Notes: generated from the sequence alone by a model not told the origin. Shown: positions 1 to 64,000, counted from the stretch's first letter. The stretch: DNA of 64,000 nt from Candidatus Eiseniibacteriota bacterium (GCA_963717935.1 CAVQXP010000004.1:704001-768000), one strand, 5' to 3'. A program made the numbers and translations.

Positions 1-1
1 C

Positions 2-370
2 GGCGGCGTGACCCTCGCCGTGGATGGCGGCCTGCCCGCGGACGCTCATCCCAACCCCGAAGCGCCGCTCACGCTGCGGGTGCGCGTGTCCGCGCGCACG
101 CTCTTCCAGGCCACGCGCAGGGTGGTGGAGTTCCCGGTGGAATTCGCGCTGCCGCCCGCGGCGGTGGAGCCGGGCGCCTGGCACGTGGACCTCTCGTTCG
201 CCTACTGCACCGAAGGCGACCGGGCGATGTGCGTGCCCGCGCAGCGGGCCTGGCGCGTGGCGGTCACCGTCGCGGACGATGGCGAAGGGCGCCTCGAGCT
301 CAAGGCCGCCCGCGGGGGGGGCCTCGCCGGCCGTGACGTCCGGCAAGGCCCCCCGGCGAGCGGCGCATGA
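2..370 (+). CDS. C-terminal fragment (5'-truncated) with a YC-x7-C motif; resembles the C-terminal beta-sandwich of thioredoxin/NHL-repeat (NHLRC2/SOQ1-like) or DsbD-N-like proteins
   Basis: Frame is open from the window edge; 'HPNPEAP...FAYCTEGDRAMCVP'; stop overlaps the next ATG (ATGA at 367-370). Confidence 0.45.
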   Translation, partial: GGVTLAVDGGLPADAHPNPEAPLTLRVRVSARTLFQATRRVVEFPVEFALPPAAVEPGAWHVDLSFAYCTEGDRAMCVPAQRAWRVAVTVADDGEGRLELKAARGGGLAGRDVRQGPPASGA

Positions 371-1938
371 CGGCTCCGCGCTGGATCTCGGCCGCGATCG
401 TCCTCGGCGTCCTCGCCACGATCGCCTGCTGGCTGGTGTGGTCGCCGCTCGGGGCGAACGACCTGGTCGGCGGCGACGAGGGCTACTACGGGACGATGGC
501 GCGGAACATCGTCGCCTCACCGCGCCAGCTCGTCAGCCCCTCGCTCAGTCCGCTCGGGCCGCCGGGCGACAAGCCGCCGCTCTACCCCGCGCTGCTCGCG
601 CTCTCGGTGCGGGCGTTCGGGCCCACCGAGAGCGCGCTGCGCTGGCTCTCGATCCTCGCGGCGGCGTGCATCGCGCTCTGCGTGGCGGGGCTGGTCCGTC
701 GTGCCACGGGTCCGTGGGCGGCCGCCGCGGCCGCGGCGTTCCTCGTCTGCCTGCCCTATTTCGCCAGCGGCTCGCGCGTGGTCGCGGCGGAGCTCCCGCT
801 GACCGCGCTGGGGAGCGCGGGGCTGCTCTGCGCGAGCGGCGGCGTGTCCTCGAAGTGGCGCGGCTTCGTCGCCGGCGCCCTGCTGGGTGCGGCGTTCCTG
901 TGCAAGCTGTGGCTGGTCGCCCTCATCGGCCTGCCGGTGCTGAGCCTCTTCTGGCCCCTGCGGCGTGAGCGCGCGGCGGCCCTCGCCGTGCTGATCGTGA
1001 CGGCGGCCGCCGTCGCCTCGCTGCAGTTGGTCGCGGTGACGCTCTTCGATCCGCAGTCGCTCGGGCACTGGTGGGCGATCTACCTGAACCGCTCGCTGGC
1101 CGAGCGCGCAGGCGGCGCCGGCTACGCGGCCTACTGGCTCAAGCCGCCGGCGTACTACGCGGCGCTGCTGGCGCATGCGTTCATCCTGCTGCTGCCGCTC
1201 ATCGCCGTGGGGGTCGGGGCGGCGCTGCACCGCTTCCGCGAGCCCGTGCCCCGGGCGCTCCTGCTGTGGGCCGCCGGCACCATCGTGCTCTCGCTCTTCG
1301 CGGTGAAGTCCTACAACTACGCCTACGTCGTGGTTCCCGCGTGGGCGGGATTGGCGGCGCTCGGCGCCCACACGCTCGCGGGGTGGTCGCCGAGGTGGTC
1401 GGCCGGCGTGGCGATCGCGCTCGCCGTGGCGGCCAGCGCGCTGGGTCTCGCGCGCGTGGCGCAGCGGCTCCCGTTCCGCTACCACGTGCCGGGTTACCGC
1501 GCCATGGCGGAGACGGTGGCGCCCCTGCTCGCGGACGTGCCGCCCGCCCGTGCCTGCTTCGTCGGGGCCGAGGCGCCGGCACTCTCCTTCTATCTCTTCC
1601 GCACCGGCTCCTACTGGGGGACCCCGTACACGCCGTGGACGGACGCGCGGCGCCGCGAGGTGCAGGCCGACACCGCGCTCAAGGTCTTCGTCGTGGATCC
1701 GCAACAGGAGCTCTACGGTGGCTGGCCGGACTCGATGACGGTCGCGTGGCTCGAGTCCTCGGCCACCGAGGTCACCGCGGCGATCGCCGAACGCGCGGGC
1801 CGCCCACTGACGCTGAGAGTGTTCGTGCGTGGCGCGGCGGACCCACGGTCCGACTGCTCGCCCGGAGGAAACGCGGGCGCTAGCGCGCCACCGCCAGCCG
1901 CGCCAGGGGCGGCTTCAGCTCGAGCCAGATCACGCTGA
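367..1938 (+). CDS. ArnT/PMT-family (GT-C) membrane glycosyltransferase
   Basis: Multiple TM helices; 'DEGYYGTMARN', 'DKPPLY' and 'AFLCK' motifs typical of ArnT/GT83-GT39. Confidence 0.8.
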   Translation: MTAPRWISAAIVLGVLATIACWLVWSPLGANDLVGGDEGYYGTMARNIVASPRQLVSPSLSPLGPPGDKPPLYPALLALSVRAFGPTESALRWLSILAAACIALCVAGLVRRATGPWAAAAAAAFLVCLPYFASGSRVVAAELPLTALGSAGLLCASGGVSSKWRGFVAGALLGAAFLCKLWLVALIGLPVLSLFWPLRRERAAALAVLIVTAAAVASLQLVAVTLFDPQSLGHWWAIYLNRSLAERAGGAGYAAYWLKPPAYYAALLAHAFILLLPLIAVGVGAALHRFREPVPRALLLWAAGTIVLSLFAVKSYNYAYVVVPAWAGLAALGAHTLAGWSPRWSAGVAIALAVAASALGLARVAQRLPFRYHVPGYRAMAETVAPLLADVPPARACFVGAEAPALSFYLFRTGSYWGTPYTPWTDARRREVQADTALKVFVVDPQQELYGGWPDSMTVAWLESSATEVTAAIAERAGRPLTLRVFVRGAADPRSDCSPGGNAGASAPPPAAPGAASARARSR

Positions 1939-3685
1939 ACCCGTCCGACGTGCGCCACACGCGCGCGCGCCGGACGTTCCACTCGGGCCGGTCCGGGGCC
2001 TCGGCCGGGGCGGCCACGGCCTCGCGCCACTCGGGCCAGGCGCTCGCGGGGTCGCGGAAGACGAGCAGCACGTGGCGGAACTCGAGCCGCCGCCGGCATC
2101 CCTCGAGGTCCGCGGGCGAGAGCGCCAGGTGCAGCACCGGCCGGCGCGCGTGCCAGGCCAGCATGGGACCGAGGTTGCTCATCACCACCTCGCCCGCCGG
2201 GATCTCGCGGTTCATCAGCACCGTGACCTGGAGCAGGCTGAGCACGCTCGGCACGCCACGCTCGGCCGAGGCGACGCGCGCCTCGGCGTTGCCGCGCGCG
2301 GTCTGGAACGCACCCCAGCCGAGCGCCAGCAGGCCGGCCGAGGTGTAGAGCACCCGCCGCAGCCGTGGACGCGGCGCGAGGTCCGCAGCCTGCGCGATGA
2401 CGGCCCACAGCGCCAGGAGGCCGGCCGCTTCGAGCAGGACGCGCGCGGGGAAGACGAACCGGAGCCACGGGATGCTCACCGCCGCCGTGAGCACGCCGAG
2501 CGCGAGGGCGGCGAGCACGGAGAGCGCCGCCACCGCCGGCGGACGGAGATCGGGCGCGTGGAGGGACTCCGGGGGGCTCGAGCCCTCCGGAGCCGACCAC
2601 GGTCGCGCGCTCACGAGCCAGAGCGCGATCGCGCCCAGCCACAGGGCCCGCGGTCCGGTGAAGACGTCGAGCAGCAGCCGCGGAAGGTTCGCCGCGATCT
2701 TGGTCGCGAGGAGCCGTGCGGCCTCGAGGCCCGCCGGCAGCACCGGCATCTCCGGCAGGTGGTAGAGCGAGAACCAGGTGCGGCCCTGCACGCCGTCCCA
2801 CACCACGAACCGCGTCAGATCCCAGGCAGGCGAGCCGAACTCGCGCCACTTGTAGAGCCACCACGGGGTGAGAGGCGCGGCGTAGCCGAGCAGCACGAGC
2901 CCGAGTGCGCGCAGGCGGCGTCCGCGCGGAGCGAGCAGCATCGTGCCCAGTGCCAGCACGGGTGCCAGCCACAGCATGTTCGCGCGCAGCGCGCCGGTCA
3001 CGGCCAGGAGGAACCCGAAGAGCAGCGGCCGGCGGGGCGCCTGGCCGAGCGCCAGGGCCGCCAGCGCGAGCAGGAGGCCGAGCGTGAAGGGCAGTTCGGT
3101 GAAGCCCCCGGCCGCGAAGTGCTGGGCCTCGGGGTCGAGGTAGAACGCGAGCCCCACCGTGAACGCGGCCGCGAGACGCCGTCCCTCGGGCAGTCGCGGC
3201 GCGTACCGGTACAGCAGGCGCGAGACGACCACCGCCAGCAGGAGCCCGATCAGGATGTAGCAGCAGAAGGGCAGGACGAGCGCGAGCCATTCGCGCTGGT
3301 CGGGCCGCGAGAGGTAGAAGAAGGTCGTGCCGCCCAGCCCGATCGCCGTCGGGGTCACGTGAAAGAGCGCGGCCTCGGCCAGCACGAGCCCGGGCTGGAC
3401 GACGGCCAGCGGCCACGGGGGCGTGGCGTGGCGGGTAAGCTCGAGCGGCAGGGCGAAGGTGGTGGCGAGCCGGCCGTGCACGGCGAGCTCGCGCGCGGCG
3501 AGGGCGTACTGCGCCGAGTCGTAGTTGAGCACCGGCGAGCGCCCGCCCAGGCCCCAGGCGTCGGCGTGCAGCATCCAGAGCAGGCACCCAGCCAGCGGCA
3601 GGGCAAAGGCCAGGAATAAGGCGGCGAGTGACGTCCGTGTCCCGCTCACGGCGCGCAGGATAGCCGCTGCGCTCGGGCCCGACAA
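1880..3685 (-). CDS. Multi-pass membrane protein, probable GT-C glycosyltransferase
   Basis: 'YDSAQYALAARELA' after the first TM, 'TELPF', 'LRAN', 'PWWL', about 12 TM segments, soluble C-terminal domain; start codon uncertain. Confidence 0.65.
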   Translation of the reverse strand: MSGPSAAAILRAVSGTRTSLAALFLAFALPLAGCLLWMLHADAWGLGGRSPVLNYDSAQYALAARELAVHGRLATTFALPLELTRHATPPWPLAVVQPGLVLAEAALFHVTPTAIGLGGTTFFYLSRPDQREWLALVLPFCCYILIGLLLAVVVSRLLYRYAPRLPEGRRLAAAFTVGLAFYLDPEAQHFAAGGFTELPFTLGLLLALAALALGQAPRRPLLFGFLLAVTGALRANMLWLAPVLALGTMLLAPRGRRLRALGLVLLGYAAPLTPWWLYKWREFGSPAWDLTRFVVWDGVQGRTWFSLYHLPEMPVLPAGLEAARLLATKIAANLPRLLLDVFTGPRALWLGAIALWLVSARPWSAPEGSSPPESLHAPDLRPPAVAALSVLAALALGVLTAAVSIPWLRFVFPARVLLEAAGLLALWAVIAQAADLAPRPRLRRVLYTSAGLLALGWGAFQTARGNAEARVASAERGVPSVLSLLQVTVLMNREIPAGEVVMSNLGPMLAWHARRPVLHLALSPADLEGCRRRLEFRHVLLVFRDPASAWPEWREAVAAPAEAPDRPEWNVRRARVWRTSDGFSVIWLELKPPLARLAVAR

Positions 3686-3768
3686 CCGCCGGCCGGGGCG
3701 CCGTTGGTCCGGTGGGGCATGCGGGAGTACGTTCCCGTCCGGTTCCGCACACCGGAGGGTTCCTCGCG

Positions 3769-4434
3769 ATGGCCGTTTCGCTCGACAAGTTCGTCCACCA
3801 GTACCTGCCTGCCCCGCATGGCGGGGACGCCCTGACCTTCTTGCTGCTCCACGGGACGGGGGGCGACGAGCACGACCTGCTCCACCTGGGCCCCGCGCTG
3901 GACGAGGGCGCGGGTCTGCTCGCCCCGCGCGCGGGGAGCCTTGCGGGGCCGGGTCCGAACTTCCTGCAGATCCTCGCCGCAGGAGCGCTCGACCTCGACG
4001 ACCTGCACGCGCGCACCTACGAACTGGCCGACTGGGTGCGGGTGGCCGCGGTGGCCCACGGTTTCGATGCCAGGCGCGTCGTGGCGGTGGGCCACGCGAG
4101 CGGCGCCGACATGGCGGCGAGCCTGCTGCTGCTCGAGCCCAGGCTGCTCGCGGGCGCGGTGCTGTTCCGCCCGTCGCTGCCGCTCGAGCCGGAGCGCAAG
4201 CCGCACCTGCACGGCGTGGCGGTCTTCGTCGCCGCGGGGCGCGCGGACGGCAGCATGTCGCCCGAGCGGCTCGAGGGGCTCACCTACCAGCTGCGTCGCG
4301 GCGGCGCGGACGTCACCCTGCACTGGGACAACGCGGGCCACGAACTCGATTCGCGCGAGATCGCCGCGGCGCGCGAATGGCTGCGCCGCCGCCACCTCGC
4401 AAGCGGCCTGAAGGTGCACGACCCGCCGCTGTGA
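3769..4434 (+). CDS. Alpha/beta hydrolase, phospholipase/carboxylesterase (MhqD-like) family, nucleophile apparently substituted
   Basis: RBS GGAGG at 3754-3758; 'LLLHGTGGDE', 'AGRAD', 'AGHEL'; nucleophile elbow reads GHASG. Confidence 0.8.
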   Translation: MAVSLDKFVHQYLPAPHGGDALTFLLLHGTGGDEHDLLHLGPALDEGAGLLAPRAGSLAGPGPNFLQILAAGALDLDDLHARTYELADWVRVAAVAHGFDARRVVAVGHASGADMAASLLLLEPRLLAGAVLFRPSLPLEPERKPHLHGVAVFVAAGRADGSMSPERLEGLTYQLRRGGADVTLHWDNAGHELDSREIAAAREWLRRRHLASGLKVHDPPL

Positions 4435-4603
4435 GGGCGGCGCAGGTTCCGGGGAATCCCCGGGGCCCGCGCCACCGACTCTTCGCGTCCTCTGCCTGCC
4501 AGCTCCTCAAGCCGTTGCCGTTAAATGACTTGGACGGCGCTCCGAAACCCTCAAGCTCTCCCTCGAGACGGTCGATAACCCTTATCGGATGAGCCTGTCT
4601 CCC

Positions 4604-4619
4604 GGGCGCATCGGGTGCA
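4604..4619 (+). promoter_or_regulatory. Possible sigma-54 (-24/-12) promoter of the pilin cluster
   Basis: GGGCGC-ATCGG-GTGCA has GG-N10-GC spacing and lies about 40 bp upstream of the first pilin ATG; imperfect match. Confidence 0.3.
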
Positions 4620-4656
4620 GCATTGCCACGTCTCTCTCGAGGGAACCTCGGACGCC

Positions 4657-5100
4657 ATGCGGAGTCCTGCCGAGCGCGGTTTCAGCCTGGTCGAACTGGC
4701 CATCGTGTTGGTGGTGCTGGGCCTTCTTCTCGGCTTCAGCATCCCGAACTTCCAGAGTCTCTCCTCCACCCACCAGCTGCGCGGAGCGACCGAGAACATC
4801 GCCGGCCAGCTGCGGCTGGCCCGCGAGAAGGCCATCGGCACGGGCATCGCCCAGCCGGTCAGCTTCAAGTACAACTACCTCGGCCAGTCGGACTACCGCA
4901 CGACGCCCGCGAGCGGCGTCGGTGGCTCCTGGCGGCTGCCGCGCGGGATCACCTACGCGTGGGGGGCCGGCACCGACAGCACCTACACCCTCCAGACCGA
5001 CGGTCGCAGCGACCGGTCGGGCCTGATCATCCTGCAGAACCAGCGCGGGAATCGCGACACCGTGAGCGTGCAACTTTCCGGCCTCATCCTCATCAGGTAG
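4657..5100 (+). CDS. FimU/FimT/GspH-like minor pilin
   Basis: Class III signal 'ERG|FSLVELAIVLVVLG'; 'LRLAREKAI' helix typical of GspH/FimT. Confidence 0.88.
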   Translation: MRSPAERGFSLVELAIVLVVLGLLLGFSIPNFQSLSSTHQLRGATENIAGQLRLAREKAIGTGIAQPVSFKYNYLGQSDYRTTPASGVGGSWRLPRGITYAWGAGTDSTYTLQTDGRSDRSGLIILQNQRGNRDTVSVQLSGLILIR

Positions 5101-5107
5101 GCAGACC

Positions 5108-5515
5108 ATGCGCAACCCCGGTCCAATCGCCATCCGAGACGAACGCGGGTCCACGCTCATCGAGTTGATGATCGCGCTCGTGATGCTCACCATCGGCATC
5201 CTTGCCGTCGGCCAACTGTTCCCCGCGGGTTCGCGCAGCCAGCTCCAGGCGCGCATGACCACGGCGGCGAACTACTACGTACAGGAGAAGTTCGAGCAGC
5301 TCGCCGGCGTCTCGTGGACGGACGCGAGCCTCTCCGACGGTCGCCACCCGGCCAGCGATTTCGAAACTCTGGGCAGCGCGGGCCAGTGGCATCGCTTCTA
5401 CGAGGTCAGCACCATGGCCTCGCCGCTGGACAACCTCAAGAAGGTCACGGTCACCGTGGAGTGGGCCTATCTCGGGAACCGCTCGGTGACGTCCACCACC
5501 TATGTGAGGCGCTGA
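5108..5515 (+). CDS. PilV/GspI-like minor pilin
   Basis: 'ERG|STLIELMIALVMLTIGILAV'; C-terminal 'LKKVTVTVEW'. Confidence 0.85.
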   Translation: MRNPGPIAIRDERGSTLIELMIALVMLTIGILAVGQLFPAGSRSQLQARMTTAANYYVQEKFEQLAGVSWTDASLSDGRHPASDFETLGSAGQWHRFYEVSTMASPLDNLKKVTVTVEWAYLGNRSVTSTTYVRR

Positions 5516-5517
5516 AC

Positions 5518-8505
5518 ATGACGTCCCGATCCCTGCTTTCGGCGCAGCGCAGGTCGCGCGGCTTCACGCTCATTGAGTTGATGATTACGGTGATGCTGCT
5601 GGCCGTGGTCATCATCACCCTGACCACGGTGATGTACTCCGCCTCGCGCAGCAAGACCCTGAGCGCGAACAACATCGAAGCCTCCCAGGCCGGCCGCGTG
5701 GCGCTCGACATGCTCGCCCGTGACCTGCGTTCGGCGGGCTACGGGGCCGACCTCGATTACGCGGCCAGGCCGCAGACTCCGATCGCCTACATCGACTCGA
5801 TGCAGGTGCTCATCAACGAGAACCTGCAGCCCTATCCCGACACGACCGGTGGCGGCCACGTCTCGCCGCTGGCCTACGACCCGAGCGGGAGCGGGCAACC
5901 CCGGCCCCTCGTCGCGACCGAGTGGACCCCGCCCATCCGCTACCGGACCGGGGCGGAGATCGTCCGCTGGACGCTCGACCTCGACAACGACGGGCAGGTG
6001 AACGCCGCGGACCAGGGCGACGTGAACGCCCTGGACGCCCAGCGCACGCCCAATCCCGACGATTTCGAGCTCGTCCGCCAGGTCTACGGAGACAGCACCA
6101 GCAACACCGCCGGCAACAACGGGCCCGTGACGCAGCGTGTCGCTCTCGTGCGCCGGCCGGGCAGCGGCGTGCCGCCCCTGTTCTCCGTCTACATGAAGGG
6201 CAGCACCACGCCCTGGGACTGGTCGAGCGGACCCGTCCCCGCCACGCAACTCGGCGACATCGAGCGCGTCGCCATCCAGATCACCGCCCCGAGCGGCAAG
6301 CGGGACTGGCGCGGCCAGTATGCGGAGAGCCATTTCAGCACCGAAGTGAACTCGATGCGGAACACGCCGCAGGCCAGCGCCGACGAGTACCGCGTGGACG
6401 GGTACGTCTTCAACGACAGCATCGTCGTCAACCGGATCCGCGATCCCGGCGAGGTCGGTCTCGCTGGGGCCACCCTCCAGCTCGGCCTGCTCACCACCAT
6501 TTCAACGGCCACCGGGTACTTCAGCTTCAATGTCCCGGCGGGGACGTACCAGCTCAAGCAGATCACCCCCCCGGCCGGCTACGTCAACACCAGCGTCCCC
6601 GAGAGTCTCGCGGTCACGGTCCCCCCGGCGGCCTCCCGCTCGTTCCCGGATGCCGCGCTCCCGGGTGGGCGCATCGCCGTCTTCGTCTACGAGGATCTCA
6701 ACAACAACGGCGTCTTCGATACCGGCGAGCTGGGCGTGCAGTATGTCCGGGTCACGGTGCAGCCCACCGGCGTCTCGGCCTACACGGACGCCTCGGGCAA
6801 CCTCGCCTCCTCGCTGTTCGCGCCCGTGGGGACCTGCTCGCTGAGCGTGACGCCGCCCGATTCCTTCATCGTGACCACGACGAATCCCATCGTGCTGACC
6901 ATCGCCGATCACGACAACCTCTCCCAGACGTTCGGGATCTACAAGCCGGCGAGCGGGACCGTCACGGGCACGGTCTTCCGCGACACCGACCGGGACGGCG
7001 TGCTCGATACCGGCGAGCTGGGCATCCAGAACGTCTGGGTGGGGATCACGACCGACGGCGGTTACACGGTGCAGGGGTTTGCGTGGACCGACGTGAACGG
7101 CCTCTACTCGATCACCGTGCCGGCCAACGACCCGCCGCGCACGACGCCCTACAGCACCATGATCATCCCGCCGGCCGGCTTCTTCCCGACGAGCAGCACG
7201 TCGATCAACGGGATCTACCTGCAGGTTGGACAGACCCTCAGCAGCCAGAACTTCGGCGTGGCCTCCTTCACGGTCATCAATCTCGAGGCCAACCGCGTGC
7301 TGTGCCTGAAGAGCGGCGACCTGGCCGAGAAGGACTGGAACGGGAACCACACCGAGAACGCCCACGGGGACGCGGACCTCATCCTCGGCTCGGACACCGG
7401 CGGGAGCGACCAGATCTCGGTCTGGTTCAACCAGTACAGCAGCACCCCGCTCTTCGATGAGGAGCCCGACTACACCCGGAGCGCGCCGGGCGCGGTCGTC
7501 TCCATGTCCCTCGATTTCTTCAACACCGATTCTCCGTTGAACCGCCCCGACCTGGTGACCGGATGCAAGACCGCCACGGCGGGGAACTTCTTCGTCTGGT
7601 GGTGCCAGAACACGAGCGGCAACGAGGGCTACTTCCGGACGGCCTACAGTCTGGCCTACCGGACGACCGACAACGGCGACGTGCAGGCCCAGGTGAGCCT
7701 GGACTGCGCCGGTGGCGCGGGCGCCGACAAGCCGGACATCGTCGTGGGTACCAAGTCGCCCACCGCCTACCAGGGCAGCGTGGAGCTCTGGACGAACAGC
7801 AACGCCACGAGCCCGACCTTCTCGCGCACCGAGACCTATCCGACCTCCGGCGGGTTCACGGCCGGCTCGCTCGGCGAGGTGACTTCCATGGTCCTCGGCG
7901 ACTTCAATGGCGACGGCTTGCAGGACCTCGCGGTGGGCACGCGCACGGCCATCGGCGGGCAGGTCTGCTTCCTGCGGAACATGGGCAAGACCGCCAGCCC
8001 GCACTTCCTGTTGCAGGCGACCACCACGCTGATCGGGGAGGCCGTGACCGCGCTGGCCGCGCTGGACGTGGACGGCGACGGCCTGATCGACGTAGTCGCG
8101 GGCACGCAGACCATCGCGGCCGGCGGCCGGCTGCTCTTCCTGAGGAACCGGACCGGCGGCTGGACCTTCGACCTCGCGAAGGCCGTGGCGGCTCCCGGCG
8201 TCGTCACCTCGATGGTCGCCGCCGATTTCGGCGGCTCCACGCGCGGCGATCTGGCCATCGGCTGGCGCCAGGGCATCACGGATTACGTGGGAGGCGTGAA
8301 GATCTACTACCTGGACGCCGGCACCATCCCGCCGAACGGCGTGGATCCGTCGGCCGGGACGCTCGTGAACTGGGTGCCCGCCGTCAACTCGAACAACTTC
8401 AACTACGGCACGAACCCGGTCGCCGTCGCGCCCTTCCTCAAGGATCTCGCAGTCGGCGTCAAGGTCTCGGCCACGACGGGCGCCGTGGTGGTCTTCGTCC
8501 GATAG
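5518..8505 (+). CDS. PilW/GspJ-like prepilin fused to three SdrD-B-like domains and FG-GAP/VCBS repeats (~995 aa)
   Basis: 'SRG|FTLIELMITV', 'LDMLARDLRSAGYG'; 'VYEDLNNNGVFDTGE', 'GTVFRDTDRDGVLDTGE'; 'GDFNGDGLQDLAVG', 'LDVDGDGLIDVVAG'. Confidence 0.85.
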   Translation: MTSRSLLSAQRRSRGFTLIELMITVMLLAVVIITLTTVMYSASRSKTLSANNIEASQAGRVALDMLARDLRSAGYGADLDYAARPQTPIAYIDSMQVLINENLQPYPDTTGGGHVSPLAYDPSGSGQPRPLVATEWTPPIRYRTGAEIVRWTLDLDNDGQVNAADQGDVNALDAQRTPNPDDFELVRQVYGDSTSNTAGNNGPVTQRVALVRRPGSGVPPLFSVYMKGSTTPWDWSSGPVPATQLGDIERVAIQITAPSGKRDWRGQYAESHFSTEVNSMRNTPQASADEYRVDGYVFNDSIVVNRIRDPGEVGLAGATLQLGLLTTISTATGYFSFNVPAGTYQLKQITPPAGYVNTSVPESLAVTVPPAASRSFPDAALPGGRIAVFVYEDLNNNGVFDTGELGVQYVRVTVQPTGVSAYTDASGNLASSLFAPVGTCSLSVTPPDSFIVTTTNPIVLTIADHDNLSQTFGIYKPASGTVTGTVFRDTDRDGVLDTGELGIQNVWVGITTDGGYTVQGFAWTDVNGLYSITVPANDPPRTTPYSTMIIPPAGFFPTSSTSINGIYLQVGQTLSSQNFGVASFTVINLEANRVLCLKSGDLAEKDWNGNHTENAHGDADLILGSDTGGSDQISVWFNQYSSTPLFDEEPDYTRSAPGAVVSMSLDFFNTDSPLNRPDLVTGCKTATAGNFFVWWCQNTSGNEGYFRTAYSLAYRTTDNGDVQAQVSLDCAGGAGADKPDIVVGTKSPTAYQGSVELWTNSNATSPTFSRTETYPTSGGFTAGSLGEVTSMVLGDFNGDGLQDLAVGTRTAIGGQVCFLRNMGKTASPHFLLQATTTLIGEAVTALAALDVDGDGLIDVVAGTQTIAAGGRLLFLRNRTGGWTFDLAKAVAAPGVVTSMVAADFGGSTRGDLAIGWRQGITDYVGGVKIYYLDAGTIPPNGVDPSAGTLVNWVPAVNSNNFNYGTNPVAVAPFLKDLAVGVKVSATTGAVVVFVR

Positions 8506-8514
8506 GAGGTCTCT

Positions 8515-9714
8515 ATGGCACGTTCTTCCAGCCCGCACCCCGGTGGTGAACGCGGCATCGCCCTGGTGGTCGCGCTGCTCGCCCTGCTGGTCATCTCCAT
8601 GCTCGCCACGGTGCTGATGATCTCCGTCAACGTGGACACCAAGATCACGGGCCACGGCCTGCGCGTGGCCGAGGCGCTCAACACTGCCGAGGCCGGGATC
8701 GGCGAGGTGCAGGCGCGCATCGCCGAGGGGGACATCGATCTGGCCGGCAACCCGCGCGCCGTGGCGCAGATCTTCAACACCCTCCCCGGCAGTGTTCCCG
8801 TGCTCGGGACCGATTCCACGGGGCTCGCGACCGCACAGCCGGCGGGCGCCTGGCTGGCCTACAGCACGGCCACCCGTGGTCCCCGCGCGCTGACGGTCCA
8901 GTACAAGACCGACGCCGCGCGATCGGTCATCTACCGCTACAACCCGAGCCTGAACCCGGCGGTCCAGACCGCCTCCGGCTCACCGATCTACGTGGTCACT
9001 TCCACGGGCACGGCCGAGGCGGACGTGCGGACCGTGCGTGCCGAGATCTACCCGAAACCCGTCATCGTCAACACCTTTGGTGCCATGGTCGCGAACATCT
9101 CGGTGAGGCTCCAGGGCACGGTCAACATCTGCGGCTACAACCACACCGCGAGCATGCCGACCGCCGCCGACGACGACACGATGTACCACACCGGCGTCGG
9201 CGACCTCGCGGGCACCTGGAGCACGGGCCCCGTGACCGTCATCAGTCACGAGGCATCCAGTCTTGGCGACCCGGACATCATCCAGAACCAGACCCTGCCG
9301 TACACGGGCCCGAACGGGTTCTACGCCGGGCCCTGGGACGTGTTCGGGATGACCCAGGCGCAGTTCTTCACGTGGATCGGGTCGCCGGTCGCCCAGCCGA
9401 ATCCCCCCGTCGGACTGGTCTACATCAACGGGGATGCCGCGTACAACGACGGGGATGGCACGGGCGTGCTCTACGTCACCGGCGACATGACGATGAACGG
9501 CCACTTCACCTACCGCGGCCTGATCTATGTCGAGGGCAACCTGCACCTCAACGGCCAGGCGTGGATCCTCGGTGGGCTGATCGTCAACGGCGTCACGGAG
9601 ATCAAGCTGGCGAACGGCACCGCCTCCGTGTTCTACAGCTCCGACATGATCTCCCAGGCCGCCTCGAGCTCGGACGGAAGCTTCCAGCGGCTCTCCTGGC
9701 GCGAGCTGCCCTGA
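8515..9714 (+). CDS. PilX/GspK-like minor pilin
   Basis: 'ERG|IALVVALLALLVIS' (no Glu5, as in PilX); 'ALNTAEAGI'; C-terminal 'GLIYVEGNL' repeats and 'SWREL'; RBS AGGAGG. Confidence 0.85.
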   Translation: MARSSSPHPGGERGIALVVALLALLVISMLATVLMISVNVDTKITGHGLRVAEALNTAEAGIGEVQARIAEGDIDLAGNPRAVAQIFNTLPGSVPVLGTDSTGLATAQPAGAWLAYSTATRGPRALTVQYKTDAARSVIYRYNPSLNPAVQTASGSPIYVVTSTGTAEADVRTVRAEIYPKPVIVNTFGAMVANISVRLQGTVNICGYNHTASMPTAADDDTMYHTGVGDLAGTWSTGPVTVISHEASSLGDPDIIQNQTLPYTGPNGFYAGPWDVFGMTQAQFFTWIGSPVAQPNPPVGLVYINGDAAYNDGDGTGVLYVTGDMTMNGHFTYRGLIYVEGNLHLNGQAWILGGLIVNGVTEIKLANGTASVFYSSDMISQAASSSDGSFQRLSWRELP

Positions 9715-9912
9715 GCGTCACGGCGCGCTCCGCGGGGCCTCCCGTGCGAGCGCGCCGCAGACGGGATGCGGCGATCATCCCAGGACGGCGAGCCTCCGCG
9801 TGAGGCTCCGGTTCTGCGGGGGCAACTGCAGCGGCCGAGATCGAGCAGGCCATCCGGGAGCAGATGCTCGAGCGGTCGCGTCGTCGCGGACGGCCGGGGG
9901 CGGCCCGGACCC

Positions 9913-10755
9913 TCAGACCACTTCGAGCGCCGGCGCCCGCTCGATGGCCCCGGCCGCCCGCGCCCGCTCGTAGAGCCGCGCCAGCGCCCGCCGGCCCAGT
10001 TCGCCCATGTCGAGCGTCAGGTCGTTCACGTACATGTGGACGAACTTCCTGCCCTGCCCGGCGTCGAGGCCGCGCCCGAACCGCAGGGCGTACTCGAGGG
10101 CCTCGTCCTCGTGGTCGAGCGCGGCCTGGATGGAGGCGCGGAAGCCGACGCTCACCGCGCGCATGAGCCCGGGCCCCAGGTCGCGGCGCACCACGTCGAG
10201 CCCGAGCGGCACGGGCAGCCCGTCGCGCTCCTGCCACAGCTCGCCGAAGTCGAGGACCTTCACGAGCCCCTCGTCGCGGTAGGTCAACTGGCTCTCGTGG
10301 ATGATCACGCCGGCCTCGACCTCGCCCGCGACGACCGCGGCGGGGATGCGGTCGAACAGGACGTCCACGGGCACGCAATCCGGGCACTCGCAGCGCAGCA
10401 GCAGCGCCGCCGTGGTGAGCGGCCCGGGGATGGCGACGCGCCGGCCGCGCAGCGACTCGAGCGTGCGCGGCTCCCGCGCCACGACCACGGGTCCGACGCC
10501 GCGACCCATCGAGGCGCCGCAGGCGAGCACGGCGTAGCGCTCGGCGAGGAAGGTGTAGGCGTGCGCCGAGACGGCGGTGATCTCGAGGTCGCCGCGCTCG
10601 AGCGCCCGGCGGTTGAGGCTCTGGATGTCCTCGAGCACGTGCTCGACCCGGCAGCCCTCGACCGCGGCGAGCCCGGCGTGGAAGCCGTAGAACATGTAGG
10701 CGTCGTCGGCGTCCGGGCTGTGCCCGAAGCGCAGGGTGCGCGGTGCGGCGCTCAG
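9913..10755 (-). CDS. mqnD: 1,4-dihydroxy-6-naphthoate synthase (futalosine menaquinone pathway)
   Basis: 'GHSPDADDAYMFY', 'DIQSLN', 'GASMGRGVGP', 'IIHESQLTY', 'MYVNDLT'; start appears to be CTG overlapping the hflX stop. Confidence 0.85.
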   Translation of the reverse strand: MSAAPRTLRFGHSPDADDAYMFYGFHAGLAAVEGCRVEHVLEDIQSLNRRALERGDLEITAVSAHAYTFLAERYAVLACGASMGRGVGPVVVAREPRTLESLRGRRVAIPGPLTTAALLLRCECPDCVPVDVLFDRIPAAVVAGEVEAGVIIHESQLTYRDEGLVKVLDFGELWQERDGLPVPLGLDVVRRDLGPGLMRAVSVGFRASIQAALDHEDEALEYALRFGRGLDAGQGRKFVHMYVNDLTLDMGELGRRALARLYERARAAGAIERAPALEVV

Positions 10756-11909
10756 GACGACCTCCCGGCGCCGCGGGCGGCGGCGGCCGGCCGGTGGCCC
10801 GCGGCGAGCCCGGCGGCCTGCTCCCAGATGAGGGCGCGCAGCGAGTCGAGCCCGGCGCCGGTCTTGGCCGAGACCAGGAGCGCGTCGGGGTACTGGGCTT
10901 CGAGCCCCGCGACCGCGTCCTCGTCCGCCACCAGGTCGAGCTTGTTGAAGACCAGCACGGTGGGCCGCGGCTCCCCGAGCAGTTCCTCGAGCACGGCCTC
11001 GACCGCCTCCATCTGCCGCAGGATGTCCGGGTCGGCGGCGTCCACCACGTGGATCAGCAGGTCGGCCTCGACCGCCTCGACCAGCGTGCTGTGGAACGAG
11101 GCCACCAGGTGGTGCGGCAGCTTGCGGATGAAGCCCACCGTGTCGGTGAGCAGCGCCAGGTGCCGCTCGGGGCTCACCATCTGCCGCGTGGTGGCGTCGA
11201 GCGTGGCGAAGAGCCGGTCCTCGACGAACACCTCGGAGCGCGTGAGCGCGTTGAAGAGCGTGCTCTTGCCGGCGTTGGTGTAGCCCACGAGCGCGGCGCG
11301 GAAGTGGTCGCGCCGCCGGCGCCGCTGGGTCTCCCGTTCGCGCTCGACGCTCTCGAGCGCGAGCTTCAGGCGCGCGATCTTCTCGCGCACGATGCGGCGG
11401 TCGGTCTCGAGCTGGGTCTCGCCCGGGCCGCGCACGCCGATGCCGCCGGCCTGGCGCTCGAGGTGCTTCCACATGCCGGTCAGCCGCGGCAGCGTGTACT
11501 GCAGCTGCGCGAGCTCCACCTGCAGGCGCGACTCCCGCGAGCGGGCGCGGCGCGCGAAGATGTCGAGGATCAGCTCGGAGCGGTCCACGACCTTCGCCTC
11601 CAGCTCCTTCTCGAGGTTGCGCACCTGCGAGGGCGAGAGGTCGTCGTTGAACAGGACCAGGTCGGCCTCGAGCTCTGCGACCAGGGCCTTGAGGTCCGCC
11701 AGCTTGCCCTTGCCCAGGAAGGTGGGTGGGTGCACGCCGCCGCGTCGCTGCACCAGCTCGCCCAGCACGCGCGCGCCGGCGGTGTCGGCGAGCCGGCGCA
11801 GTTCCTCGAGCGAACGCGGCAGGTCACGGCCGTCACGGCCGGCGTGCCCCACCAGCACGGCGCGCTCGGCCTTCGGCGGGTTCGCGACTTCGTGCGTGCG
11901 CGGCTTCAC
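10752..11909 (-). CDS. hflX: GTPase HflX
   Basis: 'ELRRLADTAG', 'GPGETQLETDRR', 'GYTNAGKST', 'LFATLD', 'DTVGF', 'NKLD'; GTG start overlaps the upstream TGA. Confidence 0.96.
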   Translation of the reverse strand: MKPRTHEVANPPKAERAVLVGHAGRDGRDLPRSLEELRRLADTAGARVLGELVQRRGGVHPPTFLGKGKLADLKALVAELEADLVLFNDDLSPSQVRNLEKELEAKVVDRSELILDIFARRARSRESRLQVELAQLQYTLPRLTGMWKHLERQAGGIGVRGPGETQLETDRRIVREKIARLKLALESVERERETQRRRRRDHFRAALVGYTNAGKSTLFNALTRSEVFVEDRLFATLDATTRQMVSPERHLALLTDTVGFIRKLPHHLVASFHSTLVEAVEADLLIHVVDAADPDILRQMEAVEAVLEELLGEPRPTVLVFNKLDLVADEDAVAGLEAQYPDALLVSAKTGAGLDSLRALIWEQAAGLAAGHRPAAAARGAGRSS

Positions 11910-13154
11910 CCGCGGGGCTCGATCTCGAGGTCGCAGGGGAAGGGCGTCAGGTCCTCGACCGTGCCGTCGGGGCGGATGTAGACCAGGTCCTCGATCCGGC
12001 AGCCCATGTCGCGCTCGGGGTAGTAGAGCCCCGGCTCGACCGTGACCACCATGCCGGGCTCGAGGATCACGGTGTTGGTGGCGGGGCCGCCCAGCAGCGG
12101 CGGGTCGTGCACCGACAGGCCGACGCCGTGGCCGAGGTTGTGCACGTAGCCCTCCTGCGTGGCCTCGTTGACGCGCCGCGTGACGTGCCCGTGCTTCTCG
12201 TAGATGTCGCAGGCGAGGTCCTGGAACGAGCGGCAGGGCTTGCCGGCGGTGAGCGCGGCCTTCGCGGCGATGAAGGCCTCGCGCGTGTGAGCGTAGATCT
12301 CCTTCAGCGGCGCGGGCGCGGGCCCCATGCAGAAGGTGCGCGTCATGTCGGAGTGGTAGCCGCCGCCGGCCTCGCCCGGGAAGATGTCCACGATGAGCGA
12401 CCGGCCGGCGGTGAGCGGCTCGTCGTCGTCGCCGCGGTTGTGCGGCACGCCGGCGTCGCGGCCCTGCGAGACGATGCTGTCGCCCTGGTCCTCGGCGAGC
12501 CCGTGCTCGAGGAACTCGCGGTGCAGCACGCGGCGCAGGTCGCCGAGCTTCACCGGACCGGCCCCGTCGGCGCGGAAGTGCTCGCCGTCGCGCTGGAGCG
12601 ACGAGAGGAAGTCGCGCAGCCGGCCCATGGCGGCCACGGTGCCGCGCGCGGCGCGGCGGATGGCCTCGACCTCGTCGGGGTCCTTGGTGGCGCGCGCCTG
12701 CAGCATCAGGTCGGGATGGCCCGAGTCCACGGAGAGCGCCGGGTTCGCCTCGAGCATGCGCAGCACGAGCGCGTGGGCGAAGCCGGCCGGCAGATCGCCG
12801 AACAGGCCGATGCGGCCCTGCGATCGCCAGCGTGGCGCAACTCTCGCCGATGAGCCGGCCGAAGGCGCGCGCCGGGTGCCCGCCCTCCTCGGTGAGGATG
12901 CGCGGGAGGGCGTGCTGCGGGAAGCCGGAGTGGTCACAGCCCACCGCCGCCGCCTGGTCGCGCTCCATCGGGTCGTGGATGAGGTGTGCGCGTGCCGGGT
13001 CGCCCTCGGCGGCGCCGGGGGCGCGCAGGTAGATTCCGTAGTGGAGCTTCTGTCCGGTGACGTAGTGCATGGCCGGGCTGTAGCGGTCGTAGGCGAAGAC
13101 CACCATGCCGGCCAGTCCGCGCTCCCGCATGAGTCGGTCGAGATCCCTGCGCAT
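11906..13154 (-). CDS. M24 Xaa-Pro aminopeptidase family (one apparent frameshift near 12820)
   Basis: 'DIFP...YHSDMTRT', 'HNLGHGVGL-VHD', 'TVEPGLY', 'RIED'; the N-terminal part lies in another frame. Confidence 0.88.
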
Positions 13155-13232
13155 GTGTCCTCCCGGGGCCCCAAGGGTCGGTGACCGGGCGATGCTAGTG
13201 CATCGGGTGTGGGATTGCGAAGGCGGGCGCGG

Positions 13233-13923
13233 CTATGCCACCCGGGCCCGCGAGCGGCGCGTGACGACGAAGACCCGCATCACGAGCAGGCCGGCGAAGA
13301 AGCCGCCGACGTGCGCCCAGAAGGCGATCCCGCCGCTGCCCGAGGCGCCGAGCGCGCCGAGGCCCAGCACGAACTGGAACAGGAACCAGAGGCCGAGCAC
13401 GAAGAAGGCGGGCAGCGGGACGACCCGGAAGAAGGGGAAGAGCGGCAGCAGCGTGAACACGCGCGCCCGGGGGAAGGCGCACGATGTAGGCGCCGAGCAC
13501 CGCCGCGATCGCGCCGCTGGCCCCCACCGTCGGCACCTCGGCGACCGGGCCCGTGAGGTAGTGCAGCAGCGTGGCCACCACGCCGCAGACGAGGTAGAAG
13601 ACGAGGAAGCCGGCATGGCCCAGCACGTCCTCGACGTTGTCACCGAAGATCCAGAGGTACCACAGGTTCCCGATCAGGTGGGACCAGCCGCCGTGCAGGA
13701 ACATGGAGGTGAGCACGGGGAGCACGGCGGGCAGGAGCGGCAGGTCGCCGTAGCGCACCGCCAGCGTGAGCCGCACCGGGACGAAGCCCCAGTCGAAGAG
13801 GAACGGGCGCAACTCGGGACCGAGCAGCACCTCGTAGACGAAGATGGCCAGGTTCAGCACGATGAGCGCGCGCGTGACCAGCGGCACGGTCGCGGAAGGG
13901 TTCTCGTCGCGCAGCGGGATCAA
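13233..13923 (-). CDS. Rhomboid intramembrane serine protease (frameshift near 13478)
   Basis: 'IPLRDENP', 'SMFLHGGWSHLIGN', 'GASGAI', 'AFWAHVGGF'. Confidence 0.9.
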
Positions 13924-13981
13924 GCGGGCCTCGTCTCCTGTCCGTCCGGCCCACGGAGGGAGTTCCGACGGCAACTGCCGG

Positions 13982-14010
13982 TTGACGTCTCCCGGACCTC
14001 TTCCTATCCT
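13982..14010 (+). promoter_or_regulatory. Sigma-70-type promoter for trxA
   Basis: TTGACG-17 nt-TATCCT. Confidence 0.55.
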
Positions 14011-14105
14011 GTCCGAGTCACGCATCCTGAGCGTATCCTTGGCGCCCGTTCCGGCATCCAACGGGCGTTCATCTGATTCTTTCGACTCCCGAGGAGGATT
14101 CGTCC

Positions 14106-14430
14106 ATGGGCAGCGCACTCGCCGTCACCAGTGCGAACTTCGCTACCGAGGTCCTCCAGTCGCCGTTGCCGGTGCTGGTGGACTTCTGGGCCGCATGGTG
14201 CGGGCCCTGCCGGGCCGTCGCGCCCACGGTGGAGGCGCTCGCCAGCGAGTACGCGGGCAAGCTCAAGGTGGTGAAGCTGGACGTGGACGAGTCCGGGGAC
14301 GTGGCCGGCCAGTTCGGGGTCCAGAGCATCCCGACGCTGATGCTCTTCAAGGGCGGCCAGCCGGTCGAGCGGCTCGTCGGCGCCTATCCGAAGCCGGCGA
14401 TCGTCTCCAAGATCCAGCAGTCACCTCTAG
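14106..14430 (+). CDS. trxA: Thioredoxin (an extra base near 14420 probably hides the TAG at 14428-14430)
   Basis: 'VLVDFWAAWCGPCR', 'VQSIPTL'; RBS GAGGAGG. Confidence 0.95.
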
Positions 14431-16123
14431 TCGGTCCGGACGCGCCGCAGGACGGCCCGCGCCTCATGGTGCGGGCCGTCCTGTGCGCTCCACGCCGCGG
14501 CGCTCGAGCGTCCCGTCACGCAGGCGGAACAGTGCCGCGAAGCACGCCCGGCAGCGCCTCGATGACGTCGCTGGCGCCGAAACCCACCGGGCCCGATGGC
14601 GCGGGCGCAGTGGTCGGCGCCCAGTCCGTGCGCGTAGACCGCGGCGCGGGCCGCGTCGTAGGGCGCGAGTCCCTGCGCCAGCAGCGCGGCCACGATGCCG
14701 GTGAGTACGTCGCCCATGCCGGCGGTGGCCATGCCGGGGTTGCCGGTGGGGTTCACGGTCGCGCGACCGTCGGGGCCCGCGATGACGGTGGGCGCGCCCT
14801 TGAGCACGAGCACGCAGCCCCACTTCATCGCCCACTCGCGGCACGCGTCCATGCGGCGCGTCTCGAGCTCGGCCGGCGCGACGCCCGTGAGCCGCGACAT
14901 CTCGCCGAGGTGCGGCGTGAGCACGCGTGCCACGCGCGCCCTTCCCTGCGGCGCGGTCGGCGAGTACGGGGCACGCGCGACGGAGAGCAACCCGGCGTGC
15001 TACTCGAGGGCGTTCAGGCCGTCCGCGTCGAGCAGCACCGGGCAGGGGCTCTCGGCCACGAGCCGGCGCGCGAGTTCCGCCGCTCCGGCGTCGCGCGAGA
15101 GCCCCGAACCCACCACCAGCGCGTCCACCGTCGGCGGCGCGCGCGAGGATGGCCCCGGCCGCGGCCGGGGAGAGCGTGCGGCCCGCGCCCTGCGGCAGGG
15201 GGAGCGTCATCTCCTCGGTGAGCTTCACCTCGAGGATGTCGTTGAGCCCCTCGGGCACCGCGCACTGCACGTAGCCCGCGCCCGAGCGGGTCGCGGCGCG
15301 CGCGGCGAGCGCCACCGCGCCGGTGAGCCCGGGCGAGCCGCCCGCGATGAGCACCCGGCCGACCGAGCCCTTGTGCGCGCGCGGATCGCGCTGCGGCAGC
15401 AGCAACGCGATCTCCTCGTCGGTGGCGAGCGTGAAGGGGAAGCCGGCGGGGTCGCCGTCGTCGGCGACCAGTCCGATGTCCACGATCTCGAGTGCGCCGG
15501 CGAAGGCACGGCCCGGGTAGAGGAAGTGCCCGCGCTTGGGGGCGCCAAAGGTCACGGTGAGGTCGGCGCGCACCGCGCGGCGCGCGATGGCGCCGGTGTC
15601 GGCGTTCACCCCGGTGGGCAGGTCCACGGCCACGATGCGCGGTGCCGCGCTCGTCCAGCTCGCGCAGCGCCTGCACGGCGGCGGCGGCGAGCCCCTCGGG
15701 TTCGCCCCGCGCGCCGGTGCCCAGCACGGCGTCCAGCGCGAAGTCCCACTGATCGCGCGCGGCGAGCAGGTGCGCAAGGTCCGCCTCGCCTTCGAGCGCC
15801 ACCGCCTCGAGCCCCGCCGCCTGCATGCGCTCGAGGTGGACGCGCGCGTCGCCGCGCACCCGTTCGAGCGGCCCCATCACGCCCACCGAGACCGCAGCGC
15901 CGTGCGCGCGCAACTGGCGCGCGGCGACGAAGCCGTCGCCACCATTGTTGCCCGGGCCCGAGAGCACCAGCACGCGCAGGCCCAGGGGCGGGCCGTAACG
16001 CCGCTCCATCGCCGCGACCACGCCCGCGCCCGCCCGTTCCATCAACTCGGCGCCGGGGACGAAGCCGCCCTCGATGGTGGCCCGGTCCAGCCGGCGCATC
16101 TCGTCCGCGGTCAGCAGCCTCAT
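14427..16123 (-). CDS. nnr: Bifunctional NAD(P)H-hydrate epimerase/dehydratase (several frameshifts)
   Basis: 'LMERAG', 'GPGNNGGDG', 'DAVLGTG', 'AVDLPTG', 'AHKGSVGRVL', 'LTPHLGE', 'LKGAPT', 'GMGDVLTG' spread over three frames. Confidence 0.93.
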
Positions 16124-16124
16124 G

Positions 16125-16919
16125 TCAGTGGACCGTGAAGGTGACGGGGGCCAGGACCCAGAAGCGGCAGGGCGCGTCCTGCCAGGCGACCGGTTTGAAG
16201 CTCCAGCTCCTCGCGCATTCGAGCGCCGCGGCGTTGAGCACCGGGATGCCGGACTTGAGCTGTGCGCGGATCACGCGACCGTCGGTGTCCACGAACGCGA
16301 GGACCCAGACGCGGCCCTGGATGCCGGCCGCCCGGGCGGCCTCGGGGTAGTCGCAGCGCGGCTCGCCCAGCAGCGTGGCCGGGGCGTAGGGGCTCTCCCT
16401 GCCGGGAACCCGCACGGCGAGGGTCTCGGGCAGCACGGGCACCGCGCCCGCGGCGGGCGGGAAGGTCAGGGCCGGGGCGCGCGCCGTGACGGGTGCCGCG
16501 GTGGCCGCGCGCGCGGACACGACCGAGGCGGTGAGGCCCGCGTCGTTCACCGCGAGATGGATGCGCGTCCGTCCGGTCCAGTCACAGACCTCCATCCTGG
16601 GCGTGGAGTTCTCGCAGCTCCGCCGGTAGCCCATGGCGGTCAGCTGGTCATGGACGTAGGCGACCTCATAGGTCGAGGCGCTGCTCACCGCGAACTCGGC
16701 CCGGGCGAGCTGCCCGCTCTCGAAGGTCAGCGTGGCGTCGCTCGTCAGGCCGAAGAAGCGGCAGCGCCCCCTGCGCTGGCCCGGCCCGGCGGCCGTGAAA
16801 CCGCGCGCGGACATCACGGTGTCGGCGAGCCCGAAGCGCAGCGTCGTGCCCGGGACGCGCACCGCGGTGTCCGCGGGTGAAGCCACCGCGAGCAGCCCGA
16901 GCAGGGCCAGGGCGAGCAC
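16125..16919 (-). CDS. Exported protein with C-terminal TonB domain
   Basis: Signal peptide; 'YPEAARAAGIQGRVWVLAFVDTDGRV...WSFKP'. Confidence 0.8.
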   Translation of the reverse strand: MLALALLGLLAVASPADTAVRVPGTTLRFGLADTVMSARGFTAAGPGQRRGRCRFFGLTSDATLTFESGQLARAEFAVSSASTYEVAYVHDQLTAMGYRRSCENSTPRMEVCDWTGRTRIHLAVNDAGLTASVVSARAATAAPVTARAPALTFPPAAGAVPVLPETLAVRVPGRESPYAPATLLGEPRCDYPEAARAAGIQGRVWVLAFVDTDGRVIRAQLKSGIPVLNAAALECARSWSFKPVAWQDAPCRFWVLAPVTFTVH

Positions 16920-16929
16920 GGCGAACCTG

Positions 16930-17271
16930 TCAGCGCCGGCGGGCGCGGCTGCGCGCTTCGGAGGTCAGGTCGCGGACCAGTTGCTTCCGGTATTCCGGGT
17001 CGCGCCCTGCGCGGTCGATCAACTCCGGGTCGGAAGAGAGGAAGGGGAGATCGAACAACGCGGGCTCGGCCTCCTGTTCGGCGTAGATGCGCTCCTGTTC
17101 GTGGCGCATGTACGAGACCGCGCGCTCCGCCGTCTCGAAGGTGCGGCCGGGCAGGAAGTCCGGGGCCACCGGGTTGAAGATGTACACGTGGAACTGACCG
17201 TCGGGACCCGCCGTACCCGCGGGAGGCTCGTGCAGCTTGACCTTCGAGGTCTTCACCTTGCCTTCAGACAT
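16930..17271 (-). CDS. Hypothetical protein (113 aa)
   Basis: RBS GGAGGA, operonic position between the HAD and TonB genes, GC3-biased codons. Confidence 0.7.
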   Translation of the reverse strand: MSEGKVKTSKVKLHEPPAGTAGPDGQFHVYIFNPVAPDFLPGRTFETAERAVSYMRHEQERIYAEQEAEPALFDLPFLSSDPELIDRAGRDPEYRKQLVRDLTSEARSRARRR

Positions 17272-18043
17272 GCGTCCTCCGGTCGGGGGCATCCGTGCCG
17301 CCGGGTCCGCCCCCGCGGATCCCGGTCGAGGGGGTCGGGCCCTGGCCCCGACGTCCCGCGCCGCCAGCGGCATTGAGCCGGTCCACGATGGCGACCAGCT
17401 CGTACACGTCGTCGATGTCGTAATCCGCGCCCGACTCCACCGTGCCGAAGGTGTCGCCGTAGCGCGCGAACACGGTCTTCATCCCCAGGCTGCGGCCGCC
17501 CACCACGTCGCGCTCGGGCCAGTCGCCCACCATCAGCGATTCACCGGGCTCGACCGCGAGCCGGCCCAGGATCTCGCGGAACGGCGCCGGATCGGGCTTG
17601 CGCACCTTCGTGTCGTCGTAGGTCACCACCGCGTCGAAGACATGCTGGAGCGCGAGCGAGCAGAGCCTCTGCCAGACCTGGGCGCGCGGCGCGTCGGAGA
17701 CCACGCCGAGCTTGATGCCCCGCTTGGCCAGTTCGAGGAGCGTGAGCTGGACCTTGGGGTAGAGCACCATGGCCGAGCGCGCCTTGCGGTAGGCCACGAT
17801 GCCCGAGGCGTGGATCTTGGGGTCGATGTGACCCAGCTCCAGGACCAGCAGCTCGTCGAAGACGCGCTGGTACTCGAGCCCCTTCTCCTTGTAGATGGCG
17901 TCGATCCGGACCTGCAGCTCGGTGCGCGGCCGCTTCAGCCCGGCATCGATCATGCCGTCGATGCCCGCGCTCACCGCGTCCGCCTTCATCTTCATGAAGT
18001 CGGTGAGCGTGTTGTCGAGGTCGAAGATGATGGCGTGGATCAA
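17264..18043 (-). CDS. HAD-superfamily hydrolase
   Basis: 'IIFDLDNTL', 'VVSD', 'RKP', 'VGDWPERD' (motifs I-IV). Confidence 0.92.
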   Translation of the reverse strand: MIHAIIFDLDNTLTDFMKMKADAVSAGIDGMIDAGLKRPRTELQVRIDAIYKEKGLEYQRVFDELLVLELGHIDPKIHASGIVAYRKARSAMVLYPKVQLTLLELAKRGIKLGVVSDAPRAQVWQRLCSLALQHVFDAVVTYDDTKVRKPDPAPFREILGRLAVEPGESLMVGDWPERDVVGGRSLGMKTVFARYGDTFGTVESGADYDIDDVYELVAIVDRLNAAGGAGRRGQGPTPSTGIRGGGPGGTDAPDRRTHV

Positions 18044-18056
18044 GGGGTCTCGGCGC

Positions 18057-18248
18057 TCACTTGCTCGAGGGACCGATCATGCGGCCGAGGCTGATCTCGC
18101 CGTTGTCGATGCGGACGTTGAAGCCGCACGCCGGGTTGCTGCAGACCCAGGCCTTGTAGGTGATCGGCGCCCCGTCGCGGCCGTAGTCGGAGAGTGGCAG
18201 CAGCACGCCGTCGTTGCACTTGCGGCACTCGGGGAAGTTCAGCTCCAT
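18057..18248 (-). CDS. Small 63-aa putative Zn-finger protein
   Basis: Strong RBS GGAGGAGG; CRKC...CSNPAC. Confidence 0.8.
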   Translation of the reverse strand: MELNFPECRKCNDGVLLPLSDYGRDGAPITYKAWVCSNPACGFNVRIDNGEISLGRMIGPSSK

Positions 18249-18300
18249 CCCGGCCTCCTCCCTGCGAAAGACCCCACCCGCACGAACATGCCAGGCGGCC

Positions 18301-18331
18301 ATTGTAGGCGACGGCGAGCGAGCCGTGTCAA
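18301..18331 (-). promoter_or_regulatory. Sigma-70-type promoter for the Zn-finger/HAD/TonB/nnr operon
   Basis: Minus strand TTGACA-19 nt-TACAAT. Confidence 0.5.
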
Positions 18332-18625
18332 ACGATTTTGGGCGCCCACCCAGCCCTGCGAATGGATCCCGGTCGCGAGCGGCCAGATCGTGGCATTGCC
18401 GGCCGCCACGTGGTCCCGGAGTCTCAGGGTCCCTCCTGAGAGTCGGCGTGGGACTCTGCGATGCGCGAGGCCGATCCAGTGAGCCGGCCGGGTTCCGGCA
18501 AAGTGGCCGGGCCGCCGGTCCCGCGCGCCATTCTTTGCCAGCCGTGGACAGGCGCCGGTCGTTTCGGACTTGACGGCGCGAGGGCAGATGCCGTTCTACT
18601 TCTTCTCATGTACCATCCCGGACCC

Positions 18626-19850
18626 ATGGATACGCGACCCGGCAGCCTCCGCTTCGTGCGGCGTCTCGCGGCGCTCGCCCTGTTCTTCTCGTTCACCCTC
18701 GCTCCGACGGTCCGGGCCCAGACGGTAGTCCACGTCCCGGCCGCCCGCGAGGCGTCCCCCGTCGCGAGCCCTCCCGATGCGGACTCCGTCTCCACCTGGG
18801 CGTCCCAGGCGAAGGCGGGCTTCCGGTCCAACCCGGGTGACAGCGCGGGCGGCGAGAACTACCGGCCGTACGAGAAGGTCGGCCTCATCGGCCGGCGCCT
18901 GCTGCGCTCGCTCGGGCGCGGGAGCCTGCTGCAGGCGCATGCCATCAAGCCGGTGCTCGACTCGCTGGGGTTCGTCACCGAGGTGGCCACCGACCCGGCC
19001 TCACCCAACTTCGCGCTGCTCATGGTGCGCAACCCCGCCCGCCACACCGCCGAGGCAGTGGGGTTCCTCTACTGGTACAAGGGTGACGACCTGCGCATCC
19101 AGGGCGCGCTCTTCAAGGGCGGCTACCACCCGCGCATCCGCGTGTGGCGGACGGGCAAACCCGAGTACCCCTTCGAATGGGGCATCCTCGACGAGACGCA
19201 CGCCGGGATGCTGGGCCTCACCATGCTGAGGCTGAGCCCGGGTGGCACGGTCTGGGGCATCCAGCAGGACGAGGAGCGCTTTCCCCTGCTGGGCGAGCCG
19301 GGTGAGGGGGCCTGGCTGGACCTCAATCAGGACGGTTCTCCCGAGCTCGTGAGCTGGACGCGCGCCGCGACCGACTCGCTCTTCACCGAATGCCCGGGCT
19401 GTCCGAAGCTGCTCACCGAACGCACGTTCGTCGAGGGCGGGCAGGGCTTCGAGTTGCAGGACGAGCGCCTGCTCCCCACGCCCTACGCCACGCTGGTCTA
19501 CTTCGTGCGGCTGCTGATCGACGGCAGGCTTGCGGAGGCCGAGAAGTTGGTCCGCGACCCGGCCAAGGTGCGAGAGGCCGTGGCGCTGGGCTGGAACCAG
19601 CGCCACGGTCCGCAAGCCCTGGTTCGTGGAGCGCGGCGAGAGCGGCGAGACCTGGCCGCGCCGGCTGGCGCTGCGCTTCGAGGGCCCGAACGGCGTGAAG
19701 CGTTACGGCGTGATCTTCGCGATGCGCGAGGGCCACTGGATCATCGACAACTGGTTCGAGCCCCGGGAGATCAACCGGCGCTACCCATCCGCGACCATGC
19801 CGCCCGCCACGCCGGCGAAGCCGCCCGCCTCCCCCCCGAAGACGAGGTGA
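18626..19850 (+). CDS. Exported hypothetical protein with ECxxCP motif (frameshift near 19600)
   Basis: Signal 'ALALFFSFTLAPTVRA|Q'; 'DLNQDGSPE'; 'FTECPGCP'; C-terminus continues in ORF 19530-19850. Confidence 0.75.
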
Positions 19851-19852
19851 CC

Positions 19853-20999
19853 ATGCCCGGGCTGCGCCCGTTCGTGCCCGTTCCGTCGCCCGCGACCGGT
19901 GCGTCCGCCCGGCGCCGCGCGCCGGCACTCCTTGCCCTGGTGTTCGTCGCGGCACTCGGAGCGACGCTTTCCGGCTGCAGCCGTCAGCCGCGCTTCGTGC
20001 CGGCCCCGGCGGACTCGTCGCTGGCCGTGGCGGGTGATTCGCTGGCCGAGCAGGTGCGCATCCTGAACAAGCGCTGGAGCGCCGCGGGCGGTGGCGAAGA
20101 GGCGTCGCGCCTGACCGCTCAGGTGCTGCTCCAGGACCTGAGCGCGCGCCTGACGGCCAAGCCACGGATCTCCTGGGAGGAGCGCGCCCGCGTGCTGCTC
20201 GACTCGCTGGACGTGGGCGCCGAGTTCGTGAGCGCGCGCTGCGCGCTGGGCGTCAACTTCTTCTCGCGCAGCAATCCCATCGCCGGCTCGTGGCCGTGGA
20301 TCTTCTGGTGCGACGGGACCGCGGTGCGGGCGCAGGCGGTCGAGGGCGTGGGGATGGGCCTGGTCGGCCTCGCCGCACGGGGCCTTTCCGGCGAGGTGGC
20401 CGACAGGGGCGACCCACCCGGGATCGCGGCGCTGTTCGCGCGCCGTGCCGGCGGCGGGCAGCAGCCGCTGCTCCTGACGTGGCGCGTCGCGAAGACGCGG
20501 CTCGATCTGGCGCAGACACTGGGGCCCGACTCGCTGGGTGGCGTCGGGACGGGCGCGTTCGAGACGCCGGGCGACACCGCGGCCGTGCTCCGGACCCGGA
20601 CCTGGCGGCCCACGCCGCGCTTCGACGAGTGTGCGACCTGTCCGCACGTCTACCGCGAACGTCGCTTCCGCTGGGGGCTCGAAGGCTTCGAGCGCGTCGA
20701 GGACGCCGTCGTCCCGACGCCCTACGTGACCTTCGTCCAGCTCGATCCAGGCGCTCACCACGGGTGACCGCGACACCGCCCTGGAGCTCGTGACGCGCCC
20801 GGCATTGGTGGAGTCCGCCCGCCGTGCGGACTGGGCCACCGTGACGGGCTCCTGGCGCGCCGCGCCCGGGAGCGAGGAGCGCGGCGACGAATTGGTCTTC
20901 TACCGCGGCGCGACCGAGGCCTGGAAGGTGCACTTCGAGCGTTACGGCGGCGGCTGGCGCGTGGACGCATTCGAGGCCACGACGCGCGTCATCGAATGA
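19853..20999 (+). CDS. Lipoprotein, paralog of the upstream gene (frameshift near 20745)
   Basis: Lipobox 'LSGC'; 'FDECATCP', 'PTPYVTFV'; C-terminus in ORF 20790-20999. Confidence 0.75.
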
Positions 21000-21034
21000 C
21001 CCGCCATCGCGCCCCGCGGTCCGCCGCGCGCTCG

Positions 21035-21064
21035 TAGACGCGGATCGCGTCCAGCGGCTATACT
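21035..21064 (+). promoter_or_regulatory. Sigma-70-type promoter for the helicase operon
   Basis: TAGACG-18 nt-TATACT. Confidence 0.45.
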
Positions 21065-21193
21065 GCGCCCGACCCGCAGGATGCACGCCCGCGCCCGGGC
21101 GTGGAGCCGTCCGTGCGGATCGCCGCGGCGTCCCCGAGCACGCCCACCGTCAGCGCCCGGACCGCACTGCGCGCGGCCCGCGAGGTCCGTCTC

Positions 21194-23652
21194 ATGCAAC
21201 CGCGTCCTGCCCGTTTCCTCGAGGGGCCGCCCTCAGGCGCCACCGGCGATTGGGCCGCGTGGGTCGAGGAGCTGACCCGAGTCCCCGAGAACCGCGGGGC
21301 GCTGGCGCACCTCGAGATCCTGCCGGCGCGTCCCGCGCGCTTCGGCGCGCTGTCGCGGCCGCTGCCCCCGCCGCTGGCCGAGGCGCTCTCCGCGCGCGGC
21401 ATCGAACGGCTCTACACGCACCAGGTGCAGGCCATCGAGGCGCTGCGCGGCGGGCTCGACACGGTGGTGGTGACCGGCACGGCGAGCGGCAAGAGCCTGT
21501 GCTACCACGTGCCGGTGATGGAGCGCCTGCTCGCGGAGCGGGGCGCGACCGCGCTCTACCTGTTCCCGACCAAGGCGCTCGCGCAGGACCAGTTCAAGAG
21601 CGTGGTGCGGTTCGCCTCGGGCCACCCGGACGTGCTGCAAGTCCGTCACCGCCGGGGTCTACGACGGCGACACGCAGCCGGCGACGCGCCGCCGGCTGCG
21701 CGACACGGCCAACCTCATCCTCTCGAACCCCGACATGCTGCACCAGGGCATCCTGCCCTACCACCCGAAGTGGGCACGCTTCCTGCGGAGCCTGCGCTAC
21801 GTGGTGGTGGACGAGATCCACGCCTACCGCGGCATCTTCGGTTCGCACGTGGCGAACGTCCTGCGGCGGCTCGAGCGCGTGGTGCGGCACGCGGGTGGCG
21901 AGTTCCGCGTGGTGATGTGCAGCGCGACCATCCGCAACCCGCGGAGCTGGCCGAGGCGCTGACCGGCCGCGCCATGACGGTGGTGGACGACGACGGCGCG
22001 CCGCGGGGCGAGAAGCATTTCGTCTTCTGGGACCCGCCCTACACCGACCTGACGCACGTCGAGCGGCGCTCCTCGAACGTCGAGGGTGCGGAATTGCTGC
22101 ACGAGCCTGCTCGAGCGCGGCGCGCAGGCGCTGGTCTTCACCAAGTCGCGCGTCTCGGCGGAGTTGGTCTACCGCTACGCCCGCGAGCGGCTCGAGCGGA
22201 TCAAGCCGGGACTGGGCGAGGCCATCCGGCCCTACCGCGGCGGCTACCTGCCGGAGGAGCGGCGCAGGATCGAGCAGGCGCTGTTCGCGGGCGAGTTGCG
22301 CGGCGTCGTCAGCACGAACGCGCTCGAGTTGGGCGTGGACATCGGCGGGCTCGACGCGGTGGTGATGATCGGCGCGCCACCGACGCTGGCGAGCCTCTGG
22401 CAGCAGGCGGGGCGCGCGGGGCGCCGCGCGGGCCGGGCTGCTGCCGAAGCACCCACCGGGGTCGCCGGGACCCGCCGAAGGTGGGTCCGGGTCCGGGTCC
22501 GGGGAGGGCGCGCCGGCGCTGGCGGTGCTGGTGGCCTACAACGAGACCGTGGACCAGTACCTGATGCGGCACCCGGAGTACTTCTTCGGCCGTTCGCCCG
22601 AGGCCGCGGTGGTGGACCCGCACAACCCGTACATCCTGGCGCAGCAACTCGCCTGCGCGGCGCTACGAACTGCCACTGACGCCGCGGGGACGAGGCGGTG
22701 TTCGGGCCGCAGACCGCGGGCGATCCTCGCGGCGCTCGAGGAGGCGGGGGAGACGCGCACGATCGATGGCCACACCTACTGGGCGAAGACGGACTTCCCG
22801 GCCGCGACCGTCAGCCTGCGCACCATCTCGGACAACACCTACACCATCATGGACGTGACCCGCGGGAACGCGGTGATCGGCACGGTGGACGCGATCAGCG
22901 CGCTGGAGCTGGTCTACCCCGAGGCGGTCTACCTGCACGAGGGCGAGACCTGGTTCGTGAAGCGGCTGGACCTCGAGCAGAAGACGGCGCTGGTCGAGCC
23001 GCGCGTGGTGGACTACTACACGCAGCCGGTGCTCGACACGAGCATCCGCGTGCGCGGCGAGCTGCAGGCGAAGACCTGGCGCGGGGAGCGCGCCGTGCTG
23101 GGCGAGCTGACCTACTCGTGGCAGACGGTGGCGATGAAGAAGGTCAAGTTCCACTCGCTCGACGCCATCGGCTACCATCCGCTCGACCTGCCGCGGCTCA
23201 CCCTCGAGACCACGGGCTTCTGGCTGGCGCCCGGCGAGGCCGCCTGGAACGCGGTCGCGCGCCGGGGCCTCAACCCGGTCGAGGGGCTGATGGGCGTGCG
23301 CAACCTGTTCATCACGCTGCTCGCGATGCTCAGCATGTGCGATCCGGCCGACCTGGGGGGCAAGATCGATTCGTCGAACCTCGGGCGCCCGGCGCTGTTC
23401 ATGTTCGACCGCTACCCCGGCAGGCTGGGTTTCTGCGAGCAGGGCTGGGCGCGTCTCGACGAACTGGCGCAGGCCGCGCTCGAGCACCTCGAGGCCTGCG
23501 AGTGCGAGGGCGGCTGCCCGGCCTGCGTCGGGCTGCCGACCCTATGGCCCGCGCAGCAGCAGGATCCGGATCTGCAGAAGGGCCGCGAGATCCCGGGCAA
23601 GGAGGCGGCGCGCACGCTGCTCCGTCACTGGCGAGGAGAAGAGGACCGATGA
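21194..23652 (+). CDS. DEAD/DEAH helicase with DUF1998 Zn domain (MrfA/YprA/SftH/Hrq1 family); multiple frameshifts
   Basis: 'LYTHQ', 'GTASGKS', 'PTKALAQDQ', 'DEIH', 'SAT', 'ALELGVDIG', 'QQAGRAGR', C-terminal '[10 protein letters not shown]'. Confidence 0.92.
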
Positions 23653-24413
23653 ACTCCCACGAATGGCCGGTCGCGTTCTTCGACGACGACTACCTGCGCA
23701 TCTACCGCGCCATGATCTCGCCCGAGATGACCGCGAGCGAAGTGGACTTCCTCGAGGCGGCGATGGCTCTGCCCGCAGGCGGCGAGGTGCTGGACGTGGC
23801 CTGCGGCTACGGGCGGCACGCCATCGGGCTGGCACGGCGCGGCTACCGGGTGACGGGCGTGGACTTCAACCCGCACTACCTCGCGGCGGCGGCAGGACGA
23901 CGCGACCGCCGTCGGGGCCACGGTGCGCTGGGTGGCGGCCGACATGCGTGCGCTGCCTTTCGAGCGCGCCTTCGACGGCGCCTACTCGTACTTCACCTCG
24001 TTCGGCTACTTCTCGGACGAGGAGAACGAACGAGTGCTGGCGGGGTGGCGCGCGCGCTCGGCCCGGCGGGCGGTTCCTGCTCGATGTGCTGAATCGCGAC
24101 TGGATCCTCACCCACCCGCAGCAGCGGGTCTGGAACCCGCTCGAGGACGGCTCGCTGCTGATGGAGGAGACCTCGCTGGAACTGCGGCGCTCGCTGGTGA
24201 TGAATCGCCAGATCCACGTCGCGCCGCAGAGCGGAGCGCAGATCACCAAGGAGTTCACGCTGCGCGCCTACACCTGCGCCGAGCTGGAATCGCTCTGCAC
24301 GCGCCACGGGCTCGTGGTGCGCGAGGTCTGGGGCGGGGCCGACCGCAGCGAGTACACGACCGAGAGCCGCCGGCTGATCCTGCTGGCCGAGCGCGGGCGA
24401 TCGCGATGGCTGA
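23649..24413 (+). CDS. Class I SAM-dependent methyltransferase (frameshifts near 23890 and 24045; 3' end uncertain)
   Basis: 'VLDVACGYGRH', 'VTGVD', 'ADMRAL', 'FTSFGYF', 'GGRFLLD'. Confidence 0.85.
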
Positions 24414-25432
24414 TCCCGGGCCCGCTGCGTGCGCGGCTCGGCGAGCTGGCGCGCGCGCGGAAGGCACGCATGGGCGTCGATCCAGCGCCGCAGACCGGAG
24501 ATCCTGCAGGGGCGGCGGGGCTTGCACGGACCGGAAGGCGGCCAGGTGCGGACACGCTCGCCTTCCGATCCGTGTCTGCGCCCCGCCGCGGAGATGATCT
24601 GGCGGGTGCCCCGTCCGTGTCCGGGTCCCGCGGAGTGCCACCGGGCTTCTCCGCGCCGGCCGTGGGCGTCGAGGAGTTCCTGCCCGGCGGCGAGTGGCGC
24701 GACAGCCCCGACTTCACCGGCCGGCAGGGCGCCGTCTACGTGCACGAGCGGCTGCGCTCCGGGATCGAGAAGCGGAAGCCCCACTGGGGCCGCATCGAAG
24801 CGCCGCCGCCGCACGAGCCGGCGCTGGTCGCGCTGGCGGCGCGCGGGCTCGAGCACGCGCTGTTCCTCGACCTCGAGACCTGCGGGCTCGCTTCGAGCAC
24901 GGTCTTCCTGGCCGGCACCATGCACTGGAACGGCGAGGACTTCGTGCTGCGGCAGTACTTCGCGCGCCACTACGGCGAGGAGGGGCCGCTCCTGCGGGCG
25001 CTCAACGAGTCCATGGCCGGCTTCGAGCACCTGGTGACCTTCAACGGCAGGACCTTCGACGTGCCCTTCCTGCGGGAGCGCGCCGTGGTGCACGGCGTGC
25101 GGCTCGCGCTTCCGCCGCACCACCTCGACCTGCTCCACGCCGCGCGTCGGCGCTGGCGGGGCGAGTTCGCCGACTGCCGCCTGAAGACCCTCGAGAGCCG
25201 GGTCTGCCGGCGCCATCGGGTGGGAGACGTGCCCGGCGAGGAGATCCCGGGTCTCTACCACGACTACGTGAAGCACGGCGACCCGTACCGGCTCGTGCCG
25301 GTGTTCCACCACAACCTGCTCGACGTCATCACCATGAGCGACATCCTGCGCGCCCTGTGTCGCCCGGCGCGTGTGGCGACTGCGCCCGGGTCCGGGTCCT
25401 GCGGGCCGAAGGGCGGGCGTGCCCGCCCTTAG
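24406..25432 (+). CDS. RNase H-like DEDD exonuclease (MrfB/YprB-like); start uncertain
   Basis: 'LFLDLETCGL', 'VTFNGRTFDVPF', 'HLDLL', 'HNLLDV'; lies downstream of the MrfA-like helicase. Confidence 0.87.
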
Positions 25433-25524
25433 CCGCCCGCCCGCCCCCTGCGCCCGTCCGTCCGCCTCGCTCGGCAAGGATCCACCGGGTCCGCCCCGCC
25501 TGCTTCGTGCCGGTCCCCAGGCCG

Positions 25525-25554
25525 TTGACACCCATCTTTTTGCCCTCCTATACT
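25525..25554 (+). promoter_or_regulatory. Near-consensus sigma-70 promoter
   Basis: TTGACA-18 nt-TATACT, about 190 nt upstream of the ATG at 25745. Confidence 0.7.
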
Positions 25555-25744
25555 CGTGCTGCAGTTCCTGAGTGGGCCGACCAGTCGAGCGTGGTTCGTC
25601 CGTGAATCTTCTGTCCCAGGTGAGTGCCCAGTCCTCGTTCCGGGTGGTTCGCCTCGCCCAGTCCATCGCCCTGGCGGGCGCTTGCCTGCCGGGGCATCCG
25701 TGTCTCTGTACCGTCCCGCTCCCTCGGAGGCTCCGCTCCGCGCC

Positions 25745-26386
25745 ATGACGAACGGCGAAGATCAGTCGATCAAGTGTGTGGATTGTGGCGAGCAATTCCT
25801 CTTCACGGCTGGCGAGCAGGCGTTCTACGCCGCCAAGGGACTGACGAACGCTCCCACGCGCTGCAAGGCGTGCCGCGAGGCGCGCAAACAGCAGCGTGCG
25901 GAAACGCCGCACGCGCCACGTGGCAGGGGCGGGCCCGCGGGGGGCGGGCCGCGCGAGATGCACACCGTGGTCTGCGCGGACTGCGGTGCCGAGACGCAGG
26001 TGCCCTTCCTGCCGGTCGCGAGCCGGCCGGTCTACTGCAAGAACTGCTACGAGTCGCACCGGCCCGGGCGTGCTGCGGGCGCGCGCCCGGCGCGCGGCCC
26101 GCACGCCGGGCCGCCGGCGGGCGCGCCGCACGGAGCCCGTGCGGGCCGTTCGTCCGCGCCGATCCCGGTGGAAGGTGGGGTGCACGCCCGTGGCCAGGTG
26201 AAGTCGTTCCACGAGGCCAAGGGGTTCGGCTTCATCCTCGATGAATCCGGCGAAGAGGTGTTCGTGCACTTCTCGGCTATCCTGGGCGAGGGTTTCCGAA
26301 GTCTCCGGGAGGGCGAGAAGGTCGAATTCGACGTGGTGATGGGTCCGAAGGGGAAACAGGCCGCCAACGTCGTGCGCATCGAATAG
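25745..26386 (+). CDS. Zinc-ribbon + CxxC-x17-CxxC + cold-shock domain fusion
   Basis: '[18 protein letters not shown]...RCKAC'; 'CADC...PVYCKNCY'; RNP1 'KGFGFI', RNP2 'VFVHFS'. Confidence 0.92.
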
Positions 26387-26404
26387 GCCCGGCAGGGCCG
26401 AAGG

Positions 26405-26439
26405 GGAAGGCCTCTGCGCCCGGGGCGCGGAGGCCTTCC
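26405..26439 (+). terminator. Terminator-like hairpin
   Basis: 16-bp stem GGAAGGCCTCTGCGCC/GGCGCGGAGGCCTTCC (one G-U) just after the stop; no U-tract. Confidence 0.5.
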
Positions 26440-26447
26440 GTCAAGAG

Positions 26448-28097
26448 GTGGGACGCGACCGCATGCTCGAGACCGTCAAGACCTTCACCGCGCTGAGCGA
26501 GGAGTTCGTGGAGGAGAGCCTGCGCCTGTGGCCGGTCGAGGCCACGGCGGCCGGCATCCACGACTACGACCACAGGCTGCCCGACGACACGGCGGAAGGC
26601 TTCCACGCGCGCGGCGCGTGGCTGCGCGACCTCGAGCAACGGCTCGCGGCCTCGGTGACCTGGGAGGAGTTGCCCACCGAACAGCGCGTGGACTACGCCC
26701 TGCTGCGCTCGCGCATCAGCGTGCTGCGCGCCGAATTCGAGGAGATCCGCGCCCACGCCCGCGATCCCGTTGCCTGCCTGCGCACGGCGCTCGACGGGGT
26801 GACGCTGCTGGTGACGCGTCCCTTCGCTCCGTTCGAAGAACGCAGGGAGGCGATCATCGGGCGCCTGATGGCGATCCCGGAGTACCTGGCCGCGGCGGGT
26901 GCGAGCCTCGGGCAGGTGCCCGGGGTCTGGGTGGAGCTGGCCCTGGAGGTCGCCGACGGGGGCCCGCCGTTCGTCAACGAAGTCGCGCACGCCCTGCTGC
27001 GTGCCTTTCCGACCGATGCCGAGCGCATCGAGCACGCGAGCGTGCGCGCCAGTGCGGGCTTCGCCGCCTTCCGGGAGACGCTCGAGCGCGACCTCGGCCC
27101 GCGTGCGGGCGGGGACTTCGCCCTGGGCGGGCGCTGGCTGGACTTCCGGCTCGAGCGCGAGCACCTGCTGCCGCTGAAGAACGAGGCGCTCGAGGAGCTC
27201 GGGCGCGAGCACGTGGCGCGTCTGCGGCGACTGCTGGAGAACGAGGCGCGGCGGCTCGACCCGCACCGTCCCTGGCGCGAGCAGATCGCGGAGATCCGCT
27301 GGCCGGAGGGGCCCCGCGCGCAGTGCGCGGCGCTCGGGGCCGAGCTCGAGCGAGCGCATCGTTTCGTCGTGGAGCGGCGGCTCGCGCCCCTGCCCGAGGT
27401 CCCGCTGGCGGTCGCGGAGGGGAGGACCTGGCAGCGCCCGCTCCACGCGGGGGTGGCCTACCTGCCGCCCGCGCCATTCGACCTCGATCCGGCGGGCATG
27501 TTGTTCGTGCCCGCGGGGGAAGGCGCGCGATGGTCCCCGACGCGGGCGGAACCGCCCGCGCGCACAGGGCCCGCGCTGGCCGCGGTGCGCCAGGGCTGGC
27601 CGGGGCTCCATCTGCAAGCGTCGCTCGCGATCCACTGCGGCTCGCGTCTGCGCCGGCTCGCGGCCAACCGCGTGTTCGCCGAAGGCTGGGCGCTCTACGC
27701 CGAGGAGTTGATGGCGGAGGAGGACTTCTGCACCTCGCCCGCCGACCGGCTCGGGCTCATCCTCGACCTGCTCGCGGGCGCCGGCTGCGCGGTCGCGGAC
27801 GCGGGCCTGCACGGCGGGCGCATGAGCCTCGTCGCCGCGGCCGGCTACCTCGCCGACGAGGCGCTGCTCGGGCGCGCCGAGGCGCTCGCCGAGGCGAAGC
27901 GACTGACCCTCGCGCCCGCGCAGGCCCTGGGCGGGCTCGTGGGCCGGCTGCAGATCCTCGAGCTGCGCGAAGAGGCGAAACGGCGCCTGGGCGCACGCTA
28001 CGATCGACTCGACTTCCATGCGGCCCTGCTCGCGGGGGGCACGCTGCCGCTCGCGCTGATCGGGGAGGAACTGTGGGAGCGGCTGGGGGTGGGCTGA
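26448..28097 (+). CDS. DUF885-family protein
   Basis: 'EATAAGIHDYDHRLPD', 'PGLHLQ', 'EGWALYAEE', 'FHAALLAGGTLPL'. Confidence 0.85.
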   Translation: MGRDRMLETVKTFTALSEEFVEESLRLWPVEATAAGIHDYDHRLPDDTAEGFHARGAWLRDLEQRLAASVTWEELPTEQRVDYALLRSRISVLRAEFEEIRAHARDPVACLRTALDGVTLLVTRPFAPFEERREAIIGRLMAIPEYLAAAGASLGQVPGVWVELALEVADGGPPFVNEVAHALLRAFPTDAERIEHASVRASAGFAAFRETLERDLGPRAGGDFALGGRWLDFRLEREHLLPLKNEALEELGREHVARLRRLLENEARRLDPHRPWREQIAEIRWPEGPRAQCAALGAELERAHRFVVERRLAPLPEVPLAVAEGRTWQRPLHAGVAYLPPAPFDLDPAGMLFVPAGEGARWSPTRAEPPARTGPALAAVRQGWPGLHLQASLAIHCGSRLRRLAANRVFAEGWALYAEELMAEEDFCTSPADRLGLILDLLAGAGCAVADAGLHGGRMSLVAAAGYLADEALLGRAEALAEAKRLTLAPAQALGGLVGRLQILELREEAKRRLGARYDRLDFHAALLAGGTLPLALIGEELWERLGVG

Positions 28098-28163
28098 CGC
28101 ACAACCGTCGAGGCGTCCGGCTGCGCCACCCCGCCCTCACACGCCTTCGGAACTCGTCCGCGG

Positions 28164-28337
28164 GCGGCGGGGCGCAGACACGGGGCTCGCAGCGGGGGTC
28201 CCGGCCCCGGCCGACGCAGGATGCGGCGGCCGGGGAATTGCCGGGGAGCGAGCACCGCCAGGGAAAGCCCGCGCAGCGCGCGGGCGCTGGCGGAGCGGAG
28301 CGTCCCCGCGAAGGGCCCCGCGTCTGCGCCCCGCCGC
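28164..28337. repeat. Long inverted repeat enclosing two internal hairpins
   Basis: Arms 28164-28188 and 28313-28337 are reverse complements at 23 of 25 positions. Confidence 0.7.
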
Positions 28338-28360
28338 AGGTTCGATCGGGGGGGCATGAC

Positions 28361-28392
28361 GAAGGGGCGGAGCCGTCAGGCTCCGCCCCTTC
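28361..28392 (-). terminator. Hairpin terminator after the fadL-like gene
   Basis: Perfect 14-bp stem GAAGGGGCGGAGCC/GGCTCCGCCCCTTC with a 4-nt loop. Confidence 0.65.
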
Positions 28393-28407
28393 GGACACCC
28401 GGGGCTG

Positions 28408-29719
28408 CTACCAGTGGTACCCGACGCCGATGCCCACCGCGTTGACGAAGGTCTTGTACTCACCCGTGAACGTGTCGAGCGGGGACGGCAAGTCCGGCTC
28501 GAGCGCCACGCCGACGCGGGGCCGCGCGAAGATGGCGAGTTCGTAGACGTCCACCGTCCAGCGCTTGTCGGTCCCGAGACGCGCAGCCCAGGCCCAGCGT
28601 CAGGCCGTGGCGGTCGGCGTCCGGCAGCAGGGGCGTGACCGCGTTGACCGGCGCGGGCGACTTGTCGAAGTAGTAGCCGGCACGGTAGGCCAGGCAGCCG
28701 CGCCGGTACTCGGCCCCGGTGCGGGCCTGCCACGCGTTGCCGTAGTCCTCGATCTTGCGCTTGTCCGGCGTCAGAGCGCTCTCGAAGTCGATCGGCAGGT
28801 CGTTGAAGACCTTCCACTCGTGCACGTTGAAGTCCGCCTCGACCGTCCACGCGGGCTTCGGGTTCCACGCCGCTCCGACCGACCACATGGCGGGGAAGCG
28901 CAGCACCGTGCTGACGCCCTGGTCCTTCAATACCGCGGCCAACTGCTGCGTCCAGCAGCGAGATGCCCGTCGCGATGCTGGTGAAGTCGGCCGTGCCGTC
29001 GTCTATGTGCACCACGACCTTGCTGCGGTAGTAGGCGCCCAGCTTCCACTCGGACGTCGGCGTGAACAGCACGGCCGCGTTCCATCCCGGGGCGGGAGTG
29101 AAGTCCGACGTGAGGTCCACGTCCGCCACGTGTTCCGTGCCGAGGCCGTAAGCGCTCAGGTCCCGGTAGGCCTGGTTCTTGAGCCCCACCTTGGCCCACA
29201 TCACGTCGCCACCGGCCGCGAAGCTCCACTTCTCGTTGGGCGCATAGGCCAGGCAGAGGCTGGCGTTGAGCCCCTGCAGGTCCGCCTTGGTGACGAGATA
29301 GCTGCCCGCGAAGGTCTCCGGGTCCCACTCGACGCCCAGGCCGAAAGGCGAGTTGATCCCGATGCCGACGGCCCAGCGCTTCGCCCAGCTGCGCGAGGCG
29401 TAGACCGTGGGCGGGTAGAAGGTCTGCCGGACCATGTCCGCCGAGCCGTCGGCGCCGGGGTAGGGGGCCTGGCCCGTGAACTCCGTGACGGGCTGCAGCG
29501 CGGTGCCGCCCACGTAGATCCAGGTCCCCTCGAGTCGGGTCATCGCGGCGGGGTTGAAGAACACCGCCGAGGCGTCGTTCACCGAAGCGGTGGCGGCGCC
29601 GGCCATCCCGAGGGCGGCGGCGCCCTGCTCGTAGATGCTGTATCCGGCCGCGTGGGCCAGCGTGGGGAGCAGGACGGCCACGAGCATCGCGGCGGCCAGC
29701 AGGGTCCGGATCGTTTCAT
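28408..29719 (-). CDS. fadL: FadL/OmpP1 long-chain fatty-acid outer-membrane transporter (frameshifts near 29710, 28945, 28580)
   Basis: Signal peptide, 'AGYSIYEQGAAALGMAGA', 'FFNPAAM', 'SPFGL', 'LPDADR', C-terminal 'GVGYHW*'. Confidence 0.88.
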
Positions 29720-29723
29720 CGGG

Positions 29724-31562
<1,839 letters not shown>

Positions 31563-31897
31563 GCCGTGAACCTCAGGCCTTCCAGTGTCCGGAGTCCGGC
31601 CCCGGCACCCGGAGCCCTGTCGCAAGCGAAGCCCGGCACCGAGCCGGGCGTTCGGGAACGGTTAGCCTACTCATGACGTTCCCACAAGCACAAAGTGAGG
31701 AGCCCCGCGCTGGTCCAGGCTGGCCCCTCGTCCGTTGACATGTTCGGGGCCCTGCGGGAGAGTCGCTCCTCGAGTCCGGAGTTCCCGCCGCAACCGGGTC
31801 CGCCGGGGTGACCGCACCCGCGTCTGCCGGGTGCCCCGGGGGTGTCCCGGGGTGTGCGGGCGCCCAGCGGCACCCTCGCAGTGCCATGGAGGCCTTC

Positions 31898-32695
31898 ATG
31901 CGCATCCCCTCGTCCCCGGTCGCGTGGTGTGCCGCGTTCCCGGTCTTGATTCTGCTGCTGGCTCAGCCCACCCTTTCCCAGCCCGGGCACGGCCGCTCGG
32001 ACGAACTGCTCGGGCAGGCCGCCGAGCGCTACGCCCACGCGGACCTCAAGGGCGCCCGGGCCAGCTACCTGGAGGCATTGAGCGCCGCGCCCGGGCGTTT
32101 CACGGTGCTTCACCGCCTGGCCCGCGTCGAGTCCATGCTGGCCGAGGACGCCTCGGGAGAGGACGCCCGCCGGCTCGTGGCGGCGGCTGTCGAGCACGCC
32201 CGCGAGGCGGTCAAGACCGCCCCGGACAGCGCGGCCGGCCACCTGGAGTTGGCGGTGGCGCTGGGGCGGCAGGCCCTCAAGGAAGGGCCCAAGACCCAGC
32301 TCTCGCTCTCCCGGGAGATCAAGTCCGAGGTGGAACGGACCCTGGCCCTGGACCCGGCCCTGGGCCGGGCCTGGCACGTCCTGGCGCTGTGGAACCGCAA
32401 GCTCGCGAGCCTCAATCTCATCGAGCGCACCGTCGCCAAGACCGTCCTGGGGGGGGTGCCGAAGGGGGCTTCGATGGAGAACGCGGTGGCGGACCTGCAG
32501 AAGGCCATCGAATTGGAGCCTGCCTACGTGAACCACCGGCTCGAGCTGGGGCGGACGTTCATGCAGCTGAAGCGCCGCGACGAAGCGCGTCGCGAGCTGG
32601 AACGCGCGGTCGCCCTGCCACCCGCGGGCGGCCCGCTCGACCCGAAATACAAGGCCGAGGCGCAGGAGTTGCTGGCCCGGCTCAAGAAGAACTGA
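31898..32695 (+). CDS. Exported tetratricopeptide-repeat protein
   Basis: RBS GGAGG; signal peptide; helical TPR-type repeats ('AIELEP', 'ARRELERAVAL'). Confidence 0.8.
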   Translation: MRIPSSPVAWCAAFPVLILLLAQPTLSQPGHGRSDELLGQAAERYAHADLKGARASYLEALSAAPGRFTVLHRLARVESMLAEDASGEDARRLVAAAVEHAREAVKTAPDSAAGHLELAVALGRQALKEGPKTQLSLSREIKSEVERTLALDPALGRAWHVLALWNRKLASLNLIERTVAKTVLGGVPKGASMENAVADLQKAIELEPAYVNHRLELGRTFMQLKRRDEARRELERAVALPPAGGPLDPKYKAEAQELLARLKKN

Positions 32696-32708
32696 CGCCC
32701 GGCTCCTC

Positions 32709-33995
32709 ATGACCGCCCCTGCGGTCTGGATCCTGGGCGGAATCCGCACGCCTTTCGCCAGGGCGGGGACGGCGCTCCGCCTCATGAGCGTCGTCGAGCT
32801 CGGGCGTCTGGCCGTGGGCGAGCTGCTGGCGCGCCACGAGTTGGATCCGGCGCGACTCGACGAGGTCATCCTGGGCAACTGCGCCCAGCCGGCCGAGGCC
32901 GCCAACGTCGCGCGCGTGACCGCCCTGCGCGCCGGCATCCCCGAGCGCGTGCCCGGACTGACCGTGCACCGCAACTGTGCCTCCGGCATGGAAGCCGTGG
33001 GGCTGGCCGCGGAGCGTATCCAGCTCGGGCGCGCGCAGCTCGTCCTGGCCGGCGGCATGGAATCCATGAGCCAGGTCCCGCTGCTGTTCCCGCCCGAATT
33101 CGGCGTCTGGCTCGAAGGCGTGACCCGGGCGAAACACCCGCTCGCGCGCCTGGGCGCGGCACTGCGCTTCCGGCCCGCGCTGCTGCGGCCGCGGCCCGCG
33201 TTGCTCGAGGCGCTGCACGACCCGGTGTGCGGGCTCGGCATGGGGGAGACCGCGGAGCTCCTGGCACGCGAGTTCGACCTGCGGCGCGAGCGCCAGGACG
33301 AGTTCGCGCTCCTGAGCCACCAGCGTGCGGTGGCGGCGCGCGAAAGGCTGCGCGAGGAGATCGTGCCGGTCTTCCCGCCGCCCACCTGCGAGCTGATGCG
33401 CGACGACGCGGGGCCGCGCGAGGACCAGACGCTCGAGCAACTGGCGCGACTTCGGCCTTGCTTCGACCGGCGCAACGGCACGGTCACCGTGGGCAACGCC
33501 TGCCCGGTCACCGATGGGGCGGTGGCCCTCCTGGTCGGTGGCGAGGAGGCCGCGCGTGACTGGCCCGTGCCGCCGCTGGGGCGGGTGCGGGCCTGGGCGG
33601 TCGCGGGGCTCGAACCGCGGCGCATGGGGCTCGGGCCGGTCCACGCCATCGCGCGCGTGCTCGACGAGACCGGGTTTTCGCTCGAGGATTTCGAACTGTT
33701 CGAGATCAACGAAGCCTTCGCCGTTCAGGTGCTGGCCTGTCTCGAGGCGGCCAGGTCCGTGCCGTTCGCGCGCGCCGAACTGGGCCGCGACCGGGCGCTG
33801 GGCGAGATCCCGCTCGAGCGGCTCAACGTGAACGGCGGGGCCATCGCGCTGGGGCACCCGGTGGGGGCGAGCGGGGCGCGGCTGCTGCTCACGCTGCTGC
33901 TCGAGATGCGCCGCCGCGGGGCGAAGCGCGGGCTCGCGGCGCTGTGCGTGGGTGGCGGACAGGGCGCTGCCTTCGTGCTGGAGCGTGACGGATGA
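32709..33995 (+). CDS. fadI: Acetyl-CoA C-acyltransferase (thiolase, FadA/FadI type)
   Basis: 'RNCASG', 'INEAFA', 'GGAIALGHPVGASG', 'LCVGGGQG'. Confidence 0.92.
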   Translation: MTAPAVWILGGIRTPFARAGTALRLMSVVELGRLAVGELLARHELDPARLDEVILGNCAQPAEAANVARVTALRAGIPERVPGLTVHRNCASGMEAVGLAAERIQLGRAQLVLAGGMESMSQVPLLFPPEFGVWLEGVTRAKHPLARLGAALRFRPALLRPRPALLEALHDPVCGLGMGETAELLAREFDLRRERQDEFALLSHQRAVAARERLREEIVPVFPPPTCELMRDDAGPREDQTLEQLARLRPCFDRRNGTVTVGNACPVTDGAVALLVGGEEAARDWPVPPLGRVRAWAVAGLEPRRMGLGPVHAIARVLDETGFSLEDFELFEINEAFAVQVLACLEAARSVPFARAELGRDRALGEIPLERLNVNGGAIALGHPVGASGARLLLTLLLEMRRRGAKRGLAALCVGGGQGAAFVLERDG

Positions 33996-36157
33996 GCGTG
34001 TTCCACGTCGAGTTCCTGCCGTCGGGTGTGCCGGGTCCGGAGGGGATCGCCCACCTCGTGATGGACGACCCCACACGGCGGGTGAACGTCATCGACGAGC
34101 AGGCGCTCGGGGACCTCGAGTCCGCGCTCGAGCTGCTCGAAGGCCGGCCGGACCTCGGCGGGCTGGTCGTGCGGAGCGGCAAGCCCGGCACCTTCGTCGC
34201 CGGCGCCGACGTGGACGCGATCGCCGCACTCACGGACCGCGCGCTGGCGCTGGCCCTGGTCCGGCGCGCGCAGGCGGCCTTCGCGCGCCTGGCCGCGCTG
34301 CCCTTCCCGACGGTCGCGGCCATCGACGGGCCCTGCCTGGGCGGGGGCACCGAGCTGGCGCTGGCCTGCCGCTCGCGCGTCGCCGCTCAGGAACCGCACA
34401 CGCGGATCGGGTTGCCCGAGGTCCCGCTCGGCATCATCCCGGGCTCCGGCGGAACCACGCGCCTGCCGGGACTCGTGGGGCTCTCGACCGCGCTGGACCT
34501 CATCCTCACGGGTCGCACGCTGGACGCGCGGGGCGCCGAACGCGCGGGGCTGGTCGAGCGCGCGGTGCCCGGCGTGTGGCTCATCGAGCACGCGCACCGG
34601 CGCCTGGCCGAACTGGCGGCGCGCGGGCGGAGCCACGGGCGCGCCGGCGTCCGCTGGCGGCCGCGGGGACTGCGCTCGTGGTTCATGGATGGAACGCCGT
34701 TCGGGCGGGGCCTGACGTTCGCTCGCGCGCGGGCGATGACGAAGGCGCGCACCGGCGGGCACTACCCGGCGGCGGACGCCGCGCTCAGCGTCCTGCACCA
34801 CGGCTTCGCCCAGCCCATCGAGGCTTCGCTGCGGCTCGAGGCCGAGTGGGTGAGCGACCTGATCGTCGGGCCGGTGTGCAAGAACCTGGTGCGCGGCTTC
34901 CGGCTCGCCGAGCGAGCGCGCAGGGAGTCGCTGCCCGGGATGGAGGAGGCAGCCCCCGTCGAGCGGCTCCAGGTCGTAGGTGCGGGGGCGATGGGCACCG
35001 GTGTCGCCGAACTCGCCAGCCGGCACGGGATCGAGGTGCGGCTGCGCGACACCGATCCGGCCGCGCTGGCGCGCGCGATGCGCGCGGTGCGCGCGCGCGT
35101 CGCCGAACGCTCGGGCCGGCCTGGGGCCGCGCGGCACGAGACCGAGGGGCAGCTCGCGCGCATCTTCCCCAGTCCGGATCTGGCCGGCCTGAAGCGCGCG
35201 GATCTCGCGATCGAGGCGGTGGTGGAGGATCTGGACGTCAAGCGCCGGGTGTTCGGCGAACTCGAGGTCCGCATGCGACCCGACGCGGTGCTGGCGACCA
35301 ACACCTCCTCGCTCTCCGTGGACGAGCTGGCCGCGGGGCTCGAGCGCCCGCAGCGCTTCGTCGGGATGCATTTCTTCAATCCGGTCCACCGCATGCCGCT
35401 GGTCGAGGTGGTGCGCGGCGCGAAGACGTCGGCAGTGGCGCTGGCCACGGCCGTCACGCTGGCGCGGCGGCTGGGCAGGACCCCGATCGTGGTGAACGAC
35501 GGACCCGGGTTCGTCGTGAACCGGGTGCTGACGCCCTATCTGCGGGAGGCGTTTCACCTGGTCGAGGATGGCTACCGCGTGGCCGACGTGGACGCGGCCA
35601 TGCGGGCCTTCGGCATGCCCAGGGGGCCCTTCGAGGTGATGGACGATGTGGGCCTCGGCGTCACCGCGAACGTGGCCGCGGTCCTGGGCCGGGCGTTCCC
35701 CGGGCGCGTCGCACCCGTGCCGCAACTCGACGCTCTGCTGAAGGCGGGGCTCCTGGGACGGAAGAGCGGCGCGGGGTTCTACCGTTACTGGAGTGGACGG
35801 CGCACGCTGGATCCGCTGGCCGCGCGGCTACTGCGTCCCGCGCGCGAGCGCCGACCCGCGAGCCTCGAGGTCCTCGCCGAGCGGATGACGCTCGCCATGG
35901 TGAACGAGGCCGCGCACTGCCTCGCCGATGGCGTGGTGGCGGACGCCGGGACGCTGGACCTGGCGCTGCTCTGCGGCGCCGGTTTCCCGCCCTACCGCGG
36001 CGGTCCGCTGCGCCACGCCGACGCGCTGGGACTCGCCAGGGTGGAAGCCCGGCTGACGGCGCTGCGCGCCGAGAAGGGCGAGCGCTTCAAGCCCGCGCCG
36101 CTCATCGAGGAACTCGCGGCCCGGGGCGGAACGTTCACGGAGCCGGCGAGCGGGTAG
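33992..36157 (+). CDS. fadJ: Fatty-acid oxidation complex alpha subunit (enoyl-CoA hydratase/3-hydroxyacyl-CoA dehydrogenase)
   Basis: 'FVAGAD', 'GGGTELALAC', 'LPEV', 'GAGAMG', 'ATNTSSL', 'HFFNPV', 'GRKSGAGFY'. Confidence 0.93.
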   Translation: MSVFHVEFLPSGVPGPEGIAHLVMDDPTRRVNVIDEQALGDLESALELLEGRPDLGGLVVRSGKPGTFVAGADVDAIAALTDRALALALVRRAQAAFARLAALPFPTVAAIDGPCLGGGTELALACRSRVAAQEPHTRIGLPEVPLGIIPGSGGTTRLPGLVGLSTALDLILTGRTLDARGAERAGLVERAVPGVWLIEHAHRRLAELAARGRSHGRAGVRWRPRGLRSWFMDGTPFGRGLTFARARAMTKARTGGHYPAADAALSVLHHGFAQPIEASLRLEAEWVSDLIVGPVCKNLVRGFRLAERARRESLPGMEEAAPVERLQVVGAGAMGTGVAELASRHGIEVRLRDTDPAALARAMRAVRARVAERSGRPGAARHETEGQLARIFPSPDLAGLKRADLAIEAVVEDLDVKRRVFGELEVRMRPDAVLATNTSSLSVDELAAGLERPQRFVGMHFFNPVHRMPLVEVVRGAKTSAVALATAVTLARRLGRTPIVVNDGPGFVVNRVLTPYLREAFHLVEDGYRVADVDAAMRAFGMPRGPFEVMDDVGLGVTANVAAVLGRAFPGRVAPVPQLDALLKAGLLGRKSGAGFYRYWSGRRTLDPLAARLLRPARERRPASLEVLAERMTLAMVNEAAHCLADGVVADAGTLDLALLCGAGFPPYRGGPLRHADALGLARVEARLTALRAEKGERFKPAPLIEELAARGGTFTEPASG

Positions 36158-36464
36158 GCCCGCACCGCCGGCGGTGGCCGCCCGGCGGCGCACGCTCCGA
36201 CCGGAATGCGGAAACGCCCGGCTGGTGGGCCGGGCGTCTGCCGTGGGAGGCCGGAGCTTGCCCACTCCGGGACCCTGCTCGCAACTCTGGAACACTCGCA
36301 CGACTGGCTAGCTCGCTCGCCACGTTCTCGCGTACGTGACGCTACTATTGACGCTCCGAACGGCCGATAAGTTGCAACGCGCGCGCAAAGAACGCGGCGA
36401 AGGGGACCAGCGCGGTGGTGCGGGCGACGAAAGCCGCGTTCATTGGGGTTTTCGCGGGCCTTGC

Positions 36465-36492
36465 TTGACTTCCTGCTGACCTCGGGCATAGT
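36465..36492 (+). promoter_or_regulatory. Putative sigma-70 promoter upstream of the gdh leader
   Basis: TTGACT-16 nt-CATAGT. Confidence 0.4.
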
Positions 36493-36499
36493 TGATTCG

Positions 36500-36680
36500 G
36501 GTTTTCGGGCCCACCCCCATGGGGGGGCACACGGGTCCGACGGCTGTTCCCCCGCTTACCGCGGCCGTCCGGCCGCGCGACCCGAGCGCGGGGGTGCTGA
36601 CGGGAGCACCGGTACACGGCCATGGATCTGCTGTCGCGCTCGAGGGGCTCGTCGCCTGACCGGGAGACGGGTTCTTTTCA
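36500..36680 (+). ncRNA. Candidate structured leader or small RNA ending in a terminator-like hairpin with U-tract
   Basis: Stems 36505-12/36533-40, 36549-55/36588-94, 36593-98/36605-10 and 36645-53/36666-74 followed by TTTT. Confidence 0.35.
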
Positions 36681-36875
36681 TTGGTGCGCGGGTGGCCACG
36701 GCCCGGCCGTGTCTTTCGCCCGATTCTCCGCGGCGGCGTTCGCGCCGGCGCGGTACCTGATCCGGCTGGCTCCGCGCCATGCGGGCCGGACCGACTTCGC
36801 CGTTCCTACCGCCGTTGGGCACTCCGACACGCACGTCGTCGCGGTCGCCCCCGGCCGGGCTTCCAGGAGAGACTC

Positions 36876-38162
36876 ATGAGCACGAAGGGGTTCAATTCGT
36901 TCGAGATCGCCCAGGCCCAGTTCGACCAGGTCGCCGCACTGCTCGATCTGGACGCCGGGACGCGCGAGTTCCTGCGCTGGCCGATGCGGGAGTACGCCTT
37001 CAGCATCCCGGTGCGCATGGACGACGGGCACGTGAAGGTCTTCCGCGGCTTCCGCGTGCAGCACAACGACGCCCGCGGACCCTCGAAGGGTGGCATCCGC
37101 TTCCACCCGCAGGAGACCGTGGACACGGTGCGCGCCCTCTCCATGTGGATGACCTGGAAGTGCGCGGTGGTGGACATCCCGCTGGGCGGCGGCAAGGGCG
37201 GCGTGATCTGCGACCCGCACAACCTGAGTGCCCGCGAGCAGGAGCAGATCTGCCGTGGCTGGGTGCGGCAGCTGGTGCGCAACGTGGGTCCGGTCCAGGA
37301 CGTCCCGGCGCCCGACGTCATGACCAACGCGCAGCACATGCTGTGGATGCTCGACGAGTTCGAGGCGGTGCGCGGCGGCCGCTACCCCGGGTTCATCACC
37401 GGCAAGCCCGTCGGCCTGGGTGGCTCGCTGGGGCGCACCGAAGCGACCGGCTACGGCGTGGTCTTCACGCTGCGCGAGGCGCTGCGCGAGCACGGCGTCG
37501 CGGTCGAATCCACGCGCGCCAGCGTGCAGGGCTTCGGCAACGTGTCCCAGTACGCCATCCGGCTCTACGAGCAGCTCGGCGGCAAGGTCATCTGCGTGTC
37601 CTCGTGGGACCAGAAGGACCAGGCCTCGTATTCCTTCAAGCGGGTCTCCGGCGTGGACATGGACCAGCTGGTGGGCATCACCGACGTCTTCGGCGGCATC
37701 GACAAGGAGAAGGCGAAGAAGCTCGGCTACGAGGTGCTGCCGGGCGACGCGTGGATCGAGCAGCCGGTCGAGATCCTGATGCCCTGCGCGCTCGAGAACC
37801 AGATCACGCCCGTGACCGTGAAGAAGATCCACGCGGCCGTGAAGTTCGTGGCCGAGGGCGCCAATGGTCCCACCACCACCGAGGCCGACGCGGTGCTCAA
37901 GGACCGGGGGATCTACCTGATCCCGGACTTCCTGGCCAACGCGGGCGGCGTGACCTGCAGCTACTTCGAGCAGGTGCAGTGCAACATGAACTACTACTGG
38001 GACAAGGACGAGGTGCTGGGCAAGCTCGACAGCAAGATGACCTCGGCCTTCCTCGCGGTGAGCGAGCTGGCGCGCGAGCGCAAGCTGTACATGCGTGACG
38101 CCGCCTATGTCATCGCCATCAACCGCGTCGCCCAGGCCTGCAAGGACCGCGGCTGGGTGTGA
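36876..38162 (+). CDS. gdhA: Glutamate dehydrogenase (Glu/Leu/Phe/Val dehydrogenase family)
   Basis: RBS AGGAG; 'GPSKGGIRF', 'MTWK', 'GGGKGG', 'DVPAPD', 'QGFGNV', 'EGANGP', 'NAGGVTCSYFE'. Confidence 0.95.
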   Translation: MSTKGFNSFEIAQAQFDQVAALLDLDAGTREFLRWPMREYAFSIPVRMDDGHVKVFRGFRVQHNDARGPSKGGIRFHPQETVDTVRALSMWMTWKCAVVDIPLGGGKGGVICDPHNLSAREQEQICRGWVRQLVRNVGPVQDVPAPDVMTNAQHMLWMLDEFEAVRGGRYPGFITGKPVGLGGSLGRTEATGYGVVFTLREALREHGVAVESTRASVQGFGNVSQYAIRLYEQLGGKVICVSSWDQKDQASYSFKRVSGVDMDQLVGITDVFGGIDKEKAKKLGYEVLPGDAWIEQPVEILMPCALENQITPVTVKKIHAAVKFVAEGANGPTTTEADAVLKDRGIYLIPDFLANAGGVTCSYFEQVQCNMNYYWDKDEVLGKLDSKMTSAFLAVSELARERKLYMRDAAYVIAINRVAQACKDRGWV

Positions 38163-38214
38163 CGGCGGGAGCCGGGGCGGCGCGCGACGCCGCCCCGGCG
38201 ACGCGGTCCCGACC

Positions 38215-40017
38215 ATGAACAGCGACGCTACGGGCGGCCAGGGGTTGCCGCGGTTCGACCGCCGCTTCTTCGAGGGGCGGGAGACCTTCACCACCATCGG
38301 CTCGGGCGCTCTCGGGGGCAAGGCCTCGGGATTGCTCGCCGCGCGTGAAGCGCTGGCGGACCGGCCGGCGGCCCTGCGCCATGAGGACCTGGAGATCTCG
38401 GTCCCGACGCTCACCGTGATCACCACCAACGCGTTCGACCTGTTCCTCGAGCGTAACCGCCTCCACGAGCTGGTCTACTCGGGCTCCGACGACCGCCAGA
38501 TCGCGGCCGCGCTGCAGCGAGCGGAGCTTCCCACGGAGATCGTGGGCGACCTGTGGGCGCTCGTCCGGCGGGTCCACACGCCGCTGGCGGTGCGCTCTTC
38601 GAGCCTGCTCGAGGACGCGCTGGCGCACCCGTTCGCCGGCGTGTACGCGACCAAGATGATCCCCAACAACCCGCACGACCCCGAGACCCGCTTTCGCAAG
38701 CTGGTCGAGGCGGTCAAGTTCGTCTACGCCTCGACCTTCTTCCGCGCGGCGCGCACCTACGTGCGCGTGGCCGGCCGGAAGCCGGAGGAGGAGAAGATGG
38801 CGGTGATCGTGCAGGAGGTGGTGGGGCACCGGCACGGCCCGCGCTTCTACCCCGAGGTCGCGGGGGTGGCCCGCTCGTGGAACTTCTACCCGACGGGACA
38901 CGCGCAGCCGGCCGACGGTGTGCTGGACCTGGCGCTCGGTCTGGGCCGGACCATCGTGGACGGCGGGCGCGCGTGGACCTGCTCGCCCGCCCACCCGCGC
39001 TCGGTGCCGCCGTTCAACTCGGTGGGCCACATGATCGAGCAGAGCCAGAGCGAGTTCTGGGCGGTGAACATGGGCCCGCCTCCGGCGTACGACCCCACGA
39101 TCGAGACGGAATACCTGGTGCAGGCGGGCCTCGCCGACGCCGAGGCGGACGGGACGCTGGTCCACGTCGCCTCGACCTACGACCCCGACTCGGACCGCGT
39201 CGTCATGGGGGTGGGATCCAGCGGCCCGCGCATCGTGGATTTCGCGCCGATGCTGCGGCTGGCGCGGTGGCCGGTGATCGAGGCGGTGCGCGGCCTGCTC
39301 GCGCTCTTCGCCGCCCGCCTGGGCGCCCCCGTGGAGATCGAGTTCGCGCTCACCTTCCCCGACCCGTCTGCGAAGGGTGCCCGGCCTTCCCCCGGCGCCC
39401 CGGAGGGCCTCCCCGCCCGCCTGGGCTTCCTGCAGGTGCGGCCGATGCTGGTCAGCAGCCAGACGGTCGAGATCGGGGAGGATGAACTTGCCGGTCCGCG
39501 GGCCGTGGTGCGCTCCGAGCACGTCATGGGGAACGGGGTCATCGAGGGCCTCCGCGATGTCGTGTACGTGAAGCCCGAGGTCTTCGAGGCGCGCCATACG
39601 CCGGCGATCGCCGCGGAGGTGGACCGCCTGAACCAGGCGCTGGTCGAGGAGGGCCGGTCCTGCGTGCTGGTCGGCTTCGGCCGCTGGGGCAGCGCCGATC
39701 CCTGGCTGGGCATCCCGGTCGAGTGGGCCCAGATCGCGAGCGCACGCGTCATCGTCGAGGCGAGCCTGCCGGCCATGAACGTGGACATGAGCCAGGGCGC
39801 GCATTTCTTTCACAACCTGCTGAGCTTCCGCGTGGTCTACTTCTCCGTGCCGGGCCTCGACGCGTCGGGGATCGACTGGGAGTGGCTGCGCGGGCTCCCG
39901 GCCCGGCGGGAGACCGATTTCGTACGGCACGTGGAGACGCCGGCGCCCCTGCTCGTGAGGGTGGACGGCCGCCGGGGCCGGGGTGTGGTGCTGCGCGGCA
40001 TGGGGGGGGACGCATGA
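38215..40017 (+). CDS. PPDK_N (ATP-grasp dikinase-like) protein lacking the pyruvate-binding barrel
   Basis: 'LGGKASGL', 'LAVRSSSLLED', 'FAGVY', 'EIEFA', 'LQVRP', then 'GRWGS...SQGAHFF'. Confidence 0.88.
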   Translation: MNSDATGGQGLPRFDRRFFEGRETFTTIGSGALGGKASGLLAAREALADRPAALRHEDLEISVPTLTVITTNAFDLFLERNRLHELVYSGSDDRQIAAALQRAELPTEIVGDLWALVRRVHTPLAVRSSSLLEDALAHPFAGVYATKMIPNNPHDPETRFRKLVEAVKFVYASTFFRAARTYVRVAGRKPEEEKMAVIVQEVVGHRHGPRFYPEVAGVARSWNFYPTGHAQPADGVLDLALGLGRTIVDGGRAWTCSPAHPRSVPPFNSVGHMIEQSQSEFWAVNMGPPPAYDPTIETEYLVQAGLADAEADGTLVHVASTYDPDSDRVVMGVGSSGPRIVDFAPMLRLARWPVIEAVRGLLALFAARLGAPVEIEFALTFPDPSAKGARPSPGAPEGLPARLGFLQVRPMLVSSQTVEIGEDELAGPRAVVRSEHVMGNGVIEGLRDVVYVKPEVFEARHTPAIAAEVDRLNQALVEEGRSCVLVGFGRWGSADPWLGIPVEWAQIASARVIVEASLPAMNVDMSQGAHFFHNLLSFRVVYFSVPGLDASGIDWEWLRGLPARRETDFVRHVETPAPLLVRVDGRRGRGVVLRGMGGDA

Positions 40018-43000
40018 CCGAACAGGGGCCGATGGACGAGATCCTGAAGGCGTTGCAGGAACGGGCCAAGGAGCTCAACTGCCTCTACCGCATCGACGAG
40101 ATCGTGCACGACGTGGAGCGGCCGGTCGAGGATTTGCTGCGCGCGGTGGCCGAGGCGCTGCCGCAGGGCGTGCAGTACCCGGCGCACTGCGTGGCGCGCT
40201 GCGTGCTGCGCGATCTCGACGTGCGCGGCGCGGACTTCGTCGAGACCCCGTGGAAGCTCTCGGCGCCCATCGTCATCTCGAACCGGCGGGTCGGCGAGCT
40301 GTGCATCTACTACACGCAGCAGATGCCCAGGGCCGACGAGGGGCCGTTCCTCAAGGAGGAGCGCAGGCTCATCGATGCGGCCGCCGACCGTGTCGCCCGG
40401 GCCGTCCAGCACCGCGAGCTGACCGAGGTGTTCGGGCGCACGCAGATCGGCCACTCCGCGGTGGACGCCGTGCTCCGCCAGGACTGGAGCATCATCCTCG
40501 ACCTGCTGCGCCGCACCGACCAGAACCTGTACAACCAGGTCGCGCGCAAGATGCTGAACCACCTGTCCTGGAGCGGCATCGAGGAAGCCAAGGAGCTGCT
40601 CCTCAGCATCGCCGGCCCGGAGGAGGCGTGGGAGCCCGGTGACGAGAATCGCCCGACGCGGCGCAACGCGCCCAAGGACTTCGAGGTCATCAGCGCCGAG
40701 ACCTTTGAGATCGCGGCTGCCCACCTGAGCGAGCAGGAGCTGCTCAGCAGCATCCAGACCTGGATCAAGGAGGACCGGCTCAACTTCCTGGTGCTTGCGC
40801 TCGAGAGCAGCAACACCTCGCTGCCCGAGATCGCCAACGCGCTGGAGCGCTACCACCACACGGGCCTGGACGTGCGCGAGCTGTCGCCCGCCATGCACCT
40901 GGGTCTCAAGGTCTCGCTCATCCGGCGCCTGCTCACCGACAACCTCGAGTTCATCAACACCTGCCGGCCGTGGGTGGAGATCGATGACTTCGTGGACCTC
41001 GTCAGCCACACCATCCTGCTGCCACATAGCCACGGCCGGGTGGGCGGCAAGGCCAGCGGGCTCCTGCTGGCGCGGCACGTCCTGCGGCGCTCTCCCGAGC
41101 ACCGCGAGCTGCTGGACGGGGTCAAGGTGCCCCGGACCTGGTACGTGCCCTCGGACGGTCTCCTCCAGTTCCTCGCCTACAACAACCTTGACGACGTCTA
41201 CAACTGGAAGTACCGCGACTTGGACGAGATCCGGCAGGAATACCCGCACATGCTCCAGGTCTTCAAGAGCTCGCGTTTCCCGGCCGAGTTCGTGCAGGGG
41301 CTCTCGACCGCGCTCGACGACCTCGGCGACCGGCCGCTCATCGTGCGCAGCTCGAGCCTGCTCGAGGACCGCGCGGGCGCGGCCTTCTCGGGGAAGTACA
41401 AGAGCCTGTTCCTCGCGAACCAGGGCCGCAAGGCCGACCGGCTGGCGGCCCTGCTGGACGCCATCGCCGAGGTCTACGGCTCGGTCTTCGGCCCGGATCC
41501 TCTCCAGTACCGCGCGGAGCGCGGGTTGCTCGAGCATCACGAAGAGATGGGCATCATGATCCAGGAGGTGGTGGGCATGCGCGTGGGCCGCTACTTCCTG
41601 CCTTCGTTCGCGGGCGTCGGCTTCAGCAACAACGAGCTGCGCTGGTCGCCCCGCATCCGGCGCGACGACGGGTTGCTGCGCCTGGTGCCGGGTCTCGGCA
41701 CGCGCGCGGTGGACCGTCTGGCCGATGACTACCCGATCCTGGTCGCGCCGGGGCAGCCAGGGCTGCGCGTCAACGTCACCCCGGAGGAGGTCTGCCGCTA
41801 CTCGCCGCGCAAGGTCGACGTCATCAATCTGGAGACCAACTCCTTCGAGACCGTGGACCGCCACACCCTGCTGAAAGAAGTCGGCGGACACCTCCCCAGG
41901 CTCGCCCAGATCGTCTCGCTCTACGAGCACGACATGCTGCGGCGCCCCGGCGGCCTCGACCTGCGCTTCAACGAGGACAACCTGATCTTCACCTTCGAGG
42001 GCCTGTTGACGAACACCGACTTCGTGCCGCGCATGCAGGCCGTCCTCAAGGTCCTGCGCGAGGCGCAGGGCGTACCGGTGGACATCGAGTTCGCCTCGAA
42101 CGGAGACGAACTCTACCTGCTGCAGTGCCGGCCCCAGAGTCACGCGCCGGACACCGCGCCGGCACCCATCCCGCGCGACCTGCCGCAGGAGCGCGTGCTG
42201 TTCTCCGCCAACCGCTATGTCTCGAACGGCGCCGTGCCCGACATCACGCACATCGTCTACGTGGACCCCGATGGCTACAGCCGGCTGGGCGACCTGAACG
42301 AGTTGCGCGACGTGAGCCGCGCCGTCAGCAGTCTCAACAAGATCCTGCCCAAGCGCCAGTTCGTCCTCATGGGACCGGGGCGCTGGGGCAGCCGCGGCGA
42401 TGTCAAGCTGGGCGTGAGCGTGACGTATTCCGACATCAACAACACCGCGATGCTGATCGAGGTCGCGCGCAAGAAGGGCAACTACGTCCCGGATCTCTCG
42501 TTCGGCACGCACTTCTTCCAGGACCTCATCGAGTCAGGGATCCGCTACCTGCCGCTCTACCCCGACGATCCGGGCGTGGCCTTCAACGAGCCGTTCTTCC
42601 GCAAGTCCGAGAACGTCCTGGCCCGGCTGCTGCCGGACCTCGCGTACCTCGCGGACACCGTGCGGGTGATCGACGTGCCGGAGGCCGCGGGTGGCCAGGT
42701 GCTGCGCGTGCTCATGAACGCCGACCTCGAGGAGGCCGTGGGCGTGCTGGCCCCGCCGGGCGTGGCCGTGGTCACGTCGGCAGCGCTGCCGAGCCCCACG
42801 GCGCGGCCGGCGGAGGACCACTGGCGCTGGCGGTTGCGCATGGCGCAGAAGGTCGCCGCGGACCTCGATCCCGCGCGCTTCGGCGTCCACGCTTTCTACG
42901 TCTTCGGCAGCACGAAGAACGCCTCGGCCGGGCCCGGCAGCGACATCGACGTCATCATCCACTTCAGGGGCACGCCGGAGCAGCGCCGGGAGCTGGAACT

Positions 43001-43193
43001 CTGGCTCGAGGGCTGGAGCCTGTGCCTTGCGGAGATGAACTTCCTGCGCACCGGCTACCACAGCGAGGGCCTGCTGGACGTGCACCTCGTCACCGACGAA
43101 GACCTCGTGCGGCAGACCAGCTACGCGGCCAAGATCGGGGCCATCACGGACGCCGCGCGTCCGCTCATGCTGGGAGGCCCGGCGGCGGGATGA
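40014..43193 (+). CDS. Multidomain protein: GAF-like N-terminus, PPDK_N dikinase-like core, C-terminal nucleotidyltransferase
   Basis: 'ERAKELNCLY...GPFLKEERRLI'; 'VGGKASG', 'VRSSSLLED', 'DIEFA', 'LQCRP', 'GRWGS', 'SFGTHFF'; 'VFGSTKNASAGPGSDIDVII...LDVH'. Confidence 0.88.
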   Translation: MTEQGPMDEILKALQERAKELNCLYRIDEIVHDVERPVEDLLRAVAEALPQGVQYPAHCVARCVLRDLDVRGADFVETPWKLSAPIVISNRRVGELCIYYTQQMPRADEGPFLKEERRLIDAAADRVARAVQHRELTEVFGRTQIGHSAVDAVLRQDWSIILDLLRRTDQNLYNQVARKMLNHLSWSGIEEAKELLLSIAGPEEAWEPGDENRPTRRNAPKDFEVISAETFEIAAAHLSEQELLSSIQTWIKEDRLNFLVLALESSNTSLPEIANALERYHHTGLDVRELSPAMHLGLKVSLIRRLLTDNLEFINTCRPWVEIDDFVDLVSHTILLPHSHGRVGGKASGLLLARHVLRRSPEHRELLDGVKVPRTWYVPSDGLLQFLAYNNLDDVYNWKYRDLDEIRQEYPHMLQVFKSSRFPAEFVQGLSTALDDLGDRPLIVRSSSLLEDRAGAAFSGKYKSLFLANQGRKADRLAALLDAIAEVYGSVFGPDPLQYRAERGLLEHHEEMGIMIQEVVGMRVGRYFLPSFAGVGFSNNELRWSPRIRRDDGLLRLVPGLGTRAVDRLADDYPILVAPGQPGLRVNVTPEEVCRYSPRKVDVINLETNSFETVDRHTLLKEVGGHLPRLAQIVSLYEHDMLRRPGGLDLRFNEDNLIFTFEGLLTNTDFVPRMQAVLKVLREAQGVPVDIEFASNGDELYLLQCRPQSHAPDTAPAPIPRDLPQERVLFSANRYVSNGAVPDITHIVYVDPDGYSRLGDLNELRDVSRAVSSLNKILPKRQFVLMGPGRWGSRGDVKLGVSVTYSDINNTAMLIEVARKKGNYVPDLSFGTHFFQDLIESGIRYLPLYPDDPGVAFNEPFFRKSENVLARLLPDLAYLADTVRVIDVPEAAGGQVLRVLMNADLEEAVGVLAPPGVAVVTSAALPSPTARPAEDHWRWRLRMAQKVAADLDPARFGVHAFYVFGSTKNASAGPGSDIDVIIHFRGTPEQRRELELWLEGWSLCLAEMNFLRTGYHSEGLLDVHLVTDEDLVRQTSYAAKIGAITDAARPLMLGGPAAG

Positions 43194-44043
43194 GCGCGCG
43201 GGTCGCCTGCCCGGGCGACTCGAGATCGAAGCGCACCAGCGCCAGCTCGGGGCCGTCGTGGGCGGCCGAGAGACAGTGCGTGCGCCCGAGGCGGTCGCGC
43301 CAATCGCCGGTGAGCCGCGCTGACTCGTGCACGTGGCCGTGGAGCGAGAGCAGCGGCTGGCGCGCCTCGAGGAAGCGTCGGACGGCGATGCTCCCCACGT
43401 GCGGGTCGAGCGGGACGTGGTCCACGGTCTGGCCGTCGAGCGCCGCGCGGTCGAGCCGCGTGTCGTAGGGCGGCGCGTGGAAGAGGAAGACCCCCCGGGC
43501 GAGGTCCCCGGCGCCGGCGAGCCGCTCGAGGTCTTCGCGGATCGTGGCGTTGCGTGCCTCGCCCTCGTGCAGCGGGACCGTGCGCCAGCCCTCCTCGGGT
43601 GAGGTGCAGCCGGGGTCCACGTGGCGCGAGACGTCGTAGCGCTCCCAGTCCTTGAGCGCGAAGGGCGTGGGGGGCACGCAGGCGTAGCCGAAGACCGTCC
43701 AGTCGCCGAACGGGATGCGCCGCCCGTGCGCGTATTCCCAGACGCCCGTCGCGGCGGCCTCGATCACGCTCTCCTCCTCGGCGCGCCCGTCGTCGTTGCC
43801 GAGGATGAGGAAGACCCGCGGTGCCGCGGCGCCGAGGTCCTCGCGCACGCGCGTGAAGCCGGGTGCGAGGACCTCCCGCACGAAGTCGCCGTCCGCGGCG
43901 CCGACCGCCGCGGCGAGGCCGGAGGGTAGGAGGTCTCCGCCCAGGAACACGGCGGCCGGACGTTCGGCGCGGATCACCGTGAACAGCGCCGCGTAACGCC
44001 CGGCCGCGCCGTGCAGGTCGGCGACGAAGAGGCAGCGGGTCAT
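43165..44043 (-). CDS. Calcineurin-like metallophosphoesterase
   Basis: 'ADLHG', 'GGDL', 'LGNDD', 'HAPP', 'HGHVHE'. Confidence 0.9.
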   Translation of the reverse strand: MTRCLFVADLHGAAGRYAALFTVIRAERPAAVFLGGDLLPSGLAAAVGAADGDFVREVLAPGFTRVREDLGAAAPRVFLILGNDDGRAEEESVIEAAATGVWEYAHGRRIPFGDWTVFGYACVPPTPFALKDWERYDVSRHVDPGCTSPEEGWRTVPLHEGEARNATIREDLERLAGAGDLARGVFLFHAPPYDTRLDRAALDGQTVDHVPLDPHVGSIAVRRFLEARQPLLSLHGHVHESARLTGDWRDRLGRTHCLSAAHDGPELALVRFDLESPGQATRALIPPPGLPA

Positions 44044-44055
44044 GAAAAGTCCGGG

Positions 44056-46124
<2,069 letters not shown>

Positions 46125-46128
<4 letters not shown>

Positions 46129-46704
46129 GATCCAGCCTCCTCGAGCACGCCGACGTAGGGCAGGTTCCGGTACCGCTCGACGTCGTCCATCCCATAGCCG
46201 ACCACGAACTCCTTGCCGATCTTCCAGCCCGAGTAGTCCACGGGTACCTGGATCCTGCGGCAAGGCACCTTGTCGAGCAAGGTCGCGACCCGCAGGCTCG
46301 CGGGGCGCCGCCGCTTCAGCACGTCGAGCAGGAACGATACGCTCAGGCCGGAGTCCACCACGCCCTCGCAGAGCACCACGTGGCGGTCCGCGACGTCCTC
46401 GCGCAGGTCCATCAGCAGGCGCACGTTGCCGCTCGACGTCTTTCCGGCGCCGTAGGACGAGACCGAGACGAAGTCGAGGTCCAGGTCGATGGGCGTGGCG
46501 CGCGCCAGGTCGCACTGGAACATGCAGGCGCCCTTCAGCACCCCGACGAACAGCGGACGTTTGTCCTCGTAGTCGCGCGCCAGCTCCAGTCCGAGCTCGC
46601 GCAGGCGCCGGGCGATCTGCTCGGCGCGTGAACATGACCCGCATGACGGGACCCGTACCCGGGACGATGGCTTCGGCGTGGTCGGCTGGCTGGCTCTCAG
46701 TCAT
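46125..46704 (-). CDS. hpt: Hypoxanthine phosphoribosyltransferase (frameshifts near 46560 and 46625)
   Basis: 'VGVLKGA', 'VSSYG', 'EGVVDSGLS', 'LLDK', 'FVVGYGMD...RNLPY'. Confidence 0.93.
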
Positions 46705-48158
46705 GGCGCTCCGCGTGGACCCAGAGGGCCCTCCGGGTGCCGGCGGTCACCGGCGCGCGCGCCGCGCGGCGCACGCCCACCACCCAGAGGATCCCCCCGG
46801 CGTCGGCTAGGACCGTGGGGTACTTGCGAATGTCGTTCGAGACTCTCTGCTTGCTCAAAAACCGTCCGAGGTGCGCCGCGCGGGTCCGTCCGAATGGTAC
46901 GAACCGTTCGTCGGCCCGTGCCCGCCGCACCACCAGCGGCCCAGCGAGGTCATCGGCGGCGAAGAACTCGCCCGTGCCGGAGCCCGTTGCCATGCGCCGC
47001 CGCGCCACCGCTCCGGTGGTCCAGCGCGCCGCGAGGCGCGCCCCCTCCCACTCGAGCCGGCCCGGAAGCCGGAGACGCGCCTGCGCGAGGCGCCGCTTCG
47101 GAGCCCCGCTGCGGAGGCGGATGACGTCCCGGTCGCGCTCTGCCGACCAGCCCCCGGGAAGGTGGATAATGGCTCCCCCGCGCGCCCTGTCAATCAGCCC
47201 GTCGAGCGCGGCCAGATGCCGGCGCGTCAGGCCGGTCGCGTGCGGCCCTGTCCGCTGCCACAATCCGGCCGAGGACGGTCAGTCTCAACCCGGTGGGAAG
47301 GGTCGCCAGGCGGCGGGCTTCGAGGGTGGCCATCCCGGGTTGGATGCGGCCCGCCCGGCCGAGGACGCGCCCGGCGAGGGCCTCCAGCGCCCGGGCCGCG
47401 ACGAGGGTCCCGGCCGCAGCCCGGGCGGCCCGCCTCGCCAGGAGCGCCCGCCCGCGGGTCGGGTCGAGGCCCGGCAGCAGCGCCCGCGTCAGCGCGGGGA
47501 CCGCCTCGTGGCGCACGCGGCTGCGGGTGTAGCGCGGGTCGCGGTTCGAGCGATCCTCGCGCCAGGTCTGGCCGGCCCGGACCAGGTCGGCCTCGATCTC
47601 GGCCCGCGTGGCGCCGAGGAGCGGCTTGAGCCAGAGCATGCGTTCGCCCGGTCCGTCTCCCGTGGCAAGCGCCGGCCTCATGCCCGGCAGCCCGCTGAGC
47701 CCGGTGCCGCGGGCGAGACGCATGAGCAGCGTCTCGAGTTGGTCGTCGGCCGTGTGGGCCGTGACGATGGCGCATGCCCCCGCGCGCCGCGCGGCGGCAA
47801 GCAGGAACTCCCGCCGCAGCGCGCGCAGGCCGGCCTGGCCGGAGAGCCCACGGCGGCGCAGGCGCGCACGGGTGTCCCAGCGCGCCGCGATGAGCGGCAC
47901 TCCCAGGCGTGCTGCAGAGCCCGTGCACGAATTCGAGGTCCGCGTCGGCCTCGGCCCCGCGCAGGCCATGGTGCAGGTGCGCGGCGTGCAACCGCAGGCC
48001 CAGGACGCAGGACAGGCGGGCCATGCCGATGAGGAGGGCGGTCGAGTCCGCGCCACCGCTCACCGCGACGAGCATGGGTGCCCCGGCGCTCCGGGCCGGC
48101 GCGCCGGGAGCGCACGCAGGGCGCGGCGCAGGACGGGCTCGACCCGGCGCAGGCGCAC
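46697..48158 (-). CDS. tilS: tRNA(Ile)-lysidine synthetase (frameshifts near 48090, 47910, 47260)
   Basis: 'VAVSGGADS', 'HHGLRG', 'TAHTADDQLET', 'KPLL', 'EDRSN'; tilS-hpt-ftsH synteny. Confidence 0.92.
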
Positions 48159-48176
48159 AGTGGGGCGTGAAGGGTG

Positions 48177-48252
48177 TGGTGGCGGCGCAGGGACTCGAAC
48201 CCCGGACACAGAGATTATGATTCTCCTGCTCTACCAGCTGAGCTACGCCGCC
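48177..48252 (-). tRNA. tRNA with CAT anticodon (probably elongator Met; Ile2 not excluded)
   Basis: GGCGGCGTAGCTCAGCTGGTAGAGCAGGAGAATCATAATCTCTGTGTCCGGGGTTCGAGTCCCTGCGCCGCCACCA: 76 nt, cloverleaf, encoded CCA, G1-C72 pair (not initiator). Confidence 0.95.
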
Positions 48253-48291
48253 ATTAAGACGGGGTCTTCCGGGCGGAAGACGAGCGGAGAG

Positions 48292-48320
48292 ACGTTAGGG
48301 TCCGTGCGGCGGGAAGTCAA
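48292..48320 (-). promoter_or_regulatory. Sigma-70 promoter for tRNA-tilS-hpt-ftsH
   Basis: Minus strand TTGACT-17 nt-TAACGT. Confidence 0.55.
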
Positions 48321-48376
48321 GGCAGTCGCCGCGCCGCAAGCCGTGCGGGCGCTGCCGGTTCGGTGCTCCGGTTCCC

Positions 48377-49153
48377 CTACCCGCAGTACTCCTTCGGGCC
48401 CTGCTCGAGCATCCAGCGCCACACGGTCCGCATCGTCAGCAGGTCGTCGGCGTTGGAGCCCGCGACTTCCCGCAGGATGCGCTCGCGTTCGGCGGGGTCG
48501 TTGCTCGCCCGCGCCCTCCGGTACTGGACGATGGACCAGGCCGGGCCCGAATCCGGGTTCTGCCGGCGGAAGCCCGCATGGCCGGCCATCCGCCGGATCG
48601 AGCAGGAGTCGGGCGACAGCCGCACGGCGCGCCGCACGCCCCGGGAGAGCAGCTCGAAGAGCGCCTCCTCCAGACGCTCGAGGAAGCCGGCTGGCGTGTC
48701 GCAGGCGGCGGCGTATGCCCGCAGCCAGGCCTTCTCGCGGGACGAGCCGTGCACCCAGCGCGCGTCGGGGAACCCCTCGAGGATCTGGCCAGCGCGCGCG
48801 ACGAAGCGCCCCCACGCCCGCCTGCCGCCACGGTCCTCGAAATCGGCGGTGATGGCTTCGGGCCTGGGCGCGTGCCTGCCGTCGTCCACGGCAAGCCCCC
48901 AGAGGTGGATCGCGCGGTCCGCCTGCCCGCCCTCGTGGCCCCCGTCGAGGGCGAGCCACACGACCGGCCAGGGGGGCAACTGCGGTGGCGAGATCCAGAC
49001 CCGATCCGGTCCGGGCCGCGCGAGCCACGGATGCCGCTCGCGCGCGTCGAGCGGGGGGAACGTGCCGGCCGGGACGCGGCCGCCGGGGGGTGGTTCGGGG
49101 GTCCCTGGTGGTTCGAGCAAAGGCGTGGTGGGATCGGGCGTGGCGCTCATCAT
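48377..49153 (-). CDS. Stand-alone degenerate RNase H-like domain (resembles the TM0106-family C-terminus)
   Basis: 'HLWGL', 'WVHGSSREK', 'SCSIRRMA', 'AWSIVQY', 'SNADDLLTM'. Confidence 0.65.
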   Translation of the reverse strand: MMSATPDPTTPLLEPPGTPEPPPGGRVPAGTFPPLDARERHPWLARPGPDRVWISPPQLPPWPVVWLALDGGHEGGQADRAIHLWGLAVDDGRHAPRPEAITADFEDRGGRRAWGRFVARAGQILEGFPDARWVHGSSREKAWLRAYAAACDTPAGFLERLEEALFELLSRGVRRAVRLSPDSCSIRRMAGHAGFRRQNPDSGPAWSIVQYRRARASNDPAERERILREVAGSNADDLLTMRTVWRWMLEQGPKEYCG

Positions 49154-49509
49154 GAAGGTGCACGATTACCCGGTGGGGCCGGCTCGTCAACCCCACGGCT
49201 CGCGCTCGAAGGCGCGACGCCCCAGGCCCGCGCTGCGGTCCCTGCGCCGCCGGGGACCCGGGTGGATCCCGTTCGTGGCCCATCCTCCCGCGTCCGTCCG
49301 CGACCTTGCCGGATCCGGCCGCCAGGAGGGGCAAGATCCCTCGCACGAGTCCACGCTGTCCCTGATCGTGGCCTCGTCTCCGGCCCGGCGGACCCCCGGG
49401 TCCGTGCCGGGAACCTGCCGCTGGTGGTTGAGGGACTGCCTCGGCAGGAGGGCCGGTAAGGCGAGGTTCGGTACTGCTGCGCCGATTCACATCCGCGGCG
49501 GAGGTGACG

Positions 49510-50313
49510 ATGAAGATGCCCCGGCTTCTCATCGGGCTGATGCTCGCCCTGCTGCTCCTGGCGCCGATCCCGTCCGGAGCGGTGGCGGCGAAGCGACCGG
49601 TCCACGCGGCGCGCGACACCGCGATGGTGCTCATCCCTGCCGGTGAGTTCGTGATGGGCCGCGAGGGGACCGGGGACAACAGCCCGGCGCACGCGGTGCG
49701 CATCCGAGCCTTCAGCCTCGACCGTTGCGAGGTGACGAATGCGGAGTACGCGGCGTTCTGCCAGGCCACCGGCAGATCGCTCCCGTTCTTCTGGGGCCTC
49801 GACCGCTTCCGCTCGGGACCGAAATACCCGGACCACCCGGTGATCGGCGTGAACTCGGGCGATGCGCGGGAGTACGCGGAATGGCGCGGGAAGAGGCTCC
49901 CCACCGAGGCCGAATGGGAGTACGCCGCGCGCGGGGGGCTTGCGGGGATGAGATACGTGAACGGCAACACGCTGGATTCGTCGAAGGTGAACTTCACACG
50001 CTCGCAACGGAACGGCCCGGTTGCGGTCGGCTCCTACGAGTCCAACGGCTATGGGCTCTACGACATGGCGGGCAACGTCCAGGAATGGGTCGCCGACCGG
50101 TACGGCGCCGAGTACTACAAGACCAGTCCGGCCGAAGATCCGCAGGGACCGGAGAAGGGCCGGCTCCGCGTGATCCGCGGCGGTGGCTGGTTCACCGGGC
50201 CGATGTGCATGGACGTGGACATCCGCTACGCGCTGCACTCGAACTGGGTGGACTTCAACGTCGGTTTCCGCTGCGCGAGGGACGCGGAGCCAGGGCCGAC
50301 GCAGCCGAAGTAG
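49510..50313 (+). CDS. Exported FGE/SUMF1-fold protein
   Basis: Signal peptide; 'IPAGEFVMG', 'EVTNAEY', 'RLPTEAEWEYAARGG', 'DMAGNVQEW', 'GFRC'. Confidence 0.9.
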   Translation: MKMPRLLIGLMLALLLLAPIPSGAVAAKRPVHAARDTAMVLIPAGEFVMGREGTGDNSPAHAVRIRAFSLDRCEVTNAEYAAFCQATGRSLPFFWGLDRFRSGPKYPDHPVIGVNSGDAREYAEWRGKRLPTEAEWEYAARGGLAGMRYVNGNTLDSSKVNFTRSQRNGPVAVGSYESNGYGLYDMAGNVQEWVADRYGAEYYKTSPAEDPQGPEKGRLRVIRGGGWFTGPMCMDVDIRYALHSNWVDFNVGFRCARDAEPGPTQPK

Positions 50314-50387
50314 GACCGGCGGGACACGGGCTTCGCCTCATCCGTCCCATCAGCCGGACTGCCGCGCCCGGTCCGATCTGCCTCGCC

Positions 50388-51206
50388 CTACTCGGCCGTC
50401 CCCGCGGCCGCCTCGCCGTCCGCCAGGGGCGCGGACGGTGACACCTCCTCCTCGGGACGCAGGTGGAAGATGCGAGACAGTTCGCTGCGCAGCGCACCAC
50501 TGTCGAGGTGCTGCTTGAGCGTCCCGCGGTAGGCGACCGAGATGCCGCCGCTCTCCTCGCTCACCACGACGATGGCGGCATCGGACTCCTCGGAGAGGCC
50601 CAGGGCCGCGCGATGCCGCGTGCCGAGGGCGAACGCCAGCTTGAGGTCGGACGAGAGCGGCAGGATGCAGGAGGCCGCGACCACCGCGTCCTCGCGCAGG
50701 ATGACCGCGCCGTCGTGGAGCGGCGAGCCGGGCGAGAACAGCGTCACCAGCAGCTCGGCCGTGACCTTGGCGTCCAGCCGCGTGCCGGTCTCGACGAAGT
50801 TCCTCAGGCCGGTGTTGCGTTCGATCACCATGAGCGCCCCCTGGCGCTTCTCGCCCAGGGTCTCGGCCGCTCGCACCACCTCGCCCAGGACGCCGTAGGA
50901 GTCGCCGCGCAGGAACGAGCGGAAGTAGCGCGTGCGCCCGAACTGGGCGAGCACGTGCCGCAGCTCGGGCTGGAAGAGGATGACGAAGGCGATCAGCCAG
51001 ATGGTCTTGACGCTGTCCACGATCCACTTGACCGCGATCAGGTCGAAGGCGCGGGCGAACAGCCCCACGAGCACGATGAGCAGCAGCCCGACGTACATCT
51101 GTCCGGAGCGCGTGCCCTTCACCAGCACGAGGAGCCGGTAGAAGAGCAGCGCGACGAGGAAGATGTCGAGCAGGTCGAGCAGCCAGATCTGGTGAACGGG
51201 CGTCAT
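50388..51206 (-). CDS. cdaA: Diadenylate cyclase CdaA
   Basis: Three N-terminal TM helices, 'FQPELR', 'LHDGAV', 'GTRHRAA', 'VVSEE'. Confidence 0.95.
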   Translation of the reverse strand: MTPVHQIWLLDLLDIFLVALLFYRLLVLVKGTRSGQMYVGLLLIVLVGLFARAFDLIAVKWIVDSVKTIWLIAFVILFQPELRHVLAQFGRTRYFRSFLRGDSYGVLGEVVRAAETLGEKRQGALMVIERNTGLRNFVETGTRLDAKVTAELLVTLFSPGSPLHDGAVILREDAVVAASCILPLSSDLKLAFALGTRHRAALGLSEESDAAIVVVSEESGGISVAYRGTLKQHLDSGALRSELSRIFHLRPEEEVSPSAPLADGEAAAGTAE

Positions 51207-51264
51207 GGTCGGGTCTCTCGAGTCACGTTCCGGGAGCGAGAGTAGCAGAAGCGCACGGGCGCGC

Positions 51265-52125
51265 CTACGGTCTCCGTGCCTCGCGCAGCGCGTCGGCGAT
51301 GCGCACCGCCCGCACCGTGGCTGCCACGTCGTGCGTGCGCACGATGCGCGCGCCGAGGAACACGGCGACGGCGCTGGCGGCGAGCCCGCCCTCGAGCCGC
51401 TGGTCCACGGGCAGATCGAGGGTCTTCCCGAGGAAGCTCTTGCGCGAGACCCCGATCATCAGGGGGCGGCCGAGGGCTTCCAACTCCTCGAGCCGGGCGA
51501 GCAGCTCGAAGTTGTGCCGCGCGGTCTTGCCGAAGCCGATGCCGGGATCGAGCACGACGCGCTCGGCGGGCACTCCCGCCGCCCGCGCGGCCTCGAGCCG
51601 GGCGGCCAGGCGCTCGCGCACCTCGCGCGCCACGTCCTCGTAGCGCGGATCCCGCTGCATCGTGGCCGGCGTGCCGGCCATGTGCATCAGGACCAGGCCG
51701 GCGCCGCTGCGGGTCACGACCGCGGCCATGCCGGGGTCGGCGAGCGCGGTCACGTCGTTCACGACCCGTGCCCCCAGTTCCAGTGCGCGGTCGGCGACCT
51801 CGGCGTTCGCGGTGTCCACCGCGAGGCAGGCGCGGGGGTCGGCGGCGAGGGCCTCGAGCACGGGTGCCAGCCGCCGGATCTGCTCGGCCGTGGTCACGGG
51901 CGCGGCCCCGGGGCGGGTGCTCTCGGCCCCCAGATCGAGCAGGTCTGCGCCCTCGGCCAGCAACTGGCGGGCGTGGGCGACGGCCGCCCCGGGGGCGAAG
52001 AAGCGCCCGCCGTCCGAGAACGAGTCGGGCGTCACGTTGACCACGCCCATGACGAGCGTGTGCGCGGACAGGTCGAAGACCCGGTCCCGGCAGCGCCAGA
52101 TCAGCCTGGGCCCTTCTGGGGACAT
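51265..52125 (-). CDS. folP: Dihydropteroate synthase
   Basis: 'MGVVNVTPDSFSDGG', 'ESTRPGA', 'DPGIGFGK', 'SRKSF', 'RTHDV'. Confidence 0.97.
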   Translation of the reverse strand: MSPEGPRLIWRCRDRVFDLSAHTLVMGVVNVTPDSFSDGGRFFAPGAAVAHARQLLAEGADLLDLGAESTRPGAAPVTTAEQIRRLAPVLEALAADPRACLAVDTANAEVADRALELGARVVNDVTALADPGMAAVVTRSGAGLVLMHMAGTPATMQRDPRYEDVAREVRERLAARLEAARAAGVPAERVVLDPGIGFGKTARHNFELLARLEELEALGRPLMIGVSRKSFLGKTLDLPVDQRLEGGLAASAVAVFLGARIVRTHDVAATVRAVRIADALREARRP

Positions 52126-52181
52126 CCTTTCCTCCTCGTCGGGCGGTGTTGCCGGGGGCCGGCCCGTGGCCCCGGCCCGCG

Positions 52182-52210
52182 TTGACCTGCGGGGGGCCGG
52201 ATGGTAGCAC
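52182..52210 (+). promoter_or_regulatory. Putative sigma-70 promoter for the OmpA-family gene
   Basis: TTGACC-17 nt-TAGCAC with TG extension. Confidence 0.35.
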
Positions 52211-52280
52211 TTACCGGACTCTGTCCGGGCGTTTTCGACCCGGGCTGATGCTGTCCGTCCCTTCGAGGAGGTCGTACCTC

Positions 52281-53763
52281 ATGAGTGGGTCCAAGCGCGC
52301 GCTCCTTGTCATCGTCTTCGCGGCCCTGTGCGCCGCCCCGGCCACCGCCCAGATCGTCGGGCACCCGTTCGAGTTCTCGGGCGGAGCGGGCTACTTCCAC
52401 TACGACGCGCGCGCCCGGATGACGGACGGCCCGGCCTACACGGGCTCGCTCGGCTGGCGGGCCATGCCGTGGCTGTCTCTGGAGGGGCAGGCGACCTTCG
52501 GGCCGACGACGGCGGACTCGGTCTCCTACGACCTCAAGCACAACTTCTCCTACGCGGGCCTCGACGCCCGCTGGGACCTGCGCCCGGCGGACGGGCGCAT
52601 CGTGCCCTTCCTCCTGACGGGGTGCGGCTATGGCCTGAGCCACACCACGAGCGCGCTGCCGGAGAAACTCGACCGTGGCGCGGGCAACGTGGGCCTGGGC
52701 GTGCTGTGGACGCTGGGCGCCTCGCAGCGGACGTTCCTGCGGCTGCAGGTGCGCGACTACTTCTTCCGCGAGCGTGAGTCCCTGGAGTTCTCGAACCACG
52801 TCGCGGCGACCCTGGGCCTCACGTACGTGTGGCGGCGGCAAGGAACGCGACCAGGACCTCGACGGCGTGCGCAACTGGCTCGACAAGTGCGTGAACACGC
52901 CGATCGGCGCCAGGGTGGACAAGTCCGGCTGCCCGCTGGATGGTGACGGCGACGGGGTCTTCGACGGCCTCGACAAGTGCCCGGACACGCCGAAGGGCTG
53001 CAAGGTGGACAAGACCGGCTGCCAGACGGACGCCGACGGCGACGGCGTGTGCGACGGCCTCGACCAGTGTCCCGACACGCCCAGGGGCGCCACGGTGGAC
53101 GCGAGGGGTTGCCCGAGCGATCCCGATGGCGACGGTGTCCTGGAGGGTCTCGACAAGTGCGCGGACACGCCGGAGGGCTGTGTCGTGGACCAGGACGGCT
53201 GCCCGGTGGACGCGGACGCCGACGGCGTGTGCGACGGCGTGGACCAGTGCGCGAACACCCCGGCCGGGCTCCAGGTGGACGAGAAGGGCTGCCCGATCGA
53301 GGTGGTCGAGCGCGAGACCGAACTGATGGACACCGGGAAGATCCGGCTCCAGAACGTGAACTTCGAGACCGGCAAGGCCGAGTTGAAGCCCGAGTCCTTC
53401 CCCTCGTTGGATGCGGTGGGCACGGTGCTCTCGCAGTGGCCGCAATTGAGGATCGAGATCGCGGGTCACACGGACGACGTGGGTGGCGCGGCGATGAACC
53501 GGCGGCTGTCGCAGGCACGTGCCGCCTCGGTGCTGTCGTACCTCAGCGAGAGGTACCCGGCGATCGACGGCACGCGGTTCACGGTCAGGGGCTACGGCAA
53601 GGACCGGCCCGTGGTGCCGAACACCAGCGACGAGAGCCGGGCGATGAACCGCCGGGTCGAGTTCACCGTGCTCAACAAGGAAATGCTGAAGAAGGAGATC
53701 GAGCGCCGGCGACTGCTGAAGGAAGGCGAGGCCACGCCGGCCGATAGCACCGTGACTCCCTAG
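52281..53763 (+). CDS. OmpA-family protein: beta-barrel, thrombospondin type-3 repeats, OmpA_C (frameshift near 52830)
   Basis: RBS GAGGAGG; signal peptide; DxDGDGV repeats; 'IAGHTD', 'LSQARA', 'NRRVEF'. Confidence 0.93.
52849..53298 (+). repeat. Five tandem 90-bp (30-aa) TSP3 Ca-binding repeats inside the OmpA gene
   Basis: DxDxDGVxxxxDxCxxTPxGxxVDxxGC repeated five times. Confidence 0.9.
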
Positions 53764-53790
53764 TGGCGGGGAGCTGAAGCTCGAAACGAT

Positions 53791-53825
53791 CGAAGCGGGG
53801 ACGCCCGGTGGGCGTCCCCGCTTCG
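53791..53825 (+). terminator. Hairpin terminator after OmpA
   Basis: Perfect 16-bp stem CGAAGCGGGGACGCCC/GGGCGTCCCCGCTTCG. Confidence 0.65.
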
Positions 53826-53915
53826 TCGTGGGCGGCCGCCGCGCGGCCGCGGCCGGATCTCGCGCTGTCGCGACGCCTGAATCGCTCCCCCGCGCGTCGC
53901 AAGGGAAGGGCCTCC

Positions 53916-53943
53916 TTGACTATTATGGGGATATGCCCATAAT
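53916..53943 (+). promoter_or_regulatory. Sigma-70 promoter overlapped by a 22-bp palindromic operator
   Basis: TTGACT-16 nt-CATAAT; ATTATGGGGATATGCCCATAAT at 53922-53943 (one mismatched pair). Confidence 0.75.
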
Positions 53944-53963
53944 GATGGCGGAGGTACTGGAGC

Positions 53964-54473
53964 ATGTCGAGGCCCCACTGCTGTCGCAGGATCTCGGGAA
54001 AGCCGGCCGCGTCGATGTTCAAGCCTGCGGGCGTTCCCGCGCGGGAGCTCGACGAGATCGTGATGACCCTCGATGAATTCGAGGCGCTTCGACTCGCCGA
54101 TCTCGAAGGGCAGTACCAGGAGCAGGCCGCGGAGCGGATGGGCGTGTCGCGCTCGACCTTCGGCCGGATCGTCGACTCGGCGCACCGCAAGGTCGCCGAG
54201 GTGTTGATCGAGGGCAAGGCGCTCAGGATCGAGGGCGGACCGGTCTACACGGAGCTGCGGAATCGCTTCCGATGCCGCAGATGCGCGCTCCAGTGGACGG
54301 GCCTGGCGCAGGAGGCCGGGGAGTGCCCGCGATGTCACACGCTGGACGAGCGCCCGGAATCGGTGGACACGGAGACGGACAGCCGCCGTCCGGGAGGCCA
54401 GCGCCGGCGCATGAGCCGGGGGAACCCCAAATCCGGGAGGCTCGTGCGCTTCCCCAAGGAGAAACCACGATGA
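53964..54473 (+). CDS. DUF134 HTH protein with C-terminal Zn ribbon
   Basis: 'FKPAGVP', 'DEFEALRLADLEG', 'MGVSRSTFGRI', 'CRRC...CPRC'. Confidence 0.92.
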   Translation: MSRPHCCRRISGKPAASMFKPAGVPARELDEIVMTLDEFEALRLADLEGQYQEQAAERMGVSRSTFGRIVDSAHRKVAEVLIEGKALRIEGGPVYTELRNRFRCRRCALQWTGLAQEAGECPRCHTLDERPESVDTETDSRRPGGQRRRMSRGNPKSGRLVRFPKEKPR

Positions 54474-54898
54474 TCATCTGTGTTCCCGTCACCGAGGACA
54501 AGGGGCTCGAGAGCAACGTCAGTGCGCACTTCGGTTCGGCTCCGCTCTTCCTGCTCGTCGACACCGGGGACGGAGCCTGCCGGGCGATCGCGAACCGCAA
54601 TCTCCATCACGGTCACGGGATGTGCCAGCCGCTGCTGTCGCTCAGAGGCGAAGCGATCGACGGCGTGGTCGTCGGGGGGATCGGGAGGGGCGCCCTCGAC
54701 AAGTTCCAGGCCGCGAACATCCATGTCTACCTCTCGGAGTCGCCGACGGTCGAGGCGACCGTGACGGCCTTCAAGGCCGGCTCCCTGCGGGAAGTGACGC
54801 CCGCGGACGCCTGCGGACACCATGGCCATGGTCCGCAGGGTCACGGAGCCGGCGGTCGGCACGGCCTCGGCTGCGGCCCCAAAGACCCGTCGCGGTGA
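54470..54898 (+). CDS. NifB/NifX-family (IssA-like) Fe-S/metal-binding protein
   Basis: 'SAHFGSAPLF', 'HHGHGMCQP', 'GGIGRGA', His/Gly/Cys-rich tail. Confidence 0.88.
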   Translation: MIICVPVTEDKGLESNVSAHFGSAPLFLLVDTGDGACRAIANRNLHHGHGMCQPLLSLRGEAIDGVVVGGIGRGALDKFQAANIHVYLSESPTVEATVTAFKAGSLREVTPADACGHHGHGPQGHGAGGRHGLGCGPKDPSR

Positions 54899-54987
54899 AT
54901 CCGTACGATCCCTGAGCGCCACCGCGGCGCTTCAGGGGGCCGGCGGAGCGTGGACGGCCGCGCCCAGTGGTGACGAAGGCAGCGAGA

Positions 54988-55013
54988 GAGGGGGCGGCCG
55001 GAGCCGCCCCCTC
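54988..55013 (-). terminator. Hairpin between the convergent NifX-like and peroxiredoxin genes
   Basis: 11-bp stem GAGGGGGCGGC/GCCGCCCCCTC. Confidence 0.55.
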
Positions 55014-55035
55014 CTTCGCAAGTTGCCGCGCCCGA

Positions 55036-55714
55036 TCACTTCGGGCAGGGCTTGGTGCTCAGGAACCAGTCGTGGATCTTCACCTCGGGGCCCGACTTCT
55101 CCACGCGCTCCCGGGCCGCTCCGCACGAGCCCGGGGTCGGGATGATGACGTCCTCGCCGGGCTGCCAGTTGGCGGGGGTGGCCACCGCATGCTTGTCGCT
55201 GGTCTGCAGGGCGACGAGGAGCCGCTTGATCTCCTCCATGTTCCGGCCGTTGGTGAGCGGGTAGTACAGCAGCGCGCGGATGGTGCCGTTGGGGTCCACG
55301 ATGAAGACCGCGCGCACCGCCTGGGTGGAACTGGCCCCGGGCTGGAGCATCCCGTAGAGCTTCGCGACTTCCATCGTGATGTCCGCGATCAACGGGAAGT
55401 TCACCTCCACGCCCTTCATGCCCTCTGTACTCGATCTTCTCCTTGATGGTGCGCAGCCAGGCGATGTGGGCGAAGATGCTGTCGATGGAGAGTCCCACCA
55501 GGGCGCAGTTCAGGGCCTTCAACGCCGGCTCCATGGAAGCGAAGGTCATGAACTCGGTGGTGCAGACGGGTGTGAAGTCCGCGGGGTGGGAGAAAAGGAT
55601 CACCCACCGGCCCTTGTAGTCCTCGGGGAAGTTGATGGGGCCCTGGGTGGTCTCCGCCTTGAAGGACGGAGCCTTGTCCCCGATGAGCGGCAGACGCGTC
55701 GTGCTCTCGTTCAT
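55036..55714 (-). CDS. Peroxiredoxin, Prx6 subfamily (frameshift near 55425)
   Basis: 'FSHPADFTPVCTTE', 'VRAVFIVDP', 'YYPLTNGRN', 'TPANWQPG'. Confidence 0.94.
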
Positions 55715-55869
55715 GGTGGTCTCCGGATCGTGAGGGGAAGGTGACGGAAACATCTGGCCCCGGGCCCGCCCCCTGTCGGGGACCCGGCGGCTCTCCGAAC
55801 GCCGCGGCGGTCGTCAGCGACGGGCGGTTCTGACCCCCGTCCGTGGAGCCGCACGCGACGGGATCGTGC

Positions 55870-56952
55870 CTATCCGATGCCCACGAACGTGCCGGTCGCG
55901 GTCGCACACTCCTTTCCATCCTGCTCGATCGCCGCGTTCAGGGCGTAGATCGTCTTTCGCCGCCGTGCCGGCTGCTCCCGCTGGAGCAGGCTGGCCGTCA
56001 CCGCGAGCGGGATGCGCGTCTGCACCGGCGACCGAAAGCGGACATTCAACCGGGCCGTCATGGCCCGGATCCCCAGCCGAAACAGACAGTTGGTCATCGC
56101 CGAGTCGAGCAGGAGGGAGACGATCCCGCCCTGGACGACACCGTCGTAGCCCTGAAACTTCTCATCGAGGGTGCAGCGGGCGATGACGCCCTCCGTGCCG
56201 GCGGCTTCGAAGCGCAGCCCCAACCCATCGGGGTTGGCCGGTCCGCAGGCGAAGCACTGCCGGTGATGGATCCGACCGGCCTCGGCCGGCTCGCGCCTCT
56301 TCCCGCTGGCGATCCAGACATCGTTGAGGGGAAGCACGTGGTGCTCGACGCTCTCGAAGCGCGTCCGGAGGAACTCGCAGATCGCCGGCGAGGAGAGCTT
56401 GCCTCGTTCGTGCGGCCGGTGGTGGATCGCCCGATGCACCTGGTCCATGACCCGGAAGCCGTGCGGATTGAATTCGACGATCAGGAGCCTGCCGTCATCC
56501 CGGAGCACGCGCGTCATCTCCTCCAGCACGCGTTCGGGCTCCTCCATGTGGTGCAGGGCGTCGGCCGCGGCCACGTGCGCGAAACTGGCGTCCGGTTGAT
56601 CGAGACGCGTCGCATCGAAGACGCGAAACGTGACGGCGGCCCGCGTGAGGGCGCCGATCCGTTCGCGGGTCTCGCGCACCACCTCGCCGTCGATGTCCCC
56701 GGAGATGACCTGGCAGCCGGCAGCCGCGAGGGCGAATGCCATGCGCCCCGAGCCGGTCGCCACGTCGAGCACGCGATCGGCGGCGCCGAATCCGGCGAGC
56801 TCGATGGCGTGGCGATGCTCGCCCACCAGGTCGTACCCCAGATCGCTCAGCCTCTGGTCGGAGGGGGTCCCGGGGAACTTCGTGCCGATGCTCGAAGGCT
56901 CGAAGGAGGCGCTCACGGGCGTCAGTCTAGAGGGGGCCGAGCGCGCAGGCAA
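55870..56952 (-). CDS. Class I methyltransferase fused to a PaaI hot-dog thioesterase (start uncertain)
   Basis: 'VLDVATGSG', 'ALHHM', 'GRLLIVE'; then 'CFACGPANPDGLGL', 'QGYDGVVQGG...LLDSAM'. Confidence 0.8.
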   Translation of the reverse strand: MPARSAPSRLTPVSASFEPSSIGTKFPGTPSDQRLSDLGYDLVGEHRHAIELAGFGAADRVLDVATGSGRMAFALAAAGCQVISGDIDGEVVRETRERIGALTRAAVTFRVFDATRLDQPDASFAHVAAADALHHMEEPERVLEEMTRVLRDDGRLLIVEFNPHGFRVMDQVHRAIHHRPHERGKLSSPAICEFLRTRFESVEHHVLPLNDVWIASGKRREPAEAGRIHHRQCFACGPANPDGLGLRFEAAGTEGVIARCTLDEKFQGYDGVVQGGIVSLLLDSAMTNCLFRLGIRAMTARLNVRFRSPVQTRIPLAVTASLLQREQPARRRKTIYALNAAIEQDGKECATATGTFVGIG

Positions 56953-57026
56953 TCAGGTCGGTGTCCCGGGGGCCGTCGGGCGGGAGCGAGCCGGCGCTGC
57001 GGTGGGCGCGGGGTCGCGCCGGCGCT

Positions 57027-57071
57027 TTGACGACATCGTTCCTCAGTGTTATCTATTATTTGATACGTAAC
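57027..57071 (+). promoter_or_regulatory. Putative promoter with AT-rich imperfect palindrome
   Basis: TTGACG-17 nt-TATCTA; TATCTATTATTTGATA at 57050-57065 in otherwise GC-rich DNA. Confidence 0.4.
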
Positions 57072-57173
57072 ACTGAGACGTGGAGCTCCAGGCGCCGGAT
57101 CCCGGCGCGACGGCCGCGGGACACCGCGCCGGGAGCTTCTTCGCCTGCTGCCGGACCCGCCACGGAGGACCGC

Positions 57174-57935
57174 ATGAAGAGGCACCTGCTGCTCCCGCTC
57201 GCCGTCGCACTCGCCGCCCTGGCGGCCGCGCCTCCGTCGTACGCGTGCTTCGACACCTACGTGTTCCTGCAGAAGCAGAGCCTGGCGTATCCGAAGGGGC
57301 TGCTGGCCGTGGAGACCTCCGGTGAGTACATGGCGCAGGACCTGACTTCCGCAGGCGAGGACGCCTTCTCCGGCGGCCTGAACCTCTACTATGGCCTGGT
57401 CGACCGCTTCTCGGTGCAGGGAGCGCTGGCCTCGTCGGAGAAGGCGCGCAGCGAGTTCGGCTTCGACGAATGGGGCCTGCGCGGGGTCTACGGCCTGGTC
57501 CGACCGTACGACGGCGGCTACAGCCTCGACCTGGTTCTCGAGATGCGCACGGCCACCTCGGGCGGCTCGAGCACCTGGGAGGTGTCGGCCCCGAACATCT
57601 GGTACCGGAAGGACGTGACGCTCGTCGTCCACCCGGTGATGTCGCTTGCCTCGGGCGATGAGTTCGGCCTGCGCGGGCATGGTGGCGTCTTCTACTCGGT
57701 GGGTGGGCTGGGGATCGTCGGGGTCGGGAGCGAATACGAGAGCGCCCAGAGCAGCGACCACTTCAGCCATCGGCTGGTCCGGGGCGCGGGCGCGACCAGC
57801 CTGTTCCTCGGCGCCGCCCTGGGCCCGCACCTGTTCCTGCAGAACGAGTTCATCAAGGGCTGGGGGAGCGGCGGGTCGGACGTCGGCTTCGCGGTGACGC
57901 TCAAGTTCCTCCGCCCCGGCGGCCCGATGCGCTGA
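57174..57935 (+). CDS. Exported hypothetical protein, possible beta-barrel
   Basis: RBS GGAGG; signal 'MKRHLLL...SYA|CFDTY'; amphipathic beta-strand pattern ending 'GFAVTLKF'. Confidence 0.75.
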   Translation: MKRHLLLPLAVALAALAAAPPSYACFDTYVFLQKQSLAYPKGLLAVETSGEYMAQDLTSAGEDAFSGGLNLYYGLVDRFSVQGALASSEKARSEFGFDEWGLRGVYGLVRPYDGGYSLDLVLEMRTATSGGSSTWEVSAPNIWYRKDVTLVVHPVMSLASGDEFGLRGHGGVFYSVGGLGIVGVGSEYESAQSSDHFSHRLVRGAGATSLFLGAALGPHLFLQNEFIKGWGSGGSDVGFAVTLKFLRPGGPMR

Positions 57936-57993
57936 CCGGGGACGGACCCGGCCGGGGACGGGACTCGCCGCAGCGGGCCACGAAGGATCCAGG

Positions 57994-59301
57994 CTACGTC
58001 TTCTGCTTCTTCTTCTCTGCCGCGGGGAAGAGCACGTTGTTGAGGATCAGCCGGTAGCCGGGCGAGTGCCTGACCTTCGACAGGTCGGTCGCCGGGTCGC
58101 CCACGCGGTGCTGGAAGTCCTCGGGGTCGTGGCCCCCGAGGAAGGTGAACGTGCCGCGCCCGTACTGCCCGTGCAGGTACTTCACCTCGTCGGCGCCCTC
58201 GACCTCGCCCAGCACCAGCACGCCGCTCTTGATGAACTGCCGGCGGAAGCCGGTGGTCTGCCCGAGGAAGTCGAGCACGGCGTTCGCGTGGTCCTGCACC
58301 AGCATGGTGGGCACGGGATCGTTCTTGGCGGAGAAGTCGAACAGCGTGAAGAAGGAGTTGGGCCCGCGGGCGTCGGCCTCCTGGGTCACGTCGATGTCCG
58401 AGAACCGGTAGAGGTACGGGTTCATTTCCAGGTGGAAGTCCTTGAAGGCGAGCGTGAGCGTGAAATCGAGCTCGCGCTGGGCCTGGGGGCGGCCGGATCG
58501 CCGTCGTAGACCGTGTCGGCGATGTCCACGCCGGTCGGCGGCGAGCGCCATGTCGTAGGTGTCGGTGGCCGAGCACATGCCGAACATGAACCCGCCGCGC
58601 CCGATGAAGTCTCTGACGGTTCGGGCCACGGCACCCTTGAGCTGGGTCACCTTCGCGAAGCCCATCCTGGACGCCATCGCCTTCTGGACGCGCTCCTCCT
58701 CCTGGTACCAGGGGAAGCCGTGGTAGGCGGAGTAGAACTTGCCGTGCTGCCCGGTGAAGTCCTCGTGGTGCAGGTGGAGCCAGTCGTACTTCGCCAGCTC
58801 GCCGCGCAGCACCTCTTCGTCCCAGACGCGGGTGTAGGGGATCTCGGCGTAGTCGAGCGCCAGGGTCACGGCGTCGTCCCAGGGCGGTGTGTTGGGCGGG
58901 ATGTACACGGCGATCTTCGGCGGTTTCTCCAGCGCGACCGCCTCCATGTTGTTGTCGGCGATCTCGGCGCGCATGGCCGCCTCGGCGCCGCCGTCCATGG
59001 GCTCGAGCGCGACGCCGCGCACGTTGGCTTCGCGCTCGATGCCCGGATCGTCGGGCAGCAGGAAGGAGCCGGCACGATAGTTGAGCAGCCACTCGGCCTT
59101 CTGCCCCTGCTGGAGCACCCAGTAGGTGAGCCCGTAGGCCTTGAGGTGGTCGGTCTGCCGGTCGTCCATGGGGACGAGCCACTTCGCCTGCGCGGGCGCG
59201 GCTGCGAGCACGACGGCGAGGAACGCCGCGGCGATCCCGCGCCCGCCCGGCGCACGCGATCCCGCCGTCCGCCGCTCTCTGCCCGCGATCCCGCGCTTCA
59301 T
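57994..59301 (-). CDS. Exported conserved protein with class-I GATase-like nucleophile elbow (compensating frameshifts near 58490 and 58535)
   Basis: Signal peptide; 'LVPMD..QTDHLKAYG', 'WLHLHHEDFTGQ', 'GGFMFGMCSATD', 'GGHDPED', 'LILNNVLFPAA'. Confidence 0.8.
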   Translation of the reverse strand: MKRGIAGRERRTAGSRAPGGRGIAAAFLAVVLAAAPAQAKWLVPMDDRQTDHLKAYGLTYWVLQQGQKAEWLLNYRAGSFLLPDDPGIEREANVRGVALEPMDGGAEAAMRAEIADNNMEAVALEKPPKIAVYIPPNTPPWDDAVTLALDYAEIPYTRVWDEEVLRGELAKYDWLHLHHEDFTGQHGKFYSAYHGFPWYQEEERVQKAMASRMGFAKVTQLKGAVARTVRDFIGRGGFMFGMCSATDTYDMALAADRRGHRRHGLRRRSGRPQAQRELDFTLTLAFKDFHLEMNPYLYRFSDIDVTQEADARGPNSFFTLFDFSAKNDPVPTMLVQDHANAVLDFLGQTTGFRRQFIKSGVLVLGEVEGADEVKYLHGQYGRGTFTFLGGHDPEDFQHRVGDPATDLSKVRHSPGYRLILNNVLFPAAEKKKQKT

Positions 59302-59311
59302 CTCATCCTCC

Positions 59312-61048
59312 TCAGAAGACCCGGCGGTCGCGCCGGAGTCTCTCGGCCACGCGCCGTACCTCGGGCGCGTTCCAGGCGCGCGGGTAGCGGGCGAGGCACT
59401 CCTCGTACTGGACCAGAGCGGCGCGCTCGTCCTTGAGCCGGGAGAGGTAGAGGTCGCCGGCGCGCTGGCGGGCGAGCGGCGCGAGCCGGTCGTCGGGCAG
59501 CGAGTCCGCCACCGCCAGCAGGAGACCGAGCGCCGCGCGCGCGTCGCCCGCGGCTTCACGCTGGGACGCGAGCAGCAGCGCGGCCTGCGCCCAGAGTGCC
59601 CCGCGCGGCAGCACCTGCGTGAGCGAGTCGGTCAGCGCCAGGGCGCGTCGGCGGTCGTTGCGCCACTCCTCGTAGGCGATGCGTCCGAACACCGCGAGCG
59701 CGGCTCGCGGCTCCGCGTCCTCGATCAGGTAGGCGCGCTCGAGGGCGGCGCCGCGGAAGGGCCCCTGCGGGTCCGCGGCGATGCGCTCGTAGAGGTTCAG
59801 CGCGGAGTCGCTCCGCCCCGTGAAGAAGAGCGCCTCGGCGTAGCGCCACGCGCCCTCGCGCGTGGCTCCGGCCAGCGCGGCGAGCCGCGGCAGCGCGCGC
59901 TCGGGCGGGCCGTCGCGCAGGTCGGCGAGGGCTTCTTCGAGGTCGAGCTGGGGCACCGCCGCGGGCGGCACGGCGCCCGCGCGCAGCAACGCGCGTGCCT
60001 CGTCGGTGCGGCCGGCCTCGCGCAGCCCGCGGGCGATCGCCACGAGGAAGTCAACGGGCCAGCGTGCCGTGGGGACGCCATCGAGCGCCCGGGCCAGCGC
60101 GGGCGCGGCCTCGTCCCCGGCGCCGCGCCCGCACTGCAGCGTCCAGGCGTACTGCGCCCCGGTGAGCCGCCAGGTCGCGTCGAAGCGGCCATCGCCCGCG
60201 AGCGCGGTCAACGCCGCAGCCGCGGCGCCCGAGTCACGGGAGGCGCCGGTGGAGGTCAACTGCTGGGCGAAGTCCCAGAGGAGCGGGGCCCGTGCCGTGC
60301 CGTGCCGCTCGGCGTGCTCGAGGGTCGCGAGCGCCGACGCGAGGTCGCCGCCGCGCCAGTCGAGCATGGCGCACGCACGCACGAGATCCGCGCGGTCGGG
60401 CCGCGCCTGGGCCGCCCGGCGCATCAGCTCCCGCACGCCGCGGGCGTCCGCTGGCGCGAGGCGGATGACGGTCTCCTGGGCCCAGTCGGCGTCGAGCGGT
60501 GAGGCGAGCCAGGACTCGAGCGCCACGCCCGCCGCGTCACGCGGGCGGCCCAGCCGCTCGAGCGCGAGCGCGAGCTCGCGCGCCACCATCAGCGAGTCCC
60601 GCTGTGCTGCGCGCTCGATGCGGCCCAGCCGCTCCGCGCCGGCGAAGTCCTGCCGCGCGAGGAGCAGGCGCGCCTGCTCGGTCACCACGGCCGGGTGGTG
60701 CGCGACCTCGGCAAGGAGCGGCGCCAGGGCGGTCCGGGCCTGCTCGAGACGGCCGCTCGCGCGCAGCGCCCGCGCCTGGCGCAGGCGGGCGACCTGGGTG
60801 GGGGAGAGGCGTGGCATGCGGTGCTGGCTCACCGGGGCCAACTCGGCGTCATCGGCCGCGCCCACGACCAGGAGCCCGGGAGCGATCTGCCGGACGCCGG
60901 ACTCCCGCGGATCGAGGTCACGGATGTGCCGGTAGGTGGCGGTCGAGTCGAACGTCTGCGCAGCGGCGGGCGTGGCTGCCACCGCCACCGCGACCATGCC
61001 CGCGGCACGCGCCATCATCCGAAGCCACCGCGACGCGCGGGCCCTCAC
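59312..61048 (-). CDS. Exported tetratricopeptide-repeat protein
   Basis: Signal-like 'AATPAAA|Q'; helical repeats; 'ALVQYEECLARYP'; GTG start overlaps the upstream TGA. Confidence 0.75.
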   Translation of the reverse strand: MRARASRWLRMMARAAGMVAVAVAATPAAAQTFDSTATYRHIRDLDPRESGVRQIAPGLLVVGAADDAELAPVSQHRMPRLSPTQVARLRQARALRASGRLEQARTALAPLLAEVAHHPAVVTEQARLLLARQDFAGAERLGRIERAAQRDSLMVARELALALERLGRPRDAAGVALESWLASPLDADWAQETVIRLAPADARGVRELMRRAAQARPDRADLVRACAMLDWRGGDLASALATLEHAERHGTARAPLLWDFAQQLTSTGASRDSGAAAAALTALAGDGRFDATWRLTGAQYAWTLQCGRGAGDEAAPALARALDGVPTARWPVDFLVAIARGLREAGRTDEARALLRAGAVPPAAVPQLDLEEALADLRDGPPERALPRLAALAGATREGAWRYAEALFFTGRSDSALNLYERIAADPQGPFRGAALERAYLIEDAEPRAALAVFGRIAYEEWRNDRRRALALTDSLTQVLPRGALWAQAALLLASQREAAGDARAALGLLLAVADSLPDDRLAPLARQRAGDLYLSRLKDERAALVQYEECLARYPRAWNAPEVRRVAERLRRDRRVF

Positions 61049-64000
61049 CGGGAGCTCCCGCGGTTCAGCGCGCGCAGGTAAGCCTCGATGAAGGCGCGGT
61101 ACTGCGACGGATAGCGGTCGGCCTGGGCCTTGAGCAGGTCGAGCCGCAAGCGGTCGCTCTCTCGCAGCATCTCGGCCGGCAGTGCCGGTGGCGCGGCGCG
61201 CGCGGCGTCTTCGCCCGGACGTGACTCGCGGCGCGGCTCGAAATCCTGGCGATTCACGGAGCGCTGGGCGTCGAGCAGCCGCGACAGGATGTGCTGCTGC
61301 TTCTGCTCCACCTCGTCTCCGAGCTGGCCCTGGCGCAGCGCTTCCTCGACCTGCTTCATCTCCTCGGCGGTCTGGTCGAGCCGCCCGAGGAGCTGGCGCC
61401 GCTGCCGCTCCTCCTGCTCGATTTGTCCGAGCTCGTCGTGGATCCGCGCCTGCTCCCGGGCCAGGCGCCGCAGCTCGTCCTGATCGCCGGCGGTGAGCCG
61501 CGCCTGCTCGGTCAGGCGCTGGCCCAGCGTGCGCGTGCGATCGTTCAGCTGCGCCTGGCGGTTGCCGAGCTGGTCCATGCGCATGGGCACCGTGCCGCCG
61601 GGCTGGCCCTGGCCCGGGTTCTGGCACATCGAGCTCTCGGCCTGGCGCAGCTTCAGCACGGATTCGACCAGGGCGCCCGCTCCGGAACGTCCCGCTGCCT
61701 CGCCGCCGGCGCGGTCGCCCTGCGCGAATTGCTTGCCCGACTGCTGCAGGCCCTTGATGGCGCGGCCCAGCGCCGCCGCGAGATCGGGGTTGATGAAGGG
61801 CGTCTTCTTCCCGAGCGTCCAGAGCGAGTCCGCGACGCGGGCGGTACCCTCGGAGAGGTCCGTCTGGAGGTCGGCGCGCTGCTTCGCGGGGGAGTTCGAG
61901 TCGAGGCTCCGCTCGGCTGCGCGCTGCAGCGAGACCAGGTCCTGCGCGGCGCGGCGCACCGCCGCGAGGTCCACCTGCTCCCGCTGCTGCTGCATCTGGT
62001 TCGAGACGTTGCTGAGCTGCTCCGAGGCGCGCTGCAGGCTCTGGCTCGCGCGCCGGCCCGCCTGCCGGGCCTGCGCCTGCCGGTTCTGCGCCAGCGCCTG
62101 CGCGGCTTCGCGCTGGGCGGGAGCCGCTTCCTGGTCGAGCTCCTGCGCGGCTTCCCGGAGCCCGGGCTGCGCCTGGGGCTCGTTCATCTCCTGCCCGAGC
62201 TGCTGCGCGTCACGGGCGAGCTGCTCGCTCTCGGCGGCAGCCTGCCTCTGCTCCTCGGCGAGCCCGCGCTGTGCCTGTTCGGCCGCCTTCTGCTCGATCG
62301 CCTGGTTGTGCCCGTCCTGCTGCGCCTTCAACTCCTCGGCGCGCCGGGCCAGCGCCTGGAGGCGCTCCTCCTGCCGCAGCCGCTTCAGCAGCTCGAGCGT
62401 GCGCTCGAGGTTCTTCAGCAGCTGTTCGTTCTGGAGGCGCCAGTCCTGCAGGCCCGGTTCCGGCGGGCGGCGCTGCGTGTTCTCGAGCGCCTCCTGCAGG
62501 CGGCGCATCGCTTCCCTGAACTCCTGCGACTGGATCTGGTCCATGACCTGGGCCAGTTCGCGGAGCTTGCGGGTGAGCTGCTCGTCGAACGCGCGGCGCT
62601 CGGTGGCCTGCTGGAGGCCCTCGCGCAGCTGCCGTGAGGCTTCGTCGATCTGGTGGGAGAGATCCTGCTGGCGGTCGAGCGCGCTCTTCACCTCCTCCTG
62701 CCGCTCGAAGGAGCGCGGGCTGCCGGCGGTCGGCATGGGCGCCTGGCGGGCCAACCTGTCGAGCGACTTCTGCAGTTCCTGCGCGCGGTCCGCCACCTTC
62801 TCGAGCGCGCCCTGCACCGAGTCCTGGCCACGCTCCAGGTCCTGGTACAGCTCGGCGAGCGACGGGAAGCGCAGCTCGTAGGTGGCGCTCGTCGCCACCC
62901 CGCGCCCGCCCTCCGCGTCGTCGAAGAGCTGGAAACGGAAGCTCGCGCTCTGCCCGGGCAGCAGACCGAGCGGGGCCGCGTCCCAGCGCGCGCTGGCGCG
63001 GGCCTCGCGGGGCCCGCCGGCGAAACGCGCCAGCGTCAGGTCCGTCCACGTGGCGTCCGCGTCCTTGCGCACCTGGAGCCGGAGTTCGGTCAGCCCGAGG
63101 TCGTCCTGGCCGAGCACCTCGTAGGGCACCTGCTGGCCGGCCGGCAGGTCCATGTCGCCCTCGGGCACGCGCACGGTGAGGATCGGCGGGGCGTCGGCGA
63201 GCGGCTGGATGGGGTAGCGGAACCGCCCCTCGCCTCCGAGCTCGTCCTGCGCGGTGCGCGCGAGCGCGCGCAGTTCGTAGTCGCCCGCCTGCCGGATCGC
63301 GATCTCGCCGCGCCAGCGACGCGGATTGAGCGCTCTCCACGGTCGCGCGGGCGCACCCGGGGCGGCGGCCTCGAGCGCCTCCAGGTCGCGGTCGAAGAGC
63401 ACCTCGATCAGCGCCCGCGAGCCGCGCAGCGCCGTCAGGTCGCCACGCGTGGCCGCACCGCGCTGCACCGGCAACCGCGCGTAGGCCGGCGGGTGGATCT
63501 CGATCTCGAAGCTCACCGGCTGGGGCGTTCCGGCGAGCGTCACGTGGTAGCGCGGGCTCTCGATCCCGGCCACGCGCACCCGGTAGTCGAGGGAGCGCGT
63601 GAGCTGGGTGAGGTCGAACCGCCACAGCCGCTCGCCGCCGTCGCCGTCGCCCTCGTGAGTACCCGCGTCGGCGGGGGATCCGTCCCGCAGCAGTCGCGGT
63701 CGCGCGGTCGTGCCCCAGACCCGCGCCCGCACCGCCAGCGCGGCGCCCGGCGTGACCGTCACCGAGCCGGGCTCGACCTCGAGACGCACGGGCGGTGCGG
63801 CGGTGCGCGGGTCGAGCAGCGTGTGCCACGAACGCTCCGTGCGCGCGGGGAGCACGAGCCCGAGCGCGGCCACGAACGCGAGCGCGATCGCCATCGCGGC
63901 GAGGGGACGACGCGCCTCGAGCGCGGGCCGCATGGCGACGAGCGGCACCTCCGCCAGCCGGCGCGAGGTCTCGTCGCCCAGGGCCCGGGCCAGCTCGGGC
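61045..64000 (-). CDS. DUF4175-like membrane-anchored Ig-like plus Gln-rich coiled-coil protein (5'-truncated)
   Basis: TM helix, 'PPAYARLP', 'DDLGL', long Q/E-rich heptads, 'ILSRLLDAQRS', 'YRAFIEAYLRAL'. Confidence 0.8.
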   Translation of the reverse strand, partial: PELARALGDETSRRLAEVPLVAMRPALEARRPLAAMAIALAFVAALGLVLPARTERSWHTLLDPRTAAPPVRLEVEPGSVTVTPGAALAVRARVWGTTARPRLLRDGSPADAGTHEGDGDGGERLWRFDLTQLTRSLDYRVRVAGIESPRYHVTLAGTPQPVSFEIEIHPPAYARLPVQRGAATRGDLTALRGSRALIEVLFDRDLEALEAAAPGAPARPWRALNPRRWRGEIAIRQAGDYELRALARTAQDELGGEGRFRYPIQPLADAPPILTVRVPEGDMDLPAGQQVPYEVLGQDDLGLTELRLQVRKDADATWTDLTLARFAGGPREARASARWDAAPLGLLPGQSASFRFQLFDDAEGGRGVATSATYELRFPSLAELYQDLERGQDSVQGALEKVADRAQELQKSLDRLARQAPMPTAGSPRSFERQEEVKSALDRQQDLSHQIDEASRQLREGLQQATERRAFDEQLTRKLRELAQVMDQIQSQEFREAMRRLQEALENTQRRPPEPGLQDWRLQNEQLLKNLERTLELLKRLRQEERLQALARRAEELKAQQDGHNQAIEQKAAEQAQRGLAEEQRQAAAESEQLARDAQQLGQEMNEPQAQPGLREAAQELDQEAAPAQREAAQALAQNRQAQARQAGRRASQSLQRASEQLSNVSNQMQQQREQVDLAAVRRAAQDLVSLQRAAERSLDSNSPAKQRADLQTDLSEGTARVADSLWTLGKKTPFINPDLAAALGRAIKGLQQSGKQFAQGDRAGGEAAGRSGAGALVESVLKLRQAESSMCQNPGQGQPGGTVPMRMDQLGNRQAQLNDRTRTLGQRLTEQARLTAGDQDELRRLAREQARIHDELGQIEQEERQRRQLLGRLDQTAEEMKQVEEALRQGQLGDEVEQKQQHILSRLLDAQRSVNRQDFEPRRESRPGEDAARAAPPALPAEMLRESDRLRLDLLKAQADRYPSQYRAFIEAYLRALNRGSSR

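Follow-up and report, generated by a model that had tools for sequence, protein, structure and literature searches.

Locus organization

The window, a stretch of 64,000 nucleotides, holds a cluster in which a glutamate dehydrogenase gene is followed by two dikinase-like genes, A and B, and faced by a metallophosphoesterase gene on the opposite strand. Its features are as follows.

36876..38162, + strand: gdh, first gene in the cluster, encoding a 428-aa glutamate dehydrogenase (GDH) of a special, highly conserved clade (Pfam ELFV_dehydrog and ELFV_dehydrog_N)
38215..40017, + strand: paralog A, 600 aa, with a PPDK_N ATP-grasp (PF01326, E 5.6e-33) and a His-bearing domain, without sensor or nucleotidyltransferase
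40014..43193, + strand: protein B, 1059 aa, comprising GAF-like sensor, helical region, PPDK_N ATP-grasp, His-bearing domain, linker and nucleotidyltransferase (NTase)
40014..40448, + strand: GAF-like N-terminal sensor of B with an ER-KEL-CLY motif (weak Pfam GAF matches and Foldseek)
41037..42179, + strand: PPDK_N ATP-grasp (nucleotide-binding) domain of B (PF01326, residues 343-723, E 7.7e-54)
42180..42764, + strand: middle His-bearing domain of B, with invariant GPGRWGSRGD and SFGTHFFQDL and an invariant His codon at 42510-42512
about 42765..42815, + strand: Pro/Ala-rich linker of B, predicted to be disordered (low pLDDT)
42816..43190, + strand: minimal Pol-beta NTase domain of B (Pfam PF01909 and PF18765, motif conservation, MNT-like fold)
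42906-42911, + strand: NTase active-site motif G-S
42942-42950, + strand: NTase active-site motif D-x-D
43077-43079, + strand: third Asp of the NTase active site
43165..44043, - strand: metallophosphoesterase (Pfam PF00149), converging on B and sharing 29 bases with its 3' end; candidate partner of the NTase as eraser or hydrolase

The gdh start, ATG 36876, is preceded by an AGGAGA site. The NTase is in frame with a long open reading frame (39723-43193), within which the real start of B is ATG 40014; this start overlaps the stop codon of paralog A as ATGA and sets the protein length at 1059 aa.

The C-terminal nucleotidyltransferase domain

Positions 42810-43193 (+) translate to a peptide that contains FYVFGSTKNASAGPGSDIDVII and LLDVHLV and runs to the stop codon at 43191-43193. 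This is the peptide that a preliminary description of the locus had read as a Pol-beta nucleotidyltransferase fused in frame to the dikinase-like protein, and profile searches bear that reading out. The NTase piece alone (127 aa) matched PF01909 NTP_transf_2 at 30.2 bits (cut-off 21, E 5.9e-7) and PF18765 Polbeta at 28.6 bits (cut-off 26.9); in whole protein B, PF01909 scored 26.0 bits (cut-off 21) beside PF01326 PPDK_N at E 7.7e-54. All 44 aligned members of the protein B family matched PF01909 at E<=0.1, and the fusion itself recurs in every homolog examined, close or distant.

Read against the superfamily motif hG[GS]-x9-13-Dh[DE]h, which a third carboxylate from a later strand completes, the active site is spelled G-S-x10-D-I-D at 42906-42950, with the Asp of LLDV at 43077 as the third carboxylate. 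These residues, proposed earlier from the single sequence, are retained beyond chance across homolog sequences. All 120 homologs have the G, the S and the first Asp; 117 have the second Asp (the other three carry Asn, giving D-x-N), 119 the third (one carries His) and 117 a K/R after the G-S. At the level of species, all 80 loci encode the domain and its third Asp, and 79 of them G-S...D-x-D (one has G-G). The domain also has a conserved signature of its own, consisting of an HW-WR helix, EGWS-CLAE-N and the C-terminal tail SYAAKIGA-TDAARPL. By sequence, then, the C-terminus of B is a genuine minimal Pol-beta NTase with its predicted catalytic residues intact.

The model of the B C-terminus (mean pLDDT 87) contains the alpha-beta-alpha-beta NTase fold. 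Its closest match is the MNT 8xeh_E (Z 7.8, rmsd 3.2, 102 aligned residues), followed among MNTs by 1wot (Z 7.6) and 2rff (Foldseek E 6.9e-4, probability 1.0); Z-scores of 7-8 lie in a range that the comparison tool grades as common, and the Pfam matches and motif conservation also carry the domain call. Further matches include 7ae9, 7bxo and 7aer, the first and last being MNT chains of AMPylated-HEPN complexes. The adenylyltransferases AAD(9), AadA, ANT(4') and LinB are also near (Z 5.7-6.2, Foldseek probability 0.96-1.0).

The domain had been likened to GlnE and GlnD. Comparison of the last ~125 residues confirms the NTase fold and speaks against that kinship: in both fold and sequence it comes closest to MNT antitoxins and aminoglycoside adenylyltransferases. 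The GlnE modules PF03710 and PF08335 were found neither in protein B (Pfam E<=0.01) nor in the 44 family members (E<=0.1), and no Pfam match to GlnD-type HD or ACT domains was found in the same proteins. The score against NCBIfam MntA_antitoxin (NF047752) is 19 bits, below its cut-off of 60. As originally noted, no HEPN partner is visible: none of the 15 ORFs scanned (26.4-51.2 kb of the window) matched a HEPN family, the flanking genes being the PPDK_N paralog and the metallophosphoesterase. A defence-system reading was rejected; PADLOC had returned weak PDC-S09 on the NTase (23 bits) and PDC-S10 on the phosphoesterase (14.5 bits).

Architecture of protein B and its paralog

For the sensor of B, Foldseek returned the GAF domains 6ob8 and 3p01 (probability 1.0), and Pfam gave weak GAF matches in 26 of 44 family members. 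A search of the ESM Atlas with the N-terminal 340 residues found B's own kin only. The ATP-grasp domain resembles rifampin phosphotransferase 5hv3 (Foldseek E 8.6e-13), PEP synthase 2ols (E 6.1e-9) and HpeI 9goj, and retains R-S-S-x-x-E-D and F-[AS]-G motifs. The PEP/pyruvate TIM barrel PF02896 (no Pfam match) and the rifampin-binding domain are absent from B, which scores far below the cut-offs of the NCBIfam PEP synthase and RPH models (19-58 bits, cut-offs 598-1700).

The invariant columns of the middle domain were taken from 44 sequences; the His among them starts a helix in the model. Swivel-type domains are matched weakly by structure (2e28, Z 5.5; 5hv1 residues 758-867, Z 5.1; 2fm4, Z 4.9). 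No Pfam match to the PEP-utilizers swivel PF00391 was found in the middle domains of B or A, even at E 10, and hhalign of the 44-sequence alignment against 22 PEP-utilizers segments of related genomes, with two G014 loci and one false regex match left out, gave a probability of 0.5%. The domain is possibly a divergent phosphohistidine carrier.

In the C-terminal model, pLDDT drops below 50 only in the Pro/Ala linker ahead of the NTase (model residues 197-211), another feature of the preliminary description; in the full-length model, residues 920-935 do so as well. Paralog A shares 28% identity with B across 541 residues (E 3e-32), and both carry the GRWGS and G-x-HFF motifs; in P0090 the two are fused into a single protein. 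Of 7999 candidates scored, 7232 were relatives of B at E<=0.001; species genomes account for 594 relatives, and the protein clusters number more than 7000.

Linkage to glutamate dehydrogenase

The gdh-A-B cluster with its convergent metallophosphoesterase is kept in more than 10 phyla, including Acidobacteriota, Planctomycetota, Ignavibacteria, Calditrichia, Zixibacteria, Myxococcota and Eisenbacteria. Among 60 loci with enough flank, gdh lies upstream of B on the same strand in 58, and paralog A lies directly upstream in 55; the GDH clade keeps 70-77% identity across phyla. A phylum sample of 101 genomes, with clade membership set at an identity of at least 59%, held the GDH clade in 33, the NTase in 33 and both in 31, counts that overstate independence because genomes of one phylum are kin. 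Gene linkage of the NTase to GDH is very strong. The first proposal, a GlnE-like switch for GDH, is partly supported: the tie to the gdh gene stands, GDH itself is a putative target, and the domain matched neither the GlnE nor the GlnD family models.

In one genome, G027, the B behind gdh stops short of the NTase, and the only phosphoesterase is a paralog of 37% identity. The source genome (93% complete) contains no GlnE match and a P-II match only below threshold; B carries its sole PF01909 domain. Complex prediction for GDH with the C-terminal 337 residues of B, run without controls, scored 0.00, where the mark to reach is 0.32, and speaks neither way.

Contigs from RNA libraries, 90-95% alike and hence from relatives, cover gdh, A and B. 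Two of them span the gdh stop to the A start (X16 records 3 and 4), and one joins gdh straight to B, the arrangement of those relatives that lack A (X18 record 17); all holders of sequencing-run matches were kept as contigs, with shares <=0.38. Such contigs may stem from DNA carry-over and do not prove a single transcript, so that they give only a hint of expression.

The metallophosphoesterase partner and a mini form of the NTase

The convergent metallophosphoesterase is the most constant partner of the NTase. Its metal-ligand motifs are invariant in 25 orthologs. It adjoins B in 48 of the 68 loci with a downstream flank, convergently in 45 of these 48, and is missing within 3 kb in 20 of the 68 full-length B loci. 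All 27 genomes of the phylum sample that hold an ortholog are NTase-positive; put the other way, the ortholog occurs in 27 of 33 NTase-positive genomes, leaving 6 of the 33 without it, versus 0 of 68 NTase-negative ones. A phmmer search of PDB sequences gave no match, and the profile of 25 sequences reached only aq_1956 (E 8.3e-4) and YfcE (E 0.066) in the PDB; the ESM Atlas held its own kin or generic Metallophos clusters only. The preliminary description overlooked this gene, which also follows the mini form described below, where gdh is usually not nearby.

In this mini form, new here, a GAF-like sensor of the B type is joined directly to the NTase without the dikinase part. The best 150 NTase clusters include 26 mini GAF-NTase proteins, on contigs of up to 86 kb, and 111 short matches, which may be gene fragments or true stand-alone NTases (130-155 aa). 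In the subgroup nearest P0190, 18 of 19 loci have the orthologous phosphoesterase next to the mini gene, which marks sensor, NTase and phosphoesterase as a conserved core; in a second subgroup, 1 of 18 loci does. Across both subgroups, 17 of the 19 phosphoesterase-bearing loci have the two genes on the same strand and at most 60 bases apart. An ELFV dehydrogenase match occurs in 4 of 67 mini loci (1 of the 21 loci of at least 8 kb) and an ATP-grasp gene in 1 of 67. Because the mini form is linked to the phosphoesterase and rarely to a dehydrogenase, the target of the NTase need not be GDH. Together, NTase and phosphoesterase are probably a writer/eraser pair: their association away from gdh fits such a switch, yet allows a non-GDH target.

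Discussion

We propose, with confidence a little short of even, that the C-terminus of B is the active NTase output of a GAF-gated switch that acts on GDH or on A/B, and that the phosphoesterase erases its mark. The last 125 residues of B would be an active minimal NTase serving as the output of a sensor-NTase unit, formed by the GAF-like domain and the NTase. This unit exists alone in other bacteria, habitually paired with the type of metallophosphoesterase that stands tail to tail with B. Here and in more than 10 phyla, it carries a dikinase-like insert (PPDK_N ATP-grasp and His-bearing domain), is accompanied by a sensor-less paralog, A, and would be dedicated to the special GDH clade encoded just upstream. 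A metabolite bound to the GAF-like domain would gate the transfer of NMP, most probably AMP, from an NTP to a protein hydroxyl. The acceptor may be GDH itself or a GDH-controlling A/B complex, and the metallophosphoesterase would take the NMP off again. Such a reversible covalent switch would do for its target what GlnE does for glutamine synthetase or MntA for HepT, and the ATP-grasp/His module would probably add a phosphoryl-transfer or binding layer, in the manner of VadK.

Unlikely, if still a serious contender, is that the NTase works in cis. It would then NMPylate B or A, for instance at the His-bearing domain or the conserved C-terminal tail, and so set the activity of the dikinase-like module; this module would in turn control GDH by phosphotransfer or binding, a role proposed for VadK, and the phosphoesterase would reset the regulator. 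A flexible linker tethering the NTase to the His-bearing domain is consistent with this, as is the translational coupling, and sometimes fusion, of A and B, and VadK is reported to autophosphorylate and to pull down metabolic enzymes (PMC13400623). The mini form points both ways. Its lack of a dehydrogenase neighbour in 63 of 67 loci makes self-modification or a non-neighbour target possible; however, it has no ATP-grasp/His domain to regulate and yet keeps the NTase and usually the phosphoesterase.

It seems improbable that the NTase and phosphoesterase instead make and destroy a small nucleotide-containing molecule, either a signal or a glutamate- or 2-oxoglutarate-related metabolite in adenylylated form, with the GAF-like domain gating synthesis. 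The pair is self-contained amid variable neighbourhoods, the structural neighbours AAD(9), AadA, ANT(4') and LinB adenylylate small molecules, and the nearest solved relatives of the phosphoesterase, aq_1956 and YfcE, are uncharacterised. Yet the NTase, at ~125 residues, has no helical substrate-binding domain of the kind found in antibiotic adenylyltransferases, its best structural matches are protein-modifying MNTs, and no conserved receptor or effector gene adjoins it.

Very improbable is a non-catalytic relic, kept for nucleotide binding or dimerisation in a cluster that works through the ATP-grasp/His module alone. MNT-type domains do dimerise, genome G027 keeps gdh and a B without the NTase, and D-x-N replaces D-x-D in 3 of 120 homologs; against this, between 117 and 120 of 120 homologs, from more than 10 phyla, retain each of the metal-binding carboxylates (three in all), the G-S turn and the K/R, and the NTase persists in the mini form, where there is no ATP-grasp. 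The idea that the domain has nothing to do with GDH and was captured, as an MNT antitoxin, from a HEPN/MNT toxin-antitoxin or defence module is disfavoured and has a negligible chance of holding: the closest folds are MNT antitoxins and there are weak MntA_antitoxin and PDC-S09 matches, but the MntA score is far under cut-off, no HEPN gene is adjacent or among the 15 ORFs scanned, and the chromosomal context with gdh is fixed across phyla.

The switch acting on GDH or A/B remains our preferred reading. A bolder extension, doubtful as it stands, is that the GAF-like sensor, NTase and phosphoesterase form an ancient, self-contained reversible nucleotidylation switch, which in more than 10 phyla captured a dikinase module and became dedicated to GDH. 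It would then constitute a second covalent system of ammonium metabolism, independent of GlnE/P-II, placing a metabolite-responsive NMP (possibly also phosphoryl) mark on GDH.

GDH stands at the junction of carbon and nitrogen metabolism, and the covalent switch that textbooks describe for nitrogen assimilation in bacteria is the one on glutamine synthetase (GlnE, GlnD, P-II). Here, one GDH clade is tied to an uncharacterised enzyme set of sensor, NTase, dikinase-like pair and phosphoesterase, on which a literature search, with subscription journals and supplements outside its scope, found no published work. The regular company of NTase and matching phosphoesterase near GDH, with exceptions in 6 of 33 genomes, suggests an unstudied on/off tagging of a central nitrogen enzyme in bacteria, many of which abound in soils and sediments. 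Should the NTase write a nucleotide mark that can be removed, that enzyme would gain a new regulatory layer, and genes routinely mis-annotated as pyruvate, water dikinase would be given a function. The mini form, a small two-protein system, is easily bench-tested.

Comparison with known systems

Protein B shares its ATP-grasp domain with the PEP-utilising dikinases (PEP synthase, PPDK, rifampin phosphotransferase), families that have no NTase. Another likeness is with VadK (Rv1127c), reported to be a truncated pyruvate phosphate dikinase regulating methylcitrate-cycle enzymes; it has ATP-binding dikinase and His domains without a PEP/pyruvate domain, autophosphorylates on His, makes no PEP, and interacts with metabolic enzymes (PMC13400623). 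By that description, B resembles VadK in combining ATP-grasp and His domains without a PEP/pyruvate domain, and VadK offers, by analogy, a precedent for the regulation of metabolic enzymes by a truncated dikinase. In contrast to B, VadK is described with neither a GAF-like sensor nor an NTase (PMC13400623), and the A/B middle domain differs in showing no sequence similarity to PEP-utilizers.

Among NTases, ANT(4'), AadA, AAD(9) and LinB have an N-terminal domain that superposes on the NTase of B, but in these enzymes, whose chains run to 250-267 residues, a helical substrate-binding domain follows at the C-terminus, and B has none. MNT/MntA, the antitoxins of HEPN-MNT type VII systems, AMPylate the HepT toxin. 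Reported to be protein-AMPylating enzymes (PMC7641770), they share with B the fold, the size and the active site of G-S...D-x-D plus third Asp. Unlike MntA, the NTase of B has no HEPN partner, is fused to a 930-residue sensor/dikinase-like protein, bears its own signature and is partnered by a phosphoesterase.

GlnE, the glutamine synthetase adenylyltransferase, and GlnD, the P-II uridylyltransferase, are switches of nitrogen assimilation. The resemblance of B to them would be one of functional analogy, a Pol-beta NTase acting as a metabolite-coupled, reversible switch of nitrogen assimilation. In build, GlnE has tandem NTase-plus-helical modules whereas B has one minimal ~125-aa domain, and the HD and ACT domains that belong to GlnD are absent from B. 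Removal of the mark would fall here to a putative separate metallophosphoesterase rather than to the second NTase or HD domain of GlnE/GlnD, and the presumed target would be GDH rather than glutamine synthetase or P-II.

A conserved nucleotidyltransferase domain ends protein B

The preliminary description placed a Pol-beta-type nucleotidyltransferase (NTase) domain at the end of a dikinase-like protein, and this observation holds. The peptide that it quoted, which includes FYVFGSTKNASAGPGSDIDVII and LLDVHLV, is the translation of 42810-43193 (+), with a stop codon at its end. In this stretch of ~70% G+C, 42810-43193 forms the in-frame 3' end of an open reading frame at 39723-43193 (+). Because an ATGA around 40014 overlaps the start of the gene with the stop of the gene upstream, we take protein B as 40014-43193. 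The gene cluster around it comprises the following features.

36876-38162, + strand: gdh, glutamate dehydrogenase (Pfam ELFV), with start and ribosome-binding site, upstream of B
38215-40017, + strand: paralog A, PPDK_N (Pfam), 28% identical to B over 541 residues
40014-43193, + strand: B, 1059 aa, with ATGA start overlap
42180-42764, + strand: middle domain of B, with invariant GPGRWGSRGD and SFGTHFFQDL
43165-44043, - strand: metallophosphoesterase (Pfam), convergent with B, 29-base overlap

Residues 343-723 of B match PF01326 (PPDK_N, E 7.7e-54). Whole B scores 26.0 bits against PF01909 (NTP_transf_2; Pfam cut-off 21), and the C-terminal 127-aa piece alone reaches 30.2 bits against PF01909 and 28.6 bits against PF18765 (Polbeta; cut-off 26.9). 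We modelled the C-terminal 337 residues from a 49-row alignment, at a mean pLDDT of 87.1; the stretch ahead of the NTase, described earlier as a Pro/Ala linker, is the sole segment of that model with pLDDT below 50.

A homolog search of 5.8 billion protein clusters, with 7999 candidates scored, returned 7232 relatives of B at E<=0.001. The best 120 of these are 53-93% identical to B, the majority being 1047-1079 aa long with query coverage of 98-100%; five are shorter (844-969 aa, coverage 79-91%) and eight have 1629-1648 aa. Aligning their 120 C-termini with MAFFT shows the Gly, Ser and first Asp of the NTase motif to be invariant. The second Asp is kept in 117 (Asn in P0017, P0085 and P0121), the third in 119 (His in P0097), and a Lys or Arg follows G-S in 117. 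A species scan with one genome per species found at least 594 relatives, of which the best 80 loci were retained; the top match among those listed is a Candidatus Eisenbacteria MAG at 91% identity. The 80 come from Acidobacteriota, Eisenbacteria, Planctomycetota, Aminicenantes, Calditrichia, Ignavibacteria/Melioribacter, Zixibacteria, Krumholzibacteria, Myxococcota, Cloacimonadota, Fermentibacteria, Longimicrobiales and others (names as given). All 80 encode the NTase domain with its third Asp, and 79 keep G-S...D-x-D (one has G-G). Since motif and domain are both kept across the best 120 relatives and the 80 loci, neither an unconserved motif nor a domain missing from homologs speaks against the assignment. 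The analysis shows an intact minimal NTase that is constantly fused to B.

Structural relatives of the domains of B

Compared with the PDB by Foldseek, the NTase lies nearest to 2rff (E 6.9e-4) and to 8xeh_E, one of the MNTs, the minimal NTase antitoxins of HEPN-MNT systems. These are followed by the adenylyltransferases AAD(9), AadA and ANT(4'), along with the MNT chains from three AMPylated-HEPN complexes (7ae9, 7bxo and 7aer). A second structure search, independent of Foldseek, agrees (8xeh_E, Z 7.8; 1wot, Z 7.6; 2rff, Z 7.0). Values of 7-8 lie within the range that this tool terms common, and we therefore rest the identity of the NTase jointly on Pfam, motif conservation and fold. DrrA is also among the matches (Z 5.5). 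Neither GlnE nor GlnD, which the preliminary description named as sharing the signature, is among the structural matches listed for the NTase.

The GPGRWGSRGD and SFGTHFFQDL motifs of the middle domain are common to paralog A. Its structural matches are weak: the C-terminal domain of Bacillus pyruvate kinase 2e28 (Z 5.5), whose residues 475-587 we take to be a swivel-type domain, a DRTGG domain (Z 5.4), rifampin phosphotransferase 5hv1 over its His domain (residues 758-867, Z 5.1) and the phosphoryl-carrier domain of pyruvate phosphate dikinase (PPDK) 2fm4 (Z 4.9). Sequence methods gave no support for a phosphohistidine swivel domain. We therefore name it a His-bearing domain, perhaps a divergent phosphohistidine carrier. 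In a full-length model of B (mean pLDDT 78.7), the ATP-grasp region matches rifampin phosphotransferase, PEP synthase and HpeI, and the N-terminus matches GAF domains; Pfam GAF is found weakly in 26 of 44 family members of B.

B is linked to one clade of glutamate dehydrogenase

We counted gene context by tblastn of the window's proteins against the best 80 loci. Sixty loci include the whole N-terminus of B together with 3.4 kb or more of upstream sequence. In 58 of these, gdh lies on the same strand within 3.5 kb upstream of B, and in one further it is divergent; A directly adjoins B in 55. Some lineages have gdh and then B without A (L030, L035, L051 and L079), and in the 1634-aa protein P0090 a version of A (49% identity) is fused to B. 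The GDH of the cluster is unusually conserved, at 70-77% identity across phyla, with a mean column identity of 81% over 26 sequences. Directly upstream of gdh, a thiolase and a FadB-like enoyl-CoA hydratase/3-hydroxyacyl-CoA dehydrogenase occupy 32709-36157 (+); this order is kept in the closest relative, L003, and not in other loci.

In a sample of 101 genomes of the phylum, the NTase is present in 33. Likewise, 33 have a GDH with 59% or higher identity to that of the window, one of these (G104) as a partial gene; the remaining genomes hold only GDHs of at most 51% identity. NTase and cluster-type GDH occur jointly in 31 genomes. Two, G024 and G025, have the NTase without such a GDH, in open frames of ~260 aa that correspond to a mini form, the GAF-like sensor fused directly to the NTase. 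G065 has a cluster-type GDH, a GAF-like match only and no NTase match. G027 is a natural variant of gdh with a B that ends before the NTase: at L193:1510-5603, gdh directly precedes a B homolog (56% identity) that stops at ~residue 925. This genome has no A and no orthologous phosphoesterase, its sole phosphoesterase paralog being 37% identical. The counts are non-independent, the genomes being kin, but the distribution is nevertheless patchy over 16 families. One unpublished genome, G014, falls among those with neither NTase, cluster-type GDH nor phosphoesterase, and omitting it alters that class alone. B is both linked to and co-occurring with one GDH clade.

A metallophosphoesterase accompanies the NTase

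Association of the NTase with one metallophosphoesterase is still more specific. Orthologs of the window's enzyme (E<=1e-45, at least 56% identity) occur in 27 of the 101 genomes, each of which has the NTase, and in none of the 68 without an NTase match. The translation of the window's enzyme shows its metal-ligand motifs, which do not vary among 25 orthologs. Among 68 loci with at least 1.3 kb 3' of B, the phosphoesterase lies within 3 kb of B in 48 (45 convergent, 3 co-directional). Further on, 7 kb downstream of the cluster, lies a CdaA-type diadenylate cyclase gene (50388-51206, -; DAC and CdaA_N; c-di-AMP synthesis).

When only the NTase piece served as query, phmmer returned 392 clusters from 1.84 billion representatives at E<=0.001, of which 300 reach E<=1e-10 and 93 reach E<=1e-30. 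The best 150 of the 392 comprise 13 proteins of 999 aa or longer, 26 of 260-330 aa that start with B's N-terminal ER-KEL-CLY motif, and 111 short ones that are fragments or possible stand-alone NTases. Some matches of 127-155 aa (for example P0148, P0166, P0192 and P0221) begin with a Met and a few leader residues, continue with the HW-WR helix of the NTase, and may be stand-alone versions. Alignments show the 260-330 aa proteins to be B's GAF-like domain joined straight to the NTase domain, with the HW-WR helix, the EGWS-CLAE-N segment and the SFA-IG tail all retained. Their contigs reach 86 kb, so these mini forms are whole genes.

A metagenome scan with the mini-form alignment returned 80 loci, 67 of which encode the mini form. 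Where at least 900 bases follow downstream, an orthologous phosphoesterase, 47-55% identical to the window's, stands beside it in 19 of 37 loci, on the same strand and within 60 bases in 17 of the 19. Two subgroups differ sharply here: in the one with 37% or more identity to the mini-form protein P0190, 18 of 19 loci have the phosphoesterase, against 1 of 18 in the other. Pfam identifies these pairs as NTP_transf_2/Polbeta plus Metallophos, with neighbours that are otherwise unrelated, such as guaA, chorismate synthase and peptidases. An ELFV dehydrogenase is found in 4 of the 67 loci and an ATP-grasp relative in one, L147. There, L147:3540-12827 encodes two PPDK_N proteins of giant size, of which one has a receiver domain, together with the phosphoesterase, the mini GAF-NTase and a regulator of Crp type (cNMP_binding and HTH_Crp_2) whose N-terminus matches the B-type GAF-like domain. 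Sensor, NTase and phosphoesterase thus constitute a unit that also occurs where the dikinase-like part is missing and, in most cases, where no dehydrogenase gene is close by.

Genome background

The genome holding the window (3.0 Mb, 5 contigs, 93% complete) encodes glutamine synthetase, and its one PF01909 domain is that of B. A search of this 93% complete genome for GlnE gave no match, and the sole P-II match is sub-threshold (21.4 bits) with an internal stop; the organism may be without the classical glutamine synthetase adenylylation cascade. About 930 kb from the window (L112:5057-9582, G000:C4) lies another ELFV dehydrogenase gene, which shares ~32% identity with the cluster GDH. It appears frame-shifted, its N-terminal part being in another frame, and is followed by a PPDK_N protein of ~1000 aa with weak receiver-domain and DUF5752 matches. 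Such a dehydrogenase/PPDK_N pair adjoins the main cluster in L001, L016, L018, L023 and L024.

Proposed function and comparison with known systems

Our literature searches found no published work on the gdh-A-B-phosphoesterase cluster. In the scheme that we propose, the NTase would transfer NMP onto a protein hydroxyl and the phosphoesterase would remove it. A protein is the presumed acceptor because the nearest solved relatives of similar size, the MNTs, AMPylate a protein, and because those relatives that act on small molecules have an additional substrate domain, which is absent from B's NTase. A writer/eraser switch acting on the GDH module is a tentative reading, to which we give somewhat less than even chances. 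The gene cluster makes GDH the favoured target; that GDH itself accepts the NMP, one of the two acceptors suggested in the preliminary description, seems rather unlikely, since the mini-form NTase can work without an adjacent dehydrogenase gene. VadK, a truncated form of PPDK, undergoes autophosphorylation on His, and enzymes of the methylcitrate cycle are recovered with it in pull-downs (PMC13400623). It offers a precedent for the dikinase-like parts of A and B acting as regulators rather than as metabolic dikinases.
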